Shown: in pieces, positions 1-64,000 of the stretch
Position numbering within the stretch: position 1 is the first letter of the stretch
How the letters are laid out: each line of letters starts with the position of its first letter
Assembly: GCF_006345805.1 (NCBI RefSeq)
Contig: NC_043016.1
Coordinates: forward strand, 19,406,001 to 19,470,000
Direction of reading: 5' to 3'
Origin: Octopus sinensis
Taxonomy: Eukaryota
DNA: 64,000 bases
Made by a program: the position numbers and the translations under genes
The notes under the pieces: generated by a model
Databases searched by the model: none
What the model was told of the DNA's origin: nothing
Seen by the model: the letters and a program-made list of their open reading frames with translations, nothing else

Positions 1-477
1 TCAGACATACTTCTTTTTTTTTTTTTTTTGAGGAAAAAAATTGCTTCTAAATAAATGACCAATAATTTGGGAATAAATAAATTTGACACTGATTGCACTG
101 TGATTTTGTAATCGTTATATTATAGTGTAAGGCTACATTTTATACTCTTTGTGTCCAGTAACGGGCAACACATTGCTATGCAGTATTCTTTATCATTAGA
201 GAGACAAAAAACTATGACAAATAACTTGTTGAGGCTGGAAATATTAATTTTAGGAAATAGGTCAGCATGACATAGTTTTCTAAACTTTTTTTGTAGATAA
301 GATACGTTTTTACATTCAGTTTGATTCTCTTCATCACACATACACACACGCACACACAAAGGTGTGTTTGTATTTATGCGTATGCATTTTATGTACATAT
401 ATACTCGATTGCTTCTATGTAGGTTTTATGTTTCTACATTTTTCCTGAAGTGTGCTCTGTTATTCTATTCTACTTTT

Positions 478-893
478 GGATCATTTCGGTTTGAACGGCA
501 GTTTTTAACATAATTTCTAGGTAACTAAAAAATTTTAAACTTCGTATACTGGCAGAATGTGTTTATAAAACATCTTTTTCTCTTGGCTTTATTGAGAAAA
601 TTCTATAGTTTGTAAGATATTTGTTGTTTTTTTCTTCAATTTCTGCAATTTCAACCAATCACTGACGTCTATTGAGGTAAAGAACATTCTGTGCCGTATG
701 AATATGTCCCTCGTTTAAGAAACAGATTGGATTTATTTACATTTCAGAAGAAAAAAAGATACCCTTCCCCCCACCCCTAACCCTAACCCTAAAACAGATT
801 GAAATGCAATAGATCGATACTAGGGTCATAATTATGGGTGACAATTTCATAAGACACCGCTAGAAAAAACTACCGTTCAAACCGAAAAGATCC
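478..893. mobile_element. MITE with GG-starting TIRs, 8-bp TSD and internal telomeric repeat (Merlin/hAT-like)
   Basis: GGATCATTTCGGTTTGAACGGCAG ... CTACCGTTCAAACCGAAAAGATCC; CTACTTTT flanks both ends (470-477, 894-901); CCCTAA repeats at ~775-792. Partial copies at ~13940-14150 and ~26160-26390. Confidence 0.8.
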
Positions 894-1004
894 CTACTTT
901 TTTTTTTTTTCGATTGAATATATTTTGTTTACTTAAAAATTAGAATTTTGGAAAATGAATGTTTTTTTTTTACAACCGCGATTTCTGTTTTTGCTAACTC
1001 TTTT

Positions 1005-1209
1005 ACAGGTTTCAGTCATTTGACTGCGGCCATGCTGGAGCACCGCCATTAGTCGAGCAACTCGACCCCGGGACTTATTCTTTTGTAAGCCCAGTACTTA
1101 TTCTATCGGTCTCTTTTTGCCGAACCGCTAAGTAACGGGGACATAAACACACCAGCATCGGTTGTCAAGCGATGCTAGGGGGACAAACACAGACACACAA
1201 ATACACATG

Positions 1210-1263
<54 letters not shown>

Positions 1264-1436
1264 ATATATATATACATATATACGACGGGCTTCTTTCAGT
1301 TTCCGTCTACCAAATCCACTCACAAGGCATTGGTCGGCCCGATGCTATAGTAGAAGGCACTTGCCCAAGGTGCCACGCAGTGGGACTGAACCCGGAACCA
1401 TGTGGTTGGTAAACAAGCTACTTACCACACAGCCAC
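1005..1436 (-). mobile_element. tRNA-derived SINE family A (internal microsatellite)
   Basis: Head GTGGCTGTGTGGTAAGTAGCTTG...GGTTCAGTCCCAC (A/B-box-like). Further copies at ~5245, 14745-15120, 20870, 24090, 25405, 29055, 34010-34410, 38215-38525, 43295-43690, 48420-48822, 61445-61870, 62800 and 63870. Confidence 0.9.
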
Positions 1437-1809
1437 GTGAAATTATATAAGAAAAATTTTCTAAGACTTGACTGTTATTTCTAGCATGTAGAGAGACCTT
1501 CTAGGCTTAATTTCATGCGCTGATTGAAAATCATTTAAGAAAATTCTGGGGACTAAAAATTCCTCGAGGTGGAGCCCCAGCATGGCCGCAGTCAAATGAC
1601 TGCGACAAGTAAAAAGAAAAATATATCACAGAAGTGATTTTGATCAGGCTTTAACAAAAATTCTGGGTTCCATACGGCCATCTAAAAATTCTTTAAGGCG
1701 GTGCCCCAGCATGGCCACAGCCTAATGACTGAAACAAGTGAAACATGAAAAGAAAAAATATGAGTCTATTAGGTTTAGCATAAGTTTAGCTAAGAAGGGA
1801 CGTAGAACA

Positions 1810-2520
1810 GGAGATGGTCTAGTTAAGGAACTAGAAGAAGCCTGGAGGACTGGTAATGCGGACTAAGCGAGGGTGAAAAGACTGGAGTTAAACCAGCATC
1901 TTGAAGCCCAACACATCGGAAGTATTGCCAAAGCTAAGTTAGGTGCGATGGGAAGTGAAGGAATCAAAGTTGCTGGATGGGCCCGAGTGGTGGAAGCTCG
2001 GCAAGGAAATAGTTCCACTATTCGGTCTTTGACGAATCAAAATGGTGTCTTGGTAAACGAATCCGAGAAAATGTGAGACCTTTCGGGAGTACTTCGTCCA
2101 GCTGTTCGGGGGTAACGGCGGTCCTACTAGTGGGAGAGCTCTCGAGGATTTTCTTGCCGGGCTGCCGTATCTCTCGGGGTCGGATGTGGAGTCTTGCGAA
2201 GGGTCAGTCACGCCTGTGGAGGTGATGAGGCTCTCGCTGACTGTAAAGCAGGTAAGTCGTCGGGACTTGACGGTCTTCCGTACGAGTTGTGTAAATGTAT
2301 GCCAGACTTGTTCGGACATCTATTGGCTGACGTGTACGCGAAGTGGCAACAGAATGGGTTTATCCCCAAATCTGTGCGCCGGGGAGTAGTGACGTTGATC
2401 AGAAAGGACCCAGACAAGGGGACGCTATAGAGAATATCTGGCCCATCACTTTGTTAAACGCAGAAGTGAAGATTTTGACCAAGGTCTTAGCAAAAAGGTT
2501 GGCGCGTGTCGCGAATGGTA
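1810..2520 (+). pseudogene. L1/Tx1-clade LINE ORF2 fragment (start of RT)
   Basis: Frameshifted GKSSGLDGLPYEL...GFIPKSVRRGVVTLIRKDPDKG...WPITLLNAEVKILTKVLAKRL. Confidence 0.85.
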
Positions 2521-2761
2521 TAGTTATTAATGATGGTACCTATTAATGCCCTCTGTATTAACATCTTGATCCGCTTTCTGTACTCCTCAATCGCCAAAAG
2601 GGACGTATTGAGTTTCCAGTAGCCAGATCCCTGACTATGTAACTTATCTACCGTCACTGTAGCTGACTAGAAAAAAACTGTGGACACTCCGCTATGGACT
2701 TATCTGTTTCTCTAATTAAAATTCTATCTAGATATATTCTGGAAGACCCGTCACTATTTGA

Positions 2762-3330
2762 TCACGTCCACTGTGGAGTGTTCGGGTGCTCCAACCTATA
2801 TGGATCTGCTAGGTGAAAGTGACTGCGCAGATCCCGTAAGCTTGGGTTACATTTTCTGTTCACGTTCGAGCCATCACAATCTGTGTGTGCGCCACATTTT
2901 GTGTTAAAGTCTCCTAACAATACTAGCGAATGCGACGTGGCCAAGAACTTGTCCAGGTCACGAAAATATTCACTTTGCGGGCCCATAATGTTGGGTGCAT
3001 AAATAGCGACTAGCCTGATTATCTTGCCACAACTGAATGTCAGGTCAAGAACGACCAACCTGCCTTCTGGGTCAGAAAAACCAACTTTTTCTCGACGACC
3101 CGGTTTCTTTTTAGTAGGGCCAACACCCCACCCCACTTCCCGCCCGACTCGGAGAAACGTATTTCTCATAGTCGTTCAGGAGGGGGAGCAGATATCTTGG
3201 CCCCTTTACCCGGGTTTCCGTTGCAACAATCACATCCAATTTTCTTGACCTGTTGTCATTTAGGAAGCGTCCTTGCTTCCAGCTAGACATCAGGCCACAA
3301 ACATTTATACAACCAATGTGAACAATATGA
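2762..3330 (-). pseudogene. L1/Tx1 AP-endonuclease fragment
   Basis: IGCINVCGL...DVIVATET...SDPEGRLVVLD...VAIYAPN...LLGDFN...DPYRLEHP...WT, with one frameshift. Confidence 0.88.
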
Positions 3331-3619
3331 CGCAAAACTTTTCTTTTCTTTATTTTGAATGGTCTTTGCTTCTATATTTCTTTTGGTATCCGTAACTTTT
3401 GGTAATGCAGGGGATTCATTTTCCGAAACATCAGAAATGTTATCACAAATTAAACTTTCTAAATTCTTTGCTCCCCGCTCGGTCGATGAATCATCACCCG
3501 ACGAAGAAACACTTTTCGGCATCTTGCCGGCAATTAATGTTTTCCCCCACATAGGAAAACCACAGATAGCTTTCGAAAGAAAACTATAATACAATTTTTA
3601 AATAATGGATGGAAGCACT

Positions 3620-3985
3620 CCGTCGCTTACGACGATGAGGGTTCCGGTTGATACGATCAACGGAACAGCTTGCTCGTGAAATTAACGTGTAAGTGGCTGA
3701 GCACTCCACAGACACGTGCACCCTTAACGTAGTTCTCGGGGATATTCGACGTGACACAGAGAGCCGGCCCTTTGAAATACAGGTACAACAGAAACAGGAA
3801 GTAAGAGTGAGAGAAAGTTGTGGTGAAAGAGTACAGCAGGGATCACCACCATCCCCTGCCAGAGCCTCGTGGAGCTTTAGGTGTTTTCGCTCAATAAACA
3901 CTCACAACGCCCGGTCTGGGAATCGAAACCGCTATCCTATGACCACGAGTCCGCTGCCCTAACCACTGGGCCATTACGCCTCCAC
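3620..3985 (-). mobile_element. tRNA-derived SINE family C
   Basis: Head GGAGGCGTAATGGCCCAGTGGTTAGGGCAGCGGACTCGTGGTCATAGG...GGTTTCGATTCCCAGACC; related heads at 23290-23575 and 30800-31095 (+). Confidence 0.8.
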
Positions 3986-4092
3986 TTTTAAATAATAAGT
4001 GCAGCAATAAGCACAACAAGAGATATAACAATTAACAGGAACTTACGAACACACTCCAACAATAAATTTTCAATAACAGACAGACGAGATAA

Positions 4093-4545
4093 CGCTAAGA
4101 ATTTCGCCCGGTGTGCTAACGTTTCTTATTTCTTTACTGCCCACAAGAGCTACACACAGAGGGGACAAACAAGGACAGACAAACGGATTGAGTCGATTAT
4201 ATCGACCCCAGTGCGTAACTGGTACTTATTTAATCGACCCCGAAAGGATGAAAGGCAAAGTCGACCTCGGCGGAATTTGAACTCAGAATGTAGCGGCAGA
4301 CGAAATACCTATTTCTTTACTACCCACAAGGGGCTAAACACAGAGAAGACAAACAAGGACAGACATAGGTATTAAGTCGATTACATCGACCCCAGTGCGT
4401 AACTGGTACTTATTTAATCGACCCCGAAAGGATGAAAGGCAAAGTCGACCTCGGCGGAATTTGAACTCAGAATGTAGCGGCAGACGAAATACCGCTAAGC
4501 ATTTCGCCAGCGTGCTAACGTTTCTGCCAGCTCGCCGCCTCACCT
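4093..4545 (-). mobile_element. SINE family B, tandem/nested pair
   Basis: GGCGGCGAGCTGGCAGAAACGTTAGCACG...GAGTTCAAATTCCGCCGAGGTCGACTTTGCCTTTCATCCTTTCGGGG. Other copies at ~9060-9298, 30610, 31372-31605, 35540, 44055-44275, 55375-55580, 56262-56480 and 58600. Confidence 0.88.
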
Positions 4546-5577
4546 CCGCAACAATATTAAGGAGACCGCATAGAAAATACATGTTACATTCACTTAATTT
4601 ACAAATAAATCATTGTTTTATAATATCTAACTGCTAAGTTTATTTAAACTGGTTTAATTCCTGTTTTTATAGTATATTTTATAAACAAAACGTACTTTTA
4701 AAATTTTATAGACTTCCACAATATTCTGTAGTCTCTATCGCTTTGTACCGTTGGTCGTTATTTACGTACAAATTCAACTTTACCGATCTTGCTTTATATT
4801 CGGTGGTTATATATACAAATAGAAATCTAATTTTTGTTTTTTCTCAACTATTTGTTATCCAAGTAAACATGAAAGGAAATCATTGGAAACTTCGGTTTCC
4901 TTTTCATTGTTATATTGTATTTCTTGTAATTGGACCCCTTCAAACTATTATAACATCTGTTAAGTCCTCTCAGAAATGGTTGAAGGTAATTTATCACCAC
5001 AATGTAAATTTTTTTTTCCTTGTACGTCATCAAAACACGTCATTAGCAAAATTGACGGGAAAATAGGTTAGAATGACCTATTATTTCAGAACTCTGTGAA
5101 ATATCATAAAGTGAGCAGAAAGTTTTAGAATAATATTATTTGGCCAAGCTTAGAATCGTTGATAGAAGAAACAGTGTGGGAAACAGCAATAATTATAACA
5201 GTAATGCTGATGAGCTAGTTGAAGATGGGGGTCTTTTTTTTATGGTTCCGGGTTCAGTCCCACTGCGTGGCACCTTGGGCAAGCCTTCTGAGTGGATTTG
5301 GTAGACGGAAAGTAAAAGAAGCCTGTCGTATGTATATATATATATAGTGAATCTTACATGCATGAAGTGGATCCGATCCACCATAGCCAAATTTAAATTA
5401 ACACCGCTACAGAACTTTTCCCACGATGGAACAATGGTTTTTCTCTGACAGCAGTTTTACATTTTCCAGATGCCTTTAGCTAGGCCGAAATACTGTCTTC
5501 ACCACTTGACCCTTTCTAACCTCTTCTACTTCACCAAAAGCTAGAATAGAGATAGCAAGATCACCAACTAAATCTAT

Positions 5578-6060
5578 TGTTTTCAGTGATATATCTATCC
5601 TTCTGGATAGTTATATAAGCTAGCACATCCCAAGCAAAAATCAGTTCGTCACAGTCGTGACGACTCAACTGAGTTAGTCACAGTCGGTGATGACTCAAGG
5701 AAGTCTGGCTGACCAGCTAGAACCTTGGTCAGAGGGAGAAAGCAACTGTGAGACAACACCCTACAATTCTCTCTAGCTCTAATTCTGTTCTCTTACAACA
5801 TCATTCTATCTGTCTCTGTATTTACTACTAAACAATGAAGAGGATACAAACACAAACTTTACTTCGCATGCTTTTGGATTTATCATAACCTGCCCGTGAC
5901 GGTAAATAAACATTTCCTTAAAACTTCATGCATTGTCTATCTTTTACATCTTACAACAAGCAATTATTACAACAAATTATTATTGTTACCACGGCTGACT
6001 ATTGACATTATCATCATGTTGTTTACAAACCAATTTCTCCCGTTACAATTGGCGACCCCG
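5578..6060 (+). mobile_element. Probable Gypsy-type LTR followed by PBS
   Basis: TG...TTACA (~470 bp, contains AATAAA), then TGGCGACCCCG at 6050-6060, a tRNA-Arg-type PBS. The 5' edge is uncertain. Confidence 0.6.
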
Positions 6061-6718
6061 TGAAAAAAGAATCGCTGCCTTCTGAAACAGTATTACCAAC
6101 AGTCGCAACAGACCCCAAGCGAAAGAATCGATGCCTTTTGAAACAGCATTACCAACAACTTGGTGAACCCATGTAAAGAGAATTACTACCTTCTGATGCT
6201 ACATGTCGCTGCATTTTTACTGATTCCAACTAAAGAACTAGAATATCTACATTCGCTAAACCAAAGGAAAACGAATGACAACTTTCGTCAGCACTAAGAT
6301 GCACCCTCCATCGACCTGCTATACAAAGCACTATACTGCGATGCAATCTACGATGCACTTCACAACAATGCAACACTGCCGATGCACAAGGTATCCGCCG
6401 ACCACGAAAGCCTATAAGCGCAACATTTCAACAGCTACATGTCCAGAAACTAACTGGAAGAAAATACGGAAGCCCGCACATGCAACCTTTTCGGCACACA
6501 CGCTTTTTGTCTCGTCCTGACATACAAACCCTGCATTGTCTATGAACTTTTGCACGTACATAAGACTTTCAACACATCTTTTTCTTTGCATGCATATCTT
6601 CTTTTCACTTTCAGCAGTAGACTTTTTAACAAAGGACACTATTTTCAAGTTAAGTTTTTGTTATTTTTGCTTATTTTATTGTTCCGTTTGCACTGCACAC
6701 TTTCATTTGTTTATGAGT

Positions 6719-6952
6719 CACACATTCCGCGATGCACATATTCCGCGAAGTACCCATTCCGCGAAGCACACATTCCGCGATGTACATACAGTGATGCACA
6801 CATTCCACCATGCACACATTCCACCATGCACACATTCCACCATGCACACATTCCGTGAAGCACACTTTCCGCGATGCACACATTCCACGAAGCACACATT
6901 CCGCGATGCACACATTCCACGAAGCACACATTCCGCGATGCACACATTCTGC
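6719..6952 (+). repeat. 16-bp minisatellite (GCACACATTCC[G/A]CGA[T/A])n
   Basis: About 14-15 degenerate copies downstream of the PBS. Confidence 0.85.
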
Positions 6953-7469
6953 GACAACTCGTTTCACTAAAACAGCTAAATTCATACGCATATCTTTTTG
7001 AATGTTCTTTATATTATTCATATTTAGCATGTACTTTTTTTTCGTCCACTTTGAAAATGTTTGTATTGTTTACACACACGCATGCACCTTTCCTTACAGC
7101 CTGGCCTTGCACACGCATCTGCACACATTGTTCATACACATACATGTTGACACTGTCACATTCATGCACCACACATGCCTATCTCGCTTGTTTTCCTGCT
7201 CCCTGCACCCTTATAGACACAGCTCATCTCTGTAAGAACTCTGAGGGGCCCGCACTCTACATGTTAATTCTTTGATATCGCTGCTAAGAGTCCCGGTAAA
7301 CAGTACTGACCGAGGGCACTTAATACTCTCAGTCCGCCCCTGATCCAGAGTATTCCTCTACTCATGCAACTGGACAACTATCTTTATCGAGTTTTCTTTC
7401 ACCAAGAAGTAGTTTGTTCAGTCACTCAGCCTTAAATGCTTTTGGTTAGATTGAGTGGGTATGTGTTGG

Positions 7470-10110
7470 TTTAAAACCATCTTCTTTTGCTGAAGACCCA
7501 CTGACTCGTAAGTAGACAAACTTGGGGAGTATGACAAATGTGATCTTTAAGAAATACCTGGAGAAACTTACTCAAGAAGTGGAAAAGAAAATATCTGATG
7601 AACTTCCAAGTAAAATTTTCGTTGGTAATCGACGGTTGGGCTAAGGGTTCCACGCATTTCTTACATCTTATTCGTGCAATTATCAAAATGACTATTGTAC
7701 CGTTTTGCTGGCATTTTCGCCAATGGTAAATCAAACATCATTCACTGCTTCTGATTATGTCGAATTTATTGAGTATGTGTTAAATGTCTATAACAAAAAT
7801 TTAGAAAATGTTGTAGCTGTTACCGGAGATATCACTGAAGTGAACAAATCTATAGAGAATTTATTCAGAATAACATTAATTTGATGTGCCTCTCATAAAT
7901 TCAATCTTGCTCTTTCTGCTTATCTCGTCAAACAGTAAGTTCTGCTTGATAAAATATGTTAATTGGCAAAATAAAATCATTAAAACCTGTTGGTAAACTT
8001 CGGGAAAAACGTCTTTGCAGCCTATACAAATAAAACCCGTTGGTCTAGTACTTATGACTTGATTGAGAGGTACATCCAACTCAAGCCCTTTTTAGACTCT
8101 TTTCAAGACGATCCAAAGCTGGTTGATTATCTGTTGACTTCAGGCAATTACAATGAACTGCAGACTCTAAAAGGCATTTAAGAAAGTTACGCTCAGTAAT
8201 AGTCGCTTTGCAAAGACAGAATTAGATTTGGGAAATGCTCGAATTCTTTTTGACGAAATTCTCGCATTGTATCCCTCCGAGGAGTTTTTAAAATATTTGC
8301 TTTGTAGACGCAGTTACCTCCTTCGCCAGTAGATGGCACAACACGTAACATTGAGGTTCCAGCACTCCGTGGGCTGGTGAATTACTTCGTCGCCCATCTT
8401 TCCAGCAAGATCCGTCTGGAGAGGAGGAGCCTGTTGCAAACAATATTTGGTAAAAGATGGATGGAAGTTGTACGGAAGTTGAGTATGCAAGGTGCTGTGC
8501 TTGCACGGTCGGTCCACGTGCAAGGGAATGGAAAGTAATCACTTAAAAGGAAACAAACCGGCGGGTTAGTCTACTAAACCGGATAGAATAATGTAATACC
8601 CATCATGTATATTTAATTTAATCACTTGTTTTCGTATCATTTTATTTTCATGAATAAACCCATCCGTTTTTAATTTGTGTAATGGGCGCGGTTGACCTTT
8701 ATATGTTCCTTGTCTGTCCTTGTTTGTCCCCTCTATGTAAACCTTTTATGGGAAAAATAAAGAAATCCTTTGTCTTTGTCATCGCGACAGCAGCGTATGA
8801 GGAGGTAACCTCCTTAGCTCTTGCATAACGCACGCAATAGCTAACAGACATTGAGCAGCTATGACGTAGAATACACAGAATCTGAACATGGCCTTCATTT
8901 GTAAACTCCTTTCATGATTATTCAATTTGTATATATTTGTGACCTGGAGTAAAAGTTACAGCTTGTTTCTATGAATTCATTGTACAGTGTTCTTTGTTCG
9001 AATGACATCTATTCCAGCTTCCTGAACGGAGTCCCTTTGGATGGTTTCACCACGTGATACCTATTTCTTTACTACCCACAAGGAGCTAAACACAGAGAGG
9101 ACAAACAAGGACAGACAAACGGATTAAGTCGATTACATCGACCCCAGTGCGTAACTGGTACTTAATTTATCAACCCCGAAAGGATGAAAGGCAAAGTCGA
9201 CCTCGGCGGAATTTGAACTCAAAAAGGTAACGGCTGATGAAATACGGCTACGCTTTTCGCCAGGCGTACTAACGTTTCTGCCAGCTCGTCGCCTTTCACC
9301 ACGTGATAACCACAACCATCTAAAGCTTCATCAGCAACCATTGTGCACAGCCTAAATTTTGAAAGTGGAGTTGAGAAAATTTTACAGCATGCTGTAGCAG
9401 AGCTAACTGCGGATGAAGAGGCTGCTCTACCTCAGCTGAAAGTGGTGACAGACACGTCACAATAGTCTGATTTACCTGTAGAAGATAATGATTTTACTTC
9501 AATTTGTTTGAAAAATCACAAATTAAGATGAAATTTCACCGCAGCAGTATCTAAACTAGATTTTCAGCTCAGCAGGTTACGCTTTTAATGATTTTCGGCA
9601 ATACTCAACACCAATGAATTTTAAAATGCAATTGTTTCTTTCTGCAAGTCAATCGCGCTTTCTGGGATCCAGAAATCTGCAATCGTTCAGAAATCTACAA
9701 TCGTTTCTGAACTTTTACTATATTAGAACATTTTAATTGTGCTACTCGCTTGAGAAACTCTTTCAATTAAAGACCTTCAATTTATTTGTTTTCCAACTAC
9801 TGTACAATGTAGAGTATATAGGTTTTTTTGTCCCTTATTCTAAATCCATAAAATGAACTTTGAACGTTTTCTGCTAATAAAAATTTTCGAAACTATAAGA
9901 CGTGCCATTTATTTTCCTATCATTTTGGCGCTTATCTAAATCGAAGCTAACACTCCTAAATATATGCTGTTTTTACGTTCGGCAAAATAATTGATAATTA
10001 ACTGCAATTATTTGCAATAATTGATTGGCATGTATCCCAATTAAACTTAATTGATTTCTAGGAAAATAATTAATTGGAAAGGTTCCAATCAATTATTTAT
10101 ACAACCCCTG
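7470..10110 (+). mobile_element. Decayed hAT-like DNA transposon interrupted by LINE and SINE insertions
   Basis: Broken frames read LVIDGW...VAVTGD...CASHKFNLA...NKTRWSSTYDLIERY...LQRQ...LGNARILFD, resuming at ~9310 with IVHSLNFESGVEKI...LTADEEAAL...PMNFKMQLF. Ends in ACAACCCCTG (reverse complement of a CAGGG-type TIR) at 10110. Confidence 0.75.
8290..8530 (-). mobile_element. L1/Tx1 post-RT fragment inserted in the hAT relic
   Basis: PPLQTDL...GDEV...IYWRRR resembles the Tx1 GPDLQ..NW.EV...W..RRLSL region. Confidence 0.5.
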
Positions 10111-10508
10111 ATATTTGTCCCTCACCGGTTTGGATACTTATTCGTTGATCCTACGTATAACAGAACAGTATGCCATCTATATATATTTATCTATCTATGC
10201 AAACAAATGTGGTAACATGTAACATTATTGACCGAGGTTACCGCGGTCTTTTCCGTAGGCTTTTCTTTCCTCGGATAAACCTTATTTGCTTCCCCCTTTA
10301 CACTTTACATCGTGACATTTCTGTGATACACGATCCCTACTGATCGTTTATTTTTCTTTCACCCTTTTTCCTCTTTTACGATCCCTTTTGATCGAAAACC
10401 TATCCCACACTTTTTCTTTTTTCTTTTTTTTTTCTCCCCCCAAAAGAAAAGCTCTACTTTGTAATCTGTCCCGTCTGTGTGCAGACCTGTGTGGCTAATA
10501 AAGAATAT

Positions 10509-10742
<234 letters not shown>

Positions 10743-11000
10743 ACATGAACACGAAAAGTAGAATTCAAAATATGAGTATATGTATTATAATTATTAATAT
10801 TTCGCAGAAGAAACAAAAGTGATTCAAGGACCGACAGTTTCGTGCGTTTGATAAATGCAACGCACGTAACTATCGGACCTTGAGACACTCTAAAACTTCT
10901 ACTATGTATTAATATATATATATATATATATATAATATATATATATATATATAATATATATAATATATATATATATATATAATATATATATATATAATAG

Positions 11001-11031
<31 letters not shown>

Positions 11032-11139
11032 TGTATGTATGTATGTATGTATGTATGTATGTATGTATGAATGTATGTATGTATGTATGTATATGTATAT
11101 GTATGTATATGTATATGTATATGTATGTATGTGTGTGTG

Positions 11140-11182
<43 letters not shown>

Positions 11183-11527
11183 ATATAAACGGCAGTGTTG
11201 TCTGTGCGTGTTTCTGTGTGTCTGTTTGCTTGTAAATTCGACATGGGGTCGAGAATAAAAAAAAAACAAACCACAGACTGTCTAGGGGACGCAACTCAAC
11301 CTTTTTTTACTCTCAAAAAAAATTTACCATCATTTTTTTTCCATTTTTTTGCTATTTTTTGGCTATAACTCTCTAAAAATGCTTTATAGTTATTTCCCTT
11401 ACAAACCTGAGCAACGCCGGGCGATACTGCTAGTATATATATATTTATATATAATATATATCAGTCGCCATGATAGATCGTTAGCCACTACACACATTTT
11501 TTCTCTCCTTGTTTTTTTTCTGTGTCC

Positions 11528-11563
11528 CTTTCTGTAGAAGAGCCTAGGCTCAAAACGTAAAAG
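11528..11563 (+). ncRNA. Degenerate minimal type-I hammerhead
   Basis: CTTT CTGTAGA A GAGCC TA GGCTC AAAAC GTA^AAAG; stems intact, core deviates at A6 and G12. Confidence 0.4.
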
Positions 11564-11649
11564 ACTTTTTCTATTCCTGAGCATTATATTAATACATCTG
11601 TTTGTTTTGTACACCACCTGTCTTCGTCTTTTGTTTTTTCGTAAACTCT

Positions 11650-11685
<36 letters not shown>

Positions 11686-11688
<3 letters not shown>

Positions 11689-12242
11689 AATATGAGAGAG
11701 AATCCACAATGTGGACGCTCTTACGCTAGAGATAGATCCGCAAGGGTCTCAACGACTAAGAATTGTTCTCAAGAAAAATTTAGCACACTAAGAACGTAAG
11801 AACATTTTGACTTTAATTATAAATTAATATGTTCTCAAACCGGCGTAACATACTGCAGTGAATTACTTATGCAGTATTTATTTCCGGGAATTTGGCGCGC
11901 TAGAACGAGGGCATTTGAATATAACTGTGAATATAAATAGGCCGACCTGCTCGTGTCTTTGACCTCGTGTTAATATATAGCGTGCAGTTCGACAAATTAT
12001 ATTTTATGACGTACCTCACTGAGGATCTGAAGATTAATTATGTAAGTAAAATTGCACAATTTATTAACAGTGAAACAATTGGATGGGGTTAATCTATATT
12101 TTTGTTATTTTTCATTTGTCCTGTTCGCTTACGTTCTTAGTGTGCTAAATTTTTCTTGAGAACAATTCTTGGTGGTTGAGACCCTTGCGGATCTATCTCT
12201 AGCGTAAGAGCGTCCACATAGTGGATTCTCTCTCATATTTGT
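11686..12242. repeat. ~115-bp inverted repeat pair with a relic hammerhead in the spacer
   Basis: Arms 11686-11800 and 12128-12242; relic CCTCA CTGAGGA...GAAAC AATT GGA TGGGG at 12014-12088. Confidence 0.8.
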
Positions 12243-12340
12243 GTATTAATAATATTTACTGAATCTCAGTCTTTTATGCGCTAGACCACTGGTGTTAAAT
12301 TGATGTTAAATTAATATCCAATTTTTTCACCCTCATTCTG

Positions 12341-12387
<47 letters not shown>

Positions 12388-12539
12388 TATATAATATATA
12401 TATATATAATATATATATAATGTATTCTCTCTGTCCTCCATAATCCTCTATATTTTCCGTTTCTCCCCCTTCTTTGCTGTCCTCTGTCTTTCTCCCACTC
12501 CCTATCTTTCGTTCTTCTCCCTTTGTTTTTTCCCTCATC

Positions 12540-12900
12540 CTACCTCTTTTTCCCCTTCCCTCTGCCTGTTATTAACACGTGACTACGGGCCATTTCTCTC
12601 GCCCCTGTCTTTTCTTGACAAGACGTCCATCGAGCTGGACGTTATTTCTCTCACCTCCCGACATTTTTTCCTCTTCTACTATTTTTTCTCTTCTATTTAT
12701 TCTATTTCCTTCAAAAATCTCTCGCAGGTGTTACCCATGACAATTCGTCCTGACCTAACGGTCCTCAATATTTGTCTTCGTCGATTGTTTGCTTTGTACG
12801 TCCACTCTGTTGTTGTTTGTTCATTCGAGGCCCTAACTCCCACGCGTATGAGCAAATTTTTTTCTGTCGAGGGCTTATATGTCGCATTATTAGACTATTT
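12540..12900 (+). mobile_element. Dispersed repeat; inverted homologue at ~24500-24860
   Basis: Shared text ACGGGCCATTTCTCT...GACGTCCA...CTAACGGTCCT...GTACGTCCACTC on opposite strands. Confidence 0.65.
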
Positions 12901-13772
12901 TCTTTAGTCATTGCGTGGTGATCGCTGTAAGCCTTAAGCTTATAAAATACTATTATTATTATTTACTGTATTGTAAAAACCGGCACTGCTTAACAAAACT
13001 ATTCGCAGTAAAAGCACATGAAAGTTTGTTTACAAAAACAACTACGAACTCATTATAGTTCTTAAATCTGACAAAAAAGCAGGTAGATTCGCTAGTGTAA
13101 TCGGCAGCACACTCGGTCGCGTAAACAGAGAGGTGTATGTTCAAGACCCACGCGTACGGGAAAACTTACCTTTTCTGTTGAAGGCTTATATGCCCCATTA
13201 TTAGACTATTTTCTTTAGTCACTTTATATTATACCCGGGCTAAGCTCGAACAGCGGAGTCGCCACTGATATATATATATAAATATATATATATAAGGGAG
13301 GCAGTCAGAATTTTGGGATAATTCTTTATTAACGCTTTTGTTTGTTCAACCGGACTCTTTAAGATAATGTACAGAAAATTTCTTCCGTCTTCACAGAAAT
13401 CGAAAAGCAGGTGTTGCTTTACTTTGTTTAAAAGAGAAGTTTTGTATTGGGGTGGGGTTGAGAAAGGGAGAAAGAGAGAAAGATAAGAGGAAGGACAAGC
13501 AAGAGAAAGAAAAGCAGAGAGGAGAAGAGATAAAGAGAAAGAAGTTCCTTTTCAATTATATTGGATCGATGTGGTCAGCCCATTGAAATTTAATTACAAT
13601 TCAAGATGCTTTTCTTGATTCTGTCATCGTTTACGAAAGCATCTCTTCCTCGCTGTTTTTTTCTTCTTCATTAGATACATATTAACATATTTGTAAATAT
13701 ATACATTAGGATTAGAAAAGTGATATATTTTTTTCCCTCCGTCTTCATTCTTTGGATCTTTCCTTTTCCTAT

Positions 13773-13807
13773 GTTTCTGACGAAGACCTCCGCTCGAAAC
13801 GTTAAGC
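13773..13807 (+). ncRNA. Minimal type-I hammerhead (Penelope-type)
   Basis: GTTT CTGACGA A GACC TCC GCTC GAAAC GTT^AAGC; loopless palindromic stem III (ACGT); one mismatch in stem II. Confidence 0.7.
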
Positions 13808-13906
13808 CCTCCTTCTTTCCTTCTTTCCTGAGCGTCCAATAATACTATACTTGTTCCACGTCCTCGCCTTGTTGTGTTTTCTCTTTGTGTTTTCATGTTT
13901 GGATTA

Positions 13907-13937
<31 letters not shown>

Positions 13938-14265
13938 GTCACCCCATTGAAATATAATTGGTTGAAATTGCAGAAATTGAAGAAAAAACAACAAATATCT
14001 TACAAACTATAGAATTTTCTCAATAAAGCCAGGAGAAAAATACCTAAAACAGATTGAAATGCAATAGATCAATACTAGGGTCATAATTATGGGTGACAAT
14101 TTCATATGACACCGCTAGAAAAAACTGCCGTTCAAACCGAAAAGATACAAATATAATTGCAAGTTAAGGTGTCATTTTTGATTCAGTCATTGTTTTCGAA
14201 AGCATCTCTTTCTCTTTCTCTCTGTCCCTCAATGAATATATACACTAGCATTTAAAAAGTGATTT

Positions 14266-14316
<51 letters not shown>

Positions 14317-15319
14317 GTTTTGTTTAGAAGAGGAGAAAGGAAAATAGAGGAAGGAAGAGAGGAGAGAGAAGAAAGTAGAAGAAAGCATGTCTGTTGACTA
14401 ATAGGTGGACGATGCTAAATGACCTCTCAAGACGTCGATTTTAGGAAGAAGGATGAAAAAGAAAAACAAGGGAAATGAAAGGGGAAAAACAGAGAGGGAA
14501 AAGCTTCTTTTCAATTACGTTGTATCGATGTGGTGGCCTCGTTGAAATTTAATTACAATTTAAGATGTCATTCATGATTCTGATATTGTTTTTTTTTTTT
14601 AATTCCCTCTCTCCCCTTCTCTTATCATATACCTATTCACATGTTTGTAGATATACACATTACATTTTGAGGATTCAGAAAGCGGTTCTTAAGTGTGTAC
14701 AGTCACAATTATAGAGAATGAAATAAATTCAGAGTCCTAAGTCCACGTGGCTGTGCGGTAAGTAGCTTGCTTACGAACCACATGGTCCCGGGTTCAGTCC
14801 CACTTAGTGGCACCTTGGGCAAGTGTCTTCTACTATAGCCTTGGGCCGACCAAAGCCTTGTGAGAGGATCTGGTAGACGGAAACTGAAAGAAGCTCGTCG
14901 TATATATGTATGTGTGTGTGTGTGTGTGTATTTGTTTTCCCCCCAGCATCGCTTGACAATTGATGCTGGTGTGTTTACGTCCCCGAAACTTAGCGGTTCG
15001 GCAAAAGAGACCGATAGAATAAGTACTAGGCTTACAACGAATAAGTCCTGGGGTCGATTTGCTCGACTAAAGGCGGTGTTCCAACACGGCCACAGTCAAA
15101 TGACTGAAACAAGTAAAAAAATTCTCTCCAATATTGATTGATTTCAAAATATGTTTGGAGAGGGCCAAACTGGGGTAGTCAAGTACTCGCATTCTTTCTC
15201 CCCCAGTCGTATTAGCTGGGCACAGTGCCTGTGTGAGCTAACTATGTAGTGTTCATAATTTGTTTCATTTGAAGGGGTATTCATGCATATTGTCTTTGCT
15301 TCTCTTTCAAACGTTTAGT

Positions 15320-15790
15320 TTTGGAGATAATTTTATGATAAAATGCATTTCCATTGCCTTTCGGAAGCTTGGGTCATCCCTTGAACATTTGTAGAAGGGA
15401 AAGATCTTGAATTTTTCTTCACCACATATTTCCCGATGCTTACTCAGTGGAATCTTGCGTAGTTCCTCTTGTCGAATGTATTATCTGTGGATTCTTGCAC
15501 GCTGCCAAAGAAAATTGTTGGTTTTGCCAATATAATTTTCCTTGCAGCTGGGGAAAGTATTGCAGCATATGTGATTCTGTGTTTTCCAGATCATATTTTG
15601 AACGAGAATCCACTCATGAATTTATGTCTATTTGAAGCAATTGTTGTTGTTGTATGTTCCACATTTGCCATCTCCACATTTAAGGAGAATTCTGATTCAC
15701 TCTCTAATGTGAATTTTGCACTGTTATTTTAAGATTTTGGGGGCTGGCACCTACTGTTTCGAAAGAGCTTTTCATCAACCACATTTTTCA
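15320..15790 (-). pseudogene. Penelope-like element GIY-YIG endonuclease C-terminus
   Basis: Minus frame: KCGDGKCGT...QNHICCNTFPSCKENYIGKTNNFLWQRARIHR*YIRQEELRKIPLSKH...FKIFPFYKCS...RKAMEMHFIIKLSPKLNV*. Confidence 0.8.
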
Positions 15791-15837
15791 ATTTGGGTGT
15801 TTGTGTATACGTGTGTATATGCATGTATGTGAATAGA

Positions 15838-15845
15838 AAGATAGT

Positions 15846-15912
<67 letters not shown>

Positions 15913-15913
15913 T

Positions 15914-15980
<67 letters not shown>

Positions 15981-15981
15981 T

Positions 15982-16042
<61 letters not shown>
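15838..16042. repeat. (GATA)n microsatellite
   Basis: Direct reading; another array at ~18072-18230. Confidence 0.95.
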
Positions 16043-16792
16043 CAAAACAGTTTGATTTAAATTCGTTGGTATGCGTAGATGCATGAAAATATGCATATGT
16101 ACATATGAATGAATACGCATGTGCGTGTATGCGTTTATGTGTATGCATGTGTGCGTATGCGTGTGTACGTGTGTGTGTGTTTGCGCGCGAGTCCACTTAC
16201 AGATGCATACGCTTGTATCAATATACACATGCACGCAAAACTATAACTACTCACCCACATATAGAATTATATACTTGCACTTGCCGCCCCTTCATACTTC
16301 CCCTGCCCCCCCAGAAACTAATCCCCATTTCCTTCCTCCACGGGGTTAATTTCGTGTTCATCATGCGATATTTTCCAACTAACTGTTATCCATATACCAA
16401 CATCAAACCACCTTACGGATCCAGCTTCTGTCATTCAAATTCAAAATGGCTGACGACTACAATCACGCTTGAAACTCAGGAGTGCAAACGAATTTGAATC
16501 AAACTGTTTTGATCTATACATGCAACTCCCAATAAATTGGTTGAGTGCCCTTTCGTTTCTCCACACACACACACTTATATATAATTATATATAATATAAT
16601 ATATATATATATATATAATATATATTATATATATATATATATTATATATATAAATTAGAGAAAAACCACTATTATGTAATTCAAACAATGATAGACTTAA
16701 ATCATACCATATAGAAAAAATAAAAATATGATAAAAAATGTATCAATATCATAAAAAGTACATAATTAAAAACAGTATATAATTAGTTGATA

Positions 16793-16898
16793 GACTACAT
16801 ACGTTTCGTGGCTATAACTTCAATTCGAATTACAATTAAATTTAAACTTAATCGATCCAAAAATAATTCAATTTAAAAGTATAGTCACTCCTCAGGTC
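16793..16898 (-). ncRNA. Type-I hammerhead with long stem-II insertion
   Basis: GAC CTGAGGA GTGACTATA ...~50-nt AT-rich loop... TATAGCCAC GAAAC GTAT GTA^GTC. Confidence 0.65.
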
Positions 16899-17437
16899 AA
16901 CAATAATAACAATAATAGTTAAATAAATACATATGTTTTAATAGATAATCAAACAGAATTAAACAAAATTTCTTTAAGAAGTAAAAACATGATTCTTCTT
17001 ATAGAAGAAATTCCGTTAACTAAATTTTAAACTTAAAAATAGGACCAAGTGTTTATAATACATTTATCACGTTAAAAACCTAATGTAAAAAAAAATAAAG
17101 TAAATAGATAAAAATATGTATTTTATCTGTGAAGATATATTTTAGCTTTGAGAATAATCTAAACAAACTATAGTATATATTTACTGGAAAAATATAAGAG
17201 TCCAATTAATTAAAATAAAAATACTTAAAATACATCATATACTTAAGTTAAGCTAAATTACTATAATTTAATCTATATTTGTAAATTAATTAAATTATAT
17301 ATTAATTTATTAATTTTAAATAAACATCTAATTTAATCGATTCTAACTATGTACTAAAGCCTATGCAACATGTGTAGACTTAAAATATATCTTATATCAA
17401 CAACGCTGCAGCCACAACCCTATATTTTATATATATA

Positions 17438-17509
<72 letters not shown>

Positions 17510-17607
17510 TCATATCAAAGGGAAATGGAAATTTATAGAAATTTTCACTTCCAGTGTCCTAGCGTGTAAATATCTAGTCCAAAGACTATGTATTAGTCAT
17601 AAAATAC

Positions 17608-17966
17608 AGTGTGCATTTAAACACATAAGGAATCCACTCATGGGATTCAACACGCTAGAAAGAACAGCTAGGTTCTATAACCACAAAATTAGGGATAAAA
17701 TTCGACAGGAATGAAATGAAAAATAAAAACATTTTACCATCTAGTTTCCTGGACCAATTGGTTTCTGATTTTAGTTTAGCAAGTAAATAACTTTAACTCG
17801 CGAGGTGAAATCGTTTTCAACAGGGACACCTTAGATTAAATATATAAACACGAGGTGATCAACATTCCTGTCGAATTTTATCCCTAATTTTGTGGTATAG
17901 AACCTAGCTGTTCTTTCTAGCGTGTTGAATCCCATGAGTGGATTCTTATGTATTTAAATGTACACT
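17608..17966. repeat. ~105-bp inverted repeat pair between (TA)n tracts
   Basis: Arms 17608-17713 and 17863-17966; spacer has a damaged hammerhead-like relic on minus (CTGTTGA...GAAAC CAATTG GTC, 17745-17829). Confidence 0.8.
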
Positions 17967-17980
17967 ATTATATTTATATA

Positions 17981-18179
<199 letters not shown>

Positions 18180-18363
18180 GGGTGGATGGATCGATCGATC
18201 GATCGATAGATAGATAGATAGATAGATGTATATATGTGTATATGAGTATGGGTGTTGTTTGGTTTTACGTGTATGTTATATGGGTCTACGTACGTATCTA
18301 TAGCATATTTATATATGTCAGTGTATGTATATGTATATATATGTATGTATGTGTATGTATTGG

Positions 18364-18396
<33 letters not shown>

Positions 18397-18450
18397 GTAT
18401 ATAATATATATATATATAATATATATATATTATATATATATATATATATA

Positions 18451-20023
18451 CAGTGGGGGGAAATAAATATACATACATGTCAAAATTCTTTATTTATTTA
18501 ATTTCTAATGAACATAAATGGGATATACCAATACATATTTGCATACAGATGCATAAACTAAGAATATGCAAAGAAACTAATAAATTATAGTAACTAAGGA
18601 ATTTATATACAATCATAAATATTTGGGGTGAAAAAAATATTATTACAGAATAAATTTAAGATTTTCTATGCCACAAAATACTGTTAAAATAATTTTTTTT
18701 ACTAGAACTTTCTCGTTTGTTCCAATAATCTTATCAGTTGTTATTTTTAAGTGTCAAAACGCTAGCTTCTTCATTCAGCACTGAGACAACATAAAGTAGT
18801 ATCGTAATAATGGCGAAAAGTAAAGAACTCACAAATACAGTGAAAAACTTAATTATTGAACAGTGGAAAGCAGATAAAAGTTACAGGAAAATATCAGAGA
18901 CCCTTTGTATTCCATTTTCTACCATATCTTCATTTATTCAATGATATAAAAAATCGGGAACTGTTGAAAACAGAATAAGATCCAGTACACCACGCAAGAT
19001 TTCCCCTAGATCTTTAAGAAAAATGAAGTGAAGAATCGAAAAAAATGCAATGATCACCAGAAAGGAGTTGCAAGAAGATTTGTTAGCTTCAGGGACTAGT
19101 GTTACACTATGGAACAATCAGCAATGAACTTCATAGGAATGAACTGAAGTCACGCTCTCCTAGAAAAACTCCGCTCTTGACTAAAAGGCATAGAGATGCC
19201 CGTTTAAAATTTGTTTATGAACATGAAGATAAACCTGATACATTCTGGGAAAATGTTCTATGGACAGACGAATCGAAAATTGAATTGTTTGGAAGAAATT
19301 CGCGTAGCCATGTTTGGAGGAAATATGGTACTGCCTATCCGCCGAAAAACACAATTCCTACCATAAAGTTTGGGGGCGTTTCTCTGCAAATGGTACTGAC
19401 AATTTACATGCGATAGATGGTAGAATGAATGCAGAGATGTTCCAAAATATTTTCAACAATAATTTATGGAACTCTGTAGTAAGCTCCAGCTTTGTGAAGG
19501 GTGGATTTTACAACAGGATAACGACCCTAAGCACACGGCGAAGTCTACAAAAAAATGGATTATCGATCACAATATAAAATTATTAGAATGGCCAAGCCAA
19601 TCACCTGACTTGAACTGCATTGAAAATTTGTGGCGTTCTTGAAAATTAAACTTCATTCAAGAGCCCCAACGTGCATTGCAGATTTGAAGAAAATTTGTCA
19701 AGAAGAATGGAAAAATTCCTAAAGAAAACATCGAGTCATTAAGAACTACAAGAAGAGATGGTTGAAGTGGAACTGAATAATGGTTATGCTACGGAGTATT
19801 AAATCAGATTTATCAGTTATTTATGTCTGTACGAATACTTTTTTTCATCCCTAAATATTTATAATTGTATATAAATTCCTTAGTAACTATAATTATTAGT
19901 TTCTTTTGCATATTCTTAGTTTATGCATCTGTATGCAAATATAGTATTGGTATATCCCATTTATGTTCATTAGAAATTAGATAAATAATTTTGACATGTA
20001 CGAATATCTATTTCCCCCCACTG
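18451..20023 (+). mobile_element. Full-length defective Tc1 (DD34E) transposon with ~190-bp TIRs
   Basis: TA|CAGTGGGGG ... CCCCCACTG|TA. Transposase relic 18810-19802: MAKSKEL...VLWTDESKIELFG...DNDPKH...[15 protein letters not shown], with stops and frameshifts. Confidence 0.93.
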
Positions 20024-20076
20024 TATATGCATGTGTGTGTGTGTGTGTATGTGTGTGTGTGTATGTGTGTGGTGTG

Positions 20077-20133
<57 letters not shown>

Positions 20134-20384
20134 CACGAACATTTTAATATTTGTCTAAGTATTAATCTTCCTTTCAACTTCTTTCCTTTTCCTCTAAGCA
20201 GTTACGATAGCAAAAGCTGATTACGTCATTTTATCTAAACTGGAACGAAAGTTTCCCATGTTCATATTAGGAAATTTTGCGTTTCTACAATATTTTTTTA
20301 ACTTTTATTCATTCTCGAACTGGATGAGCATATAACAACAAGCCAGCCGACACTAAAAATCTCTAGTGAGACATCTTTATCAAT

Positions 20385-20429
20385 GTACCTGAAGAGACCC
20401 AGACTGATGGGTCGAAACATATGTTGTGC
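20385..20429 (+). ncRNA. Type-I hammerhead, intact core
   Basis: GTAC CTGAAGA GACCC AGACTGAT GGGTC GAAAC ATAT GTT^GTGC; palindromic stem III ACATATGT. Confidence 0.72.
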
Positions 20430-20648
20430 CTAATAAAAGTCTAATATGAAATCCATCTCCTATTATTAATTAATGCTATTAATAACCCTAACTGCCATTG
20501 CGAAGTTCCTGAAGTAAGTCCAACGGAAGTGTACCATAACTACGGATGACAACAGGTAGCTTAAACTGTGCCAGTGCTCTTACTCAAGGTTAAAACACAC
20601 CAATCTAATTATACCTATTTGTCTGAATGTTCTATTACATATAGCGGA

Positions 20649-20797
20649 GGTAAAGAATACGTACACTACCGGATTTCGGCGTAACAAAACCTCTAACCAT
20701 AACCCTAAATCCTAACCCTAAACCTAACCCTAAACCCTAACCCTAACACTAACCCCTAACTCTAACCCCTAATCACCGGGTGTAGGTATTCTTTACC
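20649..20797. mobile_element. ~150-bp MITE-like element filled with degenerate telomeric repeat
   Basis: GGTAAAGAATACGTACAC ... GTGTAGGTATTCTTTACC inverted termini; (CCCTAA)-like array at 20695-20772; no TSD seen. Confidence 0.65.
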
Positions 20798-20822
20798 TTT
20801 GCCCTATATATATATGTATGTA

Positions 20823-20853
<31 letters not shown>

Positions 20854-20963
20854 ATGTATGTATGTATATACACAATGGGCTTCTTTCAGTTTCCGTCTAC
20901 CAAATCCCACTCACAAGGCTTTGGTCAGCCCGAGGCTATAGTAGAAGACACTTGTTCAAGGTG

Positions 20964-21004
<41 letters not shown>

Positions 21005-21890
21005 GTGCGCGCGCGCGCGTGTGCGTGTGTACACTCACGCATGCGAAAACTGGAACTGAAAAGCCATTTTCCCATAGTTTTTCTAATGTCTCTGTGATTC
21101 ACAAATACTTTTGAGTATATTTTTGTCCTCGCCACAAAAGAAAGCGAACATCTTGTAAGGTGTAATAAGATAATTTTAAATTTACTACTAAGGGAAACGG
21201 TAATAACTTTCGAACCATTTCATTTGTACGAGACAACATTGAATACTCGTTTGATGTTCTGAAGTCGATGGCAATTTGACTAGAAAACCACAATTTGTTA
21301 ATACATTTACGCGCGCAAAAACTTATAGTTATACGAGTCAGTAATTGATATGTTCAGTACATTACCGATCAAATTGATGATAAACGGATGATTGAATACC
21401 GTTTGAGATATATCCTTTTAATACCATTTTACTATTCATAATAATTAATATTATTTTACTTATTCACTTAATATCCTAAAGTTACTGTTAATTTATAACA
21501 AGAGAAAAAAAAAAGGAAAGCTTTCTCTTCATACGCATTTACCTCACAGCAATTTGTATAATCACAACGAGTCAATAGTTTACATATACAATTATTACCG
21601 ATAAAATTGACTATAAACAGGTAATCAAATAACATTTTTCAAAAATGAAGTCGAATTCTATGAAATTTGAAATATATTCTTTTAATATATTTTTCGTCTA
21701 TACATAAAGACTGTGCTGTTTCTGATGATAAGCACGTAATCTCATAGGAACAAAAGTTATTAGATAACGCACAATGACCGGATCAAAATATTTTAAAACT
21801 ATTATGTTTGGTATCAAACATAAAGTATATTATAATTAGAATGAAGGACTTTCCCCATTTTTGCTCTAATAAATCCGAAAGTTGAAGTTA

Positions 21891-22109
21891 TCATCGGCGT
21901 CTTGGTTTAGCTTTAGATCTTCGAAATAAAGATGAAAACCAAGACCATGCTCTTGACAATCTCCCGGTCTTTTTGACGCCTCTCCTTGATATACCTTTTC
22001 CTCCTCGTGTTCTCAAATGTCTTCTCCGCCTAGATCTCCTCCTTCTGCCTGCCGCCACATTCTGCCGCCTGTTGCTTCTTCTCATTGGAACCCGTTCATA
22101 AAGAGTCAT
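21891..22109 (-). CDS. Small Arg-rich (protamine/transition-protein-like) ORF, 72 aa
   Basis: MTLYERVPMRRSNRRQNVAAGRRRRSRRRRHLRTRGGKGISRRGVKKTGRLSRAWSWFSSLFRRSKAKPRRR; 24 Arg + 5 Lys; lies in non-repetitive sequence; ATTAAA downstream at 21681-21686 (minus). Confidence 0.55.
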   Translation of the reverse strand: MTLYERVPMRRSNRRQNVAAGRRRRSRRRRHLRTRGGKGISRRGVKKTGRLSRAWSWFSSLFRRSKAKPRRR

Positions 22110-22180
22110 TTTCCTCTTAATAAGAAAATATTTACCGACATCCAATCTCCAAAGGATTCGATAAACGGTTGAAAATCCAA

Positions 22181-22226
22181 GAATATATTAAATGACGTCC
22201 TTAAATGACGTCCTAAAATGACGTCA
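22181..22226 (-). promoter_or_regulatory. Three tandem CRE-like motifs plus an AT-rich TATA-like box
   Basis: TGACGTC at 22193 and 22206, full palindromic TGACGTCA at 22219 (13-nt spacing); TAATATATTC (minus) at 22181-22190, upstream of the Arg-rich ORF. Confidence 0.5.
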
Positions 22227-22819
22227 TTCAGATGGACGACAACTGTCTTCTTATATACGTTAATGGTTGTTAAAAATCAAGAATTGAGAATTAGATTGTT
22301 GCTGCTTGAATTACCAATGGTTCTTATCCAGTCGCCATCGCTGTTTTATAACACTGGGCAAAATATTTACCTCTTAATTAGGTCGATCTATTCAACTAGA
22401 TTTCTTCAGAAAAAGTTTACCGATGTAAGCTACAACGGCAATAATGAATGCCTATTTCTTTTCCATTCTCGTTTTTTTTTTTTTTACTTCAGCTTTTTGC
22501 TTTCATACATACGCGCGCTTGCGCGTGCACACGCTCACACTCCCTTTATATCTTTTAATTACTTGATAATGTGGAAACTGTAATGAATTTTCCTAGACTG
22601 TAAAACAAATTAGATACGAACTGAAGAATATTTTCTTTTAATGCACGTTTTCTGATTTTATTTACTGATGAATGTACTGTAGTATTTTGAAGTCTATTAG
22701 TTGATGAAGCATCTGAGAAGGGTTAGATCTTTTATCGGAAATTCGGGGCTTTTTTTTTTTTTTTTTTTTCGAATTAGAGAATATACCGGAAAGTGCTCAG
22801 AAGCTACTTAATAAATACG

Positions 22820-23030
22820 CAGTTGCTGCAAGTCACGCTTCGCGCTGTTAGCTGTTGAGCTTTACACGTCGGAACATCAGCTGCCGATGCTTCGCATTGA
22901 GCCGTCAGCTGTTTGAGAGCCGTACGTTGAACCATTAGCAGTTTGGGAGCTGAGCAATGAGGCGTCAGCAGTTTGGGAGTCACGCTTTGAGCCGTCAACG
23001 GTTCAGGAGCCGCGTGTTGAATCAGCAGAT
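22820..23030. repeat. Degenerate 30-bp GC-rich minisatellite
   Basis: Unit like GTCAGCAGTTTGGGAGTCACGCTTTGAGCC, about 7 copies. Confidence 0.7.
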
Positions 23031-23589
23031 GTTACGCACCACTGAGTCTGCTAGGAATAACGTCACCCAATGACTGTTGAGCAAAAATGTAATAATATGG
23101 TTATGAAATTGGTAAAAGTGAAACCTTTGCTTATTCTATCGGTCTCTTATAACGAACAGCTAAGTTAAAGGGACGTAAACACACTAACAGCTATTGTGAA
23201 GTGGTCGTGGGAGGAAAAAGACATAAGACACATAAGCATACATACACACTCACACATACAAAGTTACCCACACACACACACACACACACACATGTATACA
23301 TAGCCAAGTGGTTAGGCTGTTGCACTCTCGATCGATAGATCGTGGTTTCAATTCCTAGACAGAGTAGGCCGTTGTGTTCTTGATCAAAACACTTCATCTC
23401 ACGTTGCTCTGCGATCACTTCTACACCTGATGCGCGGCATACCGTGCCTCTGTTCGGTCAACGTCGATTTGATGGAGAAAGCGAGTTAATGTACAGCACG
23501 AACATTTGGTTCATTATAAACAAATTATTTGTGCAGGTCATTCAGCAAAAGCTGAACGCTCATACGTCGTCTTCGACGGGAGAGCCCAT

Positions 23590-23747
23590 ATATATATATA
23601 TATATATATATATACAAACTGACATACATACATACATACATACACAGATACATTCATACATTACATACATACATAACATACATACATGCACACATGCTTA
23701 CATTACATTCATACATACATTCATATATACATACACACATACATACA

Positions 23748-23778
<31 letters not shown>

Positions 23779-24090
23779 CATACATACATACATACATACA
23801 TACATACATTACATACATACATACATACTACATACATACATACATACATACATACATACATACATACATACATTACATACACATACATACATACATACAT
23901 ACATACATACATGCATACATACATACATGCATGCATACATCCATGCATGCATGCATGCATGCATGTATGTATGCATGCATGCATGTATGTATGTATGTAT
24001 GTATGTGTGTATGTAATGTATGTATGTATGTATGTATGTATGTATGTATGGATGGATGTATGTATGTATGTATGTATGTATGTGTGTGTG
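23590..24090. repeat. (TACA)n/(TATG)n microsatellite, partly palindromic, inside a SINE A copy
   Basis: Direct reading. Confidence 0.95.
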
Positions 24091-24434
24091 TCTGTCTTTG
24101 CCCCCCCCCCCCAACATTGCTTGACAACCGATGCTGGTGTGTTTACATCTCCGTAACTTAGCGGTTCGGCAAGAGACAGCGATAGAATACGTACTAGGCT
24201 TCCAAAGAATAAGTCCTGGGATCTATTTGCTCGACTAAAGGCGGTGCTCCAGGATGGCCGCAGTCAAATGACTGAAACAAATAAAAGAAAAGAAATATGT
24301 GTATGTACACACACACACACAAACAAACACACGCATACACACACAGACACATAATACAGATTAAGTACAGGACATCACCAACGAGCGAAAAAACGTAAAC
24401 ACACGCGAGATAACTACGTTACAAAATAGCAAAA

Positions 24435-24506
24435 GGAGTCTAACTCCTCCTCAGTTGTCGACTATTTATTACTCCCTATTTCGAGCGTTCAACGACAAGA
24501 TAGGAA
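24435..24506 (-). ncRNA. Candidate non-circularly permuted hammerhead ribozyme
   Basis: Minus strand: TTCCTA TC^TTGTCG ttgaacgCTC GAAA TAGGGA gtaataaatagt CGACAA CTGAGGA gGAG; stems III and I are 6 bp each, stem II 3-4 bp. Confidence 0.55.
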
Positions 24507-25097
24507 CACTTCATAAGGCAGAAGCATCCAGAGATTTTTAGGATATAAAATTTGTGGAACGTTAGGCCTTCGAACGAACAAACAGCAACTGAGTGGACGT
24601 ACAGAGTAAACAATCGACGGAGACAAACATTAAGGACCGTTAGGCCAAGACGCATTGTAATGGGTGACGCCTGAGATAAATTTTTGAAGGATATAGTATA
24701 AATAGAAAAGAAGAAAATAGTAGAAGAGAAAAAAATGTCAGGAGGCGAAAAAAATGACGTCCAGCTAGATAGACGTCGCATTAAAAAAAAAAACAGGTAA
24801 GAGAAATGGCCCGTATTCACATGTGAGCAAACAGGCAGAGGGGAAGGTGGATAAGAGAGTGGATGAGGGGAAGAGAGAAGGAACGAAAGATAGTAGAGAG
24901 TTGAAGAAAGACAGGGGAGAGCAAAGGAGTAGGGAGAACGGAAAATAAAGTGGATTATAGAGGGATAGAGAGAAAAAATGAAAACTAAGTTTAGAGTCTA
25001 AGCAATTATGAATAATTGTAAGAACTTACAAGGCTGTGTGGCGTTTTACACACACACACACACATATACATATATACATACATACATACATGCATAC

Positions 25098-25153
<56 letters not shown>

Positions 25154-25506
25154 ATAATGTATGAATTCTGAATCAACTGTAAGAGTCTTCTTCGACTGAT
25201 GTAAACTGAAAAAAATGACATATGCAGCATAAAGGGGAACAACTTATGAGAAAAGAACTCCCTCACCTAATAATACGTTAAGGGGAACAACTTTTATAAG
25301 TTTTAGAGTTGTGTGTCGACACTATTACTACTTGAAACCTCAATGATCAAAAGATTATTCTTTTGTTTAATGAATATGCAATATGATTATCAGAAAGCAA
25401 AGAGATATCGGGTTTCATTCCCACTTCGAAGGGAGTCTTCTGCTGCATACCCGGGCCAACCAAAGCATTGTCAGTGGATTTGGTAGACAGAAACTGAAAG
25501 AAGCAT

Positions 25507-25558
<52 letters not shown>

Positions 25559-25564
25559 TTTGCC

Positions 25565-26088
25565 CCGTCAGTAAACGAGGCAAAAATCTTGCTGCAGCTC
25601 TTTTCACTTACAATTCCTCACGCAAAATTCGTGGCAGGAGCTTCATGACACACCAGTCATATCAACAAGTTCGTCAATTATACGGTGACAGCGCTCCAAG
25701 ATCAGTTCATGATATTTCGTGATGTTTTCATTCGTTCAGGAGGTTGACGGTCGTCCTGAACAAGATTGGTCTTCAAGCGACAAGTGACCAGTCGTAACCT
25801 TGTGTTTGGATCATGGCAGCGTCTTTGTAAGCTATTTGAAACATGGAAATTATTTCAGCCACTGTTTTCTCCAGCAGAAAACAGAATTTCTCAGAAGCAC
25901 ACTGTTCTTTCGTTTCAGTCATCGAACAGGTGAAAAGCGCTGAAAAAACAAAGGCGCACCACGTGACAGTACAACTTCACCGGACGACAGACTTATGCCT
26001 GAGTGTCGAATCTAGCGGCGGAAGCCTGAACTACAACGGATTTGTACCACAGAGAACGTTTTCGGTTACTTTTAGGTAACCCCTCGTG
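25565..26088 (-). mobile_element. Mariner 5' fragment
   Basis: CACGAGGGGTTACCTAAAAAGTAACCG terminus; relic DQSCSGRPSTS...ILREEL*VKRAAARFLPRLLT. Confidence 0.8.
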
Positions 26089-28254
26089 TGTATATATAAA
26101 AATACAGTAAGATATAATGATAAATATATTATTATAATGATTGACAAAATACGGCAGATACTGCATTCACCTCAATAGACGTCATTGATTGGTTGAAATT
26201 GCCGAAATGCAAGAAATTAAACAACAAATAGCTTACAAACTACAGAATTTTCTCAAGAAAGCCAAGAGAAAAAGATGTTTTATGTAACACACTACCAGTA
26301 TACGAAGTTTAAAAGTGTTTAGTTACAAAGAAATTATTTAAAAAAATCTGCCGGTCAAAGTCAAAAGATCCTTATGATATACTAAATACATTATAATGTA
26401 GGAATTAAAAATCAAAAAGGTAAAATACATAAATAAGGGTGCAAGTAGTACCTGAAACTGCTAGGAATAGGAGCTAAAAAATATAACTCGAATATCCACA
26501 CAAAATCACTTACCTCATGAGATGTTCAGGGACTGCGAGCGACAAGCCACATCTTTCTCCAACGAGATAAAACTCACAGAATGAAATAGTTTGATAACAT
26601 CCTATCACGTGATATATATGTATAAGCAATAAATTAAAAAGAGAAATACAATCGACAATCTAAAAATTTACAAAGGATTATATATATAATCCTTTGTGTC
26701 TCTGTTCCCAATGCATTCTCAAGCGGCTCAACCAAACCAAATCAAATTTTACATGGTAATACTATGAGACCCCAGGAGTGTCAGCATATACCTTTTGGGG
26801 ATTAAAACAATGCAATATTGCCACTGTTCCCGCATTACATCTCGAAACTCGAAGAATAAAAGTGAAACTTTCAACGGAGTAAGTTATAGTTTCATTTTTA
26901 TATTGCTTCACTTTGTATTGTTTCACTTTTAATAGTAGTTGAATAATGTTCTTAACGTAGCTTTTTTTGTCGCAGTCGACATCTTCCAGGCAGTCTCACT
27001 AATTCAGTTTTAATCGAAATCAAATTTAGTTTGTTCTTTTTTAACTATGTTTGACTAGTAATATGCTACATAAAAGACATAAAATACTTAAAATTTAGTG
27101 CAGTACAATAAAATTTAAGAGAAAAAATGTATAGACCAAACTGGTTGACTGACATATAGTAACGCCGACATCGACACTTTGAATCCACACCATTCTTTTA
27201 CTTTTAATTAAGAATTATTTTATTGATATTAATATGAAAGAGAAATGTTAAAGGAATATATTGGTAAAGGTTTCGTAAAATTTTATCCAGTAGAAAAAAA
27301 GATATTTAATTTTTTTTCTCAAATTTTTATCAATTTTTGCGTGATATTAAAGGGACACTACTCAGACATAACTTCAGATTTCTTCCCCTAGCCACATTTT
27401 GATGATCATAACTTGATATCATTTAATGAAATTTTCTACGAACGTGTGATATATCATGTAGATTCCAAACATACAGAATTTTGTGGGGAAAGTGTTTTAG
27501 GAAGGCTGGGCTGGGGAATTTCGGAAAATTCACCGGAATCCACAATTCGTTATAACTTTCAAGAAAATTGATATTTTTTTAATGAAATCCTCTACAAATA
27601 TACCTCGGACTATACAGATTCCAAAGACATAGAAATTTTGGGGCAAAATAATTGAGGGTTATTTTTGAGAACTGTTCCCCACTCGGGGGTATTTCGGAAC
27701 AAGTCGTCCAATGTGAATAAGTCCGGATAAAAATTACAACTAAAAAAATTACATATTTTTTAATTGGATTTCATATCTGTTTTTATTCCTTTTAGTCGTA
27801 ATTTTTATCCGAACATATTCAAATTTTTTTAATTTTTTTCATTTGTATGTTTTAGTCGTATCGTATCTTTTGGTCGTATTTCATATCTGCTTTTATTCCT
27901 TATATTTTTTATGTCTTAAATTTATAAGGTTCATGAAGTTATTTATTTACTTATTCATACTTATATACTTGTAATTTATTTTGACAAACATAGTGATATA
28001 TAAAGAGTAGTTATATTTATAAATGTGGGGAGAGTAGACCTGACGATTGGGAGTGCGTAAACATAATGAGTTTTGGAATGAGACTTTGTGTCTTAACAAT
28101 ATCATACGTACCCTCATGAAACATGTGTAGTCCGTAATATGAAAATTTGGGGATTATGAATATAAATTTTGATATATATATATGTGTGTGTATGTATAGA
28201 TGCATATGTATATATGTATGTATATATGTATATATATATGTATATATATATATA

Positions 28255-28460
28255 TAGTGTGTTTCTCCGTCCGGGTTGCAGATCTGTGGAATAAGCTGCC
28301 AGACGAGATGGTGAAGATGCCGACGACCGCTCGGTTCAAAGTCTCCCTTGACCTCAAGTGGCCTGAACTCTTTACATGAACACCACCCTGTACATAACTC
28401 CATGTCCCCCTACATGGCCTTGCTTTTTGCTTTTTGAGCCAAAATATTAACTAACTAACA
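28255..28460 (+). mobile_element. CR1-like LINE 3' end
   Basis: FSVRVADLWNKLP motif followed by 3' UTR; similar 3' end at ~59070-59500. Confidence 0.7.
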
Positions 28461-28752
28461 TCTTTGATTTATAAACAATTCATATCCATGTATACAAGTC
28501 TCTTTGGGGTTTTGGTTCAAAAGACAAACAAAATTCCATGTAAAAGGACTGCCAGATTGCAAAATACCAATTCAAAATACTTATGTCTAGGAACATGAGC
28601 ATTAACTATTCAAATACAGAACAAAAATAACAGACAAAATAATGGAGTAAAGAAAATCTACATCTTTCAAAATGTTTCTATATATCTCCAATGATATCAA
28701 CTGAAATGCATTAAAGTTGAAAACAATCACTGGCTATTTTGATAATATTTTA

Positions 28753-29013
28753 TACTAGCACTATGACCCGGCAACGCCGAGTATCAAGTTTCGGGCATTT
28801 TGATTGGGCTTTGGATAGAAAATTCACCAAAAATCACTTCTATTGATTTTTTAATGGCTTTGCGGGGTGACTGGGGGAATGTAAAGATGTGCACGACCAC
28901 CTTCGGACGGTTTTGAATGACCATAGAAAGTGGGAGCCCTCTAACTGAAAAATTGTGGATTTGTATAAAGGAGACAGACACACAGACATTTTGCCGTTTA
29001 TATATAGAGAGAT
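28753..29013 (+). mobile_element. Non-autonomous Helitron-like element; second copy 47681-48032
   Basis: TACTAGCACTATGACCCGGC 5' end and ACAGACA...TTTATATATAGAGAGAT 3' end in both copies; no TIR or TSD. Confidence 0.6.
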
Positions 29014-30044
29014 AACAATATATAAATAAATAATAATAACAATACATAAATATAGGCGCAGGAGTGGCTGTGTGGTAAGTAGCTTGCTTACCAACCACAT
29101 GGTTCCGGGTTCAGTCCCACTGCGTGGCACCATAGGCAAGTGTCTTCTGCTATAGCCTTGGGCCTATCAAAGCCTGTGAGTGGATTTAGTAGACGAAAAC
29201 TGGAAGAAGCCTGAAGCCCATTGTATATATGTTGCTCTCCCAGAACTGAGTGATGTTGCTGAAGAAATCATCTTCCTCATCCTCATAGCTGGTGGTGCTG
29301 CAGTCCTCCTCATTGGTTTCCATGGCATTCGTTACTCTGCTAACCTGGCTGTTATTATTTTAGTCATAGGACCTGGGAATAACATAGATAAAAACTGCAT
29401 AGTGGAGCAGACAAGATGTTAGCATCACTCTGTCAGTATTCTGCAGAATGGTATCTTCAGTGACATCAGTTCTTTACATTGGATCCTGCATGTGATGGGG
29501 CAGACAAGGTGTTGGCATCAATTAACCAATTAGTCGTCATTCTGAAGGATTTGGTATTTTAACAACAACAGTTATTACATGGGTAGAGGAGGAACCAATT
29601 TAATGATGTCAGGTTACTAATGAATTTGTGTGATCAACATAAGTTGGCTGTAATTTCTACAGGTAAAAGGAATTGCATTCTCTGCCATTGTATGTAGGCA
29701 TGCTAGGCTTGGGGTGGTATATCCAAGTTAGCAACAGCCTAAGGCTTTAAGATCATTAATAAGGCACACATCAGGTGGTAACAATATGATATGCTGCTTT
29801 AAGGAAGTGAACTGGCAGAATCATTAGCATGCTGGGCAAGAAACTTAGCAGCATTTTTGTGAGTCTTTATATTCTGAGTTCAAATAACACAAAGTGCTAG
29901 TGGAGTACTGAAATCAATTTTGAAGCCAATATCACAGACTGCTTTTTTCTAGTGATAAATATTCCACCATCCTGCTGCATCCATCAATAGGGAAAATGAC
30001 TTATTTTGTTGATGCCTTTGATCACTTTCAGCAGATGGCTAGAG

Positions 30045-30145
30045 CTAGGATTAGGGATAATGTTTAATGAAAGGGTTAGGGTTTAGTGTTAAGGTTAGGG
30101 TATAGAGTTAGGGTTAGGGCTTAGGCTTAGGGGTTAAGTTAATGT
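30045..30145 (+). repeat. Degenerate interstitial (TTAGGG)n
   Basis: AGGGTTAGGGTTTAGTGTTAAGGTTAGGG...GTTAGGGTTAGGGCTTAGG. Confidence 0.7.
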
Positions 30146-32089
30146 TAAGGCTGAGCTCTCAGAAGAATCTTACACTATGATCTTTCAGGTATAATCATCC
30201 ATCTCCCACCACACCTTATCTTTTAATTGTCTTGGGAGAACGTCTAGTGATGCAATTACCTGAAGAGCTTAATAAGAGAATCAAATAGGATTTCTGTATT
30301 TTGGCATCTACACAAGCATGTCTTCTTGAATTAGAACCTTCATTTTTTAAAAATTTTTATAAAGATCATTATTGGCAAGCTGTATATATTTGACTTTGTT
30401 ATATAGGTATGAAACATGAATGTTCTATAGAAAACAAATCAGAACATTGGAAGCCTTCTCTGTTTACTGTCTGCATTGTAACCTTGGAATCACTTGGAAG
30501 TAGCAAATTCCTCATACGGAAATTCTCAGACATGCATAATCCATCAACATCAAAACAATGATCATGAAGCACATCTTCTGCTGGATTGTGCACATAATAT
30601 ATATGGAGGGCTAAGGTGGCAGAATCATTAGCATGCAAGGCAAAATGCTTAGCAGCATTTCATCTGTCACCTAATTCTGAGTTCAAATTCCACCAAGGGC
30701 AAATTTACCTTTCATCCATTCAGGGCTCATAAAATAAGTACCAGTTGAACACTGGGATTGATGTAATCGACTTAAAATTGCTGGCCTTATGCTAAAATTT
30801 GTGGAGGCACATGGCCTAGTGGTTGGAGCAGCGGACTCTCGGTCAAGGGATCGCAGGTTCGAATCTCAGACCGGGCAATGTGTGTGTTTATGAGCGAAAC
30901 ACCTAAGCTCCACGTGACTCCAGCAGAAGATAATAGCGAAACTTCTGCTGACTCTTTCGCCACAACTTTCTCTCACTCTTTCCTCATGCATCTTGCAGCG
31001 CACCTGCGATGGACCGGCGTCCCATCCAGGCGAGGAACCTATACGCCAAGGAAACCAGCCCTAATGAGCCAGGCTTGAGATGGAACAAACAACAACAACA
31101 TGCTAAAATTTGAAACCAATATATATGGATGGGTCCAATCCACCAAGAATAGCTCACCATAATGAGCTAAGAAAGGACATCCAAGATCAGGTTGTCTAAT
31201 GTGTCCTCTCTTTTTAATATCATGGATTGTGTGCTATTATTTATAGCATATTGAGAGCTACTCTTCTACTAGTATTAGTCTTTGAACTGCGCCTGTTTTG
31301 GAATATCATCATCAAGAATTTTTAGTTAATTGCATTGACAATAATACTTGTCAGGTTAGTATTTATAATAAGGCGGCGAGCTGGCTGAAACATTAGCACG
31401 CCAGATGAAATACTTAGTGGTATTTCGTCTGCCATTACGTTCTGAGTTCAAATTCCACTGAGGTCGACTTTGCCTTTCATTCTTTCGGGGTCGATTAAAT
31501 AAGTACCAGTTACGTATTGTGGTCAATATAATCAACTTAATCTGTTTGTCTGTCCTTGTTTGTCTCCTCTGTGTTTAGCCCCCTTATGGGTAGTAAAGAA
31601 ATAAGTATTTATTTACTTTATTGATCTCTATTTGCTGAAATGCCAAGTAATGGGACATAAAGACAAGCTTGTTGCATTATGTAGAAATTGCTAGTATTTG
31701 CTATCTGTTTAGGCATTTAGCTAAAATTTTGTTTATTTTAGAAATTCTCCCATGTTTACAACTATCATGTTTCACGGTTTATTTTGTTGAGCACTGCCAG
31801 CTGTGCTTCACAATTTTTGATTCAAATTATAAAAGAGGTTTGGTTTAAACAAGGCTTTCTTTTTAATCTATAACCAATCACAATGCATTGCCATTGAGTA
31901 CATAACATCACTTCTTTTTCTTCAGCCAGATGATGGGATATATATGGTTTCCATCTAAAGGAATTTTACATTGATTTATTTTATAAACATTATTATGAGT
32001 TTAAATACATTTGGGGTATATTTGACCCGTGCAAAGGCCATTTTCACAGGTGTTTGCCATTGTGAAGAATTCTTGCTTAAGGTAATCAT

Positions 32090-33240
32090 CTTCATCATCA
32101 TTGTTTAACATCCGCTTTCCATACTGGCATAAGCTGGATGGTTTGATTGAGGACTGGTAAACTAGAAGGCTGCACCAGGCTCCAGTCTGATCTGGCAGTG
32201 TTTCTACAGCTGAATGCCCTTCCTAATGCCAACCACTCCAAGAGTGTAGTGGGTACTTTTTAATGTCACTGGCACAAGGGCTAGTCAGGCGGTACTAGCA
32301 TCGACCATGTTTCCTATGTCCAACTTTTCTCTCAGAGTGCTTACATTCTATTGTGTATGCACACTGACATTTCACACCCATTGGAGAACACTAGCTTCAT
32401 TTCTTGCAAGCTTAAACATGTCCGCGGCCCATGTTTCACAGCCGTGTAACATAGCTGTTTGCACATATGTGTCATACCGTCTCCCTTTCACTCTGAGTGC
32501 GAGATCCTTTGTTACCAGCAGAGGTAGGAGCTCTCTGAACTTTGCCTAGGCTATTCTTATTCTAGCAACTACACTCTCAGAGCATCTGCCTCAGTCACTG
32601 ACTTGGTCACCTAGGTAACAGAAGCTATCAACCACTTCCAAATTTTCCTCCTGACATGTGACTGAAGCTGTTTTCTACACATTTTCAGTGTTTATTGCCC
32701 CTGTGCATTTGCCACACATAAAAACTAACTTCCCAGTTAGTCTTCCTTTGATATTGCTGCATCTCTTATGTGTCCATAGCTTACACATCTTATGAATTTT
32801 CTACCTATGCCTTTTCTACAGATCGATCAGGGCCATCTATCTGAAGGGATTTGTGATTCGTCTGCCTTCCTACTTACTAAGACTGGTTTTTGTAGATTGA
32901 CTCTAAGGCTCTTCGATTCTATACCTTGCTTCCACACCTGAAACTTCTCCTCTAGTTCTGATATTTGACCAGTTATTAGAGCAAGGTCATCAGCATAGAG
33001 GAGTTCCCGGAGCATCCTGTCTTGAATTCCTTTGTTATTGCTTGGAGGACTATGATGAATAAGAGGGGTCTGAGGACTGAAGCTTGGTGGACCCCTACCC
33101 AGAATTCTTCACTATACTCATTGCCAACCCTCACCTTACTGACAGCATCCCTGTACATGACTTGTACAACTCTCACTAACCACTCATCTATCCTTAGTTT
33201 CCACATTGACCACCAGATTTAAAACACTAAATCATTTCAA
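32090..33240 (-). mobile_element. RTE-type LINE 3' fragment
   Basis: VGVHQASVLRPLLFIIVLQAI...ELLYADDLALI...; 3' UTR ends in (GAT)n. Confidence 0.88.
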
Positions 33241-35223
33241 GATGCCCTTTTGCAGAACAGTGAATGCATTTCTAACTACTTGGCCATCATCAGCCTTGTA
33301 TATCACAAGAGAGACAACTCTGTAATGACCCTGGAAACCTCACTTCCTTATAGGAGATTAGTATCAAACATGAATTGATTTATATGCAATGTTGGCATAG
33401 CATAGTGGATAAAGGCATTGGATGATGCAATGTAGTTACCTAAAGGATCTGAGTTCAATCCCAGGCAAGGCGCTAAGATGAATCACAAAACACCTGATGA
33501 AGGCTGGAGTATACATGGCCAAAACATAGTAAAAGGCGACAATCAATAAGGACACCATCCACAAATATAAACGGTATAGATAACAGGTCAAATATGTTTG
33601 GGACATATTTGACCTATACAAGAGCTGTATTTACAGCACATTGCAGGAAGATCCAAATAGGATTCTGTTTAAAAATGGTAGTGTCTTCTCTCCTTACAAT
33701 AAAACTTAGATATAGAGCCATGTTATAAGCCACACATGTTTGTACATGCAATAGAGGGAAACAGAATAAATATTAGAATAATTTACAATATTATAGTATT
33801 GGACATGTAAGTGTTAGATGGTATTAAAATGTAATAATAAGCAAGTTAAATAATGTTATTATCGACCTCCACGTTCGTGACTTACTGTGGTAGCAACTGA
33901 TGCAAACACATTTGTAAGTATACTTGAATAAATTAACATGCTATGTTCAAGTATAATATACCCTTATATGCAAGGTGTACCACCAAAAGAAAATGTCGGG
34001 AAAATATATTTTGAGTGGCTGTGTGGTAAGTAGCTTGCTTACCAACCACATGGATCTGGGTTCAGTCCCACTGTGTGACACCTTGGGCAAGTGTCTTCAC
34101 CTATAGCCTCGGGCCGACCAAAGCCATGTGAGTGGATCTGACAGACGGAAACTGAAAGATGCCCATCGTATATATGTATATATGTGTGCGTGTGTGTATG
34201 TTTGTGTGTCTATGTTTGTCCCCCCCAACATCGCTTGACAACCGATGCTGGTGTGTTTATGTCCCCGTAACTTGACAGTTCGACAAAAGAGTGTGATAGA
34301 ATAAGTACTAGGCTTACAAAGAATAAGTCCTTGGGTCGATTTGCTCGACTAAAGGCGGTGCTCCGGCATGACAACAGTCAAATGACTGAAACAAGTAAAA
34401 GAGAGTAAAAAGAAAGATATGTACAACAGACTGGTGTTAAAATAATAGTAGTCTTTAATACATATGGAAAAATAAACGCAATTACTTTTGCAGCAAGGTA
34501 TTTCACGAGTATAATACACACTCCTAATTTTAAAGTTTAAAAATCGGAGGTGAAGGGGACACCTTTTATGAATGAATAAAGTTTATCAAAACTCAAAGTA
34601 GCTGAAAATTTAAAAACTATAAAAGACCGCTTGTAACATACATTAATTTTAATATTTACAACCGTTTTCCAACGATTTCATACAATTTACTTAACGCCCC
34701 TGTAAAGAACTCTACATAAACATAGAGGGGTACACACCACAAAGATGAGGTTTCCATCTACCAAATTCTATCACATGCTGAGGATGTGGTAGAAGATACA
34801 TGCGCAATGAGATCGAACCCGAAACGACGAACTTCTTAACTACACATTTATGTCTGTCTGTAAATATATGACTCAGCCAGAATGTAATTGATTCAGTTTC
34901 AAAACATGATCTCAGCTCACTTCAGCCAGAAACAAGTACATCTAAAATTAAATCAGCTCGACCAAAATAATCTTAACAATTAAAATTTATAAACTTGGAC
35001 GTGTGGAGAGACAGCCAATCCACAATTTTCACATTGCTAATAAATAGAATTAAGTATAAAAGAAGTGGTTTTAAACATTAGCCATGAGTCAGTTGTGAAA
35101 AGTATATATGCTAGATTAGAATGCTCGGCTATCATTATCAATTGCTACTATTAAAATACAATATAAGCATGGTAATTATTAAATTATAAATATTATAACT
35201 GTTGCATGTGTTCATTTCGAAGG

Positions 35224-35278
<55 letters not shown>

Positions 35279-36101
35279 TATAATCACTTCAGCTAAATCT
35301 CCTGTACATTCTTATGCTCTTCCTGGCCAGTATGACGGTGTCGTGTGTAAAATAGTATCCTCTCTAAGAAGGATGTAGCACAAGAACGAACTAATTATAA
35401 TGTTTAGGTTGTATTTTGAGAGCTATTTTCCCAAAAAAATGAAACAACAGCTAATTCAAAACATGATTTAATTTAAAGAATTTCGCGTGTATATCTAAAT
35501 ACAAAAAGAATAATAATAATAATAATAATTCTTTCTGTTATAGCCACAAAGCCTGAAATTTAGGGAGGAAGGGGGCTAGACGATTATATCGACCTCACTG
35601 TTCAACTGATGAAAGACAAAGTCGACCTCGGCGGAATTTGAATTCAGAACAATGAGCCAGATGGAATGCAGCTAAGATTTTTGTCCGCCGCGCTAATGAT
35701 TTTGCTAGATCGACCAATAGATAATTAAACCAAGGGAGTTAATTTACATTCGACGACAACTCTTCTATCCGGACTAACAACTACATTGCACCGTCTTCAT
35801 TCAATCATTCTCCTGGTCAATAAATTTGTTGTTTGTTAAGCTATATCATCGTTTCATCTCACACTACAACATTGTCGAACAACAATAAATAATATCAAGA
35901 CGTTACTATCGAGTCCTTTTGGTGACGATCGTTCTAGTACACTCATTTTTTATAGTTTATTATCTCATACGCTGATTGTTATGTAGTAAATTAATTTTTG
36001 AAGCTTTCTTGTGATACGCCCATGTTTCTTGACCTTTGTACAGAGCCCCAAAATTTTCAGTAAGTACCACTCGTTTTACATTATTTTTGCAATAAATTAA
36101 T

Positions 36102-36142
<41 letters not shown>

Positions 36143-37609
36143 TACATACATATACATACATATATGTATGTGTGTGTATGTACGTATATGTATATAATTA
36201 CTAGTATTTATATTTTTTATATTTAACTGAAATATTATAAGAATTTACTTTATTTGAATTTTTCTTATTTGTCGTTATTCTTAATTATCATAACTAATGA
36301 ATCGCTAATGATTGTCATAATTGTTGATTACTGTTATAATTATTGTTGTTTAACACCAGCTCACTCACTCACTGCTGATCCAACAGGCCTAAAGTTGTTG
36401 CAACGTGACCATATTCAGTGTGTATCTAAGACTACATTATCCATTTATGTCTGGGTTTTTTTTTTAAGACAGTGAAATGCAATTTGATGGAAACTTTGGC
36501 CGTTATTTCTAGCATTTCAGTGACTACGTACAGGCATTCTCGTTGGATCTAAATATGGGTGTATGATTATTATTATTATTAAGATCTAATGTTTATAATA
36601 TCAGTTATTGCAATTTTGTGTTTATGTTTTTGTGTTTTGTTTCTGTTATATTACTACTCTGTTGTTACACGTATTAATGTGTGTATACATATCACTTGTT
36701 CGTTGAGTACACAGAACTTCAAAGTCCTTTTGCCAGTTTGTATGGTCGAAATACTTGGGTACTTGCTTGAGGACTTTCCAGATTTGTGTGTGTGAGAGAG
36801 AGGTGGGGAGAGAAAGAGTAAATTACATTAACATTTAATTTCACATACACTGAAGTGTTGACGTTTGGGTTCGTAAATTATAAAGTTACAAACAACAACA
36901 AAGTTTTACTGATAACTCAATACATTTAGTAGATTAAACTATTACATCTTCCTAGTTTCACTTCTTAACCAAACATTAGTTCAATAAGCTGCAAGAATCA
37001 GAACTTCTTGGATACCTCAGTGGTCAAAAATATGTATATAGTTTTTATCTTTTTGATTTATTATCGATCTGGTGGAAATTTGTGCTTATGGTTTTCGTGG
37101 GGCCCCTCCAAGATAGCTGATATCGATAGACTTAATGTACCTCATAAATTAAGTAAACAGTTGCAGAAAAAAAACGGTGAAGGGATCATGTTTGGAAGCT
37201 CGATAATCAGAAGCCCAAGGACTGGGCCTCTTCTTGATGGTGTTTTGGAGTATATTCTAACTAGCCACTAGCAGGGCTGCAAGGTTTTACAGAAGCGACT
37301 TATTTTTTTTGAAAAAGACATTTTTTGTCATATCCATCCACCCTTTAAAGTTTAAGATCTTGCGGGGTTTTCCCCCCACCCTGATATCATGATCATCTGT
37401 TTCATATTCTCTCAGAATCCAGATTCATGCCATAGTTAGATTGAGGCAGATTGGTTCATATACTGTTACCCATACACGCATGAAAAATAAATATGTATTG
37501 CTTGCATAAATGACATAAAAAAAGTTGTTGGAAGGCAGACATCTGAGTCCCTTGGTATATATAAAGAAAAAATAAAGAGTTGGGCAAGACTGCATGCTGG
37601 CTCTTGTAT

Positions 37610-38000
37610 TCATCATCATCGTTTAACGTCCGCTTTCCATGCTTGCATGGGTTGGAAGATTTTGACAGAGCTGGCGAACCAGATGGCTGCACCTGGCTCC
37701 AATCTTGATCTGGCAGAGTTTCTACAGCTGGATGCCCTTCCTAACGCCAACCACTCCGAGAGTGTAGTGGGTGCTTTTTACATGCCACTGGCATGGGGGC
37801 CAGTCAGGCAGTACTGGCAATGACCTTGCTCAAATCTTTTTACACGTGCCACCAGCACAGGTGCCAGTGAAGCGACGCTGGTAGCGATCACGCTCGAATG
37901 GTGCCCTTTTACGTGCCACAGGTACGGAAGCCAGTTGGCTGCTCCGGCAACGATCACACTCAGATGGTGCTCTTAGCACCCTACTAGCACAGGCACAAGT
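37610..38000 (-). mobile_element. RTE 3'-UTR-derived short repeat
   Basis: CATCATCGTTTAACGTCCGCTTTCCATGC...CTGGATGCCCTTCCTAACGCC. Other copies at ~39060-39460, 40240-40585, 40930-41080, 41450-42030, 42100-42765, 55730-56010, 56480, 61910 and 62960-63290. Confidence 0.85.
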
Positions 38001-40599
38001 GCCAGTTCATCTGTGTGACTGCACTGTTATGCAGAAGGCTGAGAAAGGAGGCAGGAGCCGCTATTAACAAAATCAAGGTTGCAGGTCACCACCAAGATCA
38101 GATTTGAACAACTCATTCAGCTATAGTATGCTGATGAATGTAGTTTGGTTTCTTACATTCTAGAAACCCTAATGGAATATCATGTATGCAGCTATTAGTT
38201 TATAGAAGAATGGGACTCTCTTTTACTCCTTTGTTTCAGTCATTTGACTGCAGCCATGCTGGAGCACCGCCTTTAGTTGAACAAATCAACCCCAGGATTT
38301 ATTTTTTGTAAGCCTAGTATTTATTCTATTGGTGTTTTTTGCTGAACCGCTAGGTTATGGGGACATAAACACACCAGCATCGGTTGTCAAGCAATGGTGG
38401 GTGGGGACACAGACACACAAGCATATATATATATATATACTTGGGGCTTCTTTCAGTTTCCATCTACCAAATCCACTCACAAGGCTTTGGTCAGCTCGAG
38501 GCTATAGTAGAAGACACTTACCTGGAACCATTAATGCTTTCCAATTATTAGATCATGATTCAAATTATATTTGTGAATAGGTGGTTGGGCAGTTATCTTT
38601 TAAATGATTTTCAATGCAAATATTATCAATGAACCAAATGTAGTTAATACAATTAATGCTACCAAAACAAATAACACTTTATTTAAGAACTTTCAAAGAA
38701 ATAATCCTGTTTCTCTAAAATGGAATATGTGCATCAAAGAATATAGCATATGGCACTGAATTTGGCTAAATACTTGAAATTTCTCAAAATTGAGTCACTT
38801 CTATGAAGCATTGAATATATAAATTTGATGAGGAGATGGCACTGGTTTGGTCATGTGATGTTGATGGATGCCGACAGTTTCGTAAAGAAGAGCCAATCTC
38901 TCAAAGTGGATGGAACACATGGAAGTGAGAGACCCAAGAAGACATAGGATGAAGTACTGGAGACAACCTCAGGAAGCTGAACCTTTCAGGTGAGATGACA
39001 AAGGACCGAGATACCTGGTGCATTGCTATACTCAAGAAGACCCATACCCTGCAACCTAAGTGTTAAGACTGATCTTTCTGGTTGTGTAAAGTGCTCATGG
39101 TGGTGCCATGTAAAAGTGCCCCATGAGGTACCACATAAAAGCACTTGTGTGATAAAACATAAAAGCATTCATGTGGGGCCATGTAAAAGTACCTGCAATG
39201 TGCTACATGAAAGCAGTTGTGCAGTGCCACATAAAAGCACACGTGTGGTGTAGTGTCACATAAACGCACCCATGTGGTGCCATGCAAAAGCACCCTGTAC
39301 ACTCTGCAAAGTGGTTGGCATTAGGAAGAGCATCTGGCTGTAGAAATCATGCCAACTCAGACTGGAGTCTGGTGCAGCTCTCCACCCCCAGCTTTCCAGT
39401 TCTATTCACATTGTCCCAATCCATGCCAGCATGGACAACAGATTTTAAATGATGAACAGTATCATATTATCAAGAATTTCTTATCTATATAATGATACAA
39501 TTCACTCTTTTTCCTAGATTTCCTTTGTTGAATATTCATGTTGTTTTACACAGCTGCCATGATTGAGGATTGGCAAATAGCCACCAATTTTTTTAGAGGT
39601 GTCTACAGAATGTTGAGTAGCGGTCATTAGGTGTCCACTTTCAGCAGTCATTCCTCAAAAACTCCATTTCAGCTTATGAAGTTTGACAGTTCTCAATCAA
39701 ATATCTGTTGAAAAGCTCTGTTTTCATTTACCCATCACAGCAAATCTTAGGAACATATTATGAAAATAAGTTCCACCAACTGGGGAACAGACAATTAAGA
39801 AGCTTGGCAGTATCCTTAAATGATACTTGGAGAAGTATTGAGGTTGAGGCTTTGATATAACAGGAACTAACTGCTATTTATAATTGTGGTCTGGCGGGAA
39901 AATTCAAGGTGTGGTGTTGTCAACATAGCCTTTTGTTGAGGCTCTTATGACCACTTGAAGTGCATTAAATGCTATTAACAACAGTGGAAAAAATGAGAAA
40001 ATGCGCTAGTAACTTCCTATGAGAGGGCTTGCCTTCCTACAGTGTTTTACAGGAATGGGACTTTATAGTGTTACTGTTGCCTTTAACATCACTGGTGACG
40101 TAGTAAAAGCCCATTACCGTGTGATGCTACCAGGATTTAGTGAACTCAGTTGTTTGTGCATCGCAGCCATGAGTGTTGACCGAAAGAAATAGAACATGAG
40201 AAATCTTGACAAGTTAAGAGATGGCCCTGGAAATAAAGGAAGTGAAAAACCTAGACAGGCAGCGACGGGCCTCCGTGCCGGTGGCACGTAAAAATCACAC
40301 AATCCGATCGTAGCCGTTACCAGTCTCGCCTGGCCCCCGTGCCGGTGGCATGTAAAAGGCACCATCCGACCGTGGCCGTTTGCCAGCCCCGTCTGGCAGC
40401 TGTGCCGGTGGCACGTAAAAAGCACCCACTACACTCACGGAGTGGTTGGCGTTAGGAAGGGCATCCAGCCGTAGAAACTCTGCCAGATTAAACTGGGCCT
40501 GGTGCAGCCTTCTGGCTTCCCAGACCCCAGTTGAACCATCCAACCCATGCTAGCATGGAAAGCGGATGCTAAATGATGATGATGTATAGGAAGAGCCTG

Positions 40600-40900
40600 C
40601 AATTAAAGCAGTGCAATTGGGGAACCAATGAACATGGGCTTCATGGAGAACAGCTGAGCTAAGGGAGCTACCATGAAATATATGGAAAATGGAGATGGTA
40701 GACAGGCCGCAAGTTTTCTCTCCCAGCAACTAATGGATGGTGTGTCTGGAGTAACACTGCTGATTGACATCGGAGCTGAAGCTAGCATCATTGAAGCACA
40801 TTCTGGCCATATGCAAGTCAATGCTTGCAGAGTATGCCTGGCTGCATAACCAAGCAAAGAAGGAATATCCTTGCTGATGTCATTGCAGTGACAATCAGCC
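40600..40900 (+). pseudogene. Possible Gypsy gag-protease relic
   Basis: MDGVSGVTLLIDIGAEASII resembles the retroviral aspartic protease D[T]GA motif. Confidence 0.4.
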
Positions 40901-42813
40901 GTCAAATTGTGCCCTGTTGTTTTTGATTAGGAGGGGGCGTTAGAAAGGGCATCCAGCTGTAGAAACTCTGCCAGATCAAGACTGGAGCCTGGTGCAGCCA
41001 TCTGGTTCACCAGCCCTCAGTCAAACCGTCCAACCCATGCTAGCATGGAAAGCGGACGTTAAACGATGATGATGAATGAATGAAGAAGAATAGTGTAGCA
41101 GCGTAGATAAGGTGAGCAAAGGGTCAGATTTCTGAATGTTGCTAATGACTAGAAGATGCAGGTATGTTTGAAAAGAATTGTTCATGTTTTCTTCTGTTCT
41201 AACGAACACATGACATTTGGGGTGGGGGTGTGATGGCAATGTTAAGTTTATGTCCTATGACTCCCGTAAACAACATGTCTTCTGTTTCAATGTGTGCAGA
41301 CAAATAGAATAAAAATGTCTTGTTCGGGATTTTATAAACATTGGCAACAGGAAGCATATCTAGCCATTAGAGTACTGCTTCAATACGCCTCATCCAACCT
41401 ATACCAGCTTCGAACAACTAGTTGTAAAAACTTGTACAAACACACACACATATATATATCATCATCATCATCATCATCATCATCATTTAATGTTCACTTT
41501 TCCATGCTTGCATGAGTTGAATGGAGTTTATTGAGGTAGATTTTCTACAGCTGGATGCTCCTCCTGTCACTAACCTTCATCCATTTCTAAGTAAGATAAT
41601 CATGGACAGACATGATTTTGCAGAATATGAGTGACACTGCTTCTATAACAATGACACATATTTACAACTATTGTGATGTCAAGATGAACAGACACAAACA
41701 TAGACACTGTCACACATGCACACACACCAAGATATATATATATATATATATATATATGTATAGCGTCCAATCCACACTGTAATGTGGTTGGTGTTTGGAA
41801 GGACATCCAGCTGTAAAAGTCATGCCAAAACTAACCTTGCCTATGCTAGTGTCACATAAAAAGCACTGGGTCCACTCTGTGGAGTGGTCAGTGTTAGGAA
41901 GGGCATCCAGCTGTAAAATACCTGCCAAAACAAACACGGTAGCGTAGGGTAGTTTTTTCTACCTGGCCAGCTCCCACCAACCATCCTACCCATGCATGCA
42001 TGGAAGATGGACATTAAACAATGATGATTGTGCTAGTATGGCCATGTGTTATGTATGAATGAAGAGAGCTGTGTGAGGAAGTGCCACTCCCTAACTGTAG
42101 AAGGAACTTGTGGAAGAGGTGGACCCAGAAAGACATGGGATGAGATGGTTAAGTATGACCTTCAAACATTGGGCCTCACAGAGGCAATAACAGGAGACTG
42201 GAACCTTTAGCGATATGCTGTGATTGAGAAGACCCAGTAACTAAAGTGAGATCGCAGCTATGCATGTCCGGCACTGTTAAGAATACCCCTGATGTGTCTG
42301 GCAATATGATAAGCTTGAGAAAACCTGTTGAGTCAAGTAAAACCAATATCGTAGCTGGGGCCAGTGCCCTCTGACTGGCTCCCATGCTGGTGGTACGTAA
42401 AAAGCACCATCCAAACGTGGTCAATGCCAAGCCCACCTGACTGGCTCCTGTGCTGGTGGCACATAAAAAGCACCAACCGAACATCGCCGATGCCAGTACC
42501 CCTTGACTGGCTCCTGTGCTGGTGGCATGTAAAAAGCCCCATCCAAACGCGATCGTTGCCAGGTCTGCCTGACTGGCTCTTGTGCTGGTAGCACGTAGAA
42601 AGCACCCACTACACTATCAGAGTGGTTGGTGTTAGGAAAGGCATCCAGCTGTAGAAACATTGGAGCCTGGTGCAGCCTCCTGGCTCTCCAGACCTCAGTC
42701 AAACCATCCAACCCATGCCAGCATGGAAAATGGACGCTAAACAATGATGATGATGATGATGATACATATGTGTTTATATGTGTATATAGACAGACAGACA
42801 GACAGATATGTAT

Positions 42814-42924
<111 letters not shown>

Positions 42925-44298
42925 TTATAAAGTTAGGTTGCTCATGAGTGGTACTACTAACATGTAATTCAGTAGAGCCTGTTGCATGGTCAGATCATCA
43001 GCAACTAAACTGGCTCTTCCATCCAACAGGCTTGCCTGGTAAGTAGGTTGCTAGAAACACAGCAGGACAAAAACTACCTGTCAGAAAGACAGATGAACCC
43101 AACATAAGGTCAACAGTTACCTAACCTAAGAACTAAGAGAGATAACGAAATGTGCACACTTCATTCATTATAATGCAAAGGAACTCTTTGGAGTATAGGA
43201 AATGGTCATACTCAAACGTGTACATTTCGATATATGTGCATGTGTGTGTGTGATATATATAACAAAATATAGAATTGGATTAGTTTCAAATAATATATAG
43301 GAGTGGCTGTGTGGTAAGTAGCTTGCTTATCAACCACATGGTTCCGGGTTCAGTCCCACTGCGTGGCATCTTGGGCAAGTGTCTTCTGCTATAGCCTCGG
43401 GCCGACCAATGCCTTGTGAGTGGATTTGGTAGACGGAAACTGAAAGAAGCCCGTCGTATATATGTATATATATATATGCATGTGTGTGTTTGTCCCCCTA
43501 GCATTGCTTGACAACCGATGGTGGTGTGTTTACGTCCCCCGTCACTTAGCGGTTTGGCAAAAGAGACCGATTGAATAAGTACTGGACTTACAAAGAATAA
43601 GTCCCGGAGTCGATTTGCTCGACTAAAGGCAGTGCTCCAGCATGGCCGCAGTCAAATGACTGAAACATGTAAAAGAGTAAAAGAGTAGCAAATTCTATGT
43701 ATGTCAGACTTCAGATTGTCTTGAACATACAAGTTGTGGTTAACTGAGAGATCATTTCTATGTGGCCTTCTTCAAGACTATATTTGCATACATAACTCAT
43801 TAACAGACAACAGTGATCCTTGTGCCACAACTGGTGATAACCTAAATGAACATATTAGACAAGAGCAGGTTGGGGTTACTCCAGAAGCTACAACTATAGT
43901 ATGTGGGATGAAAATGTTTCATGGCATTTGCTGTTCTGTAATTCAAATGCTGTAACAACTGCAAGACTAACTTAGAAAATTATCCATGAACCTCATCGCC
44001 TACAACTCAGGTGAATATGCCAACCAGATAGTTTTACTGTTCTATATTTTTGAGATGAAGGCGAGCTGGCAGAAACATTAGCATGCCGGGCGAAATGCGT
44101 AGCCGTATTTCGTCTGTCGTTACGTTCCGAGTTCAAATTCCGCCAAGGTAGACTTTGCCTTTCATCCTTTCGGGGTTGAGAAATTAAGTACCAGTTACGC
44201 ACTGGGGTCAATGTAATCAACTTAATCCCTTTGTCTGACCCTCTGTGTTTCGCCCCTTGTGGGTAGTAAAGAAATATATATTTTTGAGATGAAGAATT

Positions 44299-44725
44299 CT
44301 GTACATTATTTACATTGGACAGATATGTGTCCTCATTTTGTTTGTTGCTACCACAAAGTTTCAGCTGATTTACTCTCCAGCCTTCATCTGGTGTCCCTGG
44401 TAGAATTTTGAACCTAGCCCTTGATTTTCATTCCTCAGGTATTTTTTTTGCTGATATTATTATTATTATTATTATTCATTCAGTTAGAGTGCAGGCTATT
44501 AACCCCAAGATTGTGAGTTCAATTCCAGGCAGTGCTTTCAATAAATAATAATAATAATAATAATAATAATATCAGCAAAAATATACCTTAGGAATGAGAA
44601 CCCACGGTTGTGTTCAAAATTCTACCAGGACACCTGATGAAGGCTGGAGAGTAAATCAGCCGAAATGTTGTGGTAACAACAAACAAGATGAGGACACATA
44701 TCTGTCCAATGTAAATAATGTACAG
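44299..44725. repeat. ~180-bp inverted repeat with a hammerhead in each arm and a tRNA-like spacer
   Basis: Right arm CAC CTGATGA A GGCTG..CAGCC GAAAT GTT^GTG (44631-44672); left arm is a damaged antisense copy (44352-44393); spacer resembles a tRNA-Asn-like SINE head. Confidence 0.75.
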
Positions 44726-45821
44726 ATAGTTTTGATAGTCTATAAGGGGGTAAAGAAAGACAGCCAGTTGTGGGCACAAAGTCTTTCCCAGAGGATGTAC
44801 CACTCAACATAGATTAATGACCTGAGGGTAAGCACTGGATTGACTCAGAGACACAAGGCAAATGAGAGATGGTACTGAAGCTGAAATGTCTCTCAGTCAT
44901 ACACAAACTTAGAGAAATACTTAACAATGCCTATGACAAGAGTTGGGAAGAAACTGTGTCTTCGAACATAGACAACAACTGAGACTTCTGATGGATCAGT
45001 TTTCTGTAATCCACGGTTTCAGAATTGTGAATGGAGCAAGGTACCAGCCAGATTCAAGGTGACATATTGATGGAATGATAGTGTAGTTAGGCCGGGAAAG
45101 AAAGGAACATAGGTGAGCAAGCAACAACACTGAATAACTGTATGACAGGAAAATCAGGAAACAAGGAGAGAAGCTGAACATTAAGTGGTTTGCCAATGTT
45201 TTATACCATGAAAATGAAAAGTGCAAAGTGTATGGAATCAGGAACCCCAAATCTGTCTCTGTCAAACTCTCAACTTTGACCAGTTTGAAATATTTTCAAG
45301 AGAAAGTTTACGATTCTGGTTGTGGATAAAGAAGACTGTGGGAACAAATTTAGCAATTTTTGGCAAAAAAATGTACCCTTTTGCCAAGTTATAACAAAAT
45401 GTTAGTGAAATATTTAAAATGTTTACAGTTGGATAGATAGACAAATATAACAAAATAATTTGACAAAAAAAATGTGAATTTTTAATTATTTTCTGAGATT
45501 TTACAAAAACAACAAAGGTATTATTAAAAAAAAAAATATTTGCCAATGTTTTATACCATGAAAATGAAAAGTGCAAAGTGTATAGAATCATGAAACAGGT
45601 TGTCTGTGCAGATCAGGTTGTAGTTTCTGAAAAAGAGTGTATATGTAATGATCATGGTGCATTCACTCTCACTGCTTTGAGATGAAAAGGATATGAAAAT
45701 GCTACCATAAATGGTTACTGAATAAAGTAAACATATAGAAGAGAAAGGATTTACTTCTGGTAGATGCAAGAGAGGGATCAACTATCAATGTTGACAGTTG
45801 TGCAGTTGAATGGGCTGTTAA

Positions 45822-46044
45822 CCCTTTCGATACCAACCCGGCTGAAACTGCCTCTGGTTCTGTAATACAAATGTCTTTGTTTCCATAAGTTTTGAATTAA
45901 AATCTTCCACCTAATCTTAGTCGCAATTTATGTTCCTAACACAAGCTTAATAATAACTAAGTTATTTTACTAAATTCTTTGTTATATTTAAAATTAATTG
46001 ACTGAAACACAGAGCATCTCAAAATAAATCCGGTAACAAAAGGG
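45822..46044. mobile_element. piggyBac-type MITE
   Basis: TTAA|CCCTTTCGATACC ... GGTAACAAAAGGG|TTAA. Confidence 0.85.
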
Positions 46045-46049
46045 TTAAG

Positions 46050-47560
46050 TGATATTGAAAGCAAGTAAAAAAGCAGTTGGACCATGACTTACTGAGGTGT
46101 TGAAAATATCTAAAGAAGTAAGATATCTGAGACACACACACTGTCAGTCAAGTAGACAGAAAGGTGTTAACTCCAATGACTGTCGATACTTTTATTGTTA
46201 GTTGTTACAATAACAAAGATGCTCTAAAAAGAAAGAGTAACTGCAGAGGCATCATATAGATGGACAATGTTATGAAAGTGACTGAAAAAGTTATAGCACA
46301 ACCAATCAGAGGAGAGTTGTAGCTCAACTAAATAGATGAGATGCAGTTTAGGTTTGTACCAAGATATGTACTGATGTCTTCTTTGTGAGATATCTACAGG
46401 AGAAGTTCTTAGCCAAGACCAAACTACTATATTTAGCATTCATTGACATGATACCTTGTTCATTAGTCTGGTATTCTCTTAAGAAGATTGGGTGTAAACG
46501 AGTAACTTCATCAACAGAATTAGGGAGATGTACTTGCATAGCAAGTGACTTGATCTGAGATTGTGTGCTGGAACAAAAACAATTGCAGCGTGGAAGGTGT
46601 TTATAAGCCATTTAAGAAACACTCAAAAACCGTTAGATTCACTTCAACATTTAAATTTAATTTGTCAAAATATTTTCGTCGCTTTGAGACCGTGACCTGT
46701 TCACTGACAAAACTCGTTAACAATAAATTCAATGAAAATTTTAGCATGAATGTAGGTGTTCCTCAGGGTTTGCTTCTTACCTTTCGTCTGTTTATTGTAG
46801 TTTTCCTAGCCAAAACAAATGAGTTCAAGACTAGCTATCCACAGAAACTTTCATAAGATGTTGACCTAGTTCTCATTGTCAAATGAGTTGAAGAATTGAA
46901 GGAAAAGTACCAAATGTGGGCTCAGGATCTAGAATCAAGTGGTTTTAAGATATTCAACCTAGCAAAGATAAGAAAATTAAACTGGAAAGCATACAGAATT
47001 CAGCTACTACACAGGAAGGGATCATGCTTGACGTGCAAAATAGAAGTAGCTAGGAACTCTATATTATAATGTAATTAATGTAGATTGTGGGTGTGCAAAA
47101 GATGCAGGCTGTAGCAAACGTACAGAAGTTAGCTGTAAGAATTTCCATGAAGTTCAACTGTCCAAAAATCTTGCAAGAAATGGTTGAGAGTTTCTTTTAC
47201 CTAGGTAGCCTAATCAGTAATAGAAGTGGATGTCACAAAAGCATTTAAAGCTAAAGTAAGAATAAAGCGGGATAAGTACTGAGCTAGTGCCTTTGTTGAC
47301 AACAAACGGTTTCTCTTCCTGATTGAATGGCAGACTACTGGGTTGCTAGCAAAATAAGGCATTGAAAACAGAGAATGTATAAAAGTTGGAGTGAAATGAG
47401 GCGAGTAGCCTCTGCTCAATGTTAATGTTAGCATGAATGAACACTGGAATGCAAATGTGCTAGAAGATAAAAAAAAAAGAATCAGCTATTGTGTGCTAGA
47501 AAGAAGGCACCACTACTGGTATGGACATGTAGTGCATTCTGACCCTTAAGAAAGAGATAA
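46050..47560 (+). mobile_element. Heavily decayed RTE LINE
   Basis: Relic motifs MNVGVPQG..L...LFIVV and downstream FFYLGS; interrupted at ~46595-46720. Confidence 0.6.
46663..46709 (-). ncRNA. Hammerhead variant with G3:C8 core
   Basis: TGTCA GTGAACA G GTCAC ggtctcaaa GCGAC GAAA ATAT TT^TGACA. Confidence 0.6.
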
Positions 47561-49399
47561 CATGTAGTGCCCCATGTAGTGCTGGAAAAGACCATGCAAC
47601 CAATGCAAGCATGGAAGCATTTTAAAATAATGCATTTATACATAGACACATATATGTGTGTGTGTGTATATATATATATGTACTAGCACTATGACCCGGC
47701 GTATAGTGCATGCATATACAGCTGCGTGCGTGTGCACATACACACGAGTACTGTCCAAATCTCCGACCAATCACATACAGCTAGCAGACATTCAATTGAT
47801 GTATCAAGTTTCAGGCGTTTTGATTGGGTTTTGGATAGAAAATTCACAAAAAAGTCACTTCTATTACTTTTTTAATGGCGTTGCGGGGTGACTGGGGAAA
47901 TGTAAAGATGTGCACGACCACCTTTGGACGGTTTTCAATGACCATAGGAAGTGCGAGCCCTCTAACTGAAAAATTGTGGATTTGTATAAAGGACACACAC
48001 GCAGACATTTTGCCGTTTATATATATAGAGAGATGTATGTATATAGATATATTTATATACAGCCAGGCTCTCCATCAGTTATGACAATGAGTATTCAAGT
48101 TGATCTAATCATCCAAACAACCTGCTCATGAAATTAATGAGCAAGTGGCTGAGCACTCCACAGACTCGTGTACTCTCAATGTAACTAGAATGTAACTACA
48201 GAGAGATTCAGCATGACACAAAACGTGACAAGGCTGGCCCTTTGAATTACAGATGGTGCAACTCTTTTTTGCCATCTGAGTAGACTAGAGTATGATAAAT
48301 AAGTGTCTTGCTCAAGGACAACGTGCCTTCAGGAATCAAACTCATGACCTTACGATCATAAGCCAAATACTCTAGTTATTGAGCCTATACATCATCCCAA
48401 TATATATATGTTGTGTGTATACTCTTTTACTTGTTTCAATCATTTGACTGCGGCCATGCTGGAGCACCACCTTTAATCAAGCAACTCGACGCCGGGACTT
48501 ATTCTTTTTGTAAGCCCAGTACTTATTCTATCGGTCTGTTTTGCCAAACCGCTAAGTGACGGGGACATAAACACACCAGCATCGGTTGTCAAGCAATGCT
48601 AGGGGGACGAATACAGATACACAAACACACACGCACATACATATATAAATACATATGTACGACGGGCTTCTTTCAGTTTCCTTCTACCAAATCCACTCAC
48701 AAGGCTTTGGTCAGCCTGAGGCTATAGTAGAAGACACTTGCCCAAGGTGCCACGCAGTGGGACTGAACCCGGAACCATGTGGTTGGTAAGCAAGGTACTT
48801 ACCACAGAGCCACTCCTGCGCCTACTTACCACAGAGGGTGGCCCAAAAGTAGGTTTACAGTTATCACATAAGCACTTTAAATATCTTTTAAAACATTTAA
48901 ATTTCTATCTTACAAACTGAAAAGGGAGCTTGACAAAATTAACTAAATTTGCATAGAATAATGGTTTCATAATTTTTTTATAATTAAGATCTAAACTATT
49001 AATATATGAATGCGAAAGAGGTAGTTGAATAACTGTAAAACTACTTTAGTGTATCATACATCCCTTGTGCATGCCCTCTTGTTTGTTAATTTTATTGTTC
49101 ATTATTTAATTTGACTATATATATGTGTGTGTGTACATATATATATATTTATATGTATGTATATGCACAAACACATATATATATATATATATATATTATA
49201 ATATATACATACATGCATATATGGGTACAGGACATCCCAAAAAACGTTAAGCAAAATGAGAAACGAAAACATAAGAACAAAAACATAGAAACAAACTTTT
49301 TTTTTCAAACAATGAAAAACACAAACAGAGAAATAAGACATACAACATAAAGAATATTCCCCTTCTTCAGTTGTCCCTGCTTCATCTACTCCATGTTTC

Positions 49400-49452
49400 G
49401 AAGGTAATGTATATATATATATATATATACACACACACATACATACATATAC

Positions 49453-49510
<58 letters not shown>

Positions 49511-49722
49511 CATTATGTATATATATATATATATATACACATTATGTGTGTGTGTGTATATATATTTATATATGTGTGTGCATGTATATATAAGTATGTA
49601 TATATATATATGTATACATACTTATATATACACACACACACACATATATAAATATATATATACACATACATACATATATACATACATATATATATGTATC
49701 ATATATTATCTTACCGTTTTTA

Positions 49723-49761
<39 letters not shown>

Positions 49762-49822
49762 TATGTATATACTATATATATATATATATAATATATATAT
49801 ATATATATAGTATATGTATATA

Positions 49823-49865
<43 letters not shown>

Positions 49866-50012
49866 ATATATATATACATATATATATGTATATACACATA
49901 CTATATATATATATACATACATATATATATATGTATATATATATATACATATATATATATATGTATATACACATACTATATATATATACATACATATATA
50001 TATATGTGTATA

Positions 50013-50050
<38 letters not shown>

Positions 50051-50095
50051 TATATATGTGTGGTATATACACATACTATATATATGTATGTATTT
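49400..50095. repeat. Long (TA)/(TACA) microsatellite
   Basis: Direct reading. Confidence 0.95.
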
Positions 50096-50159
50096 TTTTC
50101 TTTTTAGTTTCAGCTCAGAGCTGTGGCTATGCTGGAGCACTGCCATTTTACTACACTGT

Positions 50160-51850
50160 TATTACTGAGAGCCTGCTCTAATATATGGCACTTAGTGAAG
50201 AATGAAGTTTGATGCATCTACCCTCATTTGCATCTCTTGCTGCGAGGTAGGTTCACCTGGAACTCTCAACAGGAAGAGGGCCAGCCTTGATTTAAAAGCG
50301 CCTACATCTACTTTGTAGTGGTTCTTCAGGCTCTTTGGTCGAATATTAAAAAGCTGTGGGCCCTTGAAGCCCAGGCTGTTGCAGTAACTGGTCCTTAAGC
50401 ATGATGGCATTGCTGGGATCTTTGGCACTGTGCAGTGTCTACACATACTGGCATTGGTGAGCTTTCAATGCCAAAATTCAGCACAATTCCTTCCAGGACT
50501 TCCAGATGTATATTACAGCATACCCCTCCTACCTTCACTCCAGAGAGTAGAGTCTTAGCTGTTTCAGCCTTTCCCAGTAGCTGAGTAGTTGCAAAGAGAT
50601 GATCTTCTTTGTGAAGCTTCGCTGGATTGCTTCAAGGTCCGCTGCAAATTTTACACTGTTGGGTGACCATAGTTGGGAGCAGTAATCCAGGTGGCTGAGG
50701 ACGAATGTCCTCCAGAGACAATCATGGTTTCCTTATCTCTGGTTCTGAATGTTCTCTGCACTTTGATGCCATCTTGGTAATGTGCACTTGGAAAGAGGTA
50801 TCGTCACTCATGTGATACCCAGGTCCCTCATTGATTTAGGTTCTGGAATTGTAATTCCCTGTGGACCAGTGTACCCTGTAAATTTCATATTCAGTTTTGG
50901 GTGCTGGTAGTGCAGGGCTTGGAATTTTTCAGCATTAAATTGCATATTATTATCCTCAGACCATCTGTAAATTAAATCCAACTCCTGCTGCCGATGCACA
51001 ACATCACTGGGGTTCTGTATTTTCTGCAAGACTTTTGTATCGCCTGCGTAGCTAGCAAGGGTGGGTATCCAGGCAGTTGAGGATATATCTGAGAGGGCCA
51101 CTATGAAAAGCAGTGGTCCCAAGACAGTGCCCTCTGGAACACCACTTAGTATTTGTTTTAATTGAGGTGGCTCTTTTGGCCACTACTACCTGACTTCTAT
51201 CTTTCAGAAAGTCATGTAGCCACTCTCCAAGTTTTCCAGCTATGCTGGGATCATGCAGTTTGTGGCATATCCTATTCTGATCCACTTTATCAAAAGGTTT
51301 TGCAAAATCAAGGTATATTATATCCACATTTGAGTTGTTGAGTAACTGCATCAACACCCAGTCATAATGTAAGAGCTGTGTCAGGCAGCTCCTACCTGGT
51401 CAAAAGCCATGCTGGGTATCACTCAGCAAGTTATTTTCTTCAAGGAATGCAATTAGTTTCCCGCTGACTATTCCATTCCATGACTTTGCTGATGTGTGAA
51501 GTCAGAGAGATAGGCCTATAGTTTTTGGCATCTGCTCTGCTTCCTTCTATATGGATTGGGCATATTATTCCTCCCTCAGTTTGCTTGGCGTCCTGCCATT
51601 TCACAGAAAGCTCTGGTAGAGAATTTGGAGGAGTTTTGCCAGAGCACGCTTACACGATTTGAGGATTGCTGGGAAACCATCAGGACCAGCGGTTCAGTTT
51701 CCATCCACCTCATCTATGGCTAATATCAATGCATTCTATCATAACTGCCTCGCTGGTTATAGGGGAGGCAGCAAAGAAGTCCACTGGTTTGTTGTTTGTT
51801 CACTTATCTGTGTTCCAACAGAGTGGTGAAGACACTGTGTGTGTGTGTGT
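50160..51850 (-). mobile_element. CR1-type LINE RT fragment
   Basis: DIIYLDFAKPFDKVD...GKLGEWLHDFL...LGPLLFIVAL...YAGDTK...RWSEDNNMQFNAEKF. Confidence 0.9.
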
Positions 51851-52089
51851 GTGTCATCGGCCACATCAACAATATTGGTTTGTTTACACTTGCCTCAATA
51901 GGTCTTCGCAAACAAAGTTCATTGTCCAATGAATATATACATGTATGTATGTATACTATATATGGCTAATGTCGATGCATTCCATCGTAACTGCCTCACT
52001 GGTTATAGGGGAGGTGGCAAAGAAATCCACCGGTTTGTTCAATTATCTGTGTTCCAACAGGGTGGTAAAGACACTGTATATATATATAT

Positions 52090-53597
52090 ATGATGACCTT
52101 GCTCTAATTGCTGAGTCACTAGCAGAACTAGAGGAGAAGTTTCAAGTGTGGAAACAAGGATTAGAATCGAAGGGCCTTAGAGTCAACCTAGCTAAAACCA
52201 AAGTCCTAATAAGTAGGAAGGCAGGCAAACCACAAATCCCTTCAGGTAGATGGCCCTGCTCGATCTGTAGGAAAGGTGTTGGTAGAAACTCTATTAGATG
52301 TACCCAGTGTAAACTATGGACACATAAGAGGTGCAGCAATATCAAAGGAAATCTAACTGGGAAGATAGTTTTTGTATGTGGCAGATGTTCAGGAGCAATA
52401 AACACTGAAAATGTGCAGAGAACAACTTCTGCCACATTCCAGGGAGAAAAACTAGAAGTAGTTGATAGCTTCCGTTACCTAGGTAACCAAGTCAGTAGTG
52501 GGGGAGGGTGCACTGAAAGTGTAGCTGCTAGAATAAGAATAGCCTGGGCAAAGTTCAGAGAGCTCTTACCTCTGCTGGTGACAAAGGGCCTCTCACTTAG
52601 AGTAAAAGGTAGACTGTATGATGTATGTGTACGAACAGCCATGCTACACGGCAGTGAAACATGGGCCATGACAGATGAGGATATGCATAAGCTCGCAAGG
52701 AATGAAGCCAGTATGCTCCGATGGATGTGTAATGTCAGTGTGCATAATCAACAGAGTGTTAGTACCTTGAGAGAAAAGTTGGTCCTAAGAATTATCAGAT
52801 GTGTGCAAGAGAGCCGACTGCGCTGGTATGGCCATGTAGTGAGAATGGATGAGGATAGCTGTGTGAAAAGTGCCACACCATAGTGGTTGAGGGAACCTGT
52901 GGAAGAGGTAGATTCAGGAAGACCTGGGATGAGGTGGTGAAGCATGACCTTCAAACATTTGACCTCACCAAGGCAATGACTAGTGACTGGTACCTTTGGA
53001 AATATGCTGTACTTGAGAAGACCCGGCAAGCTCAAGTGAGACCATAACTTTGTGGCCTATGCCAGGGGTGTAACCAGCCCACTTATGCGTACCTTTCCTT
53101 CATTGGACACTAAACTCTGCTTGCGAAGACCTGTTGAGGCAAGTGAAATCAAAATCAAATTCAATGACTGGCATCCATGCTAGTGGAGTGTTAAGAGTAC
53201 CATACGAGCGTGATCATTGCCAGTGCAACAAGCTGGCCTCCGTGCCTGTGGCACGTTAAAAACACCATTCGAGCGTGATCGTTATCTGCGTCGCCTTACT
53301 GGCACTTGTGCAGGTGGCATGTGAAAAAAACATTCAAGCAAGGTTGTTGCCAGTGCATAAAAAGCACCATTTGAGCGTGGCTGTTGCCAGCACCACCTGA
53401 CAGGCCTTCGTGCCAGTGGCATGTAAAAGCACCCACTACACTCTCGGAGTGGTTGGTGTTAGGAAGGACATCTAGCCGTAGAAACTCTACCAGATCAGAT
53501 TGGAGCCTGGTGCAGCCATCTGGTTCACCAGACCTCAGTCAAACCATCCAACCCATGCCAGCATGGAATGCAAACGTTAAACGATGATGATGATGAT
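52090..53597 (+). mobile_element. RTE-type LINE 3' portion (open RT C-terminus plus 3' UTR)
   Basis: DDLALIAES...GLRVNLAKTK...CSICRKGVG...CTQC..W.HKRC...CGRC...VDSFRYLG...RIAWAKFREL...RLRWYGHVVR; tail (GAT)n; 5' end truncated at (TA)n. Confidence 0.93.
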
Positions 53598-53598
53598 A

Positions 53599-53632
<34 letters not shown>

Positions 53633-54200
53633 ATGTAGTATATATAATATATATATATATATATATAATGTAGTATATATAATATATATATATATATATA
53701 ATATACATATAAATATAAACATATATTTATATTTATATTCTCTTATACATACTGTACTTATTGTACCATATTACTCCTTCATGTACACTGTTTTGTTCTA
53801 TATTAATATGTTTGACCTTAATGTTTTTATGTAGTGGTTTAATAAATTATGTGATTGGGTATTATCTGGTAGTTGATAATTGATTTAGATGTATTTCTCC
53901 ATTTTCTTATTTTGTATTATTCATTTGTGGTAAAACATCTTACCTTTGCCCATATAATACAGTAAATGAATTAATTGCATCGCAATTCTTAACATTTATG
54001 TATTAACTTTGTTGGGTACTTCACTAGCAGTATATTGGATATATATTATCCCATGGAGGGTTGCATTTACAACCCCTATCTCAATTTGTATATATATATA
54101 TATATTATATATAATAATTATTATTTGAGGGAATAAAATCCAAACTTACAAGGAAAAAAATTCAATTTAGAAATACTAATCAAATTTTACACAATATAAT

Positions 54201-54555
54201 ATATATATTAAAAAATTAGAAAAAAAAACCCCACCTTTTATCAATTCAAAATGAACAATTAAATCACACCATCTAGAAAATTACATATAATAGAAATATT
54301 AAAATTAGAATAACAATAAAATGTCAATGATTAAGTAAATTGCAAAAAAAATAATAATAAAAACATATATAATTTGTACAAATTATATACGTTTTTATTA
54401 TTATTATTATTTTTTTGCAATTTACTTAATCATTGACATTTTATTGTTATTCTAATTTTAATATTTTTATTATATGTAATTTTCTAGATGGTGTGATTTA
54501 ATTGTTCATTTTGAATTGAAAAAACGTGGGTTTTTTTTCTAATTTTTATATATAT
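54201..54555. repeat. Spacerless ~350-bp AT-rich palindrome
   Basis: Centre TATAATTTGT|ACAAATTATA between 54377 and 54378; arms match nearly perfectly out to the flanking (TA)n. Confidence 0.9.
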
Positions 54556-55009
54556 ATATATATAAGGCAGTCAACACAACCCCACCATTTATTGATTTAT
54601 ATATATACTATTTATATATTTACATATGTGCATGCAAATAAATGTTTAATTGTGTTGTACATATGAGAGAGGAGTGTTTCGTACATATTGTAGCATACAT
54701 GGCTTTTATCTCACAACTCATACTACTGCATTCTTCTGGTCAGAACTGGTCTCATCCGAAAGTGACATAGGTGCCAAACTTTAGGCACAAGATAAAAATT
54801 CATTTTCTATGCGTTATTTATTTAAATTACACACACATGCACAATATTTTTGTCTTTATTTAAATAACTTTGTAATTGATATTTTTGTTTTTTAAATTTT
54901 ATTAATTATTTAATTAACTTTAAATTATTTTATGATGTCATCTTCTCATTTAAGCATAATAACATGAAAATAATTGCTTTTTTTTCCCCAGAAATATATT
55001 TAATCTGAC

Positions 55010-55101
55010 ATGGGGAATCAACTGACAGGAATTGCACCTTCACAGATCTTACCTGTTGAACAATATTTAGCAGACATTCCAGATTATGAATTTGAAATAA
55101 G
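55010..55101 (+). CDS. PIK3R4: PI3K regulatory subunit 4 (Vps15), coding exon 1
   Basis: ATG at 55010 gives [30 protein letters not shown], the conserved Vps15 N-terminus with a Gly2 myristoylation motif. Acceptor ttttcccCAG ends at 54991; donor AG|gtcag at 55102 (phase 2). Confidence 0.95.
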
Positions 55102-56686
55102 GTCAGCTGCTTTTTATTTTACATTCTTTGGATAAAGCCTTAGGGCCCATAATGTTCTGGTGTTGAGGCCAGCTGCCAATATCTGTATGTATATACAAAT
55201 GTACAAAGTAATGTATTTTTCTTCCACTGGTTTACACTGGTTCACTGAACTACAAGGCATTTGCTTCTGTGAGAAATGTAATGAATGTCTGTCATTAGCA
55301 CAGGCCATCACTATATGTATTTATATGTATATTTATATATATTATATCACTATATATATAGTGATATATATAGATTTCGCCGGGCGAAATGCATAGCCGT
55401 ATTTCATATGCCGTTACATTCTGAGTTCAAATTCCGCCGAGGTCAACTTTGCCTTTCATCCTTTCGGAGTCGATAAATTAAGTACTAGTTACGCACTGAG
55501 GTCGATGTAATCGACTTAATCCATTTGTCTGTCCTTGTTTGTCCCCTCTGTGTTTAGCCCCTTGTGGGTAGTAAAAGAAATATATATGTATTTATATATA
55601 TATGCTAGGATTTCTTATATTTACTCAGAAATATTTAAAATTAAGTGCAAACCATGTATCTCCTCTACAGCAAGACAATTGTTTATCTTTGTCTTGCAAG
55701 TTACTTGGTGACCCTGCTATTGCTGGGTGTCACAATAGAACATCCAGTCCACACTGTAAAGTGGTTGGCATTTGGAAGGCTATCCAGATGTAAAAGCCAT
55801 GCCAAAACTGAGTTCGCTAGTGTTGGTGTCATGTAAAAAGCACTCAGTCCGCTCTGCAGAGTGGTTGGTGTTAGGAAGGGCATCCAGCATGAAAAACATT
55901 CCAAAAAAGACACAACAAAACATGGTGCAGTCTTCTGCCTAGCCAGCTTCCGCCAAACCATCCAACCCATGCCAGTATGGAAAGTGGACATTAAATGATG
56001 ATGATGATATATGTGTGTGGGTGTGTATCACACTTAATTTAATGTATTTCCTAATGAATTATCTTATGAATATAAATAATTATGGCTATAAAAACATTAT
56101 ATCTTCAATTTCTTTGTGAGTGCTGGTGCCACTTAATAATAAGCAGTGGTGATGGTGCCATGTAAAAAAAAGCACCTTGCATGCTCTCTAAAGTGATTGG
56201 TGTTAGGAAAGGCATCCAGCTGTAAAATCCAAGCCAAAACAGACTATAGAACCTAGTGTGTGGCAAGCTGGCAGGAATGTTAGCACACTGGGTGAAATGC
56301 TTAGCGGTATTTTGTCTGCTGTTACATTCTGAGTTCAAATTCTGCCGAGGTCGACTTTGCCTCTCATCCTTTTAAGGTCGATAATTAAGTACTGGGGTCG
56401 ATGTAATTGACTTAATCCCTTTGTCTGTCCTTGTTTGTCCTCTCTGTGTTTAGCCCCTTGTGGGTAGTAAAGAAATAAGAACCTGGTGTGGCTCCCTGGC
56501 CTTGCTAGTTCTTGTCAAGCCATCCAACCCATGCCAGTGTAGAAAACAGGTATTAAATGTTGATGATGATGATGATGATGAGTTAGGTTTACATGCAAAA
56601 ACTGGACCAGAATAATATTATAGATGTTCTTTGTTTTTTTTGTCACTAAAGAGTACTAAACAAGCCAACATAAAACATATTAGAAT

Positions 56687-56718
<32 letters not shown>

Positions 56719-56747
56719 ATGTATGTATGTATGTATGTATATATCCA

Positions 56748-57020
56748 AATAAGCAACAAGTATATCCAAGGTAGAGTAGTACAATTGTTTCATGCTACTT
56801 CATTTTATTAAACACTTTAAGTATTACATCAGTTTTAAAATGTCGAGCAATCTTCAGCCACTTATAGAATTTTCCAATTAAACGGACATGCACATTCTTA
56901 TCCTTATTGGCTGAAGATTGCTCAACATTTTAAAACTGATGTAATACTTACAGTGTTTAATAAAATGAAGTAGCATGAAACAATTGTACTACTCTACCTT
57001 GGATATACTTGTTGCTTATT
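56748..57020. repeat. ~113-bp inverted repeat with an intact-core hammerhead in both arms
   Basis: + copy TGG CTGAAGA T TGCT...AGCA T GAAAC AATT GTA^CTA (56908-56991); minus copy at 56777-56860. Confidence 0.8.
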
Positions 57021-57958
57021 TTGATTATAATCACCCCATTTGATTTATATGGATAATACCATACAAAATTCAGGTGCCTTTAACTTAAGTACCATATTCA
57101 TCTAAATCTAAATTTTGCTGAACTGATATATATATATGTATTTATATATATAAACCTACTAGAGTGTTTTATATCATATGACAGGTAACTTTGTGAGTAT
57201 CCTTTTGCCACCATAGATAATGTCACAAAATTTGCTATACATATAATAATTATAATTTAACTTTTATCAAGTTTCTCAGCACTTCTATATACTACATTAA
57301 CGTAGAAAATGATATATATATATATACTAATATTCAAAGAAAAATAATTATTACCTTAAAATACAATTAGGATAAGATAAAGAGATAAAGTTCCTGATTT
57401 ATATAGGACTCATAAGGGCCAGTTTCCCAAGTTTCCGTGACATATAAATTTCCCACCGAGACAGGATGCTGGTCTGCTGCAGGAAAACTCATTTTTATAA
57501 GCTGAGTGGACTGAAGAAATGTGAAATGAAGTATTTTGCTCAAGAACACAAAGCATCACCCAGTCCAGGAATTGAAACTACTTTCTTATAATCATGAGTC
57601 CAACACCCTAACCATGAAGCCGCCACTAAAATAGAATTTAATAAGACAAATTTCTCATTTGTATAACTCATCTCATAACTACACTTTTAATCACTTCCTC
57701 TTCTCTTTCTCTACCTCTGACTCTTTCTCCATTCAACACCACTTAGGTTAAATCTCTCTCTCACTCTTCCTCTTTTTCTATGTGATGTAAAGCATTTACA
57801 TAAGCTGTTATTGTGTAGAGATACCACCTAACAACCTTTAAGGGTAACATATGAAGCTTTTGGTTTCATAATTGTTGTTGTTTTTGTTGTTTGTCCCCTA
57901 GACGGACCCTGATTGAGCAACATATTTAATCAGTTTGATCTTTTAATTTTCATTTCAG

Positions 57959-58083
57959 CTTGGGTAGCACACGCTTCTTCAAAGTAGCCCGAGCACGATG
58001 CAAAGAGGGCCAAGTTGTGGTCAAGGTGTTTGTCATACATGATCCTTCTCTCCCATTGGCCACACACCGAAATCGATTAGAAG
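57959..58083 (+). CDS. PIK3R4: Vps15 coding exon 2 (kinase N-lobe)
   Basis: tttcag|C completes Ser (ag+c), then [42 protein letters not shown]|gtaag. Confidence 0.97.
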
Positions 58084-59789
58084 GTAAGCTCTCATTCCTC
58101 CTTTTATTTATAGTTATGCGTATTTTGATTTTTAAAATCCTAATTGTTACTTGAGTTAAATCGAAATTGTTACTTTTATTCAATGGTTGTGAGGTTAAAA
58201 AAGCTAGATTACTGACCAGATAGTTATAAGTTGTGCACCATTAGTATTTATCACAAGCACCGTGTTTTGTACCTCTAGCCAAACAAAAATAGACTCCACT
58301 TCCTATTTCACAGTCGAGTATTTTACTGTAGGATGCACTTCCCAGTTAAAACTATTCTTATAGCAAATAAACCATCTTTGTACACTCAGAAAAATTGGAT
58401 ATGAGACAGTTCTCTCCATCAATCCATTTTCTCCACTTACTAGTCCTGGGTTGTTCGCGTGAGTAGAGTCCTCAGAGACTTCCTACATAGAGTCCTATCA
58501 GAAGCATCTTCCCTGATGTTATCCAAAAATCTTGTCCTTGATCTACCAGTTGACAAGTGAGAAATATTAACTATCTTTTTATTATTGACAGTTGTATCAA
58601 GGCGGCAAGCTGGCAGAATAATGCTAAGCGACATTTCACCCATCTTTACATTCTGAGGTCAACTTTGCCTTTCACCCTTTCAGGATCAATGCAATAAATA
58701 CCAGTTGTGCACTGGGGTCAGTGTAATCAACTATTTCCCTCCCCATAAATTTCAAGCTTTGTGCCTATACCAGAAAGGATTATGACTGTTTTCAATAAAT
58801 ATTCCAATATTTTGTATATTGTATTTTTAAAAATACTAATGTTATCTAATAAAATATTTATCTTGACTGTTTTGGATTCATGTTTATAAAGTGTCTAATT
58901 GTTAATCCTTTAGCAACCAGATTATTCTGTCAAATGTAATACTTATTTATTTACATTATTTTGAATTAATCATATATTATCTCATAACTTTCAATGATAG
59001 GATTATTTTTAGACTGACTTTGTCGGGTAGATGTGAGAGGCCAGTTTGAACATAAAACACATAGAATATAGAGAGAATGCCCTCCATCAGCATTTGCCAT
59101 ATTCTGAACACCTTACTTCCTTGGGCCTGGACACATTGAAACTCCGACGTCTGGCAGCTGACTTGGCAGACACGCATAAAATTATTAGCCATCTTACAAA
59201 CAATAACTGAGCACCTTTTCAAACTCCACCTGTCTAGCACCTGTGGACATTTTTTCACGCTAAGAGTTGCTGAAGCATGGAACAAACTGCCGACATCAGT
59301 TGCATCCTTCAAAACTTCCATGCTTCCTGAGATTCGCCAACACTACACCTGATTTTCCCCACTCCATACACATGCAAGCATGTATCTGACTCATACACTG
59401 TTCACTTCCCAGACATTTGTACATTACTGCATATACTTTATAACACTTTTTGACAAGTTGTGGTGCACCTGAGCACTATACAATAATTTCATTATTATTA
59501 TTTATTTGGGATGGATATAGCCTGTCTGAATGCTAAAAAGTTAATGTTTATAATTGAACATCTTGGCCATTTTGTTTTATTATATGCTACAGATATTAGT
59601 ATTCTTTTATATCTCCAAAATTTAACATAAAGCAGGGAAACTTTGTTAAATGCTGACTATGCAAAATATACAAGAAATAATTTTTTCAAAGCCTAGTGCT
59701 ATGAAATATCAAAGGCCTCATGCTAATATATATTTCTCAGAAATATTGCTAATAAATATATTGTGATGTTTTTTTTTCGTTTTTCTCAG

Positions 59790-59845
59790 AAATTAAAGGA
59801 CAGTTAAGTGGTGCTTCAAACTGTCTTCCATTCCAGAAATTTATT
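59790..59845 (+). CDS. PIK3R4: Vps15 coding exon 3
   Basis: ttttctcag|AA completes Glu, then IKGQLSGASNCLPFQKFI|gtaag; matches the conserved NCLPFQK motif. Confidence 0.93.
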
Positions 59846-60613
59846 GTAAGTTACTTACTTTCTTTTGTTTGTTTTCTTTACCTTTTATTTGTATATGTAG
59901 ATAGATAGATAGCTTGATAGATACGCACACATGGCATTGGTTGTGTGGATTTTAAAGAAATCTTCACATATTGGTGATGATGAAATTTTTTAAAAATCAT
60001 CATCGTCATCATTATCATCCTTTTAACATTTACTGTTCCATACTTGTACAGATCAGATGGGATTCGTTGAGACAAATTTTCTACAACTGAATGTCCTTCT
60101 TGTCTTTAACACTCCCTTGTTTCCAGTTCATCCACTAGGCTTTTGCTCGGCAACTGTCAGAAGGCTTGAGTCAGTACAAGAATGTGGTAAAGATACCTGC
60201 CCAACATACCACATGACACAAGATCAAACCCTAGACCCCATGGTTGTGAAGTAAACTTATTATCTACTCCACTATGCTTACATTCATTATATCTTACAAT
60301 TGAGTGGTGGCTATCAGAAGCAGAAGAACACCATACAAAATATCTAATGTTTACAGGTGTACTTATTTACAATCTTAATTAAAATTTCATTGGGTACACT
60401 TTGTCATTTAAGACCAACAAAATACTGGTCTAATATTGGAGTTGCACTTAATTAATGAATTCTATCTTTTATAATGATGCCAATATTAAGGGCAGTGGAA
60501 TCAACAATGTATAGCATCAGGCTAAATTCTTTCAATACACTTTCATTTTCTCAAAATTCTTGGTTATTTTTTTAACCTTTGTGGCTAAGAGTATTAAATT
60601 TCTTAAGACAGTT

Positions 60614-60666
<53 letters not shown>

Positions 60667-60713
60667 AAAAATAATATGTGACAATTACTCGGTAACCAAG
60701 ATAAAACTCTTCA

Positions 60714-60774
60714 GATAACTGAAGAGATGGTGGTGTGGATTTCCACCTCAGCATCCGAAACTCAGAGTTTTATC
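60714..60774 (+). ncRNA. Type-I hammerhead inside a 47-bp inverted repeat
   Basis: GATAA CTGAAGA GATGGTG..GTGGA TT TCCAC..CAGCATC C GAAAC TCAGA GTT^TTATC; IR arms 60664-60710 and 60764-60810. Confidence 0.7.
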
Positions 60775-60945
60775 TTGGCTACCAAGTAATTGTCACATAT
60801 TATTTTTACAGATAAATTCCTCTACTTACATAATATTGAGATCTCTTTCTTTCTTTTGTTATCTTACCGTTTTTACCAATATATATATATATATAATCAG
60901 AAAAGAGATAACGAAGTAATAAATGATTATCATATGAACTTTGTT

Positions 60946-61026
60946 AGCTTACAGCTGTTTCTGCTATAAGACACAGTGATCTCATAGTTGAGTGCCTGGA
61001 TAACACCTTATACCTTCATCAGAGCC
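60946..61026 (-). ncRNA. Type-I hammerhead
   Basis: GGCT CTGATGA A GGTATAAG...CTTATAGCA GAAAC AGCT GTA^AGCT; palindromic stem III ACAGCTGT; base of stem II imperfect. Confidence 0.62.
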
Positions 61027-61663
61027 TCAAATATGAAGTGCAATTTATTTGGGAAATAATTATATATATATATGTATATGAAACTCACTGTTGATTCACC
61101 AGTAGTGATAAATTACAGGACGCAATACAAATGTAGAGTATTTTTTTATACATTCTAACTGAAAGACTCCCATTTCCAGAACTCAGAGTCATTCATTTCT
61201 GAACGTTAGCTGGTAAACCAAGCCTAGTTTACTTTTGAAATCCCACTGTTTGATTATTTTTTGAAAATATGAAATGAAAGTTTGAAAGGAAATGCTTATC
61301 CTCAACATTACCTTCAAGCTTTCATTTCATACCAGCTGATGTTCAGAAATAAACGACCCTGAGTTTTGGAAATTGGAGCCTTTCAGTTATAAATTATTAA
61401 AGTATATATATATGTGTACGTATATATATATATATATATATATATATTACTCTTTTTACTCTTTACTGTTTTACTTGTTTCAGACATTTGACTGCGGCCA
61501 TGCTGGAGCACCGCCTTTAGTCGAGCAAATCGACCCCTGGGACTTATTCTTTGTAAGCCCAATACTTATTCTATCGGTCTCTTTTGCCGAACCGCTAAGT
61601 GACGGGGACGTAAACACACCAGCATTGGTTGTCAAGCAATGCTAGGGGGACAAACAAAGACAC

Positions 61664-61704
<41 letters not shown>

Positions 61705-62216
61705 CGACAGGCTTCTTTCAGCTTCCGTCTACCAAATCCACTCACAAGGCATTGGTCGGCCCGGGGCTATAGCAGAAGACACTTGCTCAAGATGCCACGC
61801 AGTGGGACTGAACCCGGAACCATGTGGTTGGTTAGCAAGCTACTTACCACACAGCCACTCCTGCGCCTATATATATATATACAAAGATGTAAAAGTCAAC
61901 CATGCCAGTGACACGTAAATGGCACCCACTACACTCTGCAAAGTGGTTGGCACTAGGAAGGACATCCAGCCTTATAAACCAAGCCAAAGTTAGACTGGAT
62001 CCTGGTGCAGATCTCTGACTTACCAGTTCCAGTCAAACCGTCTAACCCATGCCATCATGGAAAGCGGATGCTAAATGATGATGATACTCACACACACATG
62101 CACACATACCTATGTTGATATAAGCTGAACAATTTAAACTGTTTTATTATTAATGCGTCATCATGTACTAAATATCTTTCTAACAGTCATAACATACATA
62201 CCATCTGTCTTTGCAG

Positions 62217-62366
62217 CAGTCAGATAAAGCAGCTCTTTTATTCCGCCAGTATACAAAAGATAGCTTATATGATCGGATAAGCACCAGGCCATTTCTCAAT
62301 GCAATTGAGAAAAAATGGATTGCTTTCCAACTTCTTTGTGCACTGAATCAGTGCCATAAATTAAAG
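62217..62366 (+). CDS. PIK3R4: Vps15 coding exon 4
   Basis: ttgcag|[50 protein letters not shown]|gtaag; 150 nt, phase 0/0. Confidence 0.97.
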
Positions 62367-63489
62367 GTAAGTTGTACTATTTACCCTTTTATATCAATAT
62401 TTGTACCCAAATACAATACCTATATCTCATAATTAATTTTGAAAATAGTCAATAATTTACAATGATTTTGTAAGAAAAAACAAAAACAAAAAAAAAACAC
62501 ACTTTCTTCATTAAGTTTGCATTTGGCATGTAACATAACAAATGGTTTTTCTTACAATTATAACAAAAGGTTTCCCTGAGACATGTATTACAGAAGCCTT
62601 TCCTGTCACCAACCTTCACTTATTTCCAAGTAAGGTAATTAATATTTCCCTCATGGTCAGACACATTCTCACAGAATATTGGAAATGAATGGCACTGCAT
62701 GTATGACAGTGACACTCATTTACAACTATCATGTGATGTCAAAGCAAGGAGACACAAAAACTCATACACACATACATACTCATATACATATATATGCAAC
62801 AAGCTTCTTTCAGTTTCCATTAGATCCACACACACAGCTTTAGTCAACTCAGTGTTATAGTAGATAATGCCACACAGTGGGACTGAACCCAGAACCATGT
62901 GGCTTGGAAACAAACTTCTTACAACACAGCCACACCAACGTTTATAATAATAATCATAAATCATCATCATCATCATCGTTTAACATCCGTTCTCCATGCT
63001 AGCATGGGTTGGACGGTTCGACTGGGGTCTGGGAAGCCAGGAGGCTGCACCAGGCCCAGTTTGATCTGGCAATGTTTCTACAGCTGGATGCCCTTCCTAA
63101 CACCAACCACTCCGTGAGTGTAGTGGGTGCTTTTTACGTGCCACCGACACGATGCCAGGCGAGGCTGGCAACGGCCACGGCCACGATCGGCTGGTACTTT
63201 TTATGTGCCACCGGCACGGAGGCCAGTCGGGGCGGCGCTGGCAACGGCCGCTTTCGGATGGTTCTTTTATGTGCCACCAGCACTGGTATCACAACAACAA
63301 TTTCTATTGATGTTTATGATAATTATTTTTAAGGTAATTACTAAATAAAATGTTTAATTAGATTAAAGCACATGTAAAAGGTTGCCGTAGGGCATCATTA
63401 AACTAGAGATTATTTTATCAACTCACAAATTTTCTAAGTTTTCTTGTTGATTGTTTTTTTTTATTTTCTTTGTAATTTGTTTCTTGAAG

Positions 63490-63591
63490 GTTTGTCATGG
63501 TGATATCAAATCTGAAAATGTAATGATCACGAGCTGGAATTGGCTTTTCCTTACAGACTTTGCAAGCTTCAAACCAACATATCTACCTGAA
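63490..63591 (+). CDS. PIK3R4: Vps15 coding exon 5 (catalytic loop)
   Basis: gaag|[34 protein letters not shown]|gtaag; HGDIK and DFA motifs typical of Vps15. The gene continues beyond the window. Confidence 0.97.
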
Positions 63592-64000
63592 GTAAGTTGA
63601 CTAATTTTCATCATTATTTCAGTTGACCAAAATTTACTATTTGTTGCCTTTCTTCATTTCCATTGGTCATTTCATCAGTACTATTGAGGTCTACCCCCTC
63701 CTCCCACCACATCACATCTTCGCATGTTCTTTGGTCTTCCATTTCTGTTGAAGGTTTTTATTATCAATATACAACACTTTTTCACTAATCAGTATCATGT
63801 CTATCAACTGTAGTTGTAGCAAAGAATCAATATATCATAAAATTACATTCAAAAATTTTTCTTTATAATAGGCGCAGGAGTGGGTGTGTGGTAAGTAGCT
63901 TGCTTACCAACCACATGGTTCTGGGTTCAGTCCCACTGCGTGGCACCTTGTGCAAGTGTCTTCTACTATAGCCTCGGACCGACCAAAGCCTTGTGTGTGG

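What the first reader, a model, noticed from the sequence alone, without database searches (positions are those of the whole stretch)
21891..22226. Intronless Arg-rich micro-gene behind a triple CRE promoter: protamine/transition-protein-like candidate
Seen: a 72-aa ORF with 24 Arg and 5 Lys, including RRRRSRRRR, in unique sequence. An AT-rich TATA-like box lies ~75 nt upstream and three TGACGTC(A) motifs with 13-nt spacing lie just beyond it; ATTAAA is ~200 nt downstream. Established: vertebrate protamine and transition-protein promoters use CRE sites, and cephalopod sperm use short Arg-rich protamines and precursors. Unusual: a Trp/Phe amphipathic segment (LSRAWSWFSSLFRR) is not typical of protamines and would also fit a membrane-active cationic peptide. 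I do not recognise the protein, so the function is inference.
Basis: partly seen in the sequence, partly recalled or inferred. Interest (0 to 1): 0.75.

Follow-up and report, generated by a model that had tools for sequence, protein, structure and literature searches.

The report
Arginine-rich orphan ORF behind triple CRE
In an octopus genome window, a 72-codon reading frame rich in arginine sits just downstream of three tandem cAMP-response elements; it looks like a small gene for a DNA/RNA-binding peptide, but it has no known relatives, does not meet the composition of a true protamine, and whether it is expressed could not be tested here.

Summary

ORF length, the TATA-like string and ATTAAA are all expected by chance in this AT-rich DNA. 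Two things are not:
- **Arginine content.** It exceeds every dinucleotide shuffle and is specific to this reading frame in all three thirds of the ORF.
- **CRE array position.** The window's only CRE array lies 84-117 nt upstream of that ORF's ATG.

No relative was found in about 15 billion proteins, which include annotated Octopus vulgaris and O. bimaculoides sets, nor in Pfam, PDB, or viral and metagenome contigs. A 72-aa query only detects close relatives.

The peptide fails protamine criteria: 33% Arg against 60-80%, no cysteine, no family match. It has no signal peptide.

Best reading (about 0.4): an octopod-restricted, CRE-driven small gene for a basic nuclear nucleic-acid-binding peptide. 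A sperm role is one option (about 0.12). Rivals are a non-genic coincidence, a relic of a mobile element or pseudogene, or part of a larger transcript. Copy number, orthologues and RNA evidence could not be tested with these tools.

The parts
22188..22226 (-). Tandem array of three 13-nt units (TTAAATGACGTCC x2, TAAAATGACGTCA). Each unit carries a CRE core TGACGTC, and the unit farthest from the ORF is the full palindrome TGACGTCA. Putative CREB/ATF binding sites.
   Evidence: It is the only such array in the window. The cores lie 84-117 nt upstream of the ATG.
22183..22190 (-). Weak TATA-like string TAATATAT, directly abutting the last CRE and 74-81 nt upstream of the ATG. If used, the transcription start would fall near 22160.
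   Evidence: Such strings are common in this AT-rich DNA, so this is weak evidence.
22250..22257 (-). The best TATA consensus in the region, TATATAAG. It lies upstream of the CRE array. If used, transcription would start near 22228 and the CREs would lie in the 5' leader.
   Evidence: Which TATA is used, if any, is unknown.
22106..22141 (-). Upstream 11-codon ORF (MSVNIFLLRGK*) in another frame. Its stop overlaps the main ATG as ATGA. The upstream ATG has poor context (T at -3) and the main ATG has A at -3.
   Evidence: Read directly. It would be included in the leader if the start site is at or upstream of about 22141.
21891..22109 (-). 72-aa ORF including its stop: MTLYERVPMRRSNRRQNVAAGRRRRSRRRRHLRTRGGKGISRRGVKKTGRLSRAWSWFSSLFRRSKAKPRRR. 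It has 33% Arg, a predicted amphipathic helix at residues 51-64 and three RRS motifs.
   Evidence: AlphaFold2 single-sequence model: pLDDT 58, helices at 12-35 and 42-62.
21888..21890 (-). Second in-frame stop codon (TAA), immediately after TGA.
   Evidence: direct reading.
21681..21686 (-). ATTAAA, a possible polyadenylation signal 205 nt after the stop. It implies an mRNA of about 500 nt if the start site is near 22160.
   Evidence: Expected by chance with P about 0.44 per 300 nt. It lies inside a locally duplicated segment.

Best explanation
This is a lineage-restricted (octopod) small gene. Inferred mechanism: bZIP factors of the CREB/ATF family bind the three CREs spaced 13 bp apart. These abut a weak TATA-like element, and together they drive a short minus-strand transcript of roughly 500 nt, from about 22160 to just past ATTAAA at 21686. 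Scanning ribosomes mostly skip a poorly placed upstream ATG and translate a 72-residue, +28-charged, cysteine-free peptide. With no signal peptide, an RRRRSRRRR-type arginine motif and a C-terminal amphipathic helix, the peptide would go to the nucleus or nucleolus and bind or condense nucleic acid. Its RRS motifs would be kinase targets.

Shown here: the sequence elements, their spacing, and that the arginine enrichment is reading-frame-specific and beyond chance. Inferred: transcription, the start site, translation, localisation and function. The tissue (spermatid, neuron or other) is open.
For: - Arg fraction is 0.33 against a shuffle mean of 0.14; 0 of 5000 shuffles reach it.
- 0 of 450 locally shuffled windows yield a comparable ORF.
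- Arg is enriched only in this frame in each third of the ORF, including the C-terminal third, which is not purine-rich.
- Five of the six Arg codons are used, and there is a period-3 signal.
- The ATG has A at -3, and the stops are in tandem, TGA TAA.
- The only triple-CRE array in 64 kb lies 84-117 nt upstream of the ATG. My estimate for a random placement 30-300 nt upstream of one given ATG is about 0.004.
- CpG observed/expected is 1.19 in the unit against 0.61 for the window.
- The unit is single-copy in the window, and no transposon or viral protein domains appear in six-frame Pfam scans of 21050-22750.
- The amphipathic helix segment has a significant hydrophobic moment.
Against: - No homologue was found anywhere: 5.8 billion clusters; exhaustive phmmer, 1.84 billion representatives; Pfam, PDB; metagenome and viral tblastn.
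- The ORF is absent from the protein collection in any form, although annotated O. vulgaris and O. bimaculoides proteins are in it.
- ORF length, the TATA-like string and ATTAAA carry no weight.
- The best TATA consensus lies on the wrong side of the CREs.
- An upstream ATG precedes the main ATG.
- The two perfect 13-nt copies could be a recent slippage event, and about 15 short tandem duplications of period 13-30 occur in the window.
- The core of the ORF is 78% purine and could be a decayed AGR triplet tract.
Confidence: 0.4

Rival explanations
1. Non-genic coincidence. A CpG-richer, purine-rich patch, possibly a decayed AGR-type triplet tract, happens to be open for 72 codons. It lies next to a short slippage duplication of a 13-mer that happens to contain TGACGTC. 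Nothing is transcribed or translated as a unit. At most the CRE array acts as a stray binding site.
For: - Open frames of this length are common: 60 ATG-ORFs of at least 72 aa.
- The opposite strand is also open across the region.
- About 15 short tandem duplications occur per 64 kb.
- Two of the three units are identical, suggesting recent origin.
- About 8-10% of 340-nt windows reach the same CpG count or observed/expected ratio, which would favour both CGN Arg codons and ACGT-containing motifs.
- There are no homologues, and the ORF is not in the collection that holds annotated Octopus proteins.
- The TATA-like string and ATTAAA are uninformative.
Against: - The frame-specific Arg excess persists in the C-terminal third, where purine content is only 0.58 (P=0.005).
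- No locally shuffled window reproduces it.
- Tandem Repeats Finder finds no triplet array in the ORF, even at score 30.
- The adjacency of two independently rare features has P of about 0.004 by my estimate, or perhaps a few percent if CpG-rich patches cluster.
Confidence: 0.28
2. Relic of something mobile or duplicated. Candidates are a solo LTR or other transposon regulatory region with multimerised enhancer repeats, an endogenous viral fragment, or a pseudogene fragment of an arginine-rich coding sequence. The ORF's coding-like statistics would then be inherited, not maintained.
For: - Multimerised enhancer repeats followed by a TATA box and then a poly(A) signal within a few hundred nt is the layout of retroelement LTRs (my knowledge).
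- Small Arg-rich DNA-packaging proteins are typical of several DNA viruses, e.g. baculovirus P6.9, described as protamine-like in PMC12159748.
- The window is dense in transposons: a Tc1 relic at 18.8-19.9 kb, LINE copies and SINEs.
- Coding-like periodicity without any cellular homologue fits a fast-evolving foreign origin.
Against: - There is no second copy in 64 kb plus 21 kb of octopus DNA.
- No terminal repeats or target-site duplication were recognised. The only candidate is a 17-nt AT-only inverted repeat at 21678/22179, with E about 1.2.
- No viral or transposon protein domain lies within 21050-22750.
- No viral contig holds a relative or a period-13 triple CRE.
Confidence: 0.17
3. One reading: a sperm nuclear basic protein (protamine, protamine precursor or transition-protein analogue) expressed in spermatids. 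This is a special case of the best explanation.
For: - Size 8.8 kDa, pI about 12 and arginine clusters separated by Ser and neutral residues match the general protamine description (PMC12216123, PMC11607694).
- A non-basic 8-residue N-terminus could be a cleaved leader, since N-terminal processing is common in protamine precursors (PMC12216123).
- RRS motifs resemble protamine phosphorylation sites.
- CRE-plus-TATA promoters drive Prm1-3 and Tnp1-2 in mouse (PMC3285179).
- The predicted mRNA of about 500 nt is protamine-like in size.
Against: - Arg is 33% (50% at best over 28 residues) against 60-80% in protamines and 79% in squid (PMC3073880).
- It has zero Cys, whereas the octopod Eledone protamine is Cys-rich (cited in PMC11607694 and PMC12216123).
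- The Trp/Phe amphipathic helix is atypical.
- There is no Pfam protamine or transition-protein hit, and transition proteins are a mammalian family.
- CRE is not testis-specific outside vertebrates (my knowledge).
Confidence: 0.12
4. The ORF is not a stand-alone gene. Either it is the last coding exon, or part of an exon, of a larger spliced transcript, or the CRE array is a promoter or enhancer for a different (possibly plus-strand or distant) transcript and the ORF is incidental.
For: - The frame is open for 12 codons upstream of the ATG and is preceded by a pyrimidine tract ending in AAG.
- A donor-like AAG|GTATAT lies at codons 38/39.
- The CRE is palindromic, and TATATA at 22251-22257 can be read on either strand, with a plus-strand ATG at about 22317.
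Against: - Both splice-like sites are weak: AAG acceptor, and no G at +5 of the donor.
- The plus-strand ORF runs into simple repeats.
- No recognisable coding exon or domain lies within 21050-22750.
Confidence: 0.08

Closest known systems
Cephalopod protamines (squid Sp1/Sp2; the Eledone cysteine-rich protamine)
   Same: Small, extremely basic, with arginine clusters interrupted by Ser and neutral residues, and a possible N-terminal leader. The host is a cephalopod.
   Different: 33% Arg instead of about 80%. No Cys, unlike the octopod protamine. It contains Trp/Phe and an amphipathic helix. No sequence similarity is detectable, and expression in sperm is unknown.
Mammalian CREM-dependent spermatid genes (Prm1-3, Tnp1, Tnp2)
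   Same: A CRE immediately upstream of a TATA-type element, in front of a very short ORF for a basic protein. These genes are bound by CREM and collapse in Crem knockout mice (PMC3285179).
   Different: Here there are three tandem CREs, not one. The mammalian genes contain an intron (my knowledge). CREM is a vertebrate paralogue. There is no similarity to the TP1/TP2 or protamine P1/P2 Pfam families.
Arginine-rich-motif peptides and viral protamine-like packaging proteins (e.g. baculovirus P6.9)
   Same: A short chain with Arg runs and Ser phospho-acceptors, and expected nucleic-acid binding and nuclear or nucleolar targeting.
   Different: No viral gene context, no viral relative, and host-type flanks of microsatellites and SINEs.
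Multimerised CRE enhancers (natural tandem CREs and the 3-4x CRE cassettes of reporter plasmids; my knowledge)
   Same: Closely packed repeats of TGACGTCA placed directly before a minimal TATA element.
   Different: It is embedded in octopus genomic DNA. Two of the three sites are 7/8 matches (TGACGTCC). Function is untested.

Membership tests
Protamine (sensu stricto) | Arginine 60-80% of residues (PMC3073880; up to 80% in squid, PMC11607694) | tested here: not met
   24 of 72 residues = 33%. The best 28-residue stretch (9-36) is 50%.
Protamine (sensu stricto) | Small size (3-10 kDa) and pI of at least 12, with arginine clusters (PMC11607694, PMC12216123) | tested here: met
   8.8 kDa, computed pI about 12.0, net charge +27.6, RRRRSRRRR plus six RR/RRR groups.
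Protamine (sensu stricto) | Sequence relationship to a known protamine family | tested here: not met
   No Pfam family at E<=10. No protein at E<=1 or E<=0.001 in two very large searches. No PDB chain. Caveat: these searches are weak for short, low-complexity, fast-evolving proteins.
Octopod protamine (Eledone type) | Cysteine-rich, forming inter-protamine disulphides (Gimenez-Bonafe 2002, as cited in PMC11607694 and PMC12216123) | tested here: not met
   0 Cys in 72 residues.
Sperm nuclear basic proteins in general | Spermatid-specific expression and presence in sperm chromatin | not testable with these tools
   No octopus RNA-seq, cDNA or proteome is reachable. The peptide string is absent from searchable papers.
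Transition proteins TP1/TP2 | Match to the TP1 or TP2 families (mammalian) | tested here: not met
   No Pfam hit at E<=10.
Protamine-like (H1-derived) proteins | Histone H1-type winged-helix core or an H1-like Lys/Arg-rich tail | tested here: not met
   No linker-histone or any other Pfam domain. Lys is only 7%.
CRE-containing promoter | Palindromic TGACGTCA (or the TGACGTC core) near a core promoter | tested here: met
   One full 8-mer and two 7/8 sites at 22193-22226, with TATA-like strings on both sides.
CRE-containing promoter | CREB/ATF binding, cAMP inducibility, and a transcription start site within about 100 bp | not testable with these tools
   No start-site or binding data are available.
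Secreted cationic antimicrobial or membrane-active peptide | N-terminal signal peptide or prepro-region | tested here: not met
   The highest 9-residue Kyte-Doolittle mean in the first 30 residues is 0.02, so there is no hydrophobic core. The amphipathic cationic helix itself is present (hydrophobic moment 0.72).
Protein-coding gene (generic) | Reading-frame-specific composition beyond base composition | tested here: met
Protein-coding gene (generic) | Conservation of the ORF in related genomes, or an annotated orthologue | tested here: inconclusive
   No relative was found in a collection that holds annotated O. vulgaris and O. bimaculoides proteins. Unannotated genomic DNA of octopods could not be searched. 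The attempt to reach the orthologous locus failed.
Dispersed repeat / transposon | Multiple copies; terminal repeats and target-site duplication | tested here: inconclusive
   Single copy in 64 kb plus 21 kb, and no convincing termini. Genome-wide copy number was not testable.

The most novel reading that the evidence does not exclude
An octopod-specific, cAMP/CREB-inducible micro-gene encoding a cysteine-free arginine-rich peptide with an amphipathic Trp/Phe helix. It would be either a second, previously unseen class of cephalopod spermatid chromatin protein (a functional analogue of transition proteins, acting before the Cys-rich protamine) or an activity-induced nuclear micropeptide in neurons. 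In either case it would be a de novo or very fast-evolving gene with a textbook-compact promoter.
Probability: 0.12. Interest if true: 0.6.

Novelty: new member of a known kind. Interest (0 to 1): 0.33.

Why it matters
If the gene is real and testis-expressed, it would add a sequence-defined, non-protamine basic protein to octopod spermiogenesis. There, only biochemical descriptions of a Cys-rich protamine are widely cited. It would also be an invertebrate example of CRE-driven expression of a chromatin-condensing peptide, which bears on whether the CRE-protamine link predates vertebrate CREM.

If it is expressed elsewhere, it is a compact natural triple-CRE promoter that could serve as a cAMP/activity reporter in cephalopods.

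If it is not expressed, it is a useful cautionary case: a strongly coding-like orphan ORF next to a consensus motif array in repeat-rich DNA.

Tried and rejected
Searches with the ORF that found nothing:
1. Word-indexed search of 5.8 billion protein clusters.
2. Exhaustive phmmer over 1.84 billion representatives.
3. Pfam at E<=10 and PDB sequences.
4. tblastn-confirmed scans of JGI metagenome contigs and IMG/VR viral contigs.
5. Exact look-ups of the 72-aa ATG form and the 84-aa TTG form.
6. A literature search for the peptide strings.

Attempts to reach an orthologous octopus locus:
1. The LINE ORF at 51945-52883 identified the window as octopod. The O. vulgaris locus it led to (L001, OX597814.1 48.56 Mb) shares only transposon copies with the window.
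2. My last protein search used a concatenation of neighbouring ORFs, including the Tc1 relic. It was saturated by fish Tc1 transposases at about 41% identity and gave no octopus handle.

Hypotheses checked and set aside:
- tRNA, SINE or other known RNA at the site: no tRNA and no Rfam match in the window.
- Endogenous virus or transposon protein context: six-frame Pfam scan of 21050-22750 was empty, and no period-13 triple CRE occurs in viral contigs.
- MITE or LTR boundaries: only AT-rich, chance-level inverted repeats.
- Retrogene: there is no downstream A-tail on the coding strand. The A/T runs at 21505-21514 and 22470-22485 are in the wrong orientation or position.
- Hidden roughly 260-nt satellite spanning the ORF: only the 3' flank (21304-21441 versus 21536-21707) is duplicated.
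- A paralogous unit at the fourth AAATGACGTCC (24752-24762): none.

The AlphaFold2 single-sequence model was too low in confidence (pLDDT 58) to justify a fold search. The squid protamine gene paper (J Mol Evol 2004) is not held.

Full report
**What is there.** The window is AT-rich (36.6% G+C) eukaryotic DNA, full of microsatellites, SINE-like repeats and decayed transposons. A LINE reverse-transcriptase/PHD ORF at 51945-52883 matches proteins of Octopus vulgaris and O. bimaculoides at 85-86% identity, so the source is an octopod.

The finding lies on the minus strand. The ORF runs from ATG 22109 to TGA 21891 and is followed at once by an in-frame TAA. It encodes 72 residues: MTLYERVPMRRSNRRQNVAAGRRRRSRRRRHLRTRGGKGISRRGVKKTGRLSRAWSWFSSLFRRSKAKPRRR. 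It has 24 Arg, 5 Lys, one acidic residue and no Cys, a mass of 8.8 kDa and a net charge of about +28.

Upstream, at 22188-22226, Tandem Repeats Finder reports 2.9 copies of a 13-nt unit (TTAAATGACGTCC, TTAAATGACGTCC, TAAAATGACGTCA). This gives three TGACGTC cores, the outermost being the full CRE palindrome TGACGTCA. TAATATAT (22190-22183) abuts the innermost CRE, 74-81 nt before the ATG. ATTAAA lies 205 nt after the stop.

**Which parts exceed chance.** Several do not.
- The window holds 60 ATG-ORFs of at least 72 aa and 177 open frames of at least 72 codons.
- AATAAA/ATTAAA occur about 1.9 times per kb per strand, so one within 300 nt has P=0.44.
- TATA-like strings are frequent. The best consensus, TATATAAG at 22257-22250, actually lies upstream of the CREs.

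Two things do exceed chance.
- The arginine content (0.33) is above all 5000 dinucleotide-preserving shuffles of the ORF (mean 0.14, max 0.28).
- None of 450 windows shuffled in 220-, 500- or 2000-nt blocks produced an ATG-ORF of at least 60 aa with 30% Arg or more.
- The next most Arg-rich ORF in the real window has 18%.
- The enrichment is confined to this frame in the N-terminal, core and C-terminal parts. Arg counts by frame are 3/0/0, 14/2/3 and 9/1/3, with P=0.04, 5e-5 and 0.005. This includes the C-terminal third, which is not purine-rich.
- Five of the six Arg codons are used, and lag-3 and lag-6 autocorrelation is raised.
- TGACGTC occurs 7 times in the window against 2.75 expected, three of them in this array.
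- By my estimate, a randomly placed array would fall 30-300 nt upstream of this one ATG with probability about 0.004. That would rise to perhaps a few percent if CpG-rich patches cluster. The unit's CpG observed/expected ratio is 1.19 against 0.61 for the window, a level reached by about 10% of windows.

Short tandem duplications are also common here, with about 15 of period 13-30 in the window.

**Context.** The segment 21700-22300 has no other copy in the window or in a 20.9-kb O. vulgaris locus.
- No tRNA or Rfam family is present.
- Six-frame Pfam scans of 21050-22750 are empty.
- The nearest recognisable element is a frameshifted Tc1/mariner relic at about 18.8-19.9 kb.
- I found no convincing terminal repeats, target-site duplications or an A-tail in the right place.
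- The 3' flank contains a decayed local duplication (21304-21441 versus 21536-21707), which also explains the two ATTAAA sites.

Two features complicate the simple gene model. An 11-codon upstream ORF has its stop overlapping the main ATG (ATGA), although its own ATG has poor context and the main ATG has A at -3. A donor-like AAG|GTATAT sits at codons 38/39.

**Relatives.** None was found.
- The word-indexed search found nothing at E<=1.
- The exhaustive phmmer search of 1.84 billion representatives found nothing at E<=0.001.
- Pfam, PDB, metagenome contigs and viral contigs were all negative.
- Neither the ATG nor the TTG form of the ORF is on record, even though the collection holds annotated O. 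vulgaris and O. bimaculoides proteins.

So the ORF is not an annotated protein in those sets. The test is weak beyond close relatives. By my estimate, a 72-residue, compositionally biased query needs roughly 54 bits to reach E=0.001 in a library of that size. Annotation pipelines also often skip such short ORFs.

I could not search unannotated octopus DNA or RNA. The O. vulgaris locus I reached shares only transposon copies with the window. A last search with concatenated neighbouring ORFs was swamped by fish Tc1 transposases.

**Comparison with what is known.** Protamines are described as 60-80% Arg. Squid Sp2 has 58 residues and 79% Arg (PMC3073880). Protamines weigh 3-10 kDa, have pI of at least 12, carry Arg clusters and are often made as N-terminally processed precursors. 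The octopod Eledone protamine is cysteine-rich (PMC11607694, PMC12216123).

The ORF meets the size, charge and cluster criteria. It fails on Arg content (33%, or 50% at best over residues 9-36), on cysteine (none) and on any family match. It should not be filed as a protamine or a transition protein.

The mouse precedent is real: Prm1-3 and Tnp1-2 are CREM-bound and collapse in Crem knockouts (PMC3285179). CREM is a vertebrate paralogue, however, and CREB-type factors also act in neurons (my knowledge), so the CREs do not indicate a tissue.

LSRAWSWFSSLFRR has a hydrophobic moment of 0.72, reached by 0.9% of shuffles. There is no signal-peptide-like N-terminus, which argues against a classically secreted antimicrobial peptide. 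AlphaFold2 without an alignment gives two helices at low confidence (pLDDT 58), so I did no fold search.

**Verdict.** The most likely single reading (about 0.4) is a lineage-restricted small gene. CREB/ATF factors on the triple CRE would drive a transcript of about 0.5 kb, and its product would be a cysteine-free, highly basic, probably nuclear or nucleolar nucleic-acid-binding peptide. A sperm-chromatin role is a sub-case (about 0.12).

The rivals are:
- a non-genic coincidence of a purine/CpG-rich open frame with a slippage-duplicated 13-mer (about 0.28);
- a relic of a mobile element, virus or pseudogene that still looks coding (about 0.17);
- part of a larger or different transcript (about 0.08).

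Only the sequence anatomy and its statistics are shown. Transcription, translation, localisation and function are inferred. Three analyses would decide between these readings but could not be run here: BLAST of 21.6-22.3 kb against complete octopod genomes, mapping of octopus RNA-seq or long-read data, and mass spectrometry of acid-soluble sperm nuclear proteins. Interest is moderate to low until one of these is done.

Noticed in passing
window 20688-20772 and 30072-30132: Two short interstitial telomere-type arrays in opposite orientation, (AACCCT)n and (AGGGTT)n, lie about 9.3 kb apart and bracket the segment that holds the finding. They may belong to a repeat family with telomeric-repeat ends or mark an old rearrangement.
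   Followed up: no
window ~18800-19900 (+): A decayed Tc1/mariner transposase, split over three frames by frameshifts and stops. Its best database matches are fish Tc1 transposases at about 41% identity.
   Followed up: partly
window 51945-52883 (+) and 32307-33218 (-): A LINE fragment encoding the end of a reverse transcriptase plus a PHD finger, with an inverted partial copy about 19.5 kb away. It is 85-86% identical to O. vulgaris and O. bimaculoides proteins, which identifies the window as octopod.
   Followed up: partly
window 6719-6954: A 16-nt tandem array, CACACATTCCGCGATG x 14.9, with a CpG pair in every unit, inside otherwise CpG-poor DNA.
   Followed up: no
window 21304-21441 vs 21536-21707: A decayed local duplication of about 140 nt (70-79% identity, offset 232-264 nt) in the 3' flank of the ORF. 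Both copies carry an ATTAAA, so the 'poly(A) signal' is part of a duplicated segment.
   Followed up: yes
window 22893-22997: A 30-nt tandem repeat (about 3.5 copies, 66% matches), 670 nt upstream of the CRE array. It is open on the minus strand for 64 codons.
   Followed up: no
window 24752-24762: A fourth copy of the 11-mer AAATGACGTCC found in the CRE units, 2.5 kb away. It has no similar ORF or repeat next to it and is consistent with chance.
   Followed up: yes
window 1981-2400 and 4181-4560: The most CpG-dense patches of the window (24-26 CpG per 340 nt, observed/expected 1.0-1.4, G+C up to 55%). They lie next to an endonuclease-like LINE ORF at 2762-3169 and a 184-nt tandem duplication at 4127-4493.
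   Followed up: no
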